Below the pieces are notes generated by a model. The model worked only from the letters and a program-made list of their open reading frames with translations, did not search any database and was not told the origin of the DNA. This document shows positions 1 to 64,000 of a stretch of 64,000 nucleotides of DNA, in pieces. How positions within the stretch are numbered: position 1 is the first letter of the stretch; each line of letters begins with the position of its first letter. Location of the stretch: assembly GCA_963666315.2 (NCBI GenBank), contig CAXXHG010000018.1:32001-96000 (forward strand), in the 5' to 3' direction. Position numbers and translations under genes: made by a program. Source of the stretch: Candidatus Binatia bacterium (GTDB taxonomy: Bacteria; Desulfobacterota; Binatia; Bin18).

Positions 1-2
1 AA

Positions 3-230
3 CGTCTGGCACGCCACCTGTCGGAAGTCAGTTGGCAAATCATTGTCCACAATCACAAAGACGAAGATGTCACCGTTCGGGTGGAAGAGCCCATGTACGG
101 CGACTGGGAAGTCATCTCGTCCACACCGGAAAAATACGAGAAGCCGGACACTCACACCCTACGCTTTGAAGTCAGCGTACCCAAAAATGGCGAAGTAAAA
201 ATCGGCTACCGGGTGCAGATCAAGACCTGA
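3..230 (+). CDS. 3' end of probable DUF4139-domain protein (5' truncated by window)
   Basis: Frame 3 reads ...WQIIVHNHKDEDVTVRVEEPMYGDWEVISS...LRFEVSVPKNGEVKIGYRVQIKT*, resembling the DUF4139 C-terminus. Confidence 0.65.
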   Translation, partial: RLARHLSEVSWQIIVHNHKDEDVTVRVEEPMYGDWEVISSTPEKYEKPDTHTLRFEVSVPKNGEVKIGYRVQIKT

Positions 231-305
231 CTCAACCGTTCATAATTTTTTTTACAAAAATGATGCTCATTGTTTTCTCGACTAGGGGATACTAGACTAA
301 AGCCC

Positions 306-884
306 ATGAGACAAAGTACTCAGTCCGCACCTAGCCCACATCGTTTTACCCGCGAAGAATACCACCGTCTGGCAGAGCCCAACCTCCTTAGGGATGAACG
401 CGTCGAACTGCTCGATGGAGTCATTGTCAATATGAGTCCGCAGAACAGTCCTCATGCAGCAACAACCCATCGCCTCTTGTTTACACTCCTGCGCACTTTG
501 GGGGAAGCGGCTTACGTTCGGGTGCAAGCACCCATTGTCCTCAACGACTGGAGTGAGCCAGAGCCTGATATTGCGATCTGCCAGCCTGACCAGGCCGACT
601 ATGCCAAACAGCATCCACACGCTCATCAGGTAATGGTGATAATTGAAGTGGCAGAAAGCTCGCTGGCTTATGATCAAACCCAAAAGGCTCACGCCTACGC
701 CGCAAGCGGCATTCCTGAGTATTGGATTGTCAATCTGACCGACCGGACTATTGCCGTGTTGACCAATCCTTTAACGGCAGATGGGCGGTATCAGTACGAA
801 CAGATTAAACTAGAAGGCGAGAGACTCTCTCTTCCGCATGACCACCAGACCATCGCGGTCTCCGACATCCTGCCACCGGTGTAG
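306..884 (+). CDS. Uma2 (DUF820) family PD-(D/E)xK endonuclease-like protein
   Basis: FTREEYHRL, VELLDG, SEPEPDI, IEVAESSL, YAASGIPEYWIVNL motifs. Confidence 0.9.
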   Translation: MRQSTQSAPSPHRFTREEYHRLAEPNLLRDERVELLDGVIVNMSPQNSPHAATTHRLLFTLLRTLGEAAYVRVQAPIVLNDWSEPEPDIAICQPDQADYAKQHPHAHQVMVIIEVAESSLAYDQTQKAHAYAASGIPEYWIVNLTDRTIAVLTNPLTADGRYQYEQIKLEGERLSLPHDHQTIAVSDILPPV

Positions 885-989
885 CATCCCCTTTATCCCC
901 AGTTCCGCTTGGGAAACCCCGATCATAGCCAGCAGTCCGGCATTTCCCCTCTTGGGGAGGACCTCAAACGCCATCTAAGGAGCAGTAAG

Positions 990-1490
990 CTATTCATTCA
1001 ATTGTTGGAGAAAAGCTTCAAGGAACTGACCGCTGTAATGAATTCCTTGCTCTTGCATGCGCTCAAGGAAAGGACGAACTCTGGAAATGACTCCTCGACG
1101 TTTCGCACGAACGAGAAGCCCAGCCGTACGGATAATGCGAAGACCACGAGCAAGTGCAACTGAACGCGCTGCACGCTCGTCAAGTAGCAGGTCGTCGGCA
1201 ACGATCTCTTCAGCTAATACGATGGTCTCGGCTTCACCGCGATCAAGGAGAAGGAAAAGTTCCGGTGGATTCGTCCGAACAGCTCGGACCTCGACCCAAG
1301 AAGCGGTACGGATCTCTGCTGCGCCCAGGCGATTATTCGCTCTTGTGATTTCCTGCCAAACCGCCTCCGGAATCAACACTTGCCCGACAATACGTTGGAG
1401 GAGGACTAACTCTCCAATACGCGCAAACGCAATCAGTGGGGTAGAATTGCTAACAATTATTCGGGGCGGAGTCTCGCTTGGCAGCTGCAA
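990..1490 (-). CDS. DUF3368 / PIN-domain putative toxin (start uncertain)
   Basis: IIVSNSTPLIAF, LDRGEAETIVLA, LLLDERAAR motifs; directly downstream of a UPF0175 gene. Confidence 0.85.
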   Translation of the reverse strand: MQLPSETPPRIIVSNSTPLIAFARIGELVLLQRIVGQVLIPEAVWQEITRANNRLGAAEIRTASWVEVRAVRTNPPELFLLLDRGEAETIVLAEEIVADDLLLDERAARSVALARGLRIIRTAGLLVRAKRRGVISRVRPFLERMQEQGIHYSGQFLEAFLQQLNE

Positions 1491-1512
1491 TTTCTGCCGT
1501 TGCGTCTTCAGC

Positions 1513-1728
1513 CTAAAGATCAAAGGTCGGAATGCCTCGGGTAGCCAAGACATCCATAAAGTCGAGGCGAGACAACCCCGCCAGCCGAGCGGATTGGCCA
1601 AGGGACAAGCGTTTTTCACGCAGGTAGTGGATCGCAGCAACCAAACGCATCTCTTTGGCCAACTCAGCTGGCTGCTCGCCAAGAGTCACGAGCAGATCAT
1701 CAGGAATATCCAAAGAAACCCGCGGCAT
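1513..1728 (-). CDS. UPF0175 family putative antitoxin; TAG at 1513-1515 is probably premature (frame stays open to 1450)
   Basis: EMRLVAAIHYLREKRLSLGQSARLAGLSRLDFMDVL...GIP; after the TAG the frame continues AEDATAEIAAAK. Confidence 0.8.
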   Translation of the reverse strand: MPRVSLDIPDDLLVTLGEQPAELAKEMRLVAAIHYLREKRLSLGQSARLAGLSRLDFMDVLATRGIPTFDL

Positions 1729-1837
1729 AGTCTGTTCCTTTCTTATGTATTGTTCAGCCTAGCCCCGGAGCAAAACCAGGTCAAAAAAAAGAGAGTCTAT
1801 TTATCAGCGCCCCTTTCGGGAGGCCCCGCCTTCTCCG

Positions 1838-1858
1838 GTAGGGTGCGCCCTGCGCACC
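1838..1858 (+). repeat. GTAG-type REP palindrome
   Basis: GTAG-GGTGCGC-CCT-GCGCACC. Confidence 0.6.
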
Positions 1859-2144
1859 ACAGCAGGCAAACACAAATACCTAAGGTAGAAGCGATTACCA
1901 TATTCCAGAAATCATAACTTAATCAAGTAATTTCAATTGAGCATTTATTTATTAGAAATATTCTTTTATGGGATAATCGCTATGCCAATCGCTGTGCAGA
2001 AGAGTATACTGACGTTTTTGTATCGGCGCAGTTGAATAGAATGGCGAAAAAAACATGATAATTTTTCACCACTAATTTTTCTAGTCGATAGGCTGGTGTT
2101 TGATACTCGGTATTTTGGGGTCGGATGTGGCGTCGCGCAGATTC

Positions 2145-3128
2145 CTACTTGTCTGCCTTCTCATCACTAGGGCGAAGTAGGTCCAACGTCCGCTCCACTT
2201 TCCGCAGGTCCTCAGTTTCTAGGCCATGTCACAGATAAATGTCACGAGCTGCCTCAAGCAACTCCAGCGCGTCCTCTAGCTTTCCTTGGCCGGCATAGGC
2301 GAGGCCGATATTCCCGAGGGCATTGGCTTCGCCCAGGGGGTTACCTATCTTCCTATAAAGCTCTAAGGCGGCTTGATCGGTTGTCAGCGCGTCCCCGAGC
2401 TTCTTCTGCTGAGACGAGACCGATACCATTACGAAGGGCTGCCTCAAAGTCCTTCTTTCTTCTTTGCCGTGCAGTTTTTAGACCTAGCAAATAGGCCGCC
2501 TCCGCCTCTCTAATATCTGAGATCTGTCAGAGAGTATTCCCGAGGTTTAAATACGCCGACATCGTCGGCAGCACGTTGATTGACTTCCGATACGTGGAGG
2601 CGGCATCTCGGTAGCGCTCGGCGACATAATCCCGTTCGGCACTCTCAAAGTAGTCCGCAGCTTCCTTCGCACGCTCAGCGGGCATCTCTTCGATCTCCTG
2701 CTTGGACCCGTAAGCGGTCGCCTTTGGGGGTTCCTTCTTAGTATCGTCGGACAAAGCTATAGCAGGTTGTACATTGAGCAAGTCCCTAAAAGTCATGGCC
2801 CCGTAGGAAACCACCGCGCCAGTAACAGCAAGCAAGAGAAAGAGTGGGCGGTTGCGCGTTGCCCAGCCCAAAAACTTTGCGAGAGTTGGTTGGGGAAGAA
2901 GTTCTACTGGGGTGATCGTCGCTGAAAGCATTAAGCCGGCAAGGGCCGCTAAGAGGCCGCTGAGCCCTACGAGGACGGTCAAGAGGCGTAACACGAATTT
3001 CCGCCTTCGATGAGAACATTATCTTTTGTGGGTGCCCGACCGGTCTCGCTCACCAGCCGCTCGCGCAGACGGGGATCCTCTTTTGCGGAACTTTTCTCTT
3101 CCGCCTCCCGAGCTGTAGAAGCTGCCAT
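2145..3128 (-). pseudogene. Membrane-anchored tetratricopeptide-repeat protein, disrupted
   Basis: Two hydrophobic helices then TPR motifs (SAYLNLGNTL, GEANALGNIGLAYAGQGKLEDALE); in-frame TGA at 2527 and 2229 plus frameshifts. Confidence 0.7.
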
Positions 3129-3160
3129 ACTAGTTTTGTCCGGGCCCTGTTAGGCTACGA

Positions 3161-3400
3161 TCAAGATGAGGATTGGAGAGCTACTTCTATTCTGTTTTTG
3201 CCAACCGCAAAATATGTCGATCTTGCTCGATGCCGATGAAGCGGCGACCTTCGTGGGGGGCGGCTCCCGTTGTACCGCTGCACATGAAGGGGTCGAGGAT
3301 CAGCCCCTCTGGGAGGACGCATTCGATCAGCTGGCGCATGAGGTCAGTCGGTTTGGTGGAGGCTTTGCCCTCTCCGTTCGTATTTCTGACTCGGCGAAGC
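3161..3400 (-). pseudogene. C-terminal remnant of N4/N6 (beta-class) DNA methyltransferase
   Basis: KPTDLMRQLIE...ILDPFMCSGTTG...GRRFIGIEQD (degenerate SAM-binding DPFxGSGTT); frameshift near the 3' end; no catalytic N-terminal half. Confidence 0.75.
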
Positions 3401-3436
3401 TTGACGCTCGCTTGTGGTTCGCCCGCATGAAGAATA

Positions 3437-3527
3437 GGGCAGATCACCTCAACAGCTCCATGAGCGCTGCACATGAGTTGCGGGCAACCCTCCCCGGCGC
3501 TTTGCGCCACCCCTCCAAGGTGGGAAT
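3437..3527 (+). repeat. Partial copy C of composite repeat (REP-like core)
   Basis: ATGAGCGCTGCACATGAG.TGCGGGCAACCC.CCCCGGCGCTTTGCGCCACCCCTCC is shared with the copies at 4001 and 4528. Confidence 0.8.
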
Positions 3528-3702
3528 TATGCACAGCATGACACCAAAGGAATGCTGTGCTCAAGTAGGGGAATGTTGACGTGACAAGACCTGGAGGAGC
3601 GATGCCTAGCCTATCTGGTTCGGCTGCACTAGCCGGCGGGGGTGTGGTATGCGCGGTGTCAGAGCACCGAGATCTCTAAAGTGTCGCAGCCCAGCCCTTT
3701 AG

Positions 3703-3739
3703 GTAGCACCGACCTTCACCCGTCGGTAAGGATTGAAAC
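3703..3739 (+). CRISPR. Solitary CRISPR-type direct repeat (no array)
   Basis: GTAGCACCGACCTTCACCCGTCGGTAAGGATTGAAAC: 37 nt, GT start, ACCGAC/GTCGGT stem, ATTGAAAC 3' end; only one copy seen in the window. Confidence 0.65.
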
Positions 3740-3758
3740 AACGGTTGGGTGTTCTCTG

Positions 3759-3794
3759 CGCCTCTCGGATTGTGACTCCGAGAGACGTTTTTTT
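3759..3794 (+). terminator. Rho-independent terminator
   Basis: CGCCTCTCGGA-ttgtgac-TCCGAGAGACG followed by T7. Confidence 0.75.
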
Positions 3795-3930
3795 AGGGCG
3801 CTGTCTTATCGAGTATCCGCTCGGTAAGACGTGCCACGTAGCGGACCTCTCGCACGATGTAGGTCAGCGCGATAGCTCCGATCACCATCTGTCCGACCAG
3901 CATCATGGCGAGTATGATATGCTCCGTTAT
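3793..3930 (-). CDS. Small single-pass membrane peptide (45 aa; ATA at the expected start position)
   Basis: (I/M)TEHIILAMMLVGQMVIGAIALTYIVREVRYVARLTERILDKTAP; GGAGG RBS upstream; promoter-like TTGCAA-N17-AACAAT. Confidence 0.55.
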   Translation of the reverse strand: MTEHIILAMMLVGQMVIGAIALTYIVREVRYVARLTERILDKTAP

Positions 3931-3949
3931 CCTTCCTCCTGTCTGATTT

Positions 3950-3978
3950 ATTGTTCTGCATTCCATCCCGTGTTGCAA
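3950..3978 (-). promoter_or_regulatory. Putative sigma70 promoter of the 45-aa peptide gene
   Basis: TTGCAA (3978-3973), 17 nt, AACAAT (3955-3950). Confidence 0.4.
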
Positions 3979-4000
3979 CCTCCTTTTTCTTCCTCGGTCA

Positions 4001-4244
4001 GGTCGCACGGGGAACGTTTAGCGCTTGGCTGGGGGTGGCGCTTATTGGCTCTATCTCCTGGGACTGGCCGCGCTGGAATCTCTATCCCCGCTCGATGCTG
4101 TTAGCGGACGAGTCGCCTCAGGAGCGAGATGAGCGCTGCGCATGGGTTGCGGGCAACCCACCCCATCGCTACGCGCCACCCCGCCCAAGAGGGGATATTG
4201 TTGGAGGGAGATTAAGACAAGTCTTGCCGGTGGGTCGCGCCACG
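4001..4244 (+). repeat. Composite repeat copy A (interrupted inside its terminal REP; resumes at 4448-4500)
   Basis: Collinear, clearly homologous to 4528-4770 by visual alignment. Confidence 0.9.
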
Positions 4245-4254
4245 ATTCTAAGAA

Positions 4255-4347
4255 TCAACGGTGGGTTGCAACTTTGTAAGCAAACCAAACAGCCGCACCG
4301 ATGACGCCAAAAATAACGAACAGTCCAACGACGTAATCAAAACTCAT
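4255..4347 (-). CDS. Small membrane peptide (30 aa)
   Basis: MSFDYVVGLFVIFGVIGAAVWFAYKVATHR*; AAGGAGG RBS 6 nt upstream; TATAGT -10 at 4371-4366. Confidence 0.65.
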   Translation of the reverse strand: MSFDYVVGLFVIFGVIGAAVWFAYKVATHR

Positions 4348-4447
4348 GCGTCGCCTCCTTTTCGAACTATAGCGAGAATCTGCTTGTACTGAAACCAGGC
4401 CAGCGGGCCTAAACTGATCGTGCCAAGAACACCAGCTACCGGTCTCT

Positions 4448-4500
4448 CCGGTGGGTCGCGCTACGCTTGACCCACCCTACAATTCTACAAACAGCAGGTG
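4448..4500 (+). repeat. GTAG-family REP (minus orientation) plus tail shared with the end of copy B
   Basis: CCGGTGGGTCGCGCTACGCTTGACCCACCCTACAATTCTACAAACAG vs 4754-4800 CCGGTGGGCCGCGCGTAGCGCGACCCACCTTACAGTTCTACAAACAG. Confidence 0.8.
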
Positions 4501-4527
4501 CTGTTTGTCTGACGAAAAGAAAAGTAG

Positions 4528-4807
4528 GGTTGCACGGGCAACGTTTGGCGCCGGGCTGGGGGTGGCGCTTATTGGCTTTATCCTCTGGGGCTTGCCGCGC
4601 TGGAATCTCTATCGCCACTCGATGCTGTGAGCGGGCGAATCACCTCAGGAGCGAGATGAGCGCTGCGCATGAGGTGCGGGCAACCCACCCCGGCGCTTTG
4701 CGCCACCCCTCCACGGAGGGGATATTGTTGAGGGGAGATTAAGACAAGTCTTGCCGGTGGGCCGCGCGTAGCGCGACCCACCTTACAGTTCTACAAACAG
4801 GATGTGC
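4528..4807 (+). repeat. Composite repeat copy B (uninterrupted)
   Basis: Gene-end-like segment (VARATFGAGLGVALIGFILWGLPRWNLYRHSML*) plus two different REP-like hairpins. Confidence 0.9.
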
Positions 4808-4846
4808 ACCGGTACGACGGACCAATGCTCCGCGTTCTCGGGTCAC

Positions 4847-5348
4847 TTAGGGCAGCTCGCGGCCGAGCCAATCCGTATAGAACGCTTGGAGGTTAGGCGT
4901 GAAGTTCGCCAGGATAGGATACCCAGGCGGGACTGCGTCTACTTCAAGTTGGCGGCCACAGCCCGGACAGACGAACTCCCGAATTTCATTCTTCTCCGGA
5001 TCCGGGCTGCGCGGCCCGGACCAGATTTCCTCCAGACTCTCGGTCGTGTCGCGCACATGGATCAACGCACCTAGCTTCCAATTATCGCGGTAGTCACCAA
5101 ACTCTTGTCCGCACAGACACTTGACCGCGTACACGCCCTCAATTCTTCACAATCGAGAGCACCGGCGAGAGGGGCAGAATAATCGGCTCATCCCAGTCCA
5201 CGCGCGACTGCAAGACGCGAACATAGACATCGAACCGCTTCGGGTCCTTGAACGAGGATTGGATGTGATGGACATCGTCCCACGGCAATTCACCGTCCAG
5301 GAGTTGGCCCAGAGTGGCCTCATCAATCTCAACAACTTGTCCTGCCAT
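4847..5348 (-). pseudogene. acxC: Acetone carboxylase gamma-subunit-like protein, frameshifted near 5140
   Basis: KDPKRFDVY...WDEPIILPL in one frame; VKCLCGQEFGDYRDNWK...EFVCPGCG (CxC/CxxC Zn site) in the next. Confidence 0.85.
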
Positions 5349-5364
5349 ATTTAGAACTCCGCAA

Positions 5365-7647
5365 CTAGAACTCTGCTGGATCATCTGCCACACGGGATAC
5401 GCCTGAGCGTAGCGCGAGCGGGTTGACGTCCCGAATCTCGGGTCGATCAAAGGTGAAGGACTCCTCAAAGCCCCAGAAGTCGCGGTATTCACGCATCCAT
5501 TTTTTCGAGTGCGAGCTCACATCCTTGTATATCTCGAGCACGACTTGCGGCAGATCATACTTCTCGATGCGTGCGCGCTGCGCGGCGACCCACTCCCGCG
5601 TAGGCACGGCCCTGGTCTTGCGGCCTTCTCGCAGCGCTCGCCGCTTGGCCTCTGACGCCTCGACATTCACACACCACCGATTCTCGCGCTCATCACGTTC
5701 GACCACCACGCCACAGATCTTTTCGACCATCTCAGTCGTGACGATGCCGTTCTCGAGATCGTCTTCGATCCGCTTGGGATCGCGTTCCAAGGGATCACCG
5801 AATCCACCCATGCCACGGTACTGCATGAGCAGTATATCGCCATTCTTCATTGGTTTCTCGACCGTCATATTCCCGTGCGAAATCTGGACCTTGCCCTTTA
5901 AGAGGCGCGTCAGATCCGGGTTGTTGGGGTCGTCGCCTTCGCCCGTGGGCAACTCATCCTGATTCGCTATGCGTTCCTTGATGTCGGAATCGGTCATGAC
6001 GTAGACGTAATGGATCTTGCCCGGATAGCCGCCGAAAAGCCCCTGGTGGTCGAAAGCTCGAGCCTGACACAGCTCGGTAGTCACGACGAGCTGATTGGAT
6101 TTGTGCGTGAGTAGGAGCGACTGCCAGCCGTTGCCGCCCCGGTATTTACCGAAACCGTGGGCGTTGGGGAGAATATTCCGGCCTAGATAGAGCTGCGGAA
6201 AGAGCTGTTCCCAGATTTCCGCGTTGCCCATATCGGATTCCGGATTCCACAACACATATCCAAAATCGATGCCGTCCGTGATCGCCCGGGCACCGCTGCC
6301 TTGGGCCGCAAGTTCGAAGTTGGTCCCGCCGAATACCTTGCCATACTGATCCACCCCACCCGCGTCATAGCTGGGAGTCAGGGCGCCAAACAGGAAGGTC
6401 TCTTCAACAAAGCCCCGCATAAAGGTCGAGCGGGCCATCATCCGATACCAGTTGGCCCAGCCCGGCATGACCAGATTCCAGCCCAGGGAGGTCGAGGCAT
6501 ATTTGTTGTCAGGCCACACTAACGTGCCCTTCGGGAATTTCAGCTCTGTGCCCAAATAGCTGCCGTGGTTGATGCGACCGTCAAAGTTCAGGGCTTGGGA
6601 CATAGAGACGAAGAGACCGCCCTCCATGGCAGCCGGCGTTGCATTGCCCGACCAATAGCGCCACGAACCCGTCCCATCGAAATCGATCGTCATCTTGCCC
6701 GAACTGTGGACTTTCATTTCGAGCGGCAAGATGATGGTCACGTTGCCGTCGGCCAGCGGCGAGAGCCCGGCCTGGCCCTCCATATTTTGGTCAGAGGTGG
6801 TGACTTCTTTATAGATGCCGGGAACCAGGACGGTCTTGACGCGCTCGAGCTGGGTTTGGCGCGCGCCTTCAATGTATTCGTTGACGGCATGATTGTAATA
6901 ATCGATGCCGAACTCTTCAATGGTCGCCAGGATCTCATCCCGGGCTAATATCGCACCGGTCACGCGCGCCTTGGTATCCAGAATCCACAGGTCCGGCGAG
7001 CGAACGCTCCGCTCGGCGCGTACTTCGTAGTGTTTGTAGATACTGTCGTTTTCGCCTATCTTCTCGGCGCAGATGATGAGTCCTTCGGTGAAGCGCTCTG
7101 AGGCTAAGACCGGCATACTGCCCGGCGTGATCCCGCCCACTTCGAGCACATGGGTCACCATGCCCGTCCAGCCGATGAGTTCGCCCTCCCAGATAACGGG
7201 CGTCACGTCCATGACATCCGGGATATGCACGCCACCGATATAGGTGTCGTTATTCTCGAAAATGTCTCCGTGCTTGAAGCCCGGATCAGTCTCGTAATCG
7301 TGCTCGATCATCCATTTGATAAAGCGGCTCATCGTATGCACGTGGACCATGATACCACCGGAAAACACGACCGAGTCACCTTCAGGCGTATACATGCCAA
7401 CGACGGACTCGCCCACCTCACGCGTTGCGGGTGAACAGGCAACCTTCGAGCCCACCTGCTGCGAGCTGATCATAATCGACTGGAGACGAGAGAAGAGCAG
7501 CTCGTAGCGAATCACGTCTTTGTTCTTCAGCCGAAGCTCCGAAACGCCGTTATAGTGTCCGGTTGTTTCCAACAGATGCTTCGAGCGGAGCCTGCGCGCA
7601 TTCAGCGACACCGGAATGACTGAGTCTTTGAGCAGTTGTGCACACAT
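5365..7647 (-). CDS. acxB: Acetone carboxylase alpha-subunit-like (hydantoinase B/oxoprolinase family)
   Basis: IRYELLFSRL, EVGES, GIMVHVHTM, HIPD and THVLE metal-ligand motifs, GFGKYRGG, GGFGDPLERD. Confidence 0.88.
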   Translation of the reverse strand: MCAQLLKDSVIPVSLNARRLRSKHLLETTGHYNGVSELRLKNKDVIRYELLFSRLQSIMISSQQVGSKVACSPATREVGESVVGMYTPEGDSVVFSGGIMVHVHTMSRFIKWMIEHDYETDPGFKHGDIFENNDTYIGGVHIPDVMDVTPVIWEGELIGWTGMVTHVLEVGGITPGSMPVLASERFTEGLIICAEKIGENDSIYKHYEVRAERSVRSPDLWILDTKARVTGAILARDEILATIEEFGIDYYNHAVNEYIEGARQTQLERVKTVLVPGIYKEVTTSDQNMEGQAGLSPLADGNVTIILPLEMKVHSSGKMTIDFDGTGSWRYWSGNATPAAMEGGLFVSMSQALNFDGRINHGSYLGTELKFPKGTLVWPDNKYASTSLGWNLVMPGWANWYRMMARSTFMRGFVEETFLFGALTPSYDAGGVDQYGKVFGGTNFELAAQGSGARAITDGIDFGYVLWNPESDMGNAEIWEQLFPQLYLGRNILPNAHGFGKYRGGNGWQSLLLTHKSNQLVVTTELCQARAFDHQGLFGGYPGKIHYVYVMTDSDIKERIANQDELPTGEGDDPNNPDLTRLLKGKVQISHGNMTVEKPMKNGDILLMQYRGMGGFGDPLERDPKRIEDDLENGIVTTEMVEKICGVVVERDERENRWCVNVEASEAKRRALREGRKTRAVPTREWVAAQRARIEKYDLPQVVLEIYKDVSSHSKKWMREYRDFWGFEESFTFDRPEIRDVNPLALRSGVSRVADDPAEF

Positions 7648-7678
7648 CGCTTGATCCCCTTTCTTGAGTTGCCCTTTT

Positions 7679-9832
7679 CTACGGGTTCTTGCGGTTCTCG
7701 CGATTCTCGAGCCAGATAAATTTGCGCTCATCTACCCGCGCTAGCCGATTGGCAGGAACGAAGAGCGTGGTTGCCGGGTGTTCGATAACTGCGAGGCCTT
7801 CGATGATATTCCCTGGCTGGAGCGTATCCATGTCAAGAATACGAGCAGTTTGCCAGCCCCCGTCGGAATAGAGCCGCCGCGTCCCCCGCTCCGCTTCCAG
7901 CGGTGGGGTCGGGCCCTGGAGCTCGTGGATGGGCAGCTCCGGCTTGCGCGTCTCAATGGAGGCCACCAGGGCCAGCTGCAAGATGGCGTACCCGGCCTTG
8001 GGATACTTTGCCGCCTTGGCGAACATCTTGGTATACAAGTCCTCAAAACTCTCGATCAAGCGGTCGACATCCTCGGCTGTCGCCGTCCACTCCCCCTCAA
8101 TCGGAACCTCCACATCATCCAACTGGCCGCCGTAGCGCACAAAGGCGATGCGCTTATAGAACACTTGTCCGAGGTCCATTTCTTCGCGCTGGAAGCTGTC
8201 GCGTGCCTCGGCTTCAAGGGTATCCCACAGCTTCGAGAGCCCGGCGGCGACCGTCTGCTTGGCCGCCTTGTCAGCGCCCCGGGGGATGCTGAACAGGCAG
8301 GAGCGCGTATAGCGGTGAGAATAGTCGGTCGTCGTGCAGCCAAAGGCGGAAAAGGCGGCGGCAAAGGGAAAGGTCACAACGCCCTGAAAGGGCAGGTTGT
8401 CGGAGACCCCGGCCAAGATCAGCGGGCCCGCGCCGCCGTACCCCATGATGATGTAATCGGCGATAGCGGCACCCCGTACGCGAATCGCGCGCTTGGTCGC
8501 CTCCTGAGCCATTTGTAGCCAGAGCTTGATGACACCGTCGGCGCACTCGTGGACTTCGAGTCCCAAGGGGTCAGCGATCTGGGCTTTGAGTTCCCGCTAC
8601 GCGGCAAGCAGATTCAGGATGATCTTGCCACCCAGGAAGTTATCTTTATTGAGATGGCCGTTAATCGCCAGGCAGTCGGTAATCGTGGGTTGGAGATTGC
8701 CACGATCGAAGCAGACCGGACCAGGGTTAGCACCGGCGCCTTCTGGTCCCATCACAATGCGATTGGTAATCGGGTCAACCGACAAATACAGCCCGGCTCC
8801 ACCCCGAATGCTGTCCAGCACGATACTCGGCAGATTGAGTCGGAAACGCGCAATTTCGGGTTCGTTGTTGAGATCGACGGTCCCATTGGTAATCAAGCCG
8901 AAGTCGTAGCTCGTCCCACCCATATCTACGGCAAGTACGTTCTTGGCACCCAGAAGCCGGGACACGAACTGGGCGCCCAAGATGCCGCCTATGGGGCCCG
9001 AGATCAGGGTCTCGTGCAGTCGAGGGTGGCGGATGTTGGCCAGCCCGCCATAGGACAGCATAGTCGTCATCTGTTTGCGGTAGCCACTCTCCTTGGCCCT
9101 ATTCTCTACATTGTGCAGCTGCTGGCGTACCGGGTCGGCCGCGTATGCCTCGATTGTGGTGGCGTTAACGCGCTGGTTTTCACGGATCACCGGCCGAACG
9201 CGTGAAGACGGATAGATCGGCAGCGTCTGAGCCTGCTGCTCCATCGCCTCCTGACAAATCGCTTCCATACGTTCCTCATTGGCCGGATTGGCGTAGGAAT
9301 GCAAAAAGCAGATGGCGATGCCTTCGATGTCTTGATCCAAGAGTTCGTCGACTGCCCGGCGGGCGTCTTTTTCATACAGGGGGATAACGATGTCGCCGAA
9401 CATATCGGTTCGCTCGGACACGCCCCGGATGCGGCGTCGGGGAACGAGAGGGTCATTGTGGACATGAGTTACGGCGTGCAGGCGGTCGGCGTAGGAATAG
9501 CCTGACCACACTTGTCGCCCTTGCTCCATCAATAAGATGTCTTCAAACCCTTTGGAGACGATCAGTCCGATGCGGCGCCCCGTTCGCGTGAGCAGCGTGT
9601 TGAGCATCGTTGTCCCGGCATAGACCAAAACCTCAAACTGAGAGAACGCCTTCTGCTGATCCAAGCCCCATTGCTCAAAGGCATCCTCGGCGGATTCCAT
9701 AAACCCCTCGGATTCATCCCAGGGGGTGGTTGGGGCTTTGCCGATAACGAAATTGCCCTCGGTGTCGACCACAAAGGTATCTGTCATCGTTCCGCCAGCG
9801 TCCATGGCCAAAGCAAGTACATTCCGCGTCAC
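7679..9832 (-). pseudogene. acxA: Acetone carboxylase beta-subunit-like (hydantoinase A), in-frame TAG at 8597-8599
   Basis: DAGGTMTDTF, SGPIGG, DMGGTSYD, YGGAGP; both ORF halves share one frame across LLAA*RELKAQIADPLG. Confidence 0.85.
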
Positions 9833-10093
9833 GGCGCCACCTTTCTTCCTCTATTAGTGTTTGCAGTGTTGGCAGTGTTGGCAATATTGGAGTAATAGAA
9901 AGAGCCTTCGTTGGAGTCATGCAACAAGACCTCGCTGGAATTATGCGCGTTATGGCTAGCTTGTCCTTGCCACTTCTATCGAAATGTATCCGCCCTCGTG
10001 CAGCGATTACACGATTCGGCTCCCTTAGTAAATACGCTTCATTTATGCTGGGCTGTGATTGTATGTATGCTAACGCCGATTTCATGCGGACCG

Positions 10094-10257
10094 TAGTGCC
10101 GTGTTTACGCTGAAATTGTGCGTTGCGTTATCGCCGCTCCCCTTCGACAAGCTCAGGGCGAACGGAAAAAGAGTCGCCGACCAAGACCCGTTCGTGCTGA
10201 GCCCGTCGAAGCATGAACGCGCGGACGTGCACAAATTCGATGTAGACACGGCAGTAG
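10094..10257. mobile_element. MITE-like inverted-repeat element enclosing a REP doublet
   Basis: Outer imperfect TIRs TAGTGCCGTGTTTAC... / ...GTAGACACGGCAGTAG; inner arms CTTCGACAAGCTCAGGGCGAACGG / CCGTTCGTGCTGAGCCCGTCGAAG. Confidence 0.6.
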
Positions 10258-10297
10258 GTTCACCCACCCTCAGCTTGTCTGCTGAATAAACTACTCA

Positions 10298-10755
10298 ATA
10301 AGCGCCACCAGGGCCTTCGTTCTCGATACGAGCCGGGTGAGTGTCGTTGGAGACAGAAGTATTGGACGTCTCGCTCAAGCCCTTCCCGAAAGAAGGCAGC
10401 AGAATCTCCGGCGTGGGGAAGCTTACGCTCAGCGTTCGAGAGCTGACCAAGGCATTCAAGCTCGGCGGTACGCTCGCCCGGCCTGCACTCGCCATCGACA
10501 CGGTCGGAATCGCCCTGACCGTTGGGAAGGCGGCTGGAGGAACGATCCTGCTCGGACCGGTTGGCATCGCGTCATCCCTCCTGAGTAGTGACGAAGGAGA
10601 TGAGAATCGCTGCCTTGCAGCCCTTGAGACTGCCAAGACAGGCCCGCACGCGTGCGCCCCAGCAGAAGCAGGGTGTAGCCCAACATACGGCCGAGAAAAT
10701 TACCGAAGGAGTCAAAGGTCTCGGGCAAGGGCTCAAGAAGCTCTTGGGAAGATAA
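10298..10755 (+). pseudogene. C-terminal remnant of AsmA-like protein
   Basis: AFVLDTSRVSVVG / TEVLDVSLKPFPK / FKLGGTLARP / DENRCLAAL / GLKKLLGR* spread over different frames, no 5' part. Confidence 0.55.
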
Positions 10756-10795
10756 TACTGCTCCCCCTCCATTATGTCAGGCCTCATGTCCGGTG

Positions 10796-12633
10796 TTACG
10801 CGCCCGTATCAAACAGGTCAGTCGTTTCTGTCTGAAACAGCGCCCAGTCGTTCTCAATCAGATCAATCGAGGCGTTCCAGAAGTCCGCGGCTTCGAGGTC
10901 TACGCCGATACTCTTTGCCGCAATATTTTCTGCGCTATCGCTGCCGGTCAGACGGAGGAGGGCTTCATACCGAGGGAGGAATGCTGGTCCTTCTTTTTTG
11001 GCCAAGGCGAAGATGCCCATGCTGAACAAATAGCCAAACGTGTATGGAAAATTGTAGAAGCTGACATCCGTAATATAAAAATGCAGCTTGGAAGCCCAGA
11101 ACCAAGGGTCGAGTTCGTCTGGGCTAAACAGTCGCCATACCACTCTTGCTGAGCTTCTCGCATGAGTGCTTTCAAGCGACTCACGCTGAGTTCGCCTTGG
11201 GCGCGCTCCGCATAGACCACCTTCTCAAAAGAGAAACGCATCGGAATATTGTGCAAAAATACCGCCCCGTCCTGCATACGGCTGTCGAGCACCAAGGCCC
11301 GCTGTGCAGGTGTCGCTGCCGGGTTGGTGAGGACGGCGTCAGTCAGTAGCTGCTCGGCAAACGTCGAAGCGGTCTCGGCTAGGGTCAATGGATAGCGCCG
11401 TGCCCAGGGACGCATATCGCGCATCAGCCAGCCATGGAAGGCATGCCCAAGCTCGTGGGCAAACGTCGAAATATCGCCCACGGTCTCGTTATACGTCATA
11501 AAAATGCGTGACTGACGAATAATCGATGAGGTGGAACAAAACCCGCCAGGCCGTTTTCCTAGTCGAGGCGAGTAATCGATCCAGTCCTGCTCAAAGTTCA
11601 TTTCTGCAAACCGGGCCAGGTCCAGATAAAAACTCTCGAAGGCGCTGAGGACGCGCGTTCGTGCTTCTGCCCAGTTGACCCGTTCACTGGGCGCAAGCGG
11701 GAGGGATGCCATCAAATTCTGGGAGCCCAGTTTCTCTCGACCGAGCAGCTGCGCCTTACGCTGCAAATAGCGCTGGGCAACGGCTTTACGTGCCGCTGCC
11801 ACGGCCATAATGGTATCCGGCGTTTTCTGGGAAATACCCGCCTCAAACAGGGCGGGTTCGAGGAAATGCGCAATGCCGTGTCGTTTCTAAAGCGTCAGCC
11901 GCGCTCCGGCTATCGCATTCAGGCAGGCGGCCGTCACGTTACTCATCTGCTCCCAGGCACGATTCGCGCCGACCAAGGCAGCTTTGCGGACAGTCGGGCC
12001 AGCATCTCCCAGGAGACTACGCGTCATGGCTACGGGTACGTGCCGCGTTTCCTGTCCTGGAACAACCAGGTCAAATTCGAGCGTTCCGGAAACTTGGTCA
12101 TATAGACGGCCCCAAGCTGACAATCCTGTGGCGTCCAGATCCGCAGCCAGGGCTTCCAGTTCGGGTTCCATACTCCAGCTGGCGCTTTTTCTGAGGCGTC
12201 CAATAAAATAGGTCGCTGCGCTGAGCTCTGGGGCATTCAGAAGAGCTGCGAAAACTTCTTCGTCAGCTTCTTTGAGAGCAGTCCGAATCACTACAAAAAT
12301 TTTGACTAATTCCGCGCGGGCGGCTTTTGCAGCTGCGGTCTCGCGTTGAATCGTTTCGTTGCCTGCGTCCGCAGCACCCATACAGCCGAGATAGGAAGAG
12401 AGATGTCCAGTGCGGGCGGTTATCTCTTCGAGCTTTTGGAGCAGATCGATCCAGACAGGCAGCTGCCCGTGTTCAATCTTCCCCAGCGTGTATACGTGCT
12501 GGAGTAATACGCTCACGTCGGCGGCGAGTGTGTGTCAAAAGGTGCGGTAAGCACCCCCATCCATCTCGCGAAAATACGGGGACATATCCCAGTCCGGAGT
12601 ACGGTCTTCTTGGGCTGCATTCTGATCAGACAT
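10796..12633 (-). pseudogene. M3 family oligoendopeptidase F, disrupted
   Basis: AHELGHAFH, LAETASTFAE, FYNFPYTFGYL; in-frame TGA (12535) and TAG (11887), frameshift near 11125. Confidence 0.9.
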
Positions 12634-12808
12634 CGCCTGTGCTCCTTATCAACGAGATCACAACTTTATCTTGTACCACTTCCGGAAAGAATTGGCCGGG
12701 CTGACTGCAGCAGCGTACCGCTCACGTCCCGCTGCTGTTGACCGCCGCCCCTGTTTCAGACTATGAAGACGGAACTTTCCACGCAAACGACAGAAGGAGG
12801 AATCACCC

Positions 12809-13795
12809 ATGACAGACGCAGCGATAAGCACAGAAAAGCTCCTGGACATGTATCGCACCATGCAGACCATTCGTCAGTTTGAGTCCCGCGTGCGCGATAT
12901 TTTTAAAGAAGGCAAACTGCCCGGCTTCGTGCATGTCTCGATCGGAGAAGAAGCCTCGGCGACCGGCGGCGCAGCCGCACTCACGGTGAAAGACTATATT
13001 ACCAGCACGCATCGTGGTCACGGCCATTTAATTGCCAAGGGCGGCGAGGTGAAACCCATGATGGCCGAGCTGTTCGGCAAAAAGACCGGCTATTGTAAGG
13101 GCAAAGGCGGCTCGATGCATATCGCGAATTTCAGCCTCGGCATCCTGGGTGCCAACGGCATTGTGGGCGCGGGCCTGCCGCTTGCGACCGGAGCCGCGCT
13201 TGCGGCCAAAGTCCGTGGCAGCAGTGAAGTCGCCCTGTGTTTCTTTGGTGACGGCGCGTCAAACGAAGGTACATTCCACGAATCGTTGAATATTGCCTCC
13301 TCCTGGAAGCTGCCCGTTGTCTTTATGTGCGAGAACAATCTGTACGGGGAGTTTACCGCAGGCAAAGATGTCACCTCAGTCAAGGATATTGCCGATCGGG
13401 CACGAGGCCACGATATGCCCGGGGTGGTGCTGAACGGTAACGACGTTGTTGAAGTCTACGAGGCAACTTGTCAGGCGGTTGAGCGTGCGCGCAAGGGCCA
13501 GGGCCCGACTTTACTCGAATGCAAAACCTACCGCTGGGAAGGTCATGTGGTGGGGGAAGAAGCCTTTCTAGGCAAAAAGAGTTATCGACCCGCAGACGAA
13601 ATCGAGGCCTGGAAAAAGCGCTGTCCCTTGCTCACGTTTGAGCAACGTTTTGTACCCGACACCTTTAGTCAGGCGGAAATAGAGAAGGTTCAGGCCGAAG
13701 TTGCGCAGTCTATTGATGAAGCAGTGCAGTTCGCTCAAGACAGCCCATATCCCGAGCCCGAAGAGGCGTTGGAGGACATGTTCTCGGAAGCATAG
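12809..13795 (+). CDS. TPP-dependent dehydrogenase E1 alpha (acetoin/pyruvate type)
   Basis: STHRGHGH, GKGGSMH, FGDGASN...ENN TPP motif. Confidence 0.93.
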   Translation: MTDAAISTEKLLDMYRTMQTIRQFESRVRDIFKEGKLPGFVHVSIGEEASATGGAAALTVKDYITSTHRGHGHLIAKGGEVKPMMAELFGKKTGYCKGKGGSMHIANFSLGILGANGIVGAGLPLATGAALAAKVRGSSEVALCFFGDGASNEGTFHESLNIASSWKLPVVFMCENNLYGEFTAGKDVTSVKDIADRARGHDMPGVVLNGNDVVEVYEATCQAVERARKGQGPTLLECKTYRWEGHVVGEEAFLGKKSYRPADEIEAWKKRCPLLTFEQRFVPDTFSQAEIEKVQAEVAQSIDEAVQFAQDSPYPEPEEALEDMFSEA

Positions 13796-13804
13796 GGGGG
13801 AACC

Positions 13805-14740
13805 ATGCGTGAAATTAATTTTATCCAAGCGATTAATGAAGCACTCGCCGAGGAGCTCCGCCTTGATCCCAAGATATTTATGATAGGGATCGATATCTGG
13901 GTCGGCGCGTTCGGCGCGACAAGTGGATTGACCGACGAATTCGGCAAGGAGCGGATTCTCAACGCCCCGATTTCCGAAGCGGGCTATGCCGGCGCCGGTG
14001 TTGGCGCGGCCATGGCCGGGATGCGGCCGATTGTGGAAATTGAGTTTGCCAGCTTCTTCTACTGCTGCTGGGATCAGGTGTGTAACCAGGCGGCCAAGCT
14101 GCGTTATATGTCCGGCGGGCAGGCGGACGTTCCGATCACGTTTCGCAGTGTGTGTGGAGCGATCGGCTCTGCCGCAGCCCAGCATTCCGAGACCGTGTAC
14201 TCCCAATTTATGAGCGTACCAGGGCTGAAAATCGTTGTGCCGTCCGGCCCACGCGATATGAAGGGCTTACTCAAGAGCGCTATTCGAGACAACAACCCGG
14301 TGCTGGTCTTCGAACACCTCAAGCTGGGCCGGACTAAAGAAGAAGTACCGGATGAGGACTCCGTTATTCCCTTGGGCCAGGCCGAAGTCAAACGCGAAGG
14401 CACGGACTTGACCATTGTCGCTATCGGCTTTATGGTCTCCCAAGCCCTGAAGGCGGCCAAGTCTCTTGAACAAGACGGTATTTCTGCTGAAGTTGTTGAC
14501 CCCCGCACCCTTATTCCACTGGATGAAGAGACGATCCTGGCATCTGTCACCAAGACGCATAAGGTCCTGGTCGTGGATGAAGCGCATCTGCGCTGTGGTG
14601 CTGCGGCAGAGATTGCCGCCGTGATTGCGGATAAGGGCTTCGACAATTTGGACGCGCCCAGCGCAACCGGCCGCGTCCAGAAAGGAATTCATCGTGGCAG
14701 TAGAAGTGGTGATGCCGAAGTTCGGTCTGACAATGACTGA
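13805..14740 (+). CDS. TPP-dependent dehydrogenase E1 beta; C-terminus lost after LDAP
   Basis: APISEAG, GMRPIVEI, AAQHSE, GLKIVVP; homology stops at FDNLDAP and the frame runs into the E2 gene. Confidence 0.85.
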   Translation: MREINFIQAINEALAEELRLDPKIFMIGIDIWVGAFGATSGLTDEFGKERILNAPISEAGYAGAGVGAAMAGMRPIVEIEFASFFYCCWDQVCNQAAKLRYMSGGQADVPITFRSVCGAIGSAAAQHSETVYSQFMSVPGLKIVVPSGPRDMKGLLKSAIRDNNPVLVFEHLKLGRTKEEVPDEDSVIPLGQAEVKREGTDLTIVAIGFMVSQALKAAKSLEQDGISAEVVDPRTLIPLDEETILASVTKTHKVLVVDEAHLRCGAAAEIAAVIADKGFDNLDAPSATGRVQKGIHRGSRSGDAEVRSDND

Positions 14741-15893
14741 AGGTACGATCATGAAGTGGTTCATATCGGAAGGAGATACGATCAAGGCCGGAGAAGCGGT
14801 GTTTGAAGTCGAAACTGAAAAAGTCTTGTACGAAGTCGAAGCCGCGGCAGACGGCACGATCGCCAAGCTCCTGTATCCGCTTGAAGCGGTTGTGACAGTG
14901 GGGCTGCCGGTAGCGGTTATTGCGGAAGCGGGCGAAGATATAGCAGAGATTGCGAGCAAGTATGCAGCCGTACCAGCAGCCCGGGTGATTGCGACGGAAG
15001 CCGTGCCGGCAGCGGCTCCAGTAGCCGCTACGGCTCCAGCTGCGGAGAAGACGCGCGGCCGTGTGCCCGTGACTCCGGCTGCACGCAAGCTGGCCAAAGA
15101 ACATGCTATTGATCTGCCCGGCATAACGGGCACCGGTCCACGCGGCCGGATCACACGCGAAGATGTACAGAAAGTCATTGATACCGGTGGCCAAGCCGCT
15201 GCAGCTGCTCCCGCAGCTGAGGACATTCCGTTACGCGGAATCCGCAAAGTCATTGCCGAACGGATGCATCAAAGCCTGCAAGCTAGTGCCCAGCTCACCA
15301 TCACAACCGAAGTCGACGTCACTCAGCTCATTGATCGGCGCCAGGAAGTCCGCCAAGAGTTTAACGTCACATATACCGACTTCATCCTTCAGGCCTGTGC
15401 CCACGCCCTTAAACAGCACCGCCGCATGAATGCGGCGTTAGAGGGCACGACCATTCAGGTTCATAACCAGATCCACGTCGGCCTGGCCGTCGCGCTGGAT
15501 GAGGGTCTGATTGTGCCGGTCGTTCGCGATGCAGACAAAAAATCACTCAAAGACATTGCCGAAGCATCCAAGGCCCTGGCGGAGAAAGCGCGGGCCGGAC
15601 AGCTGAAGCTTGAGGAAGTCTCCGGCGGTACGTTTACCGTCTCCAACCTCGGCATGTTTGGTGTTGATGCCTTCACCCCAATTATCAATGCACCCCAATC
15701 CGGCATCCTGGGGGTCGGCCGTATTGTTGAAAAGCCGGTGATTTATCGGGGTGAGATCACCAAACGCTCGATGATGGTCTTGAGCCTGACGTTTGATCAC
15801 CGAGTCATAGACGGTGCGCCGGCCGGCGCTTTCCTACAAACCGTGACAGACCTGCTTGCCCACGGCAATAGGATTTCGCTGGATACGAGATAG
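14694..15893 (+). CDS. Dihydrolipoamide acyltransferase E2
   Basis: Lipoyl domain EVETEKV, E3-binding GTGPRGRIT, catalytic FDHRVIDG. Confidence 0.93.
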   Translation: MAVEVVMPKFGLTMTEGTIMKWFISEGDTIKAGEAVFEVETEKVLYEVEAAADGTIAKLLYPLEAVVTVGLPVAVIAEAGEDIAEIASKYAAVPAARVIATEAVPAAAPVAATAPAAEKTRGRVPVTPAARKLAKEHAIDLPGITGTGPRGRITREDVQKVIDTGGQAAAAAPAAEDIPLRGIRKVIAERMHQSLQASAQLTITTEVDVTQLIDRRQEVRQEFNVTYTDFILQACAHALKQHRRMNAALEGTTIQVHNQIHVGLAVALDEGLIVPVVRDADKKSLKDIAEASKALAEKARAGQLKLEEVSGGTFTVSNLGMFGVDAFTPIINAPQSGILGVGRIVEKPVIYRGEITKRSMMVLSLTFDHRVIDGAPAGAFLQTVTDLLAHGNRISLDTR

Positions 15894-15896
15894 TTA

Positions 15897-15927
15897 CCCT
15901 ACCCGGGCGAGGTCACCTCGCCCCTAC
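15897..15927. repeat. REP palindrome; first 19 bp repeated at 17511-17529
   Basis: CCCTACCC-GGGCGAGG-tca-CCTCGCCC-CTAC. Confidence 0.7.
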
Positions 15928-16008
15928 CCCTGTCCCTCTCGATTTAAACTTCCATGCTATCTGGTCGATATCTCAACTAGACAAAACTCAAGTTTTGACT
16001 AGAGAGGG

Positions 16009-17505
16009 ATGCGCATGAGTATGGCAACACAAGAGGAAAAAATACCGAGCCCGAATCTTGGTCAGAACCCGGATGTTCCAGTCCAGCCGGACGTTCCCTA
16101 TGACTATGACTTGATTGTCATCGGTTCAGGTCCATCTGGAGAGAAGGCCGCGGTTCAAGCCGCAAAGCTCCACAAGCGGGTTGCCGTTGTTGAAAAGAGT
16201 CCGTCTTTAGGCGGGGCATGTATACACACTGCCACGCTGCCGAGTAAGACCTTACGGGAAGCCGTGTTGTTTATCTCGGCAATGGAGCGGTGTTCATTTA
16301 GCGGCGTCCATTCCAGCATTAAAAAACGCCAGCTCGGAGTGGCCGAACTGCTCCGGTATAACACCGCCGTCGTTCAGCACCAGGCCGATGTGATCCGACA
16401 CAAATTTGACCGCAATGACATCGATATTCTCTATGGTCTGGCCTCGTTTCTCGATCCGCATCGGATAGCGATTGAAGGCCGGGATGGCTCGCGACGCACG
16501 TGTAGCACGGCAAACGTCATCCTCTCAGTCGGCACCCGTCCAACCCGGCCCGAGGCCATTCCGTTTGATACCGCCCTGGTTTTTGATACGGACACTATCC
16601 TGCAAATGGACCACATTCCGGGCACGATGATTGTGATTGGTGCCGGGGTGGTGGGCTGCGAGTACGCGTCTATCTTTGCCTCGCTGAGAGTCAAGGTCAC
16701 TTTACTCGATAGCCGTCCGGACGTGCTCGATTTTCTCGATCATGAGATTAAGCAGACGCTGCTCTATCGCATGCGCACCTCGGGTGTCATCTTTCGTCTT
16801 GGGGAAGAAGTCGAATCGGTCACTATCACCAGCCCCCAGCGCGCCGAGGCGCACTGCTTGAGTGGAAAAATTGTGGCCGCGCAGAGTGTTTTGCACGCGA
16901 TCGGCCGTATCGGTAATACAGATCAACTCGGCCTGGATGCTCTGGGCTTAGAAGCCAACAATCGTGGTCTGCTCAGTGTGAATGACGACTTTCAGACTGC
17001 CCTCCCGCATGTGTATGCGGTCGGCGATGTGGTGGGTTTCCCCGCCCTGGCTGCGACGGCCATGCACCAAGGCCGTTTGGCCTCAGCCCACGCCTTCCTA
17101 GAGGGTGCAGACAGCCACGATGAACACCATCCCAATGCTCCAACCGCCCCCCTCCCCTACGGGATTTACACCATACCCGAGGTGTCCACAGTCGGCGCAT
17201 CCGAGGAAACGCTGACAAAAGAGCGTGTTCCATATGAAATCGGACATGCCTCTTATCGAGAGACTGCCCGCGCCCAAATCATGGGTGATACGGAGGGAAT
17301 TCTCAAACTGGTCTTCCACCGCGAGAGCCTGCAGTTACTCGGCGTTCACATTATTGGAGAAAGAGCGGCAGAGTTGATCCATTTGGGCCGGGCTATCATA
17401 GCCTACGGCGGGACCATCCAGTACTTCATCGATAATGTCGTCAATTACCCGACCTTATCCGAATCGTATAAAGTCGCGTCCCTGAACGGCTTGAATAGGC
17501 TCTAG
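16009..17505 (+). CDS. sthA: Soluble pyridine nucleotide transhydrogenase
   Basis: GSGPSGEKAA, GGACIHTATLPSKTLRE (CxxxxT), YGIYTIPEVS, NYPTLSESYKVA. Confidence 0.9.
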   Translation: MRMSMATQEEKIPSPNLGQNPDVPVQPDVPYDYDLIVIGSGPSGEKAAVQAAKLHKRVAVVEKSPSLGGACIHTATLPSKTLREAVLFISAMERCSFSGVHSSIKKRQLGVAELLRYNTAVVQHQADVIRHKFDRNDIDILYGLASFLDPHRIAIEGRDGSRRTCSTANVILSVGTRPTRPEAIPFDTALVFDTDTILQMDHIPGTMIVIGAGVVGCEYASIFASLRVKVTLLDSRPDVLDFLDHEIKQTLLYRMRTSGVIFRLGEEVESVTITSPQRAEAHCLSGKIVAAQSVLHAIGRIGNTDQLGLDALGLEANNRGLLSVNDDFQTALPHVYAVGDVVGFPALAATAMHQGRLASAHAFLEGADSHDEHHPNAPTAPLPYGIYTIPEVSTVGASEETLTKERVPYEIGHASYRETARAQIMGDTEGILKLVFHRESLQLLGVHIIGERAAELIHLGRAIIAYGGTIQYFIDNVVNYPTLSESYKVASLNGLNRL

Positions 17506-17544
17506 GGTATCCCTACCCGGGCGAGGTCATGCCGCGCCTCCCAC

Positions 17545-17931
17545 TTACCGTTCCGCTATGACGTGCGCCTCGGCTAACGCAGCGGTGTGGGTGAGCCCCA
17601 GATAGAACTGGCGAATGCCGTGCGTGGCAGCATACTCCTTGGCCTTGCCGTGCAAGACTATCTCGGGCCGCGCGGCGCGCTGGCGTACGACCTCGACATC
17701 CAGCCAACCGATGTAGCGGCCCCAACCCCGCCCAAGCGCCTTCATGGTCGCCTCTTTGGCCGCAAAGCGAGCGGCATAACTCTGATACCGAGCCTTTCCA
17801 CGGCGCTCACAATAGGCCTGCTCCTCAGAGGTAAATACCCGGTCACGAAAACGACGACCCGTTCGCGGACGCTCTAACGCGGTCTGGATCCGGTCGACTT
17901 CCGCCAAGTCATTCCCAATTCCGAAAATCAT
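17545..17931 (-). CDS. acpS: Holo-ACP synthase
   Basis: GIGND, ARFAAKEATMKALG. Confidence 0.93.
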   Translation of the reverse strand: MIFGIGNDLAEVDRIQTALERPRTGRRFRDRVFTSEEQAYCERRGKARYQSYAARFAAKEATMKALGRGWGRYIGWLDVEVVRQRAARPEIVLHGKAKEYAATHGIRQFYLGLTHTAALAEAHVIAER

Positions 17932-17940
17932 CGCGTCTCT

Positions 17941-19701
17941 TTAACACGCGGCACAGCTGTGACAGGAAGTGACATCGCACGGAGGAGTTTGACGTTCGAG
18001 GAGCGCCTTGCGCCATTCAACCCACAGATAGTGCTTGTTCACCCCATGGTCGATAAAGTCCCACGGCAGCCATTCTTCGGAGTCATACCGACGGTGAACG
18101 AACAAGTCGAGATTGAGTCGTTCAGGCTGCCGCTTGGCCTCGCGTCTCCAGCGCTGTACCACGCGCCACCAATCGCCATCGTGCTGGTGAATATCCTGGA
18201 GCAGCTGTCCGACTCGGCGATCACCGCGTGACAGCAGGGTTTGATAGTACGCCTCGCGCGGAGACTCAGTATCCACCTTTACCCGTGGCAGACGAGCCAG
18301 CTGTTTTCGCACCAGGGTCATCTTGTGTCGTAAGGAGGAAATCTCTTCCATGGGCTCCCACTGAAGCGGCGTCCACGGTTTAGGCACAAAGGCATTCACC
18401 GACAACGTGATCCGACCGACCTTGGGCTGTTTTTGACAGAAGCGCGCATGAATTTTTTGTGTGAGAGACGCAATGGCCTCCACATCTTCGCGTGTTTCGG
18501 TTGGCAAGCCTATCATGAAATATAATTTCAGGACGCGTACCCCCCCACCGACCAAGAGCTCTGCCGCGCGGAGGATTTCTGGTTCCGTCAGATTTTTATT
18601 GATGACCCGGCGCATCCGCTCAGACCCGGCTTCCGGCGCGATCGTCACCGAGTGATTATTATTCTGCCCAATCGCACGCGCCAAATCCGGGGTAATCACA
18701 TCGGCTTTCAACGAGGACGGCGACGCCCGACCACCAGCCTGGCCGATAAACTCACATAAACCCGCGATGCCCGGCTGACTCGCCATCTCAGCCCCGACGA
18801 GCCCTATGGTCAATTTCTCTTTCAAACCCTCCGTTACCTGTTGTTTAAGCGCTGCTGCGCTCCGATAGCGTACGGGCCGATACATAAAACCGGCCGCACA
18901 AAATCGACAGCCCCATTCGCAGCCACGACTGGCCTCAACCAAGAACATATCGCCAAAGACCGTTTCCGGCGTCAGGATTTGTGAAGTTGTGGGATAGGCG
19001 TCAAGGTCCATGATCAAGCGGCGACGAACGTGGGGCGGTTTGTTGCCCGCAGAATTCTCCTGAGAAATCGGACCAGCATCATCGCTGGCCCGATAGGTTG
19101 GAGTGAAAAGCGCGGGTACATAGGCGCCCTCAATCGTACGCAACGTCTGCAATCCGCTTTGTCGCCCACCCGCAGACAAATCCAGAGCCGCATAGCGTTC
19201 AAGGAATTCCGGGATCATTTCTTCGCCTTCGCCAATCAAGAACAGATCAATGAAGTCAGCAATCGGCTCGGGATTCAGGAACGTCGCCGGTCCGCCGGCA
19301 ATGATGAGCGGATGATGGGCTTGGCGCTCTGCGGCGCGCGCCGGGATGTGCGCCGCAGCAAGGATATCCAGGATATGGAGATAATCGATTTCAAAGGAGA
19401 GCGAAAAGGCCAGGATCTCAAAATCGGCCAACGGACGTTGCGTCTCCAGAGACGCGAGCGACGCACCCGTCCGTTTCAGAGCCTCTGCTTCGTCAGGGTC
19501 AGGCAGAAACGCACGTTCACAGCGGCACAGTGCATGTTGGGCGAGAATTTTGTAGCCGGCCTGAAAACCAAGATTGGACATCCCGACCGCATACGAGTTT
19601 GGATAAATCAGGCAGATGGGGATGGCCCCATCACAGACAGCTGAAAAGAGATGTTTTTCAGCGGCAAGACGTTGACGGGCCCGTTCGGCGGTCAGCCACA
19701 T
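17941..19701 (-). CDS. Radical SAM protein with B12-binding-like N-terminus
   Basis: YPNSYAVGMSNLG, SRGCEWGCRFC (CxxxCxxC), APEAGSERMR, FVPKPWTP. Confidence 0.88.
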   Translation of the reverse strand: MWLTAERARQRLAAEKHLFSAVCDGAIPICLIYPNSYAVGMSNLGFQAGYKILAQHALCRCERAFLPDPDEAEALKRTGASLASLETQRPLADFEILAFSLSFEIDYLHILDILAAAHIPARAAERQAHHPLIIAGGPATFLNPEPIADFIDLFLIGEGEEMIPEFLERYAALDLSAGGRQSGLQTLRTIEGAYVPALFTPTYRASDDAGPISQENSAGNKPPHVRRRLIMDLDAYPTTSQILTPETVFGDMFLVEASRGCEWGCRFCAAGFMYRPVRYRSAAALKQQVTEGLKEKLTIGLVGAEMASQPGIAGLCEFIGQAGGRASPSSLKADVITPDLARAIGQNNNHSVTIAPEAGSERMRRVINKNLTEPEILRAAELLVGGGVRVLKLYFMIGLPTETREDVEAIASLTQKIHARFCQKQPKVGRITLSVNAFVPKPWTPLQWEPMEEISSLRHKMTLVRKQLARLPRVKVDTESPREAYYQTLLSRGDRRVGQLLQDIHQHDGDWWRVVQRWRREAKRQPERLNLDLFVHRRYDSEEWLPWDFIDHGVNKHYLWVEWRKALLERQTPPCDVTSCHSCAAC

Positions 19702-19770
19702 ATCAAAAGCCTCTTCTCCCCGAACGGGCCGACTCGGGAGAGGGAGCAGCCTCCCCCTCCACACGTTCTC

Positions 19771-20955
19771 CTAACGTACCTGTTTGCGCAGGAATGCCGG
19801 CATGTCTTCGGTTGTGTCTTCACTCCATGGCGGTTCTGGTTTCGGTGCTGAACCGGCTTCGGTCGGCCGCCGCCGGGCATAGGCCGGCGTCTCAAGCATC
19901 TCGGCGTCCACAGATCCTATAAACCGACCTTTCCTTTTCCCGTCCCCACTCTTGCCGCCGCGCAGGGCACTCAAGGACGGCGTTTTGGGCTGTACTTCCT
20001 CTTCTCCAAAGCCAGTGGCAATTACGGTGATAAACAGCTCTTCGTCAAGGGTTTCATCTATCACTGCCCCGAAGATGATATTCGCGTCTTCATCGGCTTC
20101 TTCCTGGATGAGGGAGGCGGCCTCGTTCACCTCGTGGAGAGTCAGGCTATGCCCACCCGTGATGTTAATGAGTACCCCCTGGGCACCACGAATCGAGATA
20201 TCCTCAAGCAGCGGGCTGGCAATAGCCCGACGCGCAGCTTCCTCGGCCCGGTTTTCTCCGCTGGCTGAGGCCGCACCCATGATGGCCATGCCCATTTCCG
20301 CCATGATCGTCCGGACATCGGCAAAGTCAAGGTTAATCAGGCCGCTGACCGTAATCAAGTCGGAAATACCTCGCACGGCTTGGAGCAAAACCTCATCAGC
20401 TTTGTGAAAGGCTTCTAACAGCGGCTGACTCCGGCTGGCAACAGCCAACAGGCGTTGGTTCGGAATACAGATGAGTGTATCCACATTCTCTTTGAGTTCC
20501 CGAACGCCCTCATCTGCGTACCGCATACGGCGTTTGCCCTCAAAGAGAAAGGGTTTCGTGACAACGGCTACCGTCAGCGCTCCACTCTCCTTGGCGAGCC
20601 GGGCGATAATCGGTGCACCACCGGTACCGGTTCCACCACCCATGCCTGCGGTGATGAAAACCATATCCGCTCCGACCAAGTGGTCGCGCAGCTCCTCTTC
20701 GGATTCCATCGTAGCCTTGCGACCGACCTCAGGATTGGCTCCGGCGCCGAGCCCTTTGGTCATCTCTGCCCCTAGTTGAACCTTCGTCCGAGACAGGTTC
20801 ACGCGCAATGCCTGCGCGTCGGTATTGCAGACAATAAAGTCAACTCCAACTAAGCCACTACTGATCATCGTAGTGATGGCATTGCCACCAGCACCCCCAA
20901 CACCCACGATGCGGATCTGCGCCCCACTTCCACCATGCTCCACAAACTCGATCAT
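19771..20955 (-). CDS. ftsZ: Cell division protein FtsZ
   Basis: GVGGAGGN, GGGTGTG, NLDFAD, C-terminal DMPAFLRKQ. Confidence 0.98.
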   Translation of the reverse strand: MIEFVEHGGSGAQIRIVGVGGAGGNAITTMISSGLVGVDFIVCNTDAQALRVNLSRTKVQLGAEMTKGLGAGANPEVGRKATMESEEELRDHLVGADMVFITAGMGGGTGTGGAPIIARLAKESGALTVAVVTKPFLFEGKRRMRYADEGVRELKENVDTLICIPNQRLLAVASRSQPLLEAFHKADEVLLQAVRGISDLITVSGLINLDFADVRTIMAEMGMAIMGAASASGENRAEEAARRAIASPLLEDISIRGAQGVLINITGGHSLTLHEVNEAASLIQEEADEDANIIFGAVIDETLDEELFITVIATGFGEEEVQPKTPSLSALRGGKSGDGKRKGRFIGSVDAEMLETPAYARRRPTEAGSAPKPEPPWSEDTTEDMPAFLRKQVR

Positions 20956-21002
20956 CTCGCACCTCCTTCAGTTACCATTCCCCCAAAATGTGAGTCTCTC
21001 AC

Positions 21003-22235
21003 CTAAAAAAAATCGCGTAACCACTCAACTACACGTTCTCGCATACGCTGCCAATTCTGACCGTCATGCAGCTGCCCCAGAGGATGAACCCGGACGCCGT
21101 CTTGCAAATTGCACAGAATGAGGCCAACGGCTGCGGCGTACATGGGGCTGTTTGCCGGATCGATTACATCGCTGACGTATTGAGGCATACCACGACGCGC
21201 CGACATACGGAAGACTCGTTGGGCCAAATCCGGCATGCCTTCAAGAATGGCACTGCCGCCCGTAAGCACAACGCCCGCCCCAAACTGATCGAGCAGATCG
21301 GCAAAATCGAGCTGCTCCCGTACGAGTTCAAAAATTTCCTCGACCCGGGCCTCAATAATTCCACTCATCTTCCTGCGCGGAAGCGGGTCGGAGTCTCTCT
21401 CACCAATCCGCGGCATTTCAATCATCTCACCCGGCGCGATGAGACTCGTGAGCGCACAGCCGTGGCGATGTTTGAGCTTTTCCGCTTCGGCTACGGGAAT
21501 ACCTAGTCCTGCCGCCAGGTCGTTGGTTACATTCTCTCCGCCAACCGGGAGGACGGAGGTATGAACGACAACGCCCCGAGAAAAAGCGGCCACGGCGGTT
21601 GTCCCAGCTCCGATATCGAGCAAGACAACGCCTAACTCCTTCTCTTCCGGGGTGAGCACCGCCTCGGCTGCTGCCAACGCGGTATAGTACACGCCGTTCA
21701 CATACAGCCCGGCCCGTTCACAGCATTTCTGGAGCGCATGGACCGCGCTCGTGGCAACACTCACCGCATGGACGTTGGTCTCAAGCCGCACCCCGCTGGC
21801 CCCAATCGGCTCTCGACCACGGTCTTGTCCATCAACGAGATACTCCTGGGGGAACACATGTAAGATTTCACACTCCGGCGGCAACGCGATCGCTTGGGCG
21901 ACGGCAATCGCTTCTTCGACATCGTCCGCAGACACCTCACCGCTCTTGACCCGGACCATGCCTTGGCTCGAGAATCCCTCCATATGTCCGCCCGTCAGCC
22001 CAATGAACACATTGTGTATTTCACAATTCGCTCCAACCTCCGCCTCTGCCACCGCCTTTTGTAGTCCTTGGACAGCATTCTCGACATTGTTCACCAGCCC
22101 CTTCCGTACATCCTGGGATGGGGCGGTCCCGATGCCGAGGACGGAGACCCCATCAGGCGTCGTCTCTGCGACCACAACAGCGGTCTTATACGTTCCTATA
22201 TCAACACTCACCAGCAAGGAATCTTCTTTATCCAT
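21003..22235 (-). CDS. ftsA: Cell division protein FtsA
   Basis: DIGTYK, DIGAGTT, VLTGGSA; position before ftsZ. Confidence 0.96.
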   Translation of the reverse strand: MDKEDSLLVSVDIGTYKTAVVVAETTPDGVSVLGIGTAPSQDVRKGLVNNVENAVQGLQKAVAEAEVGANCEIHNVFIGLTGGHMEGFSSQGMVRVKSGEVSADDVEEAIAVAQAIALPPECEILHVFPQEYLVDGQDRGREPIGASGVRLETNVHAVSVATSAVHALQKCCERAGLYVNGVYYTALAAAEAVLTPEEKELGVVLLDIGAGTTAVAAFSRGVVVHTSVLPVGGENVTNDLAAGLGIPVAEAEKLKHRHGCALTSLIAPGEMIEMPRIGERDSDPLPRRKMSGIIEARVEEIFELVREQLDFADLLDQFGAGVVLTGGSAILEGMPDLAQRVFRMSARRGMPQYVSDVIDPANSPMYAAAVGLILCNLQDGVRVHPLGQLHDGQNWQRMRERVVEWLRDFF

Positions 22236-22247
22236 ACCATCCCCCCC

Positions 22248-23081
22248 CTATATCGTCTGCGTTGGCTCTCCCCCCCTTCCCTGCAACTCCATCGGGAAAG
22301 GATGCACCACGATCTGGTCGGCAAAGCGTGCATCAAAGACAGCCGCCGGCCTGTCTGGCGGCCATGTCTCCAGTACGCGCCGAACCAGCACGAATACATT
22401 AGATTTGATCTCATGCCCAAGTCGGATAGCCACGTGGCGATCAGACAGAAATACGGTATACCCCTGTTGATTGTCCCAATGAATTTCAGACAGCTCTACG
22501 TCCCACTCTCGGCTGAGAGCAAGACACACAACAGCCTCGGCCAACACGGTTTGCGCGGTCTGCGTGTCGAGGGGAATCCCCTCTAGCCCACTCAGGTACG
22601 GCAGATCGCGAACGTCTGAGGACGGATCGACAAAGATCTCGCCCGTCGTATCGAGGTAGGTGGTCTCTTGTCGCCGGATAACGGCGACGGGATGGTGTTC
22701 CCGGATCAGAACATGTATGCGCTGCGGGAACTCTCGCGAGACATCTGCAGTCCGAATCCAGGGATGCCGCACTAAGCGCTGCTCTATTTCCCCGGCGTCG
22801 AAGTTTAAAATATTGATCCCAGGTGACAGTTCTCCCCACGTCCAGACCTCTTCCGATGTGAGCTGACCGTCTGTCAACACAACAATGTCTTGAGCTGCAA
22901 AATACGAGTGGTGTTGGGCATACTGGACCAGCAGCATACCGCCACTGACTAGGCCGGCAGCTATCACGCTCAGCAGGGGCACCGACCGGAAAGCCGACCG
23001 TGTCCGTCGTGTCACCGTCCGCCATAGACGTCGATTCGATAGTCGGATCGGCGAAGACCGAAGGAGCGTGGACTGTCTCAT
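22248..23081 (-). CDS. ftsQ: Cell division protein FtsQ/DivIB
   Basis: TM helix, POTRA (HPWIRTADVSREFPQRI), DARFADQIVV; synteny. Confidence 0.88.
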   Translation of the reverse strand: MRQSTLLRSSPIRLSNRRLWRTVTRRTRSAFRSVPLLSVIAAGLVSGGMLLVQYAQHHSYFAAQDIVVLTDGQLTSEEVWTWGELSPGINILNFDAGEIEQRLVRHPWIRTADVSREFPQRIHVLIREHHPVAVIRRQETTYLDTTGEIFVDPSSDVRDLPYLSGLEGIPLDTQTAQTVLAEAVVCLALSREWDVELSEIHWDNQQGYTVFLSDRHVAIRLGHEIKSNVFVLVRRVLETWPPDRPAAVFDARFADQIVVHPFPMELQGRGGEPTQTI

Positions 23082-24019
23082 ATCACCTCACGTTGAATAT
23101 GCAGTGTCGCCTGCTGGAGAATCGTCTCAACAAGATCCTCATAGGTCAGTCCGGCATGCGCAGCGATGCGCGGCAGATAACTTAATGCCATCAGGCCGGG
23201 CAGTGAGTTCAGTTCAATCAGAAAAATCTCTCCGGTCGGACTCACGCGTGTATCGATGCGGCTGTAGCCGCTACAGCCTAATACCCTGTGGGCTTGCTGC
23301 GCCAGTTCCAACACGTGCTCGTATTGTGATGACGGCAGGGGTGCGGGCATCAGGAACTCTTCACGACCTGGAGTATATTTCACCGCATAGGAGTGGAATT
23401 CGCCTTTCGCAATAACCTCCATGGCACCCAGAGCCTTTTCGTCCAAGATGCCAACGGTGACTTCTTTTCCTGGGATATAGGCTTCCACAAGACAGGCCGC
23501 ATCGTATCGAAACGTGTGCGTTAACGCCGGCTCCAGCATGGCTTCGCAGCGCACGATATTCACGCCCACACTCGAACCTTCCGCAATCGGTTTGACCACC
23601 ACTGGATACGAGAGGGTCGCAAGCTGCCACTCGGCATCTTTCTCAATGATTTCCCATTGTGGCGTTGGTAAACCGTGGGTCTGCCAGATCCGCTTCGTCA
23701 TAGGTTTATTCATGGCCAGCGCACTCGCCAAAATTTCGGATCCGGTGTAGGGTATCCCCAGGGTTTCAAGAACGCCTTGCATCGCACCATCTTCCCCGAA
23801 CTTCCCGTGCAAGGCGATAAAGACCACGTCGGTTTTTTGAACCTGCGCAATCCAGGCCCCATCCGATTCTACCCGAATAGAGCGCACCGAATATCCACGC
23901 ATCTCCAGGGCCGAGCAGACCGCCTCACCGGTCAGACGCGAGATTTCCCGTTCCGTGGAGAGCCCTCCCCAGACAACGCCTACAACGCCCACAATCCGAT
24001 CTGTCCCTGCTGCTACCAT
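23078..24019 (-). CDS. ddl: D-alanine--D-alanine ligase
   Basis: GGLSTEREIS, LHGKFGEDG, EGSSVG, ELNSLPG. Confidence 0.95.
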   Translation of the reverse strand: MVAAGTDRIVGVVGVVWGGLSTEREISRLTGEAVCSALEMRGYSVRSIRVESDGAWIAQVQKTDVVFIALHGKFGEDGAMQGVLETLGIPYTGSEILASALAMNKPMTKRIWQTHGLPTPQWEIIEKDAEWQLATLSYPVVVKPIAEGSSVGVNIVRCEAMLEPALTHTFRYDAACLVEAYIPGKEVTVGILDEKALGAMEVIAKGEFHSYAVKYTPGREEFLMPAPLPSSQYEHVLELAQQAHRVLGCSGYSRIDTRVSPTGEIFLIELNSLPGLMALSYLPRIAAHAGLTYEDLVETILQQATLHIQREVI

Positions 24020-24930
24020 TCTCCAACCCGACGAATCTCAGGCTCAAGCCAGACCTGCTTTTCTTGCCACACCACACGCTGGACGTGTTCCATGAGCTGC
24101 CATACCTGTGTTGCGGTTGCTCCGCCGGTATTCACAATAAAATTGGCGTGCCGGTCAGAGATCTTTGCCGGCCCCTTGCAGCTCCCCTTGCAGCCTACCG
24201 CTTCAATCACGTGCCCGGCATACATTCCGGGTGGATTTTTGAAAATAGAGCCCGCGTTCGGATACCCATGCGGCTGGGCCCGTCTGCGCTTTTCACGCGT
24301 CCGGCCTAGGGACGCGGCAATAGACGTCTGATTTTTTCGCGACAAATGAAACTCAACCTCTCCAACAATGAACTGCTCAGGCAGTGCCGTCTTGCGATAT
24401 GCAAATCCAAGGTCTGCCCCAGGCAGCCGCACGCGCTGACCTGCAGCATTCACCCCAGTGACGGCCTGCACCACATTACTCAGTTCTCCGCCAAAGGCTC
24501 CGGCATTCATCAATAAGCCTCCACCCACTGTGCCGGGTATCCCTTCGGCAAACTCCACCCCGCTGTATTCTTTCCGAGCCGCCTCACGCACGAATCGCCC
24601 CAGCGAACGGCCCGCTCCAACTGTGACCAATGCGCTACCCAGTTGCTCCTGCCACTCGGTGTAATCAAATCCCCGCCCCAGCCGGATCACAACCCCGCGA
24701 ATACCGTTGTCGCTGATCAAAACATTCGTTCCTCCACCCAGAAGGAAAACGGGCCCGCGCTCCTCCGTAACGAGGCGGATCAGCGTCTGGAGTTCCTCCA
24801 AGCTATTAGGCTCAACCAAGACGTCGGCCGGTCCGCCAATCCGGAACGAAGTATACTGCGCCAATGGCACGTCAAAGCGGACGCGCGGTCCGAACAAGTG
24901 GACAAGTCGGGCTTTCAGCTCAGTCCGCAC
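24013..24930 (-). CDS. murB: UDP-N-acetylmuramate dehydrogenase
   Basis: TSFRIGGPA, GIPGTVGG, MNAGAFG, AGSIFKNP, HANFIVN. Confidence 0.95.
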   Translation of the reverse strand: MRTELKARLVHLFGPRVRFDVPLAQYTSFRIGGPADVLVEPNSLEELQTLIRLVTEERGPVFLLGGGTNVLISDNGIRGVVIRLGRGFDYTEWQEQLGSALVTVGAGRSLGRFVREAARKEYSGVEFAEGIPGTVGGGLLMNAGAFGGELSNVVQAVTGVNAAGQRVRLPGADLGFAYRKTALPEQFIVGEVEFHLSRKNQTSIAASLGRTREKRRRAQPHGYPNAGSIFKNPPGMYAGHVIEAVGCKGSCKGPAKISDRHANFIVNTGGATATQVWQLMEHVQRVVWQEKQVWLEPEIRRVGEW

Positions 24931-26501
24931 GCGCTCCTCCGTCGCGCAGCCGCGTGAGCAGCTCAGGACCGGTGCGCGCAATATCTCCGGCCCCCAAAGT
25001 TAATACGAGATCTCCAGCTCGTGTGAACGTGTGAACGGTCCGCGCCAGGTCGGCACGTTCCGGAACAAAGTGGACGTCAGCATGCCCACGTCGTTGTATG
25101 GCTTTGTAGAGCGTTTCTCCGGAGATTCCAGGCCGCGGCTCTTCCCCGGCAGGATAGATATTAGTCAGCACCAGGACATCCGCGTCGTCAAAAGCCGACA
25201 GGAACTCATCAAAGAGATCTTCGGTTCGCGTGTACCGGTGGGGTTGGAAAATCGCGACCAGGCGGCGGCCAAATCCTTCTCTGGCCGCACTCAACGTAGC
25301 CCGTAATTCTTCAGGGTGATGCGCGTAGTCGTCAACCACCAACACCTCCGCCGCCTCTCCCTTTATCTCAAATCGTCGCTGGATGCCAGCGAATTCGCGT
25401 AAGGCCTGCTGCACATGAGAGAACGCAATACCCAATTCCTGCGCCACAGCGACAACGGCAAGTGCATTAAGCGCAGAGTGACGTCCGGGCAAATTCAGCT
25501 GCAGCTCTCCGAGTCGCTCGGCGCCGTGCCACACCTCACAGCGCGTCGTCAGTCCAGAGACCGTCAGCTGCTTGGCGTAAAAGTCAGCCTCAGGACTACA
25601 GCCGTAGGTCACAAAGCGTTTGCGCACCTGCGGCAGGAGGGCGCGAACATTGACGCTATCCAGGCACAGCACGGCTCGACCGTAAAAGGGCACTCCATTG
25701 ATAAAGTCGAGATAGGCAGCCTGAACGCGATCCATATGTCCATAATAGTCGAGGTGTTCGGGATCAATATTGGTCACGACCACAATAGTCGGGCTGAGTA
25801 AGAGAAACGTCCCATCGCTTTCATCCGCTTCGGCGACCAGAAAGCGCCCCTGTCCAAGGCGTGCATTCGCCCCAAGCACGTTGAGCCGTCCACCGATGAC
25901 CACAGTCGGGTCAAAATGCGCGTACGCCCAGCACCGTTGCCACTAAGGATGTGGTGGTGGTTTTTCCGTGTGTACCGGCAACGGCGATACCATATTTCAA
26001 ACGCATCAGTTCGGCCAGCATCTCTGCACGCGGGATGATCGGAATCATCAGCTCACGTGCACGCACCACCTCCGGATTGGCGTATTTCACCGCGGATGAG
26101 ATCACTACAACGTCAGTGTCAGGGCTGACCTGGTCAGCATGATGCCCGTAGACGATGTGGGCGCCGTTTCGAATCAGCCGAGTGGTCGTGTCTGACTCTG
26201 CAAGGTCAGAGCCGCTGATACGGTAGCCGAGATTCAGCAGCACTTCGGCAATTCCGCTCATCCCTACCCCGCCAATACCAACAAAGTGAATACGGCGGTT
26301 CGTATCAAAGAGAACGGGCGCATCCGACAACAACGCCTGAGATGTCTCTCCAGCCTTGATCGGGCGCACCGGGCGTACCGGTTGAGCAGACGGATCTTGG
26401 CGAGCCGTCTCCACGCACAGCCCATTGTCCGACACCGCAGCGCTTGCCTCTGGTCCCGTGATTGGTCCCATGATTGATGATCCCTTCATTTTGTTTGGCA
26501 C
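24920..26501 (-). CDS. murC: UDP-N-acetylmuramate--L-alanine ligase with a 1-base frameshift at ~25928
   Basis: [35 protein letters not shown]; removing one G from CTGGGCGTAC restores [15 protein letters not shown]. Confidence 0.92.
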
Positions 26502-27619
26502 GGCCTCTCCTCCTCAGCAGTACGAGAAGCAGACGCACTCGCAACACACGTCTGTACAACCGTAGTCGTCGCATCGGGCCGACCTAACGCCGCCGCCGCA
26601 TGGGCCATCGCAACTAATTCTTCTCTCTCTCGCAGCAAATCCTGAATTTCCTGCCGCAACAATTCCGGAGTAAGGGCACGATCAAGCACCATACGGGCTG
26701 CGCCGGCTTGGACAAGCGCTTCAGCATTGGCTCGCTGATGATCGTCGGCGGCATACGGATAGGGTATGAGTATGGCCGGTTTCCCAAGCAGCGTGAGTTC
26801 CGCAGTCGTCATGGCACCGGCCCGGCAAATGACTAAATCTGCCGGTGCATAGACATCCTGCATGTCGTCAATAAACGGTAAGACCCGAGCGCTTATCCCC
26901 GTTTTCGCATACTGGGCTTTGACCATCTCGTAGTCGGCTCTGCCGGTTTGATGGATGACCTGGAACAGGGGCTGTTTCTTTTGATCAGTATGTACAAGCG
27001 ACAAGGCTTGCGGCACAATTTGATTCAGTCTATGCGCTCCGGCACTCCCGCCGAAAACGAGGATCGTAAACGGCTTCCCCTCAACGTCCGTGGGCTGAAT
27101 TTCCCGTAGCGCAAGACGGACAGGATTTCCGGTATACACAACTTTGTCTGTCGGGAAGAACCGCACGGCTGCCTCAAATCCCACACACACCCGTGCGGCA
27201 AACCAACTCAGGAATCGATTCGCAAGCCCAGGAATCGCATTCGGCTCAAGCAAGACACACGGGACACGTTGCAGCCAGCCGGCCAGGACGGTCGGACCAG
27301 AAGCATAGCCACCGATACTGAAGATCACGTCAGGAGCAAATTCTCGCACTACGCGCCAGGCAGCCCCCATGCCATAACCCGCAACCCACACCGCTCGGAG
27401 CCGGCCCCACCATTTTTTACCGCGGAACTGTTCAGCCGGGATAAAACGCAAGGCAAATCCAAACCGCGGGATGACTTCTTTTTCCATCCCGCCCTGGGTG
27501 CCGACAAAGAGCACCGCAGCATCGACCTCACGTTGAGCAGCCTCTGCGACCGCAACACCAGGGAAGAGATGCCCCCCAGTACCTCCGGCTGCAAGTAAGA
27601 GTCGAAAGGTCTTAGGCAT
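26486..27619 (-). CDS. murG: Undecaprenyl-PP-MurNAc-pentapeptide GlcNAc transferase
   Basis: [36 protein letters not shown]. Confidence 0.96.
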
Positions 27620-28748
27620 GCGCCATATTCTTCCGCTGTACCTCACGCGATAAACTCAGCAGGATGCCGATAGACAGGAGGATCATGACAAGTGCGGAGC
27701 CACCATAACTCACAAAGGGAAGCGGCAGGCCGGTTGTGGGGAGTAATCCAACCGCAACGGCCATATTGAGCCCGGCTTGGCACACCACTAAGAACGTACA
27801 CCCAAACGCTAACAGCTGGCCGAACCGGGTAGGATGATGCAGCGCAATCAATATCCCCCGTGCGGCTAAGAGGCCGAAGAGCACGAGAATACCTGTTGTT
27901 CCCCATAAGCCGGTCTCTTCCCCAACGACGGCAAAGACAAAGTCGGTATGGGCCTCAGGCAGGTAAAACATCTTCTGGCGACTTTCCCCCAACCCAACCC
28001 CGTGGACTCCGCCGGCCCCGAAGGCAAGCAAAGACTGATGCAGTTGGTAGCCTGCCCCTTGCAAATCCGCTGTTTGATTGAAAAAAGAGAACCAGCGGGT
28101 CATCCGATAGCCCGCGCTCAGTACGCCGTAACCCAAAAAGAGGAGTCCACCTCCGGCCAGCAGGGCTAAATGTCGCAACCGTGCTCCAGCGACAAAGAGC
28201 AAAGCAAACAGGAGCAGGCACACAAAGACGGCTCCTCCCAAGTCCGGCTCAAGCGCTATCAATGCCGCCACAGTACCGACCACCAAGAGCGGCGGGAGCA
28301 CTCCATCCAGAAAGCTCTGGATGCGATCAGATTTTTTCGTCAACGCATACGCTAGGTATAAGACAACCGCGCCTTTTGCAAATTCGGAGGGTTGAAAATT
28401 GAGCGGTCCAAAGGGTAACCAACGCTGGACTTTCCCGTGAGCGACGCCGGGCACGAGGACGACACATAAACCCAACACCGCCACGAGTAACATCGGGTAG
28501 GCAAACCGCCGGAACACAGCCGATGGCAAAACCATGGCCACACCACATCCAACGCTGCCGATCAGTAGGGCCAGGTTGTGCTTACGGACAAACAGATAGG
28601 GATCGTCAAAGCGGTCGAACGCATAAAGATAGGTGGTGTTAAAAACAAATATCTCTCCGCTGAGGACGAGGAGAATGATGACGCCGAGCAGCCACGAGTC
28701 AACTGGGCCACGACGTATCAGCTCGGCGGGGTGCTCAGCTTGAAACAT
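27612..28748 (-). CDS. ftsW: SEDS peptidoglycan polymerase FtsW
   Basis: QPSEFAK, EPDLG, LPEAHTDF, PFVSYGGS. Confidence 0.95.
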   Translation of the reverse strand: MFQAEHPAELIRRGPVDSWLLGVIILLVLSGEIFVFNTTYLYAFDRFDDPYLFVRKHNLALLIGSVGCGVAMVLPSAVFRRFAYPMLLVAVLGLCVVLVPGVAHGKVQRWLPFGPLNFQPSEFAKGAVVLYLAYALTKKSDRIQSFLDGVLPPLLVVGTVAALIALEPDLGGAVFVCLLLFALLFVAGARLRHLALLAGGGLLFLGYGVLSAGYRMTRWFSFFNQTADLQGAGYQLHQSLLAFGAGGVHGVGLGESRQKMFYLPEAHTDFVFAVVGEETGLWGTTGILVLFGLLAARGILIALHHPTRFGQLLAFGCTFLVVCQAGLNMAVAVGLLPTTGLPLPFVSYGGSALVMILLSIGILLSLSREVQRKNMAHA

Positions 28749-28750
28749 GC

Positions 28751-30121
28751 TTAAAGTGCCTCAACGTAGGACCGAAAGACTTCCCCCCGGTGGGTATAGT
28801 TCTGAAACTGATCAAAGCTCGCACACGCGGGAGAAAGTAAGACCGTATCTCCAGCCTGCGCGCCAATGTGCGCGGCCTGAACTGCAGCGTCTAATGCCTC
28901 GACCCGCAGCGTTTCTGTTTCCCGCCCAAGTGCCGCGTGCAACACGTGCTGGGCTTGACCAAAGAGGATGAGTTTTTTCACCCTGGTCCGCACCAGATCT
29001 CTTAAAGAACAGTAATCGCCCCCTTTCTCTACTCCTCCAGCCAGCAAGATAATTGGTCCGGAAAAGCTCAGGAGCGATTGCACCACGGCACCAACATTCG
29101 TCCCTTTGGAGTCATTGATATAGGTCACACCGTTCTTCTCTGCCACGAACTCAAGCCGGTGCGGTAAACCCGGAAACCGCGCCAACACGGTCCGAATCAC
29201 GCCAGGCGACACCCCCCACAACGTTGCCGCACTCACCGCAGCCATGACATTGGAGATATTGTGACGACCACGAATACGCAGACAGTCAAGTGGATAGCGT
29301 GTTTCCCGGTCGGCATGACGGACGACGAGAGTTCCGGTATCGATCCAAGCGCCTTGCCACGCCCTGGCCCCTGCCCCATCCGAACTACTTTCCGACGGAG
29401 GAGCCCAGCCAAAAGAAAAGAGCCGGCCGGGTAACTCCTGACACAGGGAGGGGATTAGCTGGTCGTCCCGGTTCATGACAACCCAGTCTGCGCTCCGCTG
29501 CTGCAAGAAGAGCTTCCGTTTTACCGCCCCGTATGTTTCGACACCGCCATGCCGATCCAAATGATCTTCACTCAGATTGAGAAACAGACCGATCTGCGGG
29601 CGAAACCGATGGACCCATTCCAGCTGGAAACTCGAAATTTCCGCAACTGCAACATCGTATGGAGTCCCCAGCGCTTCAATCAGCGGAGTCCCAAGATTTC
29701 CTCCAGTGAAGACTCGCCGTCCGCTTTGCCGCATCATCTCGCCGAGCAGGGTCGTTGTCGTGCTTTTGCCATTCGTGCCGGTCACCGCCAAGATAGGACA
29801 TGAGAGGAGACGAAACGCCAGTTCAATTTCGCTCCATACCGGAACCTTCCGACTCACCGCCGCTGTCAGCAGCGGGGCAGTCGCCGGCACGCCAGGACTG
29901 GGGATCACCAGATCAATCCCGCGCAGGACCAATGCAGGATCGGTTTCCGGACGGACTTCTACGGGGAGTCCATCAAGTTGTGCCAGAGCTGAGGCAAGGG
30001 CGTCGCCTGTCCGGCTCTCCGAGACGCAGACGTGTCCACCTTGGGAGACGAGAAACCGAGCGACGCTTCTCCCCGTCCGTCCAAGACCAATGACCAGCAC
30101 ATTCTTTCCGATCACATCCAT
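28751..30121 (-). CDS. murD: UDP-MurNAc-L-Ala--D-glutamate ligase
   Basis: TGTNGKSTT, EISSFQL, DHLDRH, NDSKGTN, LSPACASFDQF. Confidence 0.96.
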   Translation of the reverse strand: MDVIGKNVLVIGLGRTGRSVARFLVSQGGHVCVSESRTGDALASALAQLDGLPVEVRPETDPALVLRGIDLVIPSPGVPATAPLLTAAVSRKVPVWSEIELAFRLLSCPILAVTGTNGKSTTTTLLGEMMRQSGRRVFTGGNLGTPLIEALGTPYDVAVAEISSFQLEWVHRFRPQIGLFLNLSEDHLDRHGGVETYGAVKRKLFLQQRSADWVVMNRDDQLIPSLCQELPGRLFSFGWAPPSESSSDGAGARAWQGAWIDTGTLVVRHADRETRYPLDCLRIRGRHNISNVMAAVSAATLWGVSPGVIRTVLARFPGLPHRLEFVAEKNGVTYINDSKGTNVGAVVQSLLSFSGPIILLAGGVEKGGDYCSLRDLVRTRVKKLILFGQAQHVLHAALGRETETLRVEALDAAVQAAHIGAQAGDTVLLSPACASFDQFQNYTHRGEVFRSYVEAL

Positions 30122-30141
30122 ACGCTTCGTGACTCTTCGTG

Positions 30142-31218
30142 TTAGCGTAGCTTCAACGTACTCAGCGCGCCTAAAGCGCAGATAATAGAGACTATCCAAA
30201 AGCGCACAATAATGAGCGGTTCCGGCCAACCAAGCAGCTCGAAGTGATGGTGCAGGGGTGCCATGCGAAAGATGCGTTTGCGCCGCAGCTTGTACGAGCC
30301 GACCTGAAAAATGACTGAGACGGCCTCAATCACAAAGACCCCACCCGCTATCGCTAAGACTATTTCTTGCTTGCTGATAAGCGCCACAATGCCCAGGGCG
30401 GCCCCCAAAGACAACGAGCCCATATCGCCCATAAACATCTGAGCGGGGTAGGCATTAAACCACAGAAAACCCAGTCCGGCTGCAGCCAGAGCCCCACAAA
30501 AAACCGCCATCTCGCCGGCTCCGGCCACATACGGCACCTGTAGGTATTCAGCGATTCTACTATGCCCGCTGACATACGCAAAAATGGCATACGTCACACC
30601 GACAATCATCACGGGTCCGATTGCCAACCCATCCAGGCCGTCGGTGAGGTTCACTGCGTTCGAGGCTCCCACAACAACCAGGGTGGCAAACGGCACATAC
30701 CACCAACCCAGGTCCGGGCGGAGATCCTTGAGAAAAGGAATGGTCAGCGTACTCTCAAATCCGGGCTGCCAGAAGAGCCAGAGTGCAGCCGCGAACGCGA
30801 TGATGAATTGGGCCAGGAATTTTTTCTTCCCCTGCAACCCGACCGAGTTTTGTTGACTGAGCTTCTGGTAATCATCGACAAACCCGATCAAACCAAAGCC
30901 TATAGTGACGCCGAGGGCAAGCCAGATGTATGGATTCGTTAAGTCTGCCAGCAGCAACGTTGCAAAAGTCAGTGAGAAAAGAATCAAGGCCCCACCCATA
31001 GTCGGCGTCCCTGCTTTGCTCTGATGGGCAGCGGGTCCATCTGAACGGATGGGCTGCCCAATCTTGAGCGCAGTCAATCGGGCAATCAGCCATGGCCCCA
31101 AGACAAAGGACGCACTGAGCGCAAACAGGGCGGCCAATAAAGTACGGAACGTGATGTAACGAAAAACGTTGAACCCGGAGTAGGTCGTGTGGAGGGAATA
31201 CAGGAAGGCGTACAGCAT
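30142..31218 (-). CDS. mraY: Phospho-MurNAc-pentapeptide transferase
   Basis: [32 protein letters not shown]. Confidence 0.97.
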
Positions 31219-31311
31219 GACTTATTTCCTACTCCAGACCGCTGCGGTGCAATAGCGAGACATTCTGATTTTGCTCATTTTACCCATTTTGCTCATTCTG
31301 CTTCTCGCCAC

Positions 31312-32847
31312 TCAATGGCCTGCACCCGATAAATAGTTGCGGACCTCTTCAGCATCATCAAAATGATGCTTCGTCGTTCCAATGATCTGGTAATCTTCGT
31401 GTCCCTTGCCCGCAATCACGACCACATCTCCTGGTCGCGCTTCATCAAGTGCACGGCGAATAGCGCTGCGTCGATCAGGAATGACCGCATACATGCTGCG
31501 CAACGAGCCGACCGCAGCATGTTCTTCGCGCGTCATCCCAGACCGACTCAGTCCGGCTTCCGTCTCGGTCAGAATCTTGTGCGGATCTTCCGTACGTGGA
31601 TTGTCCGCCGTCAGCATCACCACATCGCTGAGTCGCCCTGCGACCTCGCCCATCAGCGGCCGTTTCCCGGTGTCCCGATCCCCACCGCAGCCGAACACGG
31701 TGATGAGGCGCTGAGGGGTGAGAGAGCGAAACGACGCGAGCGTCTTCTCAAGCGCATCCGGCTTATGGGCATAGTCAACAAATACCTCGAACGCCCGTCC
31801 GGTCCGAATGGCTTCTAAGCGTCCGGGAACGCACCGACACTGCGCAATCCCCGCCGCGATTTTTTCCGGTGGGACCCCCAGCGCATGGGCAACCGTTGTT
31901 GCCGCCAGGATGTTATACATATGCGGCTCCCCGATCAGTGCGGAAGCAATCTCGACCACATCGTTTGCAATGCGGAGCACGGCCTGCGTCCCATGAAAAC
32001 TGAAGTTCAGCTGCTGGGCTACAACCGTACTGTCGTCGTGCATGCTATATGTCAGCACCCGGTACGGGAGCTGCTCGGCCAGCAGTTTCTGTCCCCATGT
32101 ATCATCGGCATTCATAACCGCAAACCGGTTGGGCTTTGGGGAAACCGCGAGACACTCGCGGAATAAACGTGCCTTGGCAGCGAAATAGGCTTGTGTATCG
32201 GAATGATAATCCAGATGGTCGCGGCCAAGGTTCGTAAACACGGCGCCCTCCCAACGACATCCCCACACTCGATCTTGGGCCAAGGCGTGCGAGGAAACCT
32301 CCATCACCACATGACTGACGCCAGCCAAGACCATCGCATGCAGTAGCGCTTGCAGCTCAACCGCCTCAGGCGTTGTCAAAGGCGCCGACAATGTCTGATC
32401 TCCATACCGATAGTTCACCGTTCCGATCACGCCGACAGACCAGCCTGCGGCTTTGCCGATCGCTTCCAGCACATATGTTGTCGTTGTTTTCCCACTCGTC
32501 CCAGTCACGCCGATGAGGGTCAGCTGGCTACTCGGCCGCTGATAAAACTCGTCAGCCATAACCCCGAGTAAGCGCCGTGGCCGCGCCGCAGTAATAACAG
32601 TCACACCGGCCGGCACCACCGTTCCCGCAGGGACAACAACGGCCCGGGCGCCGTGATCGAGCGCTTGCTCAAGGAAAGTCGCCCCCTGGGCCTTGGTTCC
32701 CGGCAGAGCAAAGAACACCGCTCCAGCTTCGACCCGGCGGGAGTCGTAGGCAAGCTGTTCAACCGCCATATCGATCTTGCCTCGAACCTGTATCGAGGGA
32801 TCCTTTGGGAGCAGATCACGCAGGCACGCCACACTACACCTCACCAA
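31312..32847 (-). CDS. murE: UDP-MurNAc-tripeptide synthetase (m-DAP-type DNPR motif)
   Basis: TGTSGKTT, MEVSSH, DYAHKPD, DNPRTE, AGKGHEDYQ. Confidence 0.96.
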   Translation of the reverse strand: MVRCSVACLRDLLPKDPSIQVRGKIDMAVEQLAYDSRRVEAGAVFFALPGTKAQGATFLEQALDHGARAVVVPAGTVVPAGVTVITAARPRRLLGVMADEFYQRPSSQLTLIGVTGTSGKTTTTYVLEAIGKAAGWSVGVIGTVNYRYGDQTLSAPLTTPEAVELQALLHAMVLAGVSHVVMEVSSHALAQDRVWGCRWEGAVFTNLGRDHLDYHSDTQAYFAAKARLFRECLAVSPKPNRFAVMNADDTWGQKLLAEQLPYRVLTYSMHDDSTVVAQQLNFSFHGTQAVLRIANDVVEIASALIGEPHMYNILAATTVAHALGVPPEKIAAGIAQCRCVPGRLEAIRTGRAFEVFVDYAHKPDALEKTLASFRSLTPQRLITVFGCGGDRDTGKRPLMGEVAGRLSDVVMLTADNPRTEDPHKILTETEAGLSRSGMTREEHAAVGSLRSMYAVIPDRRSAIRRALDEARPGDVVVIAGKGHEDYQIIGTTKHHFDDAEEVRNYLSGAGH

Positions 32848-34781
32848 CCAGTCTCGAGAGTCAACTCATAGACGGGTTCTTCGGTACGCGGATCCGTGCG
32901 CAGCACCTGACGCGTCACATAGCCACTCCCGTAGGCAACGACCCGCATGTCGCTCTGGGACGCTGTCCGCATGGCCTCACGTAGACTGAGCCCGATAAAA
33001 TTCCTACCATCGCGCTGGCCCGGCAACATAGTCGCCTGCTGCTCCGCTATTCTACCCTGCCCACCCCGGTCGCCAAACGAGAATGGCGCATACGGCAAGA
33101 CGCGGGAAGGCTGCTCCTGACTTCCCGCAATACCGAGCTGGGCTAGGGCCTGCTGGGCAATCGTCTGAAAAACAGGCCCAGCGACTATACCGCCATAGAC
33201 CGCTGTCTTCGGTTCATCAATCACAACCAATATCACGAGCTGAGGCCGATCCGCCGGAACAATGCCGATGAAGGAAGCTATCCGACCTGTTGCGGAATAC
33301 CCACCGCGCGGATCAACCTTTTGAGAGGTCCCTGTTTTTCCCGCCACACGAAAACCTTCAATCTGAGCACGCCAGCCGGTCCCGCCCGGCTCAACCACAT
33401 GTTCAAGGAGGGCAAGCATCTGCTGAGCCGTCTCAGGCCGGATGACTTGTCTCAGACGGAGGGGACTATTGGCATGCACCACGTCTCCTTTCGCGTTCAG
33501 GATTTCACTCACCACATATGGGCGCATCAGCACGCCGTCGTTAGCCAGGACCGCATAAGCACTCGCCAACTGCAGCGGTGTGACCGCCACGCCTTGACCA
33601 AAGCTCGCGGTGACAAGTTTGATACGTGACCAGTTCCGTAGCGCAGGGAGAATCCCAGCGCTTTCTCCAGGCAGATCGACTCCCGTCTTCTGTCCTAACC
33701 CAAATCCTTGCAGGTACTGATAGTAACGTTCTTTTCCGAGGCGCTGGCCGATTTTTGCCGCGCCAATATTGCTCGACTTGATCAGGATCTGGCCCACACT
33801 CAGATCCCCATATGGATGGACGTCATGAACAGTATGACGCCCAACCCGGTAGCCGCCGTATTCACAAAAGATCCGATCCTGTAGACGAACCTGCCCAGAG
33901 TCTAAAGCAGCGGCCACTAACAGCGCTTTCAGCGTTGAGCCAGGCTCATAGCAATCACTAATGGCCCGATTCCGCCGCGCGTCTGGTGCGGAATCGCCAG
34001 GGGTATTGGGATCGAATGTCGGCACTTGAGCCAGGGCAAGAACGGCGAACGTACGCGGATCAAGTATGAGCACGGTTCCAGCCCGTGCTCCGCTCATTTG
34101 TACGGCGCGCTCTAACTCTCGTTCGGCTAGGTATTGGAGTTTGGCATCCAGCGTCAAGCGGGCCTGGAGCGCGTCCGGTCGCCGTGGGCTGCCATGAATG
34201 AAGATCGTGCGTCCGAGCGCATCCCGCTCGCCCAGTGTCCTGGCCGCCTTGCTATACAGGTATCGATCATAGGCATACTCCACGCCGGCTAAGCCTCTGG
34301 CATCAACATCAGCAAAGCCGAGCAGCGGGGCAGCTAAGCTGCCTTGTGGATAGATCCGTCGCTGTGTTTCCTCACTGTCTATGCCTGACAAACCGAGCGC
34401 TTTGACTCGATCAGCTTCCCGAGGCGAGACGCCTCGTTTCAACCACACAAACGGGGTAGATGAGTGCAAGGTATGATTAACCTGCTGTACCGACAGCGAA
34501 AGCTGCTCTGCCATAATCGGAATAGTGACGTCAATATCGGCAGGCAGTTTTTGGGGACGAACAAAGAGGGACTGCGCGCCTACACTGAACGCCAGCAGAC
34601 GATCATTGCGATCAACAATGGCCCCTCGATACGGTTGTACCGTCACACTTTGGCGGTGCTGGACGGCCGCCCGCTGAGCGAGGAAGTCTCCCTCGACAAT
34701 CGTGAGCTGGACGAGACGAGCCAATACCACGAGTAACCCCACCCCCAACACCCCTGCAACTATTCGCAGTCGACCCGCCAT
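32841..34781 (-). CDS. ftsI: Penicillin-binding protein FtsI with PASTA domain
   Basis: EPGSTLK (SxxK), SSN, KTGTSQK. Confidence 0.95.
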   Translation of the reverse strand: MAGRLRIVAGVLGVGLLVVLARLVQLTIVEGDFLAQRAAVQHRQSVTVQPYRGAIVDRNDRLLAFSVGAQSLFVRPQKLPADIDVTIPIMAEQLSLSVQQVNHTLHSSTPFVWLKRGVSPREADRVKALGLSGIDSEETQRRIYPQGSLAAPLLGFADVDARGLAGVEYAYDRYLYSKAARTLGERDALGRTIFIHGSPRRPDALQARLTLDAKLQYLAERELERAVQMSGARAGTVLILDPRTFAVLALAQVPTFDPNTPGDSAPDARRNRAISDCYEPGSTLKALLVAAALDSGQVRLQDRIFCEYGGYRVGRHTVHDVHPYGDLSVGQILIKSSNIGAAKIGQRLGKERYYQYLQGFGLGQKTGVDLPGESAGILPALRNWSRIKLVTASFGQGVAVTPLQLASAYAVLANDGVLMRPYVVSEILNAKGDVVHANSPLRLRQVIRPETAQQMLALLEHVVEPGGTGWRAQIEGFRVAGKTGTSQKVDPRGGYSATGRIASFIGIVPADRPQLVILVVIDEPKTAVYGGIVAGPVFQTIAQQALAQLGIAGSQEQPSRVLPYAPFSFGDRGGQGRIAEQQATMLPGQRDGRNFIGLSLREAMRTASQSDMRVVAYGSGYVTRQVLRTDPRTEEPVYELTLETGW

Positions 34782-34790
34782 CTTCTTCTC

Positions 34791-35063
34791 CTACGGCAGT
34801 ATAATAATTTGCTCGGAGCGTGGCATATGCAGACCAATCCGTTTGCCAGCACTCTGCGTCAGACGGCCTGGGGCTGTAATGGCTTCCCACTCAACCTTGA
34901 ACGCCTGCTGTTCCTCTTCCAGTGTGTGGACGAGTTGACGTGTATTTGCGAGCGCATATCCGACGGAAACCACGCGCAGACGAATCCAGACGTGGGTCAG
35001 AATAAGAGTCAGTCCAACCGCGGCAATCATGATATAATGCCCCCAAACGGTCCCTCTTCGCAT
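34791..35063 (-). CDS. ftsL: Cell division protein FtsL
   Basis: Small TM + coiled-coil protein between rsmH and ftsI. Confidence 0.8.
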   Translation of the reverse strand: MRRGTVWGHYIMIAAVGLTLILTHVWIRLRVVSVGYALANTRQLVHTLEEEQQAFKVEWEAITAPGRLTQSAGKRIGLHMPRSEQIIILP

Positions 35064-36050
35064 CTATCCTTCTCCCTCTGCACGTTTCTCCACCGCTCGC
35101 AGTCGTACACTCCGGGCACGTGAATTTGTCAGCACTTCCTCCGGCGTTGGAGTGAGCGGTTTGGTCGTCAGCAGGCGCACCTGCGATGTCCAGCCACACG
35201 CGCATACTGGCAGCTGGGGTGGACAGATGCAGGTCGACGCCCAGCGGCGAAATGCCCTTTTCACCAATCTGTCCTCTAACGAATGATACGAGAGGATCAG
35301 CATGCGTCCCATCGGTCGCAACAGCCGATAGCCCTCGCTCAGGAATGTTTCCAGATGCTGGAGTTCTTGATTCACCGCGATGCGTAGCGCTTGAAAAGCC
35401 CGTGTTGCGGGATGCATCTGAGTCCGGGACGTCCGTCGGATAACGCGCTCAATAATCTCGACCAGGGCAGTCGTGGTCGTTATGGGGTTTTCTGACCGTG
35501 CCCGGATAATCGCACGCGCGAGCGCTCTCGCGGCACGCTCTTCACCGAATTCTCGGAAGATGCGCTGCAATTCGTCTTGGCTGCCATGATTGACGATGTC
35601 TGCCGCGTCATGCTCTTCGTGTTGGTTCATGCGCATATCAAGCGGGCCAGCGCGTAAAAAACTAAACCCGCGGTCCCCAGCCTCGATTTGCAGGGATGAA
35701 AAGCCAAGATCAAGCAGCACTCCGTCTACCCCGCTCCATCCCAGTTCCCGCAGCACGTCAGGCGTTTGACTGAAATTCGCATGTACGAAGACACACTGTG
35801 ACGCAAACGGGGCCAGCCGCCGTCGGGCCACTGCGATCGCATGCTGATCCCGATCGAGCCCAAGTAGTCTTCCGCCTCCAGCGCCTGCTTCTAGCGCGGC
35901 AATAGCGTGTCCGCCGCCGCCCAGTGTTCCGTCAAGGAGGTCTCCTCCAAGGCAAGGCCCAAGGAAAGATACTACTTCCTCCAGCATCACTGGGATGTGT
36001 ACACCAGCCGGTATCACGTCGGCAGGGTCAGAAGCGGAGACTGTTTCCAT
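35064..36050 (-). CDS. rsmH: 16S rRNA m4C1402 methyltransferase
   Basis: HIPVML, DLGFSS, PLDMRM, FQALRIAVN, YHSLEDR. Confidence 0.97.
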   Translation of the reverse strand: METVSASDPADVIPAGVHIPVMLEEVVSFLGPCLGGDLLDGTLGGGGHAIAALEAGAGGGRLLGLDRDQHAIAVARRRLAPFASQCVFVHANFSQTPDVLRELGWSGVDGVLLDLGFSSLQIEAGDRGFSFLRAGPLDMRMNQHEEHDAADIVNHGSQDELQRIFREFGEERAARALARAIIRARSENPITTTTALVEIIERVIRRTSRTQMHPATRAFQALRIAVNQELQHLETFLSEGYRLLRPMGRMLILSYHSLEDRLVKRAFRRWASTCICPPQLPVCACGWTSQVRLLTTKPLTPTPEEVLTNSRARSVRLRAVEKRAEGEG

Positions 36051-36129
36051 ATGGGATTTTCGGTATCGCCGGACGCGTTCGTGTGCTTTCTATCGACATA
36101 TATGCTGCTGGCATGTATGCCGCTGGCAC

Positions 36130-36591
36130 CTATGCCGCACTTGCATTGAGGTTACTGAATAATCTTGGGTCTTGAGCAAGCTCTTTTTCAGATTCTTCAT
36201 TGAACTTCCGCCATGTCTCCGTGTCCCAAATCCGGAACTTCTCAAGGGCAGCAGCAAACATGACATCTTTCCCCAAGCCGGCATAGTCTCTCAGAATCGG
36301 GGGAATCAGAATGCGGCCTTGTTTATCGACCGAACATTCCTGAGCATTTGACAGGTAAAATATTTCGAGTTTCAAGAAATTCGGATCAAACCGCGGCTTT
36401 TTACTCAACTCTTGCTCAAAATGCTCCCATTCTGCATACGGGTAGACATCCAGACAGCGAAAGGAGTCCAGGATGAATTTCGTGACAATAAGCCGGGCAT
36501 CGTTCCTTCCAACCAAAATTTCTCGGAACTTCGACGGAATACTGACCCTGCCTTTCTCGTCGATGGTGTGCTCAAAGCTGCCCCGAAACAC
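36130..36591 (-). CDS. mraZ: Transcriptional regulator MraZ
   Basis: IDEKGRVSIP and VDKQGRILIP motifs. Confidence 0.96.
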   Translation of the reverse strand: MFRGSFEHTIDEKGRVSIPSKFREILVGRNDARLIVTKFILDSFRCLDVYPYAEWEHFEQELSKKPRFDPNFLKLEIFYLSNAQECSVDKQGRILIPPILRDYAGLGKDVMFAAALEKFRIWDTETWRKFNEESEKELAQDPRLFSNLNASAA

Positions 36592-36594
36592 GAC

Positions 36595-36631
36595 TTTCCC
36601 CTATTCCCCACTTTCTCCCACTTTCTCCCAC
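36595..36631 (-). promoter_or_regulatory. MraZ operator (10-bp-spaced GTGGG boxes)
   Basis: GTGGGAGAAA GTGGGAGAAA GTGGGGAATA GGGGAAA immediately upstream of mraZ. Confidence 0.85.
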
Positions 36632-36707
36632 GACTATATTACGCAGTTTTTTGGGTGTCAAGCGAAAACTAAAGATATTGAGGAGGTTTAGGCCCACAAC
36701 CACCATT

Positions 36708-36741
36708 ATTGACTCGCCTTCTTCATTGACTCGCCTTCTTC
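36708..36741 (+). repeat. Perfect 17-bp tandem duplication carrying a -35-like TTGACT
   Basis: ATTGACTCGCCTTCTTC x2 upstream of the aminotransferase-serA-purA block. Confidence 0.85.
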
Positions 36742-36838
36742 GCTTCGATACACCATTCCTTTGTTAAGGAGGATGATACTGTTGTAGGCCTGGGCATGGG
36801 GAGTTCGTCCGGGTTTTTTATGGAGTCTAAACAGCGAG

Positions 36839-37993
36839 ATGTTAAAACGATATCTACTCACCCCAGGGCCGACTCAAGTACCACCCGAGGTGTTGCTCCG
36901 TATGTCGCAGCCCCTTATTCACCATCGCAGCCCTGAGTTCAGCCAGATCTTTGCCGAAGTTAAAAGCGGTCTGCAGTGGCTTTTTCAAACACGACACGAT
37001 GTCCTGATCCTTGCGGCTTCGGGCTCTGGCGCAATGGAGGCCGCGGTCACCAACACCTGCTCTCCAGGCGACTCGGTGACCGTGGTCAACGGAGGAAAGT
37101 TTGGTGAGCGGTGGCTCAAAATATGCGCTGCCGTTGGCGTGCATCCACAAGAGATCAAAGTCGAATGGGGCCACGCCGTTTCGGTTGAGCGTGTGGCACA
37201 GGCACTCCGTCGTCAGCCCAACACGAAAGCCATTTTGATGCAGGCCAGCGAGACCTCCACCACGGCTCTCCATCCAGTCAAAGAGATTGCCGCCCTCACC
37301 CAAGACACCGCAACCTTGCTCATAGTCGATGGCATTACCGCAATAGGCGCGATGGATATTCCCATGGATCGGTGGGGTATTGATGTCCTCATTACCGGTT
37401 CGCAAAAAGCGCTTATGCTGCCCCCCGGACTTTCCTTTCTCGCCCTGAGTCCGAAGGCGTGGCGGCAGACTGAACAGGCCCAGCTTCCCCGTTTCTACTT
37501 CGATCTACATAAAGAGCGCAAGGAACAAGCCAAACATACTACGGCCTATACCCCTGCCATTTCCCTCATCAATGGACTGCATGAAGTCCTGCGCTTACTC
37601 AAAGAAGAGGGCCTAGAAAATGTGTTTACCCGCCACGTCTCATTAATGAACGCGACACGCGCAGCCGTACAGGCACTGGATCTCACCCTCCTCGCAGCCG
37701 ATCATCCAAGCCCGGCCGCGACTGGCGTTTGGCTTCCGCCTCAGGTCGACGGCGTCCAATTACTCACCTATATGCGCGACCGGATGGGCGTTGATATTGC
37801 CGGCGGCCAAGATCACCTGAAGGGCAAGATTGTCCGTATCTCGCATATTGGCTATGCTGGCCCGTTTGACGTCATCACAGCGATCAGCACCCTGGAGATG
37901 GCCCTCAGCCGTTGGGGAGTCCCGATCGAGCTCGGTCAAGGAATCCGGGCCGCCGAATCCGTCCTGCTCCCGACATGGCCGCCAGTCGAGTAA
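36839..37993 (+). CDS. Class V aminotransferase (alanine-glyoxylate/serine-pyruvate family)
   Basis: LLTPGPT, SGSGAMEAA, ETST, GSQKALMLPPG. Confidence 0.92.
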   Translation: MLKRYLLTPGPTQVPPEVLLRMSQPLIHHRSPEFSQIFAEVKSGLQWLFQTRHDVLILAASGSGAMEAAVTNTCSPGDSVTVVNGGKFGERWLKICAAVGVHPQEIKVEWGHAVSVERVAQALRRQPNTKAILMQASETSTTALHPVKEIAALTQDTATLLIVDGITAIGAMDIPMDRWGIDVLITGSQKALMLPPGLSFLALSPKAWRQTEQAQLPRFYFDLHKERKEQAKHTTAYTPAISLINGLHEVLRLLKEEGLENVFTRHVSLMNATRAAVQALDLTLLAADHPSPAATGVWLPPQVDGVQLLTYMRDRMGVDIAGGQDHLKGKIVRISHIGYAGPFDVITAISTLEMALSRWGVPIELGQGIRAAESVLLPTWPPVE

Positions 37994-37998
37994 GCCCT

Positions 37999-41819
<3,821 letters not shown>

Positions 41820-41875
41820 CAGGCTGCAACCTTACAAGCAAAAAAGCTGTGCGTGCACCATCTCAGCCTTGCAGT

Positions 41876-42532
41876 CTAGGCATCTACCGTCTCGCCACAC
41901 AGAACGACCCCATCGAGATGCGTCATCGTGTTTACCGTATGGATAGTCGTCTCCCCATTCGGCAAGACGGAGACTTCACTCACCCCAGTGTTGCCGATTT
42001 TCTCGATCTGACGAAATCGGCTTACATCCAAACCGCGGCAGTGGAGCAAGAAGGCCCGAACGGCCCCGCCATGGGTAATAATCACGATTTGTTCTCCTCT
42101 ATGTTTGAGCACGAGTTCTTCGACAGACTGCAGCAGACGCCCTTGGAAGTGGGCAAAAGTCTCTCCCCCTCCGCGCGGCACATCCTCACCCGCTCGCAGC
42201 CGCTCCCACTCCTCGGCATGCTGGGCAACAACCTCAGCCGTGGTGAGCCCACTCCATGTTCCTATGTCCATTTCGCGCCACGCTTCTGTCGTGCGGGGGG
42301 TTATTCCGAGCACTGCCCCCAGAATCTCTGCGGTCTGGTGGGCGCGACTCAGATCACTGGTATAGAGAGCCTGGATGCGGCGGCCTTCAACACGGAGTTG
42401 CCGCGCGAGCTGGCGTGCTTGGCCATGGCCCGTTTCGCTCAGAGGCGTGTCAGCGTGCCCCTGCCAACGGTTCTCTTGGTTCCAGACGGTCTCCCCATGT
42501 CGAACCAAGAGCAATCGAACGCCAGCGTGCAT
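41876..42532 (-). CDS. Histidine phosphatase (phosphoglycerate mutase-like)
   Basis: RHGETVWN, SDLSRA, THGG. Confidence 0.92.
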   Translation of the reverse strand: MHAGVRLLLVRHGETVWNQENRWQGHADTPLSETGHGQARQLARQLRVEGRRIQALYTSDLSRAHQTAEILGAVLGITPRTTEAWREMDIGTWSGLTTAEVVAQHAEEWERLRAGEDVPRGGGETFAHFQGRLLQSVEELVLKHRGEQIVIITHGGAVRAFLLHCRGLDVSRFRQIEKIGNTGVSEVSVLPNGETTIHTVNTMTHLDGVVLCGETVDA

Positions 42533-42813
42533 CCCGATCTCTCTCATAGTATGGAGGAAGGTTTTCCAGACGAGCAGTCGGGTCTGGCCAGCCTCGGTAC
42601 AGCTCCGTAGCACGTCCGTCTGGGGATTACTATGGTCCGTTGGCGTTTCGGGTCGGATATGGTAGCAGGAGGCCAGCGTATTTGCGCGGAGGAGAGTATG
42701 CAGTACGGCGCGTTTTTGCCCCGTCTCAGGCCGCTCGCCCAGCGAGATGCCCGAGATCGTATGAAGACAACGGCGCGAGCGCGCTCCCTCAAGAGAAAGG
42801 ACAGGACTTTCGT

Positions 42814-43323
42814 ATGCAACTGAAGAAAAGAATCCCCAAAATCCGCCCCTCTCAACGCTGGATGGCACTCCTTGTCGTATGCTTCTTCAGCCTGCCTGCC
42901 TGCTCCGAGCCGGAAATCTATAATCCTATGGTCGAGATCTCGAATGTCGAATTGACCCGTCCAGAGGAAAATGTCCTGCGCATCACGCTTGACTACGAGT
43001 TAGCACCTGAGTTCAGGATCCCGCTGCCGTATAAAGAAATCGTTGTCTCTCCACTGGAGCCGCGAGCCAAAATCCTCGTCGCTCTTGAAGAGTTCATCCT
43101 CTCGGTTGATACGGTCATCGTCAAAATGGGGATTCCTCCGGAGGCTGGTATTGATTGGGAAGATGTCAGCGACAAAGAGCAGTGCTGTATCGTGTCATTA
43201 AAAGGACTTGTGGAAGAAGATGGCAAAGAGCGCTATGAGCGGATCAGCAACGAACTACGCGTTCTGCCCCCACAGCTTTCTGAGTCGTCACAAGAGGGGG
43301 AACGTATCCAGAGAGGAGGCACT
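42814..43323 (+). CDS. Putative lipoprotein with no own stop codon (reads into the amidohydrolase remnant)
   Basis: Basic N-terminus, hydrophobic stretch, lipobox-like LPAC. Confidence 0.55.
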
Positions 43324-43640
43324 ATGGCAACGATCATCAGTGCCGACGGGCATCTGCTTGAGCCGCCGAGCATTTGGGAAGAATATACTGAGCCCGCTTA
43401 TCGGGAGCAGGAGATTCAGATTGCCAAAGACCGAGAAGGCATCGACTGTCTAAAAATCAACGGCGAGCTGCAACGCGACCGCAATATGGCGATTGCCGTG
43501 GCCTGTACTCCCGGCAGCTTGTCTGACCCACACAAGGCGCGCACGATGTCCTGGGATGACATTGTGCCCGGGGGCTACGATCCTCACGTAGGCAGCAAAA
43601 AATTATCGGTGAGAACGCCAAGCGGTTGTACAATCTATAG
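43324..43640 (+). pseudogene. Amidohydrolase_2 family gene with large internal deletion
   Basis: GGAGG RBS; N-terminus IISADGHLLEPP...GGYDPH joined out of frame to C-terminus QKIIGENAKRLYNL*. Confidence 0.8.
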
Positions 43641-43744
43641 GCCAACTCCCGGTCGCGACGCTGTCGGGACACCGCTTGTGGCTGCCCTTTTTCGGGCGGC
43701 CACGAGACCCGCTCCAACAGGAATACAAACAAGGAGAGCACAGA

Positions 43745-44935
43745 GTGGACTTAGCCTATTCCAAAGAAGATGAAGCCTTTCGCAAAACGGTTCGGACCTG
43801 GCTGAAGACGAATCTTCCCAAGAAACACAAAACCGCGAGTGACCTGCCACCGGACGATCCCCAGCGCGTTCAGCGCGCCAAGGACTGGCAACGCAAGCTG
43901 TGCGCGGCGGGCTATGTTGCCCTGAGCTGGCCCCAAGAGTACGGCGGCCAAGGCAACCCGGATATCATGCGCCAGACCATAGTGAATGAAGAGCTGGTCC
44001 TGGCACGGGCACCCGGGCTGATCGGCGCATCAGGTCTGACTATGCTCGGTCCCACCCTCTTACAGGTTGGTTCAGAAGAACAAAAGCGTCGCTATCTGCC
44101 TAGAGTCCTGACAGCTGAGGAAATATGGTGCCAGGGCTACTCCGAGCCGGGCTCGGGTTCTGATTTGGCCTCGCTGCGTACCAAAGCCGAACTCGTAGGC
44201 GATACATTCATAGTCAACGGTCAAAAGGTCTGGACCTCGGGCGCACAGTTTTCAGACTGGATGTTCTGTTTGGTTCGAACCGATCCCGATGCGCCCAAGC
44301 ACCGCGGCATTTCGTACATCCTGATTGATATGAAAACGCCGGGCATCACCGTCCGGCCGCTCGTCCAAATGACAGGGGATGCGGGCTTTAACGAAGTCTT
44401 TTTTGAAGACGTTCGCGTGCCACGAGAAAATCTAGTGGGCGAACTCAACCAAGGCTGGTTGGTCGCCAACGCGACACTTTTTCACGAACGCAATATGCTG
44501 GGCTCAACTACGCGCACCCAGCTCATGATGCAAAATCTCGTCCGCCTGGCACGCTCCCATCAGCGCTATGGCAAACCCGCCGCACAAGATCCCATCGTCC
44601 GACAAAAACTGGCTGACCTGACCATACGGGCAGAGGCCATGCAGTATCATTCCTACCGGCAGCTGACCGATGCCACAAAGGGCCGTGCGCCGGGGATCGG
44701 CGCCATGGTCAACAAACTGGTGGGAACCGAACTCAACCACGACATTTGCGCCCTGGCCTTAGAGATCATGAATTCCTACGCCCCGCTCAACCGCGGTGCC
44801 ACCCATGTCATCGACAATGGCATTTGGCCGTATGAGTTTATGTTTACGCTGGGGCTTATTATTGGTGGTGGGACTTCCCAGATTCAGAAGAATATTATCA
44901 GCGAGCGTGGGCTCGGCATGCCCAAGTCACGTTAG
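43745..44935 (+). CDS. Acyl-CoA dehydrogenase (catalytic-type subunit)
   Basis: WCQGYSEPGSGSDLASL, NGQKVWTS, FNEVFF, GGTSQIQKNII. Confidence 0.93.
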   Translation: MDLAYSKEDEAFRKTVRTWLKTNLPKKHKTASDLPPDDPQRVQRAKDWQRKLCAAGYVALSWPQEYGGQGNPDIMRQTIVNEELVLARAPGLIGASGLTMLGPTLLQVGSEEQKRRYLPRVLTAEEIWCQGYSEPGSGSDLASLRTKAELVGDTFIVNGQKVWTSGAQFSDWMFCLVRTDPDAPKHRGISYILIDMKTPGITVRPLVQMTGDAGFNEVFFEDVRVPRENLVGELNQGWLVANATLFHERNMLGSTTRTQLMMQNLVRLARSHQRYGKPAAQDPIVRQKLADLTIRAEAMQYHSYRQLTDATKGRAPGIGAMVNKLVGTELNHDICALALEIMNSYAPLNRGATHVIDNGIWPYEFMFTLGLIIGGGTSQIQKNIISERGLGMPKSR

Positions 44936-44990
44936 CGAAACGAGGGGTTAGGGATTAGGGGCTGGGGGAGAACAGGGGTAGGAAGAGAGT

Positions 44991-46118
44991 ATGGATTTCG
45001 GTTTATCGGAAGAACAAGACTTGCTGCAAAGTTCAGCCAGAGCGTTTCTCGCCCAAGAATGTCCGCCACAGTTCGTGCGCGCCCTGCTGGACGACAAAGA
45101 CGGCTTCTCAGCTGAGCTGCATCGTAAGATGGCGGAGCTGGGCTGGACCGGCTTACTCATCCCAGAGAAATACAGCGGCCTGGGGCTCAGCATGCTCGAT
45201 ATGGCCCTGCTCCTGGAAGAAATGGGCAGAGCCGTTGTGCCCGGTCCGTTTCTCTTTTCGTCTGTGCTGGCCACATTCGCCATTATGCAGGGTGGCAGTG
45301 CGGAGCAGAAAAAAGCCTGGTTACCACGGCTTGCTGCGGGTGAAGCGATTGGCACCTTGGCATTTCTTGAAGCCAGTGATCGTCTTGACGCGGCTGGGAT
45401 CACGCTCAAAGCCAAGAAACAACACGGCGACTATACACTGAACGGCACCAAGATGTTCGTGCCGTTTGCCTCGGTCGCGGACGTGTTGGTCGTCGCCGTG
45501 CGGACCAGTGGCAAAGGTGAAAAAGGGGTGAGTCTGGTACTGGTGGAACGTGATGCACCAGGCTTGACCATCAAACCGTTAGACATTTTCGACAGCACCC
45601 GGCGTGTGTACGAAGTTTACTTCAAGAATGTACCGATCAGCGGTTTTCTCAGTAAAGAAGGAAAAGGCTGGAAACTGCTTGCTCGGCTTCAGGACATGGC
45701 GTGTATCGCGCTCGCCGCAGACAGTCTGGGCGGAGCGCAGCAGGCGCTGCACATGGCAGTCGAGTACACCAAGGTCCGCGAGCAGTTTAATAGCCCCATC
45801 GCCTCCTTTCAGGCCCTCAAACATATGGCGGCAGAAATGGTAAGCGACATTGAACCTGCCCGGTCGTTGGTATGGTACGCTGCCTACGCCTTTGCGACTC
45901 ACTCCCGCAAGACATCTCGCGCGGCATCTGTCGCCAAGGCACGGCTGTCTGATGTGTATTCGCGCACCACCAACCGCGCGGTCCAGATGCACGGCGGGAT
46001 AGGCTTCACCTGGGAGCACGACATGCACTTTTGGTTCAAGCGGGCCAAGTGGAATGAGTTTGCCTTCGGCGATGCCACCTACCACCGGGAACGCATCGCG
46101 CAATGGGATGGGTTTTAG
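44991..46118 (+). CDS. Acyl-CoA dehydrogenase (partner-type subunit)
   Basis: REQFNSPIASFQALKH, QMHGGIGFTWEH. Confidence 0.93.
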   Translation: MDFGLSEEQDLLQSSARAFLAQECPPQFVRALLDDKDGFSAELHRKMAELGWTGLLIPEKYSGLGLSMLDMALLLEEMGRAVVPGPFLFSSVLATFAIMQGGSAEQKKAWLPRLAAGEAIGTLAFLEASDRLDAAGITLKAKKQHGDYTLNGTKMFVPFASVADVLVVAVRTSGKGEKGVSLVLVERDAPGLTIKPLDIFDSTRRVYEVYFKNVPISGFLSKEGKGWKLLARLQDMACIALAADSLGGAQQALHMAVEYTKVREQFNSPIASFQALKHMAAEMVSDIEPARSLVWYAAYAFATHSRKTSRAASVAKARLSDVYSRTTNRAVQMHGGIGFTWEHDMHFWFKRAKWNEFAFGDATYHRERIAQWDGF

Positions 46119-46174
46119 TAGACTTTTCCGTCATTCAGGCTAAGTGTTGTCACGACGCCGAGAGAGGCATCCCT

Positions 46175-46897
46175 ATGTATATATCTTTGGTCTTTGCAAT
46201 CTTCTTTTGCTGTATCAGTCCACTCGTAACTGCCCACGCTCTGCCCGAACCCCACATTCCCATGGGTGCACTATGGCAGATGACGCTTGCGCAAACAGAG
46301 GGATTATCCAGCCTTGATCGGCAAATCGACGGGAGCCTCAAGGCAGCGGCAACGATTCGCTCTGGCGCAGAAATCGTCCTGTATGCCACGTGGAAGGAAC
46401 GGACCGTTACGTTTCGGATTGATCGCAACTTTGGTTTGCACGCCATTGGCATCGAGCTCGTACCTGAAACGATCCAGCATTCTCCAACTGCAGGCGATGC
46501 CGAATTACGCGATCTCCAGTACCGTGCCCCCATGCGGATTGCCGTCGTCAACAAATATGGCAAGCCACACGGTATCTCTCGCCTGTGGGACGCACTCGAC
46601 GTGAATGCGCTGCAGGCCTCCATGTGGAAAGAAACTCATGTGACCGATTGGTTCTACACCTTGTCCTGGCTGATTTGGGAAGGCCAGGCGACACGGATTG
46701 CAGTGGGCGAACAGGAAGTCTGGTATGTGAGCCAAGCGTGGCTCGAGCGGCGGAAGCAGGCCAGAGCCTTACTTAAACGGCATGCACTCGCGGCCCAAGA
46801 CAGCGATCTGGTACGCCAGGCCGAACGACAGGAACGCCTCGACCGGGCACGTGAGGCTATCCCCGCTCGGGCGGAGGAGTTCGAGCCGTTGCTCTAA
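46175..46897 (+). CDS. Hypothetical exported protein
   Basis: Signal-peptide-like N-terminus, GAGG RBS, 240-aa ORF. Confidence 0.6.
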   Translation: MYISLVFAIFFCCISPLVTAHALPEPHIPMGALWQMTLAQTEGLSSLDRQIDGSLKAAATIRSGAEIVLYATWKERTVTFRIDRNFGLHAIGIELVPETIQHSPTAGDAELRDLQYRAPMRIAVVNKYGKPHGISRLWDALDVNALQASMWKETHVTDWFYTLSWLIWEGQATRIAVGEQEVWYVSQAWLERRKQARALLKRHALAAQDSDLVRQAERQERLDRAREAIPARAEEFEPLL

Positions 46898-46955
46898 TCA
46901 ATTCAATGGAACGCTGCCCCTCTTTCCCGTATCTTATTGAGCAGAGGAACCTATC

Positions 46956-47714
46956 ATGACCTCCGTTCAACGGAATCATTTACCTCAGAGACAGCAGCAA
47001 CTACAAGTGTGGAGAGGGCAGCTGTGCCAACTCTTCCGGAGGCTAATCCTCTGGAGGATCCACTTGTCTCTGCTGTTCTTAATGGTCGCTTCCACTACAA
47101 GTTTGTTATGGGTCTCTTCAGTCCGCGTCTCGGCAAATACAGCTCAGTACCTCTTTGTTCAAACCGAGCCTGTGCCTGGACTGCAGCGCTGCAGCCTGGG
47201 TGGAGGCGGCAGTAATGGTAGTATGACCTCACGAACTCCCTTCAAGGTCAGACTGACCGGCTTCCTGCATACAAGCACCAAGCAGCAGGCAATCCTCGGG
47301 CTTGTAACGTTCGATATTTCTTCACTCAACAAATCATATCTATTCGCACTCGCCACCTTGGAAGCGGTCGACCAACCCCGGATATCTCCACGTAAAATTC
47401 TCCGGACGATTCGGAGGTACGAAAACAACTTCGACGTGGTCGGCTCCTCTCAGCTCCTTTCCAGGATCGCTAATGCAGAGCCAGGCACCTATATCACTCT
47501 GACCGGTTTCTTAACCCTGCGGAACAGGCGGCTGCAGATTGTGGCAGTAGAGACACAGCCGTATGGCGCCCAGAATGGGCTTTCCGCACACCCGCCCAGA
47601 AACCAACGCTATCCTGCGCACGTCCTCGCTGAACAACAGCGGAGGCGTCCCACATCGAGTGCGCCTTCACAGGCAGAGTCATCGGGGCCTTCAGACCAAG
47701 ACAAGCCGGTTTAA
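46956..47714 (+). CDS. Hypothetical protein
   Basis: 252-aa ORF with GAGGA RBS and a hydrophobic segment. Confidence 0.55.
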   Translation: MTSVQRNHLPQRQQQLQVWRGQLCQLFRRLILWRIHLSLLFLMVASTTSLLWVSSVRVSANTAQYLFVQTEPVPGLQRCSLGGGGSNGSMTSRTPFKVRLTGFLHTSTKQQAILGLVTFDISSLNKSYLFALATLEAVDQPRISPRKILRTIRRYENNFDVVGSSQLLSRIANAEPGTYITLTGFLTLRNRRLQIVAVETQPYGAQNGLSAHPPRNQRYPAHVLAEQQRRRPTSSAPSQAESSGPSDQDKPV

Positions 47715-47990
47715 TATTTGGCTTGCGAGCAAAGGGTTATACACGAAGGGCTGGGATACTCGAATCGCAGGAGAGAGCGTATGGCCGATCGGAGCGTGCA
47801 ATCAGAAAGATCGTGCAGAACGATCATGAAGTCGCGGATCGTCTCTTTCAGTGCCTGAGTTCTACAAGGCTGCCGCTGTAGACCGGATAAGGACGAACAG
47901 ACCACAGAGGTCAAATAGGCCCAGTCCCATCAGTATGCCCGGAGGAATAACGTCGGGCCCGTTCTTGCCACTTCTTAAAACGAGGGGAGG

Positions 47991-48212
47991 TTACTCCTCT
48001 TCCTCTTCGAGTCCAGCCCACTGGTCTGGAAGTGGCTGCGGACCAGGGCGAATACCGGCAATGTCCGGGTCCTCCTCGCCCTCAATGCGCGGAATCTCGA
48101 CTTTGCGTGCCTTTGCCTCGCGCCTCCGCTCAGCTTTCTCCTTTTGCTTCTGTTGGCGGTCCCGTTCCCGCTGGCGCTTGAGAAAACTTGTGGGTTTTGC
48201 TCTACCTGGCAT
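47991..48212 (-). CDS. Small charged protein (basic helix + DPDIAGIRPGPQP + acidic tail)
   Basis: 73-aa ORF starting 1 nt after the RRM gene stop. Confidence 0.75.
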   Translation of the reverse strand: MPGRAKPTSFLKRQRERDRQQKQKEKAERRREAKARKVEIPRIEGEEDPDIAGIRPGPQPLPDQWAGLEEEEE

Positions 48213-48213
48213 C

Positions 48214-48477
48214 CTACCACCGTCGCTCGCGGCGCTCTCGGGGCCGGGCTTCGTTCACCGTTAAGGGACGCCCCATAAACTCATGTTCGTGGAACCGTTC
48301 AACCGCGGCCCTAGCCTCATCGTCGTTTTCCATTTCAATAAAGCCGAATCCACGAGATCGCCCACTCTCCCGATCCGTAATAATATTGGCCGACGTGACC
48401 GCTCCGACTTCACCGAACAACGCTTCGAGATCAGCCGGGGTTGCGTCCCACGAGAGATTTCCGACAAATAACTTCAT
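48214..48477 (-). CDS. RRM RNA-binding protein
   Basis: RNP2 LFVGNL, RNP1 RGFGFIEM, LTVNEARPR. Confidence 0.95.
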   Translation of the reverse strand: MKLFVGNLSWDATPADLEALFGEVGAVTSANIITDRESGRSRGFGFIEMENDDEARAAVERFHEHEFMGRPLTVNEARPRERRERRW

Positions 48478-48834
48478 CACAACAGTTGCCTCCTCTGGCA
48501 AGAAAATAGTCCCGGCGATCTATCGAGAGTTCGTCTGGGTACCATTCTTACAAATCATATAAATGCGCAGTCCGATAGGGGTATAAATTTTTCCGTACTC
48601 CTCTTTCACAGTGCACCCCTCTACTATCTTCACAACCGTATCATATCTGTCAGAGCAGAATCATCGAAAAGAGCGCCCCTGTCGCAAGCTTTGCTTTTCA
48701 GGACATATACCCCTCGTTGTCCTACAAACCCTCCCCTCCGACTTCAAGGGCGGCCAACTCTAGAGAATCTTTGCTTGCACTGCTCATGGGCAGTGGTATG
48801 ATCTGACTGAATTTTGCAGTATGGAGGGGGTCGT

Positions 48835-50004
48835 ATGCTCAGTCCCGAAAATCTACCCAGTCTCCCTATGTCGGGCGTGGTTGACGCCGACGGCCACATT
48901 CTTGAGGCCCCCGATTTATGGGAGCAATATTTAGAACCTCAGTACCGCGACCGTGCGGTACGTATCCGTAAAGACGCCGACGGTCTGGAATATCTTGAGG
49001 TGAATGGCAAGCCATCCAAAATGACGCGTAAGGGTGCCCCATCTGGACTCGGCGTGATGGATCGGCTCGGAGGCATTGAATACAAGCGCGAACCCACTGG
49101 TTCAGGCTATGTAGACAACGCGTCGTTTGGTTCTATGGACCCCAAAGAACGGCTGAAACGCTTGGATATCGAGAACATCGAGAAGGTATTTCTCTACCCG
49201 ACCATTGGCCTGCTGTGGGAACCTGAGTGTGAAGATCTTGAGTTGTCCATGGCCTATGCCCGAGCCTATAACCGTTGGTTGGTGGACTTTTGTTCGGACT
49301 CGGACGGCCGGCTCATTCCCATCGCCCATATTCCTATTGGCATTCCGGAGCTGGCTGAAGAAGAACTACGCCGAGCGGCCAAGGACGGTATGAAAGGTTT
49401 CTTTGTCGCGCCTTATATTTGGAGCCGCAAAGCGCATGGCCATCCTGACCATGATCGGGTATTTGCCGCAGCCCAAGAACTGGATATGCCGTTTGGCATC
49501 CACCCGTCTTTTGAACCACACTGGGCTGTCCCAACCCGCTTTGGCCGCATGACCAGCTTTTCTACGGCATTCTATCAAAACATCACTGGAGGAGATGCCA
49601 TCCGGGGCGGCTTCACCTCGCTGTTTCAATACGGCGTATTCGACAAATTCCCGGATCTCAAGGTCATTATACTAGAAATCGGTGCGGGCTGGATTGGCTA
49701 TTGGCTGGAGCGTATGGACGCGGTGTATGAATCGCCCCTCGGCAAGAGTGTCCCCCTCAAAAACAAACCAAGCGAGTACTTCCGCCGACAGTGTTGGATC
49801 TCAGGCGACCCGGATGAACGCTCACTGGCCGGCGTGATTCCTTTTGTGGGCAAGGATCGATTTTTCTGGGCGAGCGATTTCCCGCATGCCGACCATCCAC
49901 CGGAATACATTCCCAATTTGATTGAGTTAATAAATCTGATGTCCGAGTCGGTACGAGAAGGCATATTGGGCAAGAACGTGCTCACATGCTACGGCATGGA
50001 CTAA
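48835..50004 (+). CDS. Amidohydrolase_2 family protein
   Basis: DADGHILE, LYPT, ARAYNRW, WASDFPHAD. Confidence 0.92.
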   Translation: MLSPENLPSLPMSGVVDADGHILEAPDLWEQYLEPQYRDRAVRIRKDADGLEYLEVNGKPSKMTRKGAPSGLGVMDRLGGIEYKREPTGSGYVDNASFGSMDPKERLKRLDIENIEKVFLYPTIGLLWEPECEDLELSMAYARAYNRWLVDFCSDSDGRLIPIAHIPIGIPELAEEELRRAAKDGMKGFFVAPYIWSRKAHGHPDHDRVFAAAQELDMPFGIHPSFEPHWAVPTRFGRMTSFSTAFYQNITGGDAIRGGFTSLFQYGVFDKFPDLKVIILEIGAGWIGYWLERMDAVYESPLGKSVPLKNKPSEYFRRQCWISGDPDERSLAGVIPFVGKDRFFWASDFPHADHPPEYIPNLIELINLMSESVREGILGKNVLTCYGMD

Positions 50005-50198
50005 GGACGGGGACGACGTAGCCATACCAACACACAACAGGAGACGAGAGCGCGCGGTATCAGCCGGCGGTCAAAGAAGTCATTCAGTGCCGCTACGGCT
50101 TCTTTGATGCCCATCTGCCGCACGGCCGGATTTTGAAGACATATCAATATCCGCATGAGCGGGAGGGCCGGCCGGTCGCCCCTACAGCAGAGGTATAC

Positions 50199-50522
50199 GT
50201 GCCCTCGTTTACTACGATTAAGCGGTACGCACTAGAATATATTGACCGCTACTTCGCTGCTGCTCTCTCAGCGACAAACCTCCACGACTGGGCACTCGCC
50301 CATCCAACCTTTACCAACCCCAAAGCGCTCGATAACGATGAAGACTGGGCGCTCAATAATACCCTAGCGTTAATGATAGCGCTGGCAGACACAGCTAAAG
50401 TACAAGCACAAGTCGAGGAGCAATTGAGACAGGCACGCCGGTTTCTGGCTGGAGAACAAGCACTACCAAAAGATCGTTGGCCCGTGGGTTTATTGAGCAC
50501 AAAGGATAGGGGCGGTTCATGA
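50199..50522 (+). CDS. Hypothetical protein
   Basis: GTG start with GAGG RBS, 107 aa, flanked by REP-like palindromes. Confidence 0.55.
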   Translation: MPSFTTIKRYALEYIDRYFAAALSATNLHDWALAHPTFTNPKALDNDEDWALNNTLALMIALADTAKVQAQVEEQLRQARRFLAGEQALPKDRWPVGLLSTKDRGGS

Positions 50523-50536
50523 AGAACCGCCCCTAT
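50506..50536. repeat. REP-like palindrome between convergent genes
   Basis: ATAGGGGCGGTTC-atgaa-GAACCGCCCCTAT. Confidence 0.7.
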
Positions 50537-50560
50537 ACATCAAATCCAGGAAAATCAGCC

Positions 50561-51220
50561 TTATTTCGGCTGGGGAACGATACGCAGATATGGTTTCGGT
50601 GCTTTCCAGCCCCCGGGATACTTTTCCTTCGCCTCGTCGTCGGAAACGGAAGGCACGATGATCACATCGTCGCCCTGCTTCCAGTTCACCGGCGTCGCGA
50701 CTTTATGTTGCGCCGTCAATTGGCAAGAATCCAGCACCCGCAGGACTTCATCGAAGTTTCGCCCCGTGCTCATAGGATAGGTAATCATGAGTTTGATCTT
50801 CTTGTCCGGACCGACGACAAAAACCGACCGCACCGTTGCATTATCGACCGCCGTACGCCCCTGCGCTGTCCCACTCGCGTTCGGGTGGATCATGTCGTAT
50901 AGCTTGGCAACGGTGAGATCCGTATCGCCAATCAGCGGATACGTTACGGCATTGCCCTGAGTCTCTTCGATATCTTTGACCCATTCCGTGTGATCGGATA
51001 CGGGATCAACGCTCAGCCCGATAATCTTACAGTTACGCTTCTCAAATTCCGGCTTGAGGCCGGCCATATAGCCGAGCTCAGTGGTACAAACCGGGGTGAA
51101 ATCCTTGGGGTGCGAGAAAAGAATGGCCCAGCCATCCCCGACCCATTCATGAAAATTGATCATTCCCTGCGTCGTCTCCACCGTAAAATTGGGAGCTTCC
51201 TCACCGATATGTAGCGCCAT
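50561..51220 (-). CDS. 1-Cys peroxiredoxin (Prx6)
   Basis: HPKDFTPVCTTE, TGRNFDE, ATPVNW, PYLR. Confidence 0.95.
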   Translation of the reverse strand: MALHIGEEAPNFTVETTQGMINFHEWVGDGWAILFSHPKDFTPVCTTELGYMAGLKPEFEKRNCKIIGLSVDPVSDHTEWVKDIEETQGNAVTYPLIGDTDLTVAKLYDMIHPNASGTAQGRTAVDNATVRSVFVVGPDKKIKLMITYPMSTGRNFDEVLRVLDSCQLTAQHKVATPVNWKQGDDVIIVPSVSDDEAKEKYPGGWKAPKPYLRIVPQPK

Positions 51221-51345
51221 CGTTCACCTCCTTAAGGATAATACCGTTCATTGTTCATATTGAGATGAGATCATTCGATTAGACCGGCTCGTTTATAACG
51301 CCTTCCAGAACGAAGTGGAAGAGGGGTTTTGTCTCAACGTGAGCC

Positions 51346-51555
51346 TTACATATTCAGCCGAAAGCCGACTTTGATCTTGACCTGAAATTCATTCACCTTG
51401 CCGTCCTGGATCATCCCCCGCACCTCGATTACCTAAAACCAGTCTAAATTTTTTAACGTCTAGTTTGCCCGTGCGATCGCATTCTGAATAGCCTCTTCAA
51501 TCGAGTTTCCCGATACTCCGACTAACTCAATCAACTTATACGTCTTGTCTGGCAT
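51346..51555 (-). pseudogene. Dodecin with two in-frame TAG codons
   Basis: MPDKTYKLIELVGVSGNSIEEAIQNAIARAN*TLKNLDWF*VIEVRGMIQDGKVNEFQVKIKVGFRL. Confidence 0.88.
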
Positions 51556-51606
51556 AGCTCTTCCCTTCCGTCGTGACACCGAGTGTTTGAGGGGCTTACC
51601 CCGCTT

Positions 51607-51846
51607 TTAGCCCTCTAGCCAGGCCTTCATCTCTTCGTCACTCAAATAGCGAAAGCCCACATCAAGCGTGACTTGATACTCCCCGACTGTGCCGCCGACA
51701 ACTGTCCCGCGGAGCGCCTTGACTTCAAACCAATTGAGCGCCTTGAGCGTCTTATTCGATTGCTCGATCGCATTACTCACCACAGCCGATATCGACTGCT
51801 CCGAAGTTCCTACAATCTCGGTAATAACATAGGTTTTATCCGGTAT
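51607..51846 (-). CDS. Dodecin; ATA at the start-codon position
   Basis: (I)PDKTYVITEIVGTS...LNWFEV...YQVTLDVGFR; strong GGAGG RBS precedes the ATA. Confidence 0.85.
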   Translation of the reverse strand: MPDKTYVITEIVGTSEQSISAVVSNAIEQSNKTLKALNWFEVKALRGTVVGGTVGEYQVTLDVGFRYLSDEEMKAWLEG

Positions 51847-51975
51847 ATGCCTCCCTCCTTTCCGGTTATGACAGTGTTGATGCTCAGTCTGAGCTTCCAC
51901 TTGCCTCCGATCTACTCCGTATTCTCTGCCCCGCAGCTCTCCCCTGTCAACCATAGAATCTTTTCAATAGAACCG

Positions 51976-52389
51976 TCATTGGTCGAATTCACGATAATTC
52001 ACCACCCGCCAGCCGTCCGTCTGGCTGCGTACCGTCAACAGAATATTCTTCGTAAACCGGCCAGCACCATCAACATCGAAGTGGGCCTCATACAGGAAGG
52101 AAATGCTCGCTTCACCACGCGGAGTTTCCTCAACGAGCTGGTAATACACCCGCGGTTGTCGCGTTGCCGCATCAATGGGTTGTCCTGCGGTCAGCTGAAT
52201 TTCTTCCTCTAGCCGACTGCGGGCGAAACCAGTGCAATAGGCTTTAGCAGCCTGGAGATCAATCTGCACATAATGCGCATCGAGAAAGCGTTCAGCCGTC
52301 CCCCTGGCGGTATTGGAGTCAGGCTGACACCCACTGACAAGAAGGAGAACGGGGAAAAAGACACTCAAGACAAAATGAAACAATTGCAC
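51976..52389 (-). CDS. Hypothetical lipoprotein
   Basis: Lipobox VSGC after a hydrophobic segment. Confidence 0.65.
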   Translation of the reverse strand: MQLFHFVLSVFFPVLLLVSGCQPDSNTARGTAERFLDAHYVQIDLQAAKAYCTGFARSRLEEEIQLTAGQPIDAATRQPRVYYQLVEETPRGEASISFLYEAHFDVDGAGRFTKNILLTVRSQTDGWRVVNYREFDQ

Positions 52390-52404
52390 ATCACTCCCTT
52401 CGCC

Positions 52405-52695
52405 CTAGGATTTCTTTTTAAACAAGGCATCTAATTGCGCCCGGGCATCGCCTCCCATTGGACGTGAGGCAGGGAACGACGGCGGGGTGAGACTAAAGAA
52501 GTCACAAAAGTTTGCGGCTTCCTTATTTTGAACCAATTCGGCGTTCGGTTCACGGCACACATCGGCAGAACGAACATCATAAAAGGAACAGTTCCGACAA
52601 CACCGCAACTCCGCTCCGCATTCAGGACACGTCTCACGCCGCCCAATGGGACCTACCAGCGCAATCTCTGCTTGGCACTGATGACACACTCGCAT
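52405..52695 (-). CDS. Small Cys-rich zinc-binding protein
   Basis: CHQC, CPEC, CRNC, KEAANFCDFF, LDALFK. Confidence 0.75.
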   Translation of the reverse strand: MRVCHQCQAEIALVGPIGRRETCPECGAELRCCRNCSFYDVRSADVCREPNAELVQNKEAANFCDFFSLTPPSFPASRPMGGDARAQLDALFKKKS

Positions 52696-52803
52696 GGCCG
52701 CCTCTTTTGCGCTGCTCATTCTATGCTCCGAGCTCTGCCCACGCACTCACTTTCTTAGAGTCCGACTTGTTGATACCATTGAGAAGGCTAGATTGAAATT
52801 CCC

Positions 52804-53742
52804 ATGACATCGGAACTCCACGATCTATGTGATCGCTATATGCTGTATCTACGGGTAGAGAAAAGTGTCTCCGCCCATACCTTGCGCAACTACCTCAGCG
52901 ATCTGCACCAATTTTTCATTTTTATTGAAAAGCCTCATGACCGGGCCGCATCCCGTCCGGTTGATGTGACACACATCACCCATCATATGATCCATGCCTT
53001 TCTGTCCACCTTGTATCGACGGCATACAAAAAGTTCGATAGGCCGAAAATTGTCAGCACTCAAGAGCTTTTTTCGCTTTCTAGTACGAGAAACGATTATT
53101 GAGCAAGACCCCACTCTGCAGGTGAGTTCGCCTAAGAAAGACCATCCACTGCCTAATTATCTGCCGGTCGACGATATGTTCCGTCTGTTAGACACCCCGG
53201 CACGTGATACTCCAGCGGGCCTACGCGACCGGGCTATCCTGGAAGCGCTCTATTCCTGCGGTCTGCGGGTCAGTGAGCTCACGAGTCTCAATTGGAATGA
53301 TATCGATGCAAACCTCGAAGTCCTGCGCGTGACGGGAAAGGGGCAGAAAGAGCGCATTGTCCCGATTGGGAGCAACGCACTCGCAGCGCTCCAACGCTAC
53401 CGCACCGAGATTCCAGCCTTGCTAGGCAATCACTACCAGCCCGGATCTCCGGAGGCACATGCGTCAACACCCATCTTTTTGAATCAACGCGGCGGCCGCT
53501 TGACAACCCGCAGCATTGCCCGGCTCGTGACGGCGTATGCCAAACAATGCGGCATAGCGCTCAAAACCAGTCCGCATGCCCTACGGCATACATTCGCCAC
53601 GCACTTACTAGATGCTGGGGCCGACCTCCGCGCCATTCAGGAACTGTTAGGACACGCCAGCCTCTCGACAACCCAAATATATACGCATGTCAATTTGGAC
53701 CGACTCACCCAAGTGTATGACAAGGCGCACCCCCGCGCCTAG
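52804..53742 (+). CDS. xerC: Tyrosine recombinase XerC
   Basis: LYSCGLRVSE, GKGQKER, HALRHTFATH, LGH...TTQIYT; xerC-hslVU synteny. Confidence 0.92.
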   Translation: MTSELHDLCDRYMLYLRVEKSVSAHTLRNYLSDLHQFFIFIEKPHDRAASRPVDVTHITHHMIHAFLSTLYRRHTKSSIGRKLSALKSFFRFLVRETIIEQDPTLQVSSPKKDHPLPNYLPVDDMFRLLDTPARDTPAGLRDRAILEALYSCGLRVSELTSLNWNDIDANLEVLRVTGKGQKERIVPIGSNALAALQRYRTEIPALLGNHYQPGSPEAHASTPIFLNQRGGRLTTRSIARLVTAYAKQCGIALKTSPHALRHTFATHLLDAGADLRAIQELLGHASLSTTQIYTHVNLDRLTQVYDKAHPRA

Positions 53743-53845
53743 CCTCACAAGCAGGACCGGTTCGAGTCCAATATTAAGGAAAAGCACGCACAGGTCGTCT
53801 ACATAACATTATCGCAGGAGCGTCCCGTCGGAGAACGGACGCGTA

Positions 53846-54394
53846 GTGAATACAACGATGAATACAACCATGCACGGAACAACTATTCTTACGGTTCGTC
53901 ATGACGGTAAAGTCGCTATGGCTGGCGATGGCCAAGTCAGTATGGGAGACACGGTTGTGAAGCATGCAGCGCGCAAGGTGCGCCGTCTCCACAACGACCG
54001 TATTCTGGCTGGATTTGCAGGCGGCACCGCCGACGCCATCACCTTATGCGAAAAGTTTGAAGACAAGCTGGAAGAGTATAACGGCAATCTTCGACGGGCG
54101 GCGGTCGAACTCGCCCGGGACTGGCGGACGGACCGGGTCCTACGGCATCTCGAAGCCCTTATGGCGGTGGTCGATAACGAGTCGTCATTGCTGATCTCCG
54201 GGAGCGGGGATGTACTTGAGCCCGATGACGGGATCTTGGCCATTGGGTCCGGGGGCAACTATGCGCTTGCCGCCGCACGCGCGTTAGTGAGCCACACCGC
54301 GCTTGACGCTGTCACCATAGTCGAAGAAGCCATGCGCATCGCCAGCGCTATTTGCGTATATACCAACGACCAAATCGCAGTGGAGGAGTTGTAA
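53846..54394 (+). CDS. hslV: ATP-dependent protease subunit HslV
   Basis: GTTIL, GDGQV, GSGGNYA. Confidence 0.97.
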
Positions 54395-54395
54395 T

Positions 54396-55784
54396 ATGAC
54401 GGATGTCGTCGACAGGACTCCTACTCGTATCCAGGAAATTGGCGCCCAGGTCATGACCCCACGGGAAATCGTGTCCGAATTGGACCGCTATATTATCGGC
54501 CAGACGAAGGCCAAACGAGCGGTCGCCATTGCGCTCCGGAACCGCTGGCGCCGTCAGCAAGTCCCGGAAGATCTGCGCGACGAAATTGCACCGAAAAATA
54601 TTCTGATGATAGGCCCAACCGGCGTCGGCAAGACCGAAATCGCCCGCCGCCTCGCCCGTCTTGCCCAAGCGCCTTTTATTAAAGTTGAGGCTTCGAAGTT
54701 TACCGAGGTCGGCTATGTCGGACGTGATGTAGAATCCATGGTTCGTGATCTCACTGAGCTTGGTGTCAGCATGGTCAAACGCGAAGAGAAAGAGCGGATT
54801 CAAATCAAGGCCCAGGCCCAAGCCGAAGAACGTCTCCTCGACCTCCTCCTTCCCCCGACACCCTCGTCAGCTGGTCTTGACGAGAGTGCAACGAATAGTG
54901 CAAGCCTCAGCACGCGGGAAAAGATGCGCCGGATGCTGCATGAGGGCAAGCTCGATGAGCGCGAGGTCGAACTCGAAGTCACGCGTTCCGTTACCCCATT
55001 CGTCGAAGTCATGGCTCCCCAAGGTATGGAGGAAATGGAGAGCCAACTCAAAGAGATGTTCTCCCACATCATGCCCAAGCAAACCAAAAAACGCCACATG
55101 AAGGTGTCGGAGGCACTGGAGGTTTTGACGCTGGAGGAAGCTGACAAGCTGGTCGACATGGAAGCGGTGGTCCACGAAGCCGTCCGTCGGATCGAACAGA
55201 CCGGTATTATCTTTATTGACGAGATCGATAAAATCGCAGGCCGAGAAAACGTGCATGGCGCGGATGTATCCCGCCAGGGGGTGCAGCGCGACCTCCTGCC
55301 CCTGGTTGAAGGGTGTACGGTCAGTACCAAGTACGGCATAGTGCGCACGGATCACATACTGTTTGTCGCCTCAGGCGCCTTCCATACCGCAAAGCCGTCA
55401 GATCTCATCCCGGAATTTCAAGGTCGGTTTCCGATTCGTGTGGAGCTCGAATCTCTCACGCATGAAGATTTTGTCCGGATTCTGACCGAGCCGAAAAACG
55501 CACTCCTGACCCAGTACGTAGCGCTGCTTGGCACCGAAGATGTCATACTCAGTTTTGCGTCTGATGCGGTCGAAGAGATTGCGCGTATTGCTGCGGTGGT
55601 GAATGAACGCACCGAAAACATCGGGGCTCGCCGTTTGCACACCGTTGTCGAACGACTCATTGAAGACCTGTCTTTTGATGCTCCAGAGTTAAGCGGCCGT
55701 GAGATCCCCATCGATGCGAAATATGTACGGGATAAGCTGGATGCCATCGTGAAAGACCAAGACCTGTCGCGGTATATTCTGTGA
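54396..55784 (+). CDS. hslU: ATP-dependent protease ATPase HslU
   Basis: [26 protein letters not shown]. Confidence 0.98.
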
Positions 55785-55899
55785 CAGGAAAGGACTTTTC
55801 CTGGAGAACACACAGCCTGCTCTCACCTGAGCGATAAACAGGAAAGGGCCGAGAATTCTGCCCTTTTCTCCTGGCTCTTTTCGGGATACTCAGACTTAC

Positions 55900-56181
55900 T
55901 TACTTTGAGACACTCAGACTAGACCTGCCCACCTGTACCGGTGCCGACACGCGCATTTCATTCTGCTCAACCGAGTGATGTATAAACTCCATGTTAAATC
56001 CGTCCGGATCGATATCAATATGCTTCCGAATGGCAGCCAGGATATCTCTACGGAGCGCCTCTCTCTTTTTGGGTGTTAAGCCCAGCCGGTCTTCCTGCAA
56101 GACAAGCAGCAGCCGGTTTTTAGCGTCAGTCTTGCTTCCAGTTCCGCCTAAAAATCGCTGAATGATTTGTTCCCATGTCAT
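55900..56181 (-). CDS. minE: Cell division topological specificity factor
   Basis: AKNRLLLVL..DR; follows minD. Confidence 0.88.
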   Translation of the reverse strand: MTWEQIIQRFLGGTGSKTDAKNRLLLVLQEDRLGLTPKKREALRRDILAAIRKHIDIDPDGFNMEFIHHSVEQNEMRVSAPVQVGRSSLSVSK

Positions 56182-56184
56182 GAC

Positions 56185-56979
56185 TTAGCTCCCAAAGAAT
56201 ATTTTACCGAGCCGCTGTGCCAAACCGCCATGCCCGTTTAGCTTGGGAATTGGAATTTCTTCCCCTAGCATCCTGCGGACAATACGATCGTACGCCTTGC
56301 CGGATGGCGAGCCACCGTTGAGGACTACCGGGGAGCCCTTATTGCCGGCAATGATGACCGCTTCGTCTTCAGGAACGATGCCCAAGAGCTGGATCGCCAA
56401 GATGTCAAGGACATCCTGTTGGTCCAACATATCACCCCGTCTCACCATAGCCATGGACATCCGATTGATGATGAGCTGGGGATCGCCCAAGGACGACTGC
56501 AGCAATCCGATGACTCGATCCGCATCGCGAACCGGAGAGACATCGGGTGTGGTCACTATAATCGCCTCGTCTGCCGCAGCAACCGCGTTTCGAAAGCCTT
56601 GTTCGATTCCAGCCGGACAGTCGATCAAGACAAAATCAAATTCTTCTTTGAGCTGAGCGGACAGCTCCCGCATCTGATCAGCGCTTACGGCGTCCTTTTG
56701 GTCAACTTGCGAGGCCGGGATCAGAAATAGATTAGAAATCCGCTTGTCTTTGACGAGGGCCTGTCTGGGCTGGCAGCGGCCGCTCACAACATCCACAATA
56801 TTATAGACGACGCGGTTCTCTACCCCGAGGATGAGATCGAGATTGCGTAACCCGATGTCCCCGTCAATCATGACGACCTTCCGGTCATGGCTGGCAAGGC
56901 CAAGGCCGATATTCGCGGTCGCCGTCGTTTTTCCCACCCCGCCCTTACCCGAGGTGACGACAATTGCTCGTCCGCTCAT
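56185..56979 (-). CDS. minD: Septum site-determining ATPase MinD
   Basis: SGKGGVGKTT, DIGLRNLD, DCPAGIE, C-terminal amphipathic helix. Confidence 0.97.
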   Translation of the reverse strand: MSGRAIVVTSGKGGVGKTTATANIGLGLASHDRKVVMIDGDIGLRNLDLILGVENRVVYNIVDVVSGRCQPRQALVKDKRISNLFLIPASQVDQKDAVSADQMRELSAQLKEEFDFVLIDCPAGIEQGFRNAVAAADEAIIVTTPDVSPVRDADRVIGLLQSSLGDPQLIINRMSMAMVRRGDMLDQQDVLDILAIQLLGIVPEDEAVIIAGNKGSPVVLNGGSPSGKAYDRIVRRMLGEEIPIPKLNGHGGLAQRLGKIFFGS

Positions 56980-56990
56980 GGCGCGCCCTC

Positions 56991-57689
56991 CTATAGTTTT
57001 CCTTTGTATGGTTCAATCACAATTTGCTCATCAAAAATTCGAGCGACTTCCGGATGTACCGTCCCTCGATGGTTTTGCCCATCCTCCGGTATCGCGATCA
57101 GGGGTCCAATCCGGAGCTGTAGTGGCATAAAATTGAGCGCAACAACCACCGCTTTCGTGTTATCGGGATAGCCGGCATGGACCACCCCGCGCAACGTTCC
57201 CATGACAACCACATCTCCTCCAGCAATAATTTCTGCTCCCTGGTTTACATCACCAACCAGGACGACATCTCCGTCAAAGACTTTTTTCTGCCCACCGCGC
57301 ATGCCGCGCCGTAGGTAGAGTGCGCCATTCCCCTGCTGAGCGGTTTCTTGGTCTTTCTTACGCTCACGGGTTGACAGCAAATTTTGTCGAACGGGCAAGC
57401 CTTCTTTGTACAAGAGGTCTCGGCTTGCCGACGAGCTCGCCACTGCATAACGGAGGAGGAGGCCTTCACGGTGCAGCGTGTCTTTGAGCTGCCACCATTC
57501 TTCCTTATGCAGCACCCGCCCTCCAAAATGGAGAACAATAGGGGAGTCGCGGAAGAAGCCGTTCGCCCGCGTCAGTTCTTCTTCGACGGCCGCAATCACG
57601 TCACAGAACGACGCTTGATCATCGAAGAGGAATGTTGGCCCTCCCTTGAGCCCTTTTATTGAAAATAGCGGCACGCCTTCCTGAGGCAC
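56991..57689 (-). CDS. minC: Septum site-determining protein MinC
   Basis: RGGQ, GDVNQGAEIIAGG, LRGVVHAG. Confidence 0.93.
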   Translation of the reverse strand: MPQEGVPLFSIKGLKGGPTFLFDDQASFCDVIAAVEEELTRANGFFRDSPIVLHFGGRVLHKEEWWQLKDTLHREGLLLRYAVASSSASRDLLYKEGLPVRQNLLSTRERKKDQETAQQGNGALYLRRGMRGGQKKVFDGDVVLVGDVNQGAEIIAGGDVVVMGTLRGVVHAGYPDNTKAVVVALNFMPLQLRIGPLIAIPEDGQNHRGTVHPEVARIFDEQIVIEPYKGKL

Positions 57690-57733
57690 TCACCACCTCC
57701 ACCCACACACTGACTTTGCCCACTTCGGACGAC

Positions 57734-57781
57734 CCACCACACCTTGTAGCAAAAAAATCGTCAGACTACAATATCTAGTGG
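57734..57781. promoter_or_regulatory. Tandem NrdR-box-like sites
   Basis: CCACCACACCTTGTAG (57734) and CTACAATATCTAGTGG (57766), 32 bp apart. Confidence 0.6.
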
Positions 57782-57900
57782 GTAAGATTTTTGGGCAAGT
57801 ATAGACTTTTCCCTATCCCCGCCCTAGTTGCGAGCTGTGTTCAGACAGGTATAACAACAGCCTGAAGGATTATTGGTACTACGAAGGAGGTCAACGTAAT

Positions 57901-58020
57901 ATGCATAGAGAGAGAGATCAAGAAATCCGCCGGCGTCGCAAACGCCGTAAAGAGGCACTCAAACGTCGCATCAAAGAACTCAAGACACAGGCAAAGGAAC
58001 GCAAAGTGGCAGTCTCGTAG
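57901..58020 (+). CDS. Small basic protein, 39 aa (DUF6800-like)
   Basis: MHRERDQEIRRRRKRRKEALKRRIKELKTQAKERKVAVS*; AAGGAGGT RBS. Confidence 0.7.
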   Translation: MHRERDQEIRRRRKRRKEALKRRIKELKTQAKERKVAVS

Positions 58021-58064
58021 CCCTGGCGCTGCAGTCTCCCAGAGAATGCGTACGCTCATGTGCA

Positions 58065-58901
58065 TTAGCGTACGTGCAGATCAAAGTGGGCCGTGCCGGA
58101 TCGGAGCGTGACCTTGCCCTGCTGAATCTCAACGACCGTGTAGCCACTGACGGAATCGCCCTCATGCACGAGGGTGAGGGGCCCATCCCCAACCCTCACA
58201 AAGGCCTTACGTCTTGCTGCTTCAGGCGACCACTGTAAAAAACTGACGGCAGAGCCAGCGGGTGCGGAAACGGAACCGTCTAGCGGCTTCGCTATTGCAG
58301 CGTACTCAGCTTGCTCGGCTCGTTCCTTGAGGTTATCTCGTTCGTCTAATGCATGGTGTACATCCCGCCCATCGTGCATATCCCGTCCATCCTGTCCATC
58401 CCGCACCCCCATGGGCTCGGAGGTGAGAGATTCCCTTTCTAGCTCCAGTTCATCATCAGACCTACGTCGCTCTAACAGGTCAGATTGGACCTGTGGTTCA
58501 CTGACAGGCTCAACTCGTGTGCGCTGGGGAGACGGGCGGCGGGCAGGGACGAAGGGAGAACCCTCAACAGAGGGTGATGCAGCCAAGGGGTCACGCTTAG
58601 GGGAGTCACGCCTGGAAACGAGAGGCGAGTGCAACGGAGCCCCCTCGCCAGGACTCTCTGTTGCCAGTGAAGTCCCCCCTTCAGACGTATCGAAGTCTTC
58701 ATCAGGTTGACGAGCAATCCACATTCCGGCCACAAAGCCTGCGAGAATAAAACTCGCACCGACAATCCAGAGCAATGATCTACGGGGAGAGGATGAGGAT
58801 GAACGCCGAGCGGAGAGCGTGAGAAGTCGGGTACGCGTATCCAGGCTCTGCACCCGACTTTGCTCTTCAATCTTTCGGAGTGCATCAAGGATGGTACTCA
58901 T
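58065..58901 (-). CDS. General secretion pathway protein GspB-like
   Basis: MSTILDALRKIE N-terminus, TM helix, C-terminal VHEGDSV domain; follows the ExeA-like gene. Confidence 0.8.
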   Translation of the reverse strand: MSTILDALRKIEEQSRVQSLDTRTRLLTLSARRSSSSSPRRSLLWIVGASFILAGFVAGMWIARQPDEDFDTSEGGTSLATESPGEGAPLHSPLVSRRDSPKRDPLAASPSVEGSPFVPARRPSPQRTRVEPVSEPQVQSDLLERRRSDDELELERESLTSEPMGVRDGQDGRDMHDGRDVHHALDERDNLKERAEQAEYAAIAKPLDGSVSAPAGSAVSFLQWSPEAARRKAFVRVGDGPLTLVHEGDSVSGYTVVEIQQGKVTLRSGTAHFDLHVR

Positions 58902-60751
58902 GACTCTCCCTCGACGTAAGATGCTCGGCTCGCGTCGGCTCGCTTGTCACCTTTCCCTGTGGCTACGCCGTTGTAAGGAGAGAGGGGACTCGCCGCCGCC
59001 CCGATGCTGCTCAGACTCGGGGGGGTATACTCAGGCTGGCCTTTATACAAAAGGATAAGCGTTCGCGGGCCAACAATCCCGTCTGCTACGAGACGCTGCA
59101 TGTGCTGAAATCGCGCAACTGCCTTTTGCGTGCGTTGCCCGAAAAATTGGGTGCGTCTCCCTCCAAGCTCTCCAAGTAAAAACGCTCCCTCGGCGTGTTG
59201 CCCAACGTTTGCCAACAAGTCCTGCAACTTCTCGACTGACTTCCCTACGCTGCCAACGCTGAGTAAGGATCCGATCTGTTCAAAATCTTTCCAAAACAGA
59301 TGGGCCTCGCCAAACCAGTTATTGGTAATGGATTCGAGCGGCAGCGTATACTCCTGCCTGAGCTGGACAAGACAATGAGTCTGCGCCATCTGACGGATCA
59401 GGACAAAACGGGTTTCTCCGGAAGGCGGAATGGTAATCCCTACCATCACAGGTAGATCGAGACGCGAGAGGAGTCTGGCATCTCCAGTCACCGAGAGGTA
59501 GTCAAGCTGGCGTGCCGCCGCAATCGCTTCAAGGTCAAGATTGCCCCCTTGCCAGTCGGCCTTCTGTAGAGCCGCACTGTGCCAAGCGGTGAGAAGATTC
59601 TGTGTCGCCTGGACCGCGCTGGCCATCATATCGACCTGCTGAAGCTCTTGGAAAAAGGCAGAAGAAGAAGCCGGACCTGGGATTTCAGGCAGCTGCGAGG
59701 CCGGAGCAGAGAGAGAAGCCCCCGCGTCTTCTTGCGAGGCAAGACCTCTCGGCGTCTCTCCTAGCAATGGCGTGACAGCCGCGGGAGCAACACCTGCAGC
59801 CTCTTCCGGGTGCGATACCATCCAAACCGGTCTCTTCCATGCAGTTGGTACACCAAAAATTGCCCACACAAGAAGGAATCCGCCCATCACCAGCGTAATC
59901 GACGCAGCAATCGGAGACCAACGATAGTGCCGCGCCCCAGTTGCATGCTGGCGTAGCTCCCGCGCGGCCTGCCGAACGATCTGTGGACTAATGCACGTCT
60001 CCTCTTGCGTATAGCCAATAAGGAGGGCGCGATGACACAGGGTATTGATAAGACGAGGTACACCGTGAGAAAACCGATGCACCTGACGAAGACCGCGAGC
60101 CGGAAAGAGTAGCGTTTCTCGTTCCGCTCCAGCAATGCGCAGACGATGGCGAACATACGCGGCGGTCTCTTCTGCATCGAGTGGCCCCAGATGCCAGCGT
60201 AACGTCACCCGCTGATCCAGTTGGGCAAGCCCCGACTGGGCAAGCATGTCGCGGAGTTCCGGTTGTCCCACAAGGATGATGTGCAGGAGTTTCTCTCGTT
60301 CAGTCTCAAGATTGGATAGGAGCCGGAGCTGCTCAAGAACGGACGGTTCAAGATCTTGGGCTTCGTCAACAATCACGACCACACGTCGGCCGGCAGCCTG
60401 TTGGTCAAGAAGGAAACGGTTGAGATCGTCAGTCAGATATTTTTTGCTTGGGGAGTCGGCGGGAAGTCCAAGATCGGCATTAATCGACTGTAAAAGCTCA
60501 ACAGATGAAAGAGCAGGATTAAAAATATACGCGACGGTGGTATGCTCATCAAAGTCGTTGATTAAGGTACGCAGGAGCGTTGTTTTCCCCGCACCGATCT
60601 CTCCAGTCAGCACCACCACGCCATTGCCTTCACTCACCCCAAACAGGAGGTGGCCAAGGGCCTCTTGGTGATTCGCGCTCAGGAAAAGATAGTGTGGATC
60701 CGGAGTGAGGCGAAACGGATTATCATCCAAACCGTAAAACGCTTCATACAT
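58898..60751 (-). CDS. ExeA/GspA AAA ATPase with peptidoglycan-binding domain
   Basis: PFRLTPDP, GEIGAGKT, VDEAQ, GVPRLIN, FQ...LVADGIVGPRT. Confidence 0.92.
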   Translation of the reverse strand: MYEAFYGLDDNPFRLTPDPHYLFLSANHQEALGHLLFGVSEGNGVVVLTGEIGAGKTTLLRTLINDFDEHTTVAYIFNPALSSVELLQSINADLGLPADSPSKKYLTDDLNRFLLDQQAAGRRVVVIVDEAQDLEPSVLEQLRLLSNLETEREKLLHIILVGQPELRDMLAQSGLAQLDQRVTLRWHLGPLDAEETAAYVRHRLRIAGAERETLLFPARGLRQVHRFSHGVPRLINTLCHRALLIGYTQEETCISPQIVRQAARELRQHATGARHYRWSPIAASITLVMGGFLLVWAIFGVPTAWKRPVWMVSHPEEAAGVAPAAVTPLLGETPRGLASQEDAGASLSAPASQLPEIPGPASSSAFFQELQQVDMMASAVQATQNLLTAWHSAALQKADWQGGNLDLEAIAAARQLDYLSVTGDARLLSRLDLPVMVGITIPPSGETRFVLIRQMAQTHCLVQLRQEYTLPLESITNNWFGEAHLFWKDFEQIGSLLSVGSVGKSVEKLQDLLANVGQHAEGAFLLGELGGRRTQFFGQRTQKAVARFQHMQRLVADGIVGPRTLILLYKGQPEYTPPSLSSIGAAASPLSPYNGVATGKGDKRADASRASYVEGES

Positions 60752-60774
60752 AGGCGTCTAGCAGACGGTAGCCG

Positions 60775-60825
60775 TCGCATAAATGCGGTTGGACTTATGC
60801 GGTTGCATAAATGCGGTCGCATTTA
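60775..60825. repeat. 14-bp-period tandem repeat with nested palindromes
   Basis: ATGCGGT at 60783, 60797, 60811; TAAATGCG-gt-CGCATTTA at 60808-60825. Confidence 0.75.
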
Positions 60826-60911
60826 TATTGAGCTGGGCTCAGTAGGGAGTCAAGGCCAAAGCCCATACGGATTGCCTTCACATCTCAGATTCGGTAGAAC
60901 GGGTCAGCATT

Positions 60912-62009
60912 ATGGACCAAGCGCGCGATACTCATTATGCAGCATCTGGTGTTGATAGCACCAAAGCTGAGGCAGGTTTAGATAGACTCCGCGCTTGGGT
61001 CGAGCAAACATTCCCCTTCAACCCCAGTGCTCGGCCGCATCTTCCCCTTGGATATTTTTCCAATATCATTCGTCTTGATGGTCTTACCCTCGGCATTGCC
61101 ATTACTACGGATGGAGTCGGGACCAAGCTCCTTGTTGCCGAGCTCATGGAGAAATACGACACGGTTGGCATTGATTGTATTGCCATGAACGTCAACGACC
61201 TGTTGTGCGTTGGTGCAACCCCGATCTCGTTTGTCGACTATCTCGCTGTTGAAACGTTGCAACCGGATGTGCTCGACGCGCTGGGTCAGGGCCTCTGTCG
61301 TGGGGCTGAGCTTGCGAGGGTTAATATTTCAGGTGGGGAAATCGCCCAGCTCAAAGAAATGATTCGGGGCATTCGAGACGGCAGCGGCTTGGACCTTGCC
61401 GGAACTGCCATTGGCACCGTTCCTCTTGACCGCGTCATTATTGGAAAGGATATCCAGCCTGGAGACACGGTCATCGGCCTGGCCAGCAGTGGTATTCATA
61501 GTAATGGTTTGACACTCGCGCGGCAGGTCTTATTGACGGATGCTCAGCTCACAGTCGAGAGCTATCTCCCAGAGTTCGGACGTACGGCGGGGGAAGAACT
61601 GCTCGAACCAACCCATATTTATGTGCCTGAAATTATCGCCATGTTTACGGCCGGCATCAATCTGAAAGCGCTCATCCATATCACGGGCGACGGCTTCTTT
61701 AATCTCACCCGGACCGAAGCTGCAATTGGTTATCATATTCACACCTTGCCACCACCGCTGCCGATCTTCACCGTGCTACAGCATGCTGGACAACTCACCG
61801 ATGCGGAAATGTATCAAGTCTATAATATGGGCATTGGCTTCTGCGTGATTGTAGCAGAAACAGATGCGGACCGAGTGATGCAGATCATAACCGAGCACGA
61901 CGGCCGTGCCTGGCAAATAGGAACGACGGTTGAATCGCCAGAGCGGACCATCACCATTGAACCACGACAGCTCCAGAGTCGTGAGGGTCATTTCGTTTCC
62001 CTCAAATAG
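60912..62009 (+). CDS. purM: Phosphoribosylformylglycinamidine cyclo-ligase
   Basis: YAASGVD, TDGVGTK, SSGIHSNG, HITGDG, NMGIG. Confidence 0.96.
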   Translation: MDQARDTHYAASGVDSTKAEAGLDRLRAWVEQTFPFNPSARPHLPLGYFSNIIRLDGLTLGIAITTDGVGTKLLVAELMEKYDTVGIDCIAMNVNDLLCVGATPISFVDYLAVETLQPDVLDALGQGLCRGAELARVNISGGEIAQLKEMIRGIRDGSGLDLAGTAIGTVPLDRVIIGKDIQPGDTVIGLASSGIHSNGLTLARQVLLTDAQLTVESYLPEFGRTAGEELLEPTHIYVPEIIAMFTAGINLKALIHITGDGFFNLTRTEAAIGYHIHTLPPPLPIFTVLQHAGQLTDAEMYQVYNMGIGFCVIVAETDADRVMQIITEHDGRAWQIGTTVESPERTITIEPRQLQSREGHFVSLK

Positions 62010-62020
62010 CCGTTCCTACT

Positions 62021-62377
62021 ATGGCCGACCTCACCACGCTCAATAACGAGTCGCTCATTGAGCTTATCGTTGTGGGAAGAAAAACCGGACAACCACGTCG
62101 CGTCAAAATCTGGTTTGTTGCGACCAATGACAAGATCTATGTCACCTCCGGCAGAGGATCGGACGCGCAGTGGATTAAAAACCTGAAACACACCGCAACG
62201 GTCACGTGTCAAATCGGCTCCACCCAGTTGCAAGCAATCGCCACGTGGCTGGAGGGGTCATACGTTCAAGAAGACATATTTCCGCTGTTTTTTCGGAAGT
62301 ACTTTCTCGCCCGAATCTTCGGCTGGATCGGCTGGTATAGAGAAGCCTTTGCGTTTGAGATCACCCCCATTTCCTAA
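62021..62377 (+). CDS. Deazaflavin-dependent nitroreductase-like (split beta-barrel) protein
   Basis: GRKTGQPRRVKIWF, QWIKNL. Confidence 0.75.
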   Translation: MADLTTLNNESLIELIVVGRKTGQPRRVKIWFVATNDKIYVTSGRGSDAQWIKNLKHTATVTCQIGSTQLQAIATWLEGSYVQEDIFPLFFRKYFLARIFGWIGWYREAFAFEITPIS

Positions 62378-62930
62378 CCTCCTCCTGGGCACGTTTACCA
62401 GGACCAGCAGTGGCCTCTATATGGGGGGGACGTCACGCCCGCATAGTGTGCTAGAGGGGCTACCATCAGCACTGTAGCCTGGATGAAATGACGTGGAATC
62501 CGGGGACTATGCGCGTAGGGGCCAGAATAGTAGAAGCAGGGGTGGAACGGTCACTGACTAATCCCCAAAACTGCTTTGATATTGGGAGGTTAGAATGGTT
62601 CTCTACAGTGAAGAGAGGGCTATGGCAACGAAACCGAGGAAACTGGGCCATTTGAGAACGAAAGGAATGTGATTTTCAATACTTGCCATAACTGACATAA
62701 CTGTAAGTGATATATGAAGTGAAGGCTGTTCCCCCCTCCTCTCCGTCTGGGTCACGATCTTGCCTGGCACCGGAATAATCTAGCGTTTCTTATCTCTTAC
62801 GGGCAATGCCGAGAACGGAGCGCAGTGGCTTAATCAGCCACGTCTATCGTCCCATCTCGTGAAATGGCCCAATTCCCAACGAATCGTTGCCGGCATCCTC
62901 TCCGACACAGCTCAATGGAAAGCGAGGATA

Positions 62931-62957
62931 GATTCTTCGCTATCGCTCAGAATGACA
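62931..62957. repeat. REP-like half element
   Basis: GATTCTTCGCTATCGCTCAGAATGACA imperfect palindrome. Confidence 0.55.
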
Positions 62958-63032
62958 GACAAAGACGATACTCGCTACGCTCCTCTTAGCGTAGTCGCTT
63001 GAATAGAGAGAGGCAAAATTCGGAATATTCCG

Positions 63033-63611
63033 CTACGTAAAGGTCTCTTTGACCTGAAGCGTGAATCCAGGCAGGGGTCGTGAACGGAGGGTATCGCGGA
63101 CGGTAAAGACTTTTCCACGACCGAAACGACGCCCCGAATGATGATAGACTGTGACTTCTTTACGTTTGGGGTCGACAATCCAATACTCTTCAACACCGTT
63201 CTCTTCGTACACAGACCTTTTCTCAGTCCTATCCTTCTGCGCGGTCGCAGGAGAGAGAATCTCGACAACGATATTTGGAACAAGACGGATAAATTGTTCA
63301 GGTTGAGGGGCCGGACCAGCCTTGATCTTAGAATCAGACAGAAAAGACACATCGGGTTCCACCGTATCCCCAGACGGCAAGTCGTAGCCCGCGCTAGAGC
63401 CGAGAATGAGTCCACGTTTCTGTGACCGCACAAAGACCGCCGGTGCGGTCACAATATTTGCTTCTATAGATCCGTGCGGCCAGCTCATCACAATCCTCCC
63501 CCGCAACAACTCATAGTGATTGAGATCACCGGCCGACCGCTCATCCAGCCAGTGCCTAAACTCTTTTTGAGTAAACGTCTCGGTTGAGACAAAAGCGGTT
63601 TGTACAGACAT
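63033..63611 (-). CDS. Uma2 (DUF820) family endonuclease-like protein
   Basis: YELLRG, VEPDVSF, VVEILSP, GVEEYWIVDP. Confidence 0.9.
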   Translation of the reverse strand: MSVQTAFVSTETFTQKEFRHWLDERSAGDLNHYELLRGRIVMSWPHGSIEANIVTAPAVFVRSQKRGLILGSSAGYDLPSGDTVEPDVSFLSDSKIKAGPAPQPEQFIRLVPNIVVEILSPATAQKDRTEKRSVYEENGVEEYWIVDPKRKEVTVYHHSGRRFGRGKVFTVRDTLRSRPLPGFTLQVKETFT

Positions 63612-63634
63612 GGGGTTGCCCTAATACACTGGAC

Positions 63635-64000
63635 TCAATCTGTCATCACATCCAGCCGCAAACACATCTCGGTAAGTCCGGGATACTGCTCAACGGCCTC
63701 CTGTCCTTCAGGCACGATCTTATCGTGCAAAAAATGCAGCTTCCCGTAAACGGCCAGGTCCGCCATGCTGGGGTGGTCTAGCCCAAAGAAGAAGGGGCCC
63801 CGCCCCAGCATCTTGACTAAGGACGCCAGGTGGCTTTTGAGTTCGCGCACCAGTATGTCTGCCGGCAACCGCCCGGTTCCTTGCGCCCGAATCTGCGAGC
63901 GCATCATACGTGGTACCATGATCTTCACGATGGGTCGCAGAATCGGTGGAGCTGCGGAGACAAAGAGTTGTCGCACGCGTTTCGCATTGGCCGGAATCGT
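63635..64000 (-). CDS. Glutathione S-transferase-like C-terminal domain (5' truncated by window)
   Basis: GPFFFG..PSMADLAVYG motif. Confidence 0.7.
   Translation of the reverse strand, partial: TIPANAKRVRQLFVSAAPPILRPIVKIMVPRMMRSQIRAQGTGRLPADILVRELKSHLASLVKMLGRGPFFFGLDHPSMADLAVYGKLHFLHDKIVPEGQEAVEQYPGLTEMCLRLDVMTD

What the first reader, a model, noticed from the sequence alone, without database searches (positions are those of the whole stretch)
3600..3800. Solitary CRISPR-type repeat + 19 nt + terminator: candidate crRNA-mimic small RNA with no array or cas genes nearby
Seen: one 37-nt unit GTAGCACCGACCTTCACCCGTCGGTAAGGATTGAAAC (3703-3739) has the GT start, internal ACCGAC/GTCGGT stem and ATTGAAAC end of class 1 CRISPR repeats. 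It is followed by 19 nt (3740-3758) and a strong hairpin + T7 terminator, with a weak promoter-like TGGTATGC about 55 nt upstream. No second copy or cas gene was seen in the window. It lies beside a DNA methyltransferase remnant and ends tail-to-tail with a small hydrophobic ORF. Known: solitary repeat units on mobile elements can act as RNA anti-CRISPRs (Racrs) or regulatory CRISPR-like RNAs (CreA/CreR). Inference: endonucleolytic processing would give an ATTGAAAC 5' handle, a short guide and a terminator-derived 3' hairpin, i.e. a Cascade decoy or repression guide, possibly linked to the adjacent peptide gene.
Basis: partly seen in the sequence, partly recalled or inferred. Interest (0 to 1): 0.78.

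Follow-up and report, generated by a model that had tools for sequence, protein, structure and literature searches.

The report
Orphan type I-C CRISPR repeat relic
A single, partly decayed CRISPR repeat sits among broken mobile-element genes in a genome with no detectable CRISPR-associated genes, so it is most likely a leftover of a lost immune locus and not a working RNA mimic.

Summary
A 37-nt unit at 3703-3739 (+) is a single, genuine CRISPR repeat. It belongs to a family that forms arrays beside a cas3-cas5d-csd1-cas7-cas4-cas1 operon (type I-C) in a genome of the same genus. It differs at 6 or more positions from every array repeat found, and two stem pairs are broken, one at the expected Cas5c cut site. 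The assembled genome (92% complete) has no Cas1, RAMP, Cas6 or type I-C Cas homologues and no arrays. It does have two more degenerate solo units, one still attached to a recognisable type I-C leader. The unit abuts a truncated IS1595 transposase pseudogene, inside a 6.2-kb stretch that the closest relative lacks. DNA contigs from three runs cross it unchanged, so it is not a collapsed array. I found no promoter, no PAM-flanked target and no copy elsewhere. The hairpin lies within an RNA-library contig that spans the convergent small peptide gene. Best reading is an orphan relic (about 0.65). A Racr-like, CreA-like or antisense role is not excluded but is unsupported. Interest is low to moderate.

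The parts
3190..3384 (-). C-terminal remnant of an N4/N6 DNA methyltransferase
   Evidence: Pfam N6_N4_Mtase, profile positions 155-220 of 221, residues 61-123 of the ORF 3187-3564, E = 6.8e-13.
3437..3527 (.). Copy of a dispersed REP-like element (other copies at 4106-4196 and 4633-4723)
   Evidence: the repeat finder family D2. About 20 copies of its ~45-nt core occur in the genome, and it is present in most genus genomes.
3512..3688 (+). Pseudogene remnant (left end and about 40 N-terminal codons, with 2 in-frame stops and a deletion) of an IS1595-family transposase, truncated 15 nt before the repeat
   Evidence: 77% identity to G000:C18:146666-146857. The intact paralogue carries Zn_ribbon_IS1595 and DDE_Tnp_IS1595. 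Translations are compared.
3703..3739 (+). Solitary, degenerate type I-C CRISPR repeat: 5' GTAGC; stem 3708-3713 with 3722-3727; loop 3714-3721; A at 3728 where the family has G; 11-nt tail AGGATTGAAAC at 3729-3739
3740..3761 (+).
   Evidence: Fold of 3703-3794. No PAM-flanked target found.
3762..3794 (+). 8-11-bp G+C-rich hairpin followed by T7. This is a canonical intrinsic terminator on the + strand only. The same hairpin lies in the 3' part of the RNA-library contig of the convergent small gene.
   Evidence: Terminator scan; folds (- strand z = -4.87); RNA-library contig 3747-3936.
3793..3906 (-). Small ORF of 37 aa (hydrophobic N-terminal half, charged C-terminal half). Its stop codon overlaps the T-run.
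   Evidence: A 190-nt contig from an RNA library matches 3747-3936 exactly. No homologue found in 150 other genomes of the class.
3950..3978 (-). Weak promoter-like site TTGCAA-17 nt-AACAAT for the small ORF (8 of 12 matches, below the scan's cut-off)
   Evidence: Read by eye. The RNA-library contig begins at 3936. This is an inference.
4255..4347 (-). Second small hydrophobic ORF (30 aa) with AAGGAGG 6 nt upstream of its ATG
   Evidence: No Pfam match.

Best explanation
The unit is an orphan, partly decayed type I-C CRISPR repeat. It is most likely a leftover of an array, or of a mobile-element-borne solitary unit, whose partners were lost. An IS1595 element inserted beside it, and a later deletion truncated both. 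The deletion left one repeat between the transposase stub and the terminator region shared with a convergent small peptide gene. No Cas5c or Cascade is detectable in this genome, so the unit cannot act now as a crRNA, a Cascade guide or a decoy in this cell. If it is transcribed at all, that would be read-through from the IS stub, stopped at the T7 terminator.

Shown: family identity, solitary state, lack of cas genes in the assembly, decayed surroundings, and absence from relatives.

Inferred: the order of events, and the lack of present function.
For: 1. Family. The degenerate pattern found 77 stretches in genome contigs, 42 of them with 3 or more regularly spaced copies. In the window's genus, 14 of 27 other genomes carry it. 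In G007, a 147-repeat array lies next to cas3, cas5d, csd1, cas7, cas4 and cas1, followed by a short ORF not scanned here (likely cas2).

2. No partner.
- Cas1, RAMP and Cas6 families: 0 matches in the own genome.
- tblastn with the six G007 Cas proteins: no hit at E <= 1e-3.
- A simple array scan found only two non-CRISPR tandem repeats.
- No type I-E repeat was found.

3. Loss is common in the genus. Csd1 was found in only 4 of 27 other genus genomes. So 11 of the 14 repeat-bearing genomes lack it, several of them single-contig assemblies.

4. Other relics in the same genome. A profile search gives exactly three hits below E = 0.001: C21, this unit and C19. The next hit has E = 0.71. The C21 unit keeps about 70 nt of the leader shared by the type I-C arrays of G002, G014, G019 and G007, but has only one repeat.

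5. Decay.
- The unit differs at 6 or more of 37 positions from all 63 distinct family repeats.
- The loop-proximal pair (C-G in the genus consensus, but variable across the family) and the stem-closing C-G pair are both lost (G to A at 3728).

6. Context.
- A truncated IS1595 pseudogene ends 15 nt upstream.
- An MTase remnant and REP-like elements lie close by.
- The whole 6.2-kb stretch (G000:C18:30586-36830) is replaced by 480 nt in the closest relative G024, whose flanks are about 90% identical.

7. Not an artefact. DNA contigs of X1 (3000-3849), X2 (3353-3778) and X3 (3515-3760), from two studies, cross the unit with 0 differences and no joint.
Against: - The 11-nt handle is fully intact, and the stem keeps a compensatory G:C to A:T change. 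This hints at constraint. However, a G:T intermediate exists in relatives, and my searches favour intact handles.
- A canonical + strand terminator follows 22 nt downstream with no + strand gene to terminate. This fits a dedicated small transcript, as in H. hispanica CreA.
- Solitary units of the same family occur in 6 viral stretches, giving 5 distinct units. A type I-C Racr has been validated experimentally (PMC10651486).
- The genome is only 92% complete, so a cas locus on an unbinned contig cannot be excluded.
- No flank of the unit is homologous to a leader or trailer of a relative's array. Its origin from an array is therefore inferred, not shown.
Confidence: 0.65

Rival explanations
1. 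Racr-like decoy. The unit is a solitary repeat unit carried by a now degraded mobile island. When transcribed, it mimics type I-C repeats and ties up Cas5c and Cas7 of hosts in this genus that do have type I-C systems.
For: - The unit is solitary and has an intact 11-nt handle and stem.
- A terminator lies just downstream.
- Solitary units of the same family occur in 6 viral stretches.
- A type I-C Racr (RacrIC1) has been shown to inhibit type I-C (passages in PMC10651486).
- 4 of 27 other genus genomes carry Csd1.
- The surrounding stretch is variable and holds mobile-element debris.
Against: - The island has no phage, plasmid or integrase genes among the ORFs scanned.
- The host assembly lacks cas genes. 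[quoted passage not shown]
- No promoter was called.
- No acr-like neighbour was seen.
- The mutation at the stem base could impair recognition by Cas5c.
- No related unit was found in phage or plasmid records or in viral contigs.
Confidence: 0.12
2. CreA-like or crlRNA-like guide. The repeat plus the 3740-3775 sequence forms a degenerate crRNA that directs Cascade to repress a promoter, possibly that of the adjacent small peptide gene acting as a toxin.
For: - The layout (repeat-like sequence, spacer-like sequence, T-rich terminator) equals that described for H. hispanica creA.
- A small hydrophobic peptide gene lies convergent to it and is covered by an RNA-library contig.
- One genomic site, C21:164674 (-), has a TTC PAM followed by 10 matching seed bases.
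Against: - No Cascade genes were found in the genome.
- The unit is not next to a cas operon.
- Near the peptide gene the best local match is 10 of 12 with an ATC PAM, and it lies at the stop codon of another ORF.
- The single TTC-flanked site is inside a coding region. Chance alone would give it: about 0.5 TTC-flanked sites are expected among the 35 sites with 3 or fewer mismatches.
- A CreTA module that had lost Cascade would leave its toxin unrepressed.
Confidence: 0.04
3. Cas-independent antisense RNA. A + strand RNA that ends at the T7 terminator overlaps the 3' end (about 3747-3794) of the small peptide mRNA. It would act like the antitoxin of a type I toxin-antitoxin pair, and the repeat hairpin would be only a structural module of that RNA.
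For: - The arrangement is convergent with a shared hairpin.
- The T-run is canonical only on the + strand.
- The peptide has a hydrophobic N-terminal half.
- The RNA-library contig spans 3747-3936.
Against: - No + strand promoter was called.
- The peptide has no homologues in the 150 class genomes searched and has a poorly placed ribosome-binding site.
- Nothing shows that a + strand RNA exists.
- The comparison with known type I pairs is recalled, not tested.
Confidence: 0.08
4. Assembly artefact. An ordinary CRISPR array was collapsed to one repeat by the assembler.
For: CRISPR arrays often break or collapse in metagenome assemblies, and the genome is a 47-contig draft.
Against: - Contigs from three runs in two studies cross the unit with unique flanks on both sides, 0 differences and no joints or loose ends at the repeat.
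- The left flank is an IS pseudogene and the right flank a unique gene.
Confidence: 0.02

Closest known systems
Type I-C CRISPR repeats (37-nt variant; Rfam CRISPR-DR9-like), processed by Cas5c/Cas5d
   Same: Length of 37 nt, 5' GTAGC, a central stem-loop, and an invariant 11-nt AGGATTGAAAC tail. The same family forms arrays beside type I-C cas operons in the same genus.
   Different: A single copy with no leader and no cas genes. It differs at 6 or more of 37 positions from all family repeats found. The stem is shortened from 8-9 bp to 6 bp, and the base next to the cut site is changed. It scores below the Rfam gathering score (22.9 against 45).
Solitary repeat units / RNA anti-CRISPRs (Racrs, e.g. 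RacrIC1; PMC10651486)
   Same: A lone repeat not associated with cas genes. The subtype is one for which a Racr has been validated. Viral contigs carry units of the same family.
   Different: It is not on a recognisable virus or plasmid. The host assembly lacks the cognate system. No promoter or acr neighbour was found. Expression is not shown.
CreA of CreTA modules and other crRNA-like regulatory RNAs (PMC8501985; listing of bioRxiv 10.1101/2024.10.29.618823)
   Same: One repeat-like element, then a short spacer-like sequence, then a T-rich terminator, next to a small gene.
   Different: It is not in or beside a cas operon. There is no seed-plus-PAM match to a neighbouring promoter, and no Cascade in the genome.
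Orphan or remnant CRISPR loci left after cas loss
   Same: Degenerate repeats persist without cas genes. The same genome has a leader plus one repeat on C21, and 11 genus genomes have 1-3 repeats without Csd1.
   Different: This unit has no leader or trailer homology to relatives' arrays, so its descent from an array is inferred.

Membership tests
Type I-C CRISPR repeat family | Sequence and structure: about 37 nt, stem-loop, 11-nt 3' tail AGGATTGAAAC | tested here: met
   Profile of 63 family repeats: E = 9.4e-7. Fold shows a stem plus an 11-nt tail. Full-length alignment to Rfam CRISPR-DR9.
Type I-C CRISPR repeat family | Family members form arrays adjacent to type I-C cas genes | tested here: met
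   In G007, a 147-repeat array lies beside cas3, cas5d, csd1, cas7, cas4 and cas1.
Type I-C CRISPR repeat family | Reaches the curated Rfam gathering score | tested here: not met
   CRISPR-DR9 scores 22.9 bits against a gathering score of 45. There was no match at the gathering threshold in the whole window.
CRISPR array | Two or more repeats at regular spacing | tested here: not met
   One copy in the window and one at this locus. The flanks show no repeat-like sequence. Contigs of three runs agree.
Racr / viral solitary repeat unit | Repeat mimic that is truly solitary | tested here: met
Racr / viral solitary repeat unit | Encoded on a virus, prophage or plasmid | tested here: inconclusive
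   The 6.2-kb variable stretch holds IS and MTase debris and a toxin-antitoxin pair. No phage, plasmid or integrase genes were seen among the ORFs scanned.
Racr / viral solitary repeat unit | Host carries the cognate CRISPR-Cas subtype | tested here: not met
   No Cas1, RAMP, Cas6 or type I-C Cas homologues in the 92%-complete assembly. Csd1 is present in 4 of 27 other genus genomes.
Racr / viral solitary repeat unit | Expressed as a small RNA that binds Cas proteins and inhibits interference | not testable with these tools
   The only RNA-library contig (3747-3936) does not bear on small RNAs.
CreA (CreTA) / crRNA-like regulator | Repeat-like element plus spacer-like element plus terminator | tested here: met
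   Compared with the passage in PMC8501985.
CreA (CreTA) / crRNA-like regulator | Located within or beside a cas operon and dependent on Cascade | tested here: not met
   No cas genes in the window or the genome.
CreA (CreTA) / crRNA-like regulator | Seed (positions 1-5 and 7-11) pairs with a PAM-flanked site in the promoter of the partner gene | tested here: not met
   Local and genome-wide searches found none in a promoter.
Type I toxin-antitoxin pair | Small hydrophobic toxin peptide with an overlapping antisense RNA | tested here: inconclusive
   A peptide gene is present and is covered by an RNA-library contig. An antisense RNA and toxicity are not shown.

The most novel reading that the evidence does not exclude
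The repeat has been exapted. A short + strand RNA made of a CRISPR-repeat hairpin, a 22-nt linker and a terminator survives in a cas-less genome because it acts without Cas proteins. It would work either as an antisense partner of the convergent, expressed small membrane-peptide gene, or as a decoy that matters when the island moves into type I-C-bearing relatives. The many 1-3-copy type I-C units in cas-less genomes of this genus point the same way. These include a repeat-spacer-repeat module conserved directly upstream of a GYD-like gene in 7 species. On this reading, CRISPR repeats are being reused there as general RNA or promoter modules.
Probability: 0.1. Interest if true: 0.6.

Novelty: new member of a known kind. 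Interest (0 to 1): 0.27.

Why it matters
For this locus, little. It documents how a CRISPR locus decays to single repeats after cas loss, and how IS elements take part in that decay. It also shows that a lone repeat next to a terminator is not enough to call a crRNA mimic.

The wider pattern may be worth a dedicated look. In this genus, 11 of 14 repeat-bearing genomes lack the type I-C signature gene yet keep 1-3 repeat units. Some units sit immediately upstream of start codons. One repeat-spacer-repeat module is conserved across 7 species. If these units are maintained by selection, CRISPR repeats would have a cas-independent afterlife as regulatory RNA or promoter elements.

Tried and rejected
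**Searches for the unit elsewhere that found nothing**
- The exact repeat within 3 mismatches in 60 relatives: only the own copy.
- Its 3' half in metagenome contigs: 0.
- The hairpin 23-mer in metagenome contigs and viral contigs: 0.
- The repeat-linker junction in viral contigs: 0.
- The 111-nt unit against phage records: no match. Against plasmid records: one irrelevant 25-nt hit.
- DNA search of 2400-5400 in the genus: only the flanking acetone-carboxylase gene (G024), IS and REP-like pieces matched. Nothing matched over 3690-3960.

**Target search**
- 35 non-self sites have 3 or fewer mismatches to the first 16 nt of the linker. One has a TTC PAM, and it lies inside an ORF. I judged it chance.
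- Local matches near the peptide gene were not above what shuffles can reach. The observed best was 10 of 12, and the shuffle maximum was 10.

**Comparisons with relatives' arrays**
- Trailer sequences of relatives' arrays show no similarity to the unit's downstream flank.
- Leader comparison: no similarity for this unit.

**Peptide and neighbouring genes**
- The small peptide has no homologue in 150 other class genomes and no Pfam match.
- The GYD-like gene that follows the conserved mini-array in relatives is not found in the own genome.

**RNA cover**
- The one RNA-library run (X6) has no contig over 3703-3746. With contigs at depth 3 and no small-RNA fraction, this says nothing about a small RNA.

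**Ideas dropped**
- That 3742-3753 is a fragment of a second repeat's 3' arm (10 of 12 matches by eye). It was post hoc and is not pursued.
- That the intact handle in all three solo units shows selection. My searches required or favoured an intact handle, so this is ascertainment bias.

**Tools and files not available**
Supplementary Data 1-2 of PMC10651486 list the SRUs and may include units of this family.

Full report
**1. Observation**

It is unique within 3 mismatches in the window and in the whole 4.99-Mb, 47-contig, 92.4%-complete genome.

On its own it folds into a 6-bp stem (3708-3713 with 3722-3727), an 8-nt loop and an 11-nt single-stranded tail. The energy is -8.4 kcal/mol and z = -1.16.

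The hairpin at 3762-3784 with T7 at 3788-3794 was the first + strand site listed by the terminator scan in 3000-5000. That scan found no + strand promoter-like site.

The methyltransferase remnant and the convergent small ORF at 3793-3906, 37 aa, are both real.

**2. What the repeat is**

A degenerate pattern built from the unit (23 specified bases) found 77 stretches in one-genome-per-species contigs.
- 42 stretches hold 3 or more regularly spaced copies.
- 4 hold two copies.
- 31 hold one exact match. I did not check all of these for degenerate neighbours.
- Record titles include Thermus, Armatimonadota, Candidatus Binatia, 'Entotheonella' and Chloroflexota.

The family consensus is GT(T/A)GCACCGGCC-loop-GGCCGGTG-AGGATTGAAAC: an 8-9-bp stem followed by an invariant 11-nt tail.

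In the window's own genus, 14 of 27 other genomes carry the pattern. The reversed control pattern matched nowhere.

In G007, a 147-repeat array is preceded by ORFs matching Cas3 (HD and helicase), Cas5d, Csd1, Cas7, Cas4 and Cas1, followed by a short ORF that I did not scan (likely cas2). This is a type I-C operon.

Rfam's CRISPR-DR9 model aligns to the unit over its full length at 22.9 bits, E = 0.0077 over the 361 nt searched. That is below the gathering score of 45.

**3. State of the unit**

It differs at 6 or more of 37 positions from each of the 63 distinct family repeats collected. Against the genus consensus:
- One stem pair is changed on both sides (G:C to A:T). G:T and A:C intermediates occur in relatives.
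- The loop-proximal pair is lost.
- The closing C-G pair is lost, through G to A at 3728, right at the expected cut site.

[quoted passage not shown] Processing is therefore doubtful but not excluded.

**4. No partner in this genome**

- Cas1, RAMP and Cas6 family searches gave no match in the own genome, while the control genomes did give matches.
- tblastn with the six G007 Cas proteins gave no hit at E <= 1e-3.
- A simple scan for regularly spaced repeats found only two tandem coding repeats.
- No type I-E repeat of the kind seen in relatives is present.

Across the genus, Csd1 is found in 4 of 27 other genomes: G007, G002, G014 and G018. So 11 of the 14 repeat-bearing genomes keep 1-3 repeats without the type I-C signature gene. 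Several of these are one-contig assemblies. Loss of type I-C with retention of repeat debris is therefore common here, and the absence of cas genes in the window's genome is probably real.

**5. Other relics in the same genome**

A profile of the family, searched against the genome, gives exactly three significant hits (first seen):
- C21:107926-107961, E = 5.1e-9
- this unit, E = 9.4e-7
- C19:41579-41607, E = 1.4e-4

The next hit has E = 0.71.

The C21 unit is preceded by about 70 nt that align with the leaders of the type I-C arrays of G002, G014, G019 and G007, but it is followed by no second repeat. It is a leader-plus-one-repeat remnant. The unit under study shares neither leader nor trailer with those arrays.

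**6. Surroundings**

- Bases 3512-3688 are 77% identical to a locus 110 kb away on the same contig. That locus encodes an intact IS1595-family transposase with Zn_ribbon_IS1595 and DDE_Tnp_IS1595 domains.
- The window copy keeps only the left end and about 40 codons. It has two in-frame stops and a deletion, and it stops 15 nt before the repeat.
- Further left are an MTase C-terminal fragment and a UPF0175/DUF3368 pair.
- To the right are REP-like elements and a 240-nt duplication.
- Comparison with the closest relative G024, whose flanks are 87-90% identical, shows that G000:C18:30586-36830 (window up to 4830) replaces 480 nt in G024. The repeat sits in a 6.2-kb species-specific, decaying stretch.

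**7. Not an assembly artefact**

DNA contigs from three public runs in two studies cover 3000-3849, 3353-3778 and 3515-3760 with no differences. There is no joint or loose end at the repeat. One of these runs may be the source sample.

**8. The hairpin and the small gene**

A 190-nt contig from a metatranscriptome library matches 3747-3936 exactly. Contigs give no strand, and DNA can be present in RNA libraries. Even so, the span coincides with a unit read on the - strand:
- a weak promoter-like TTGCAA-17 nt-AACAAT at 3978-3950 (by eye, 8 of 12 matches);
- the 37-aa ORF at 3906-3793;
- the hairpin.

The T-run is canonical only for the + strand. It would stop any transcript coming from the IS stub through the repeat. 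The hairpin is thus shared by two convergent units, and its presence next to the repeat is not by itself evidence for a dedicated small RNA.

**9. Tests of the functional readings**

CreA-like:
- The anatomy fits the passage on H. hispanica creA in PMC8501985.
- The unit is not near cas genes.
- The linker has no seed-plus-PAM match in a promoter. Genome-wide, 1 of 35 near matches has a TTC PAM, and that site lies inside an ORF. Locally nothing exceeds what shuffles reach.

Racr-like:
- Solitary units of the same family exist in 6 viral stretches, giving 5 distinct units, all intergenic.
- A type I-C Racr is experimentally validated (PMC10651486).
- Here, though, there are no phage or plasmid genes, no cognate host system, no called promoter, and no related unit in viral, phage, plasmid or metagenome collections.

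Antisense partner of the peptide gene:
- The geometry allows it, but no + strand RNA has been shown.

**10. Verdict**

| Reading | Probability |
|---|---|
| Orphan type I-C repeat relic, trapped by an IS insertion and deletion, with no Cas partner and no demonstrated function | about 0.65 |
| Racr-like decoy | about 0.12 |
| Cas-independent antisense RNA | about 0.08 |
| CreA-like guide | about 0.04 |
| Assembly artefact | about 0.02 |

Novelty: a new member of a known kind (orphan or solitary CRISPR repeats).

The more interesting lead is genus-wide. Many cas-less genomes keep 1-3 type I-C units. Some units lie directly upstream of start codons, and one conserved repeat-spacer-repeat lies in front of a GYD-like gene.

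Noticed in passing
Loci L079, L080, L082, L088, L100, L093, L094 (genomes G025, G023, G026, G011, G015, G005, G008): A type I-C-type repeat-spacer-repeat mini-array lies directly upstream of the ribosome-binding site of a 106-aa GYD-like gene ('MGKYMFHATYTQSG...'). The spacer is nearly identical in 6 of the 7 species and longer in G008. In G025, G026, G011 and G015 it follows a type I-E array. None of the 7 genomes has a Csd1 match. By eye, the first repeat's TTGAAA and a TACAAT in the spacer are 18 nt apart, like a sigma-70 promoter.
   Followed up: partly
L090 (G006) and L091 (G015); viral loci L125-L130: Solitary units of the same repeat family sit 0-25 nt upstream of ribosome-binding sites or start codons of ordinary genes in two cas-less relatives. 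They also sit between genes in 6 IMG/VR stretches (5 distinct units). This suggests solitary repeat units placed in 5' UTRs or operon junctions.
   Followed up: partly
G000:C21:107926-107961 (L133) and G000:C19:41579-41607 (L134): Two more degenerate solo type I-C repeats occur in the window's genome. The C21 unit retains about 70 nt of the type I-C leader seen in relatives but has only one repeat. The C19 unit has small deletions and lies about 330 nt upstream of a tRNA-like sequence on the opposite strand (judged by eye, not run through a tRNA finder).
   Followed up: partly
window 3437-3527, 4106-4196, 4633-4723: A REP-like element with a G+C-rich ~45-nt core occurs about 20 times in this genome and in most genus genomes. 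Summed contig depth spikes to 200-600 at 4664-4727 in three runs.
   Followed up: partly
window 4001-4240 and 4528-4767: A 240-nt direct duplication (88% identity, 527 nt apart). Contigs of two runs show an alternative joint (4731 back to 4219), which suggests copy-number variation of this unit between strains.
   Followed up: no
window 4255-4347 (-): A second small hydrophobic ORF (30 aa) with AAGGAGG 6 nt upstream of its ATG. It is unrelated in sequence to the 37-aa ORF and has no Pfam match.
   Followed up: no
window 8597-8599 (-): An in-frame TAG splits a hydantoinase-A/acetone-carboxylase-beta-like gene into ORFs 8597-9832 and 7679-8566. The ortholog in G024 has CAG (Gln) at this codon. 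This is a nonsense mutation, a strain polymorphism or a sequencing error.
   Followed up: partly
window 990-1728 (-): Overlapping UPF0175 (71 aa) and DUF3368 (230 aa) ORFs, a likely toxin-antitoxin pair, lie inside the same species-specific 6.2-kb stretch next to a Uma2-family endonuclease gene (270-884).
   Followed up: no
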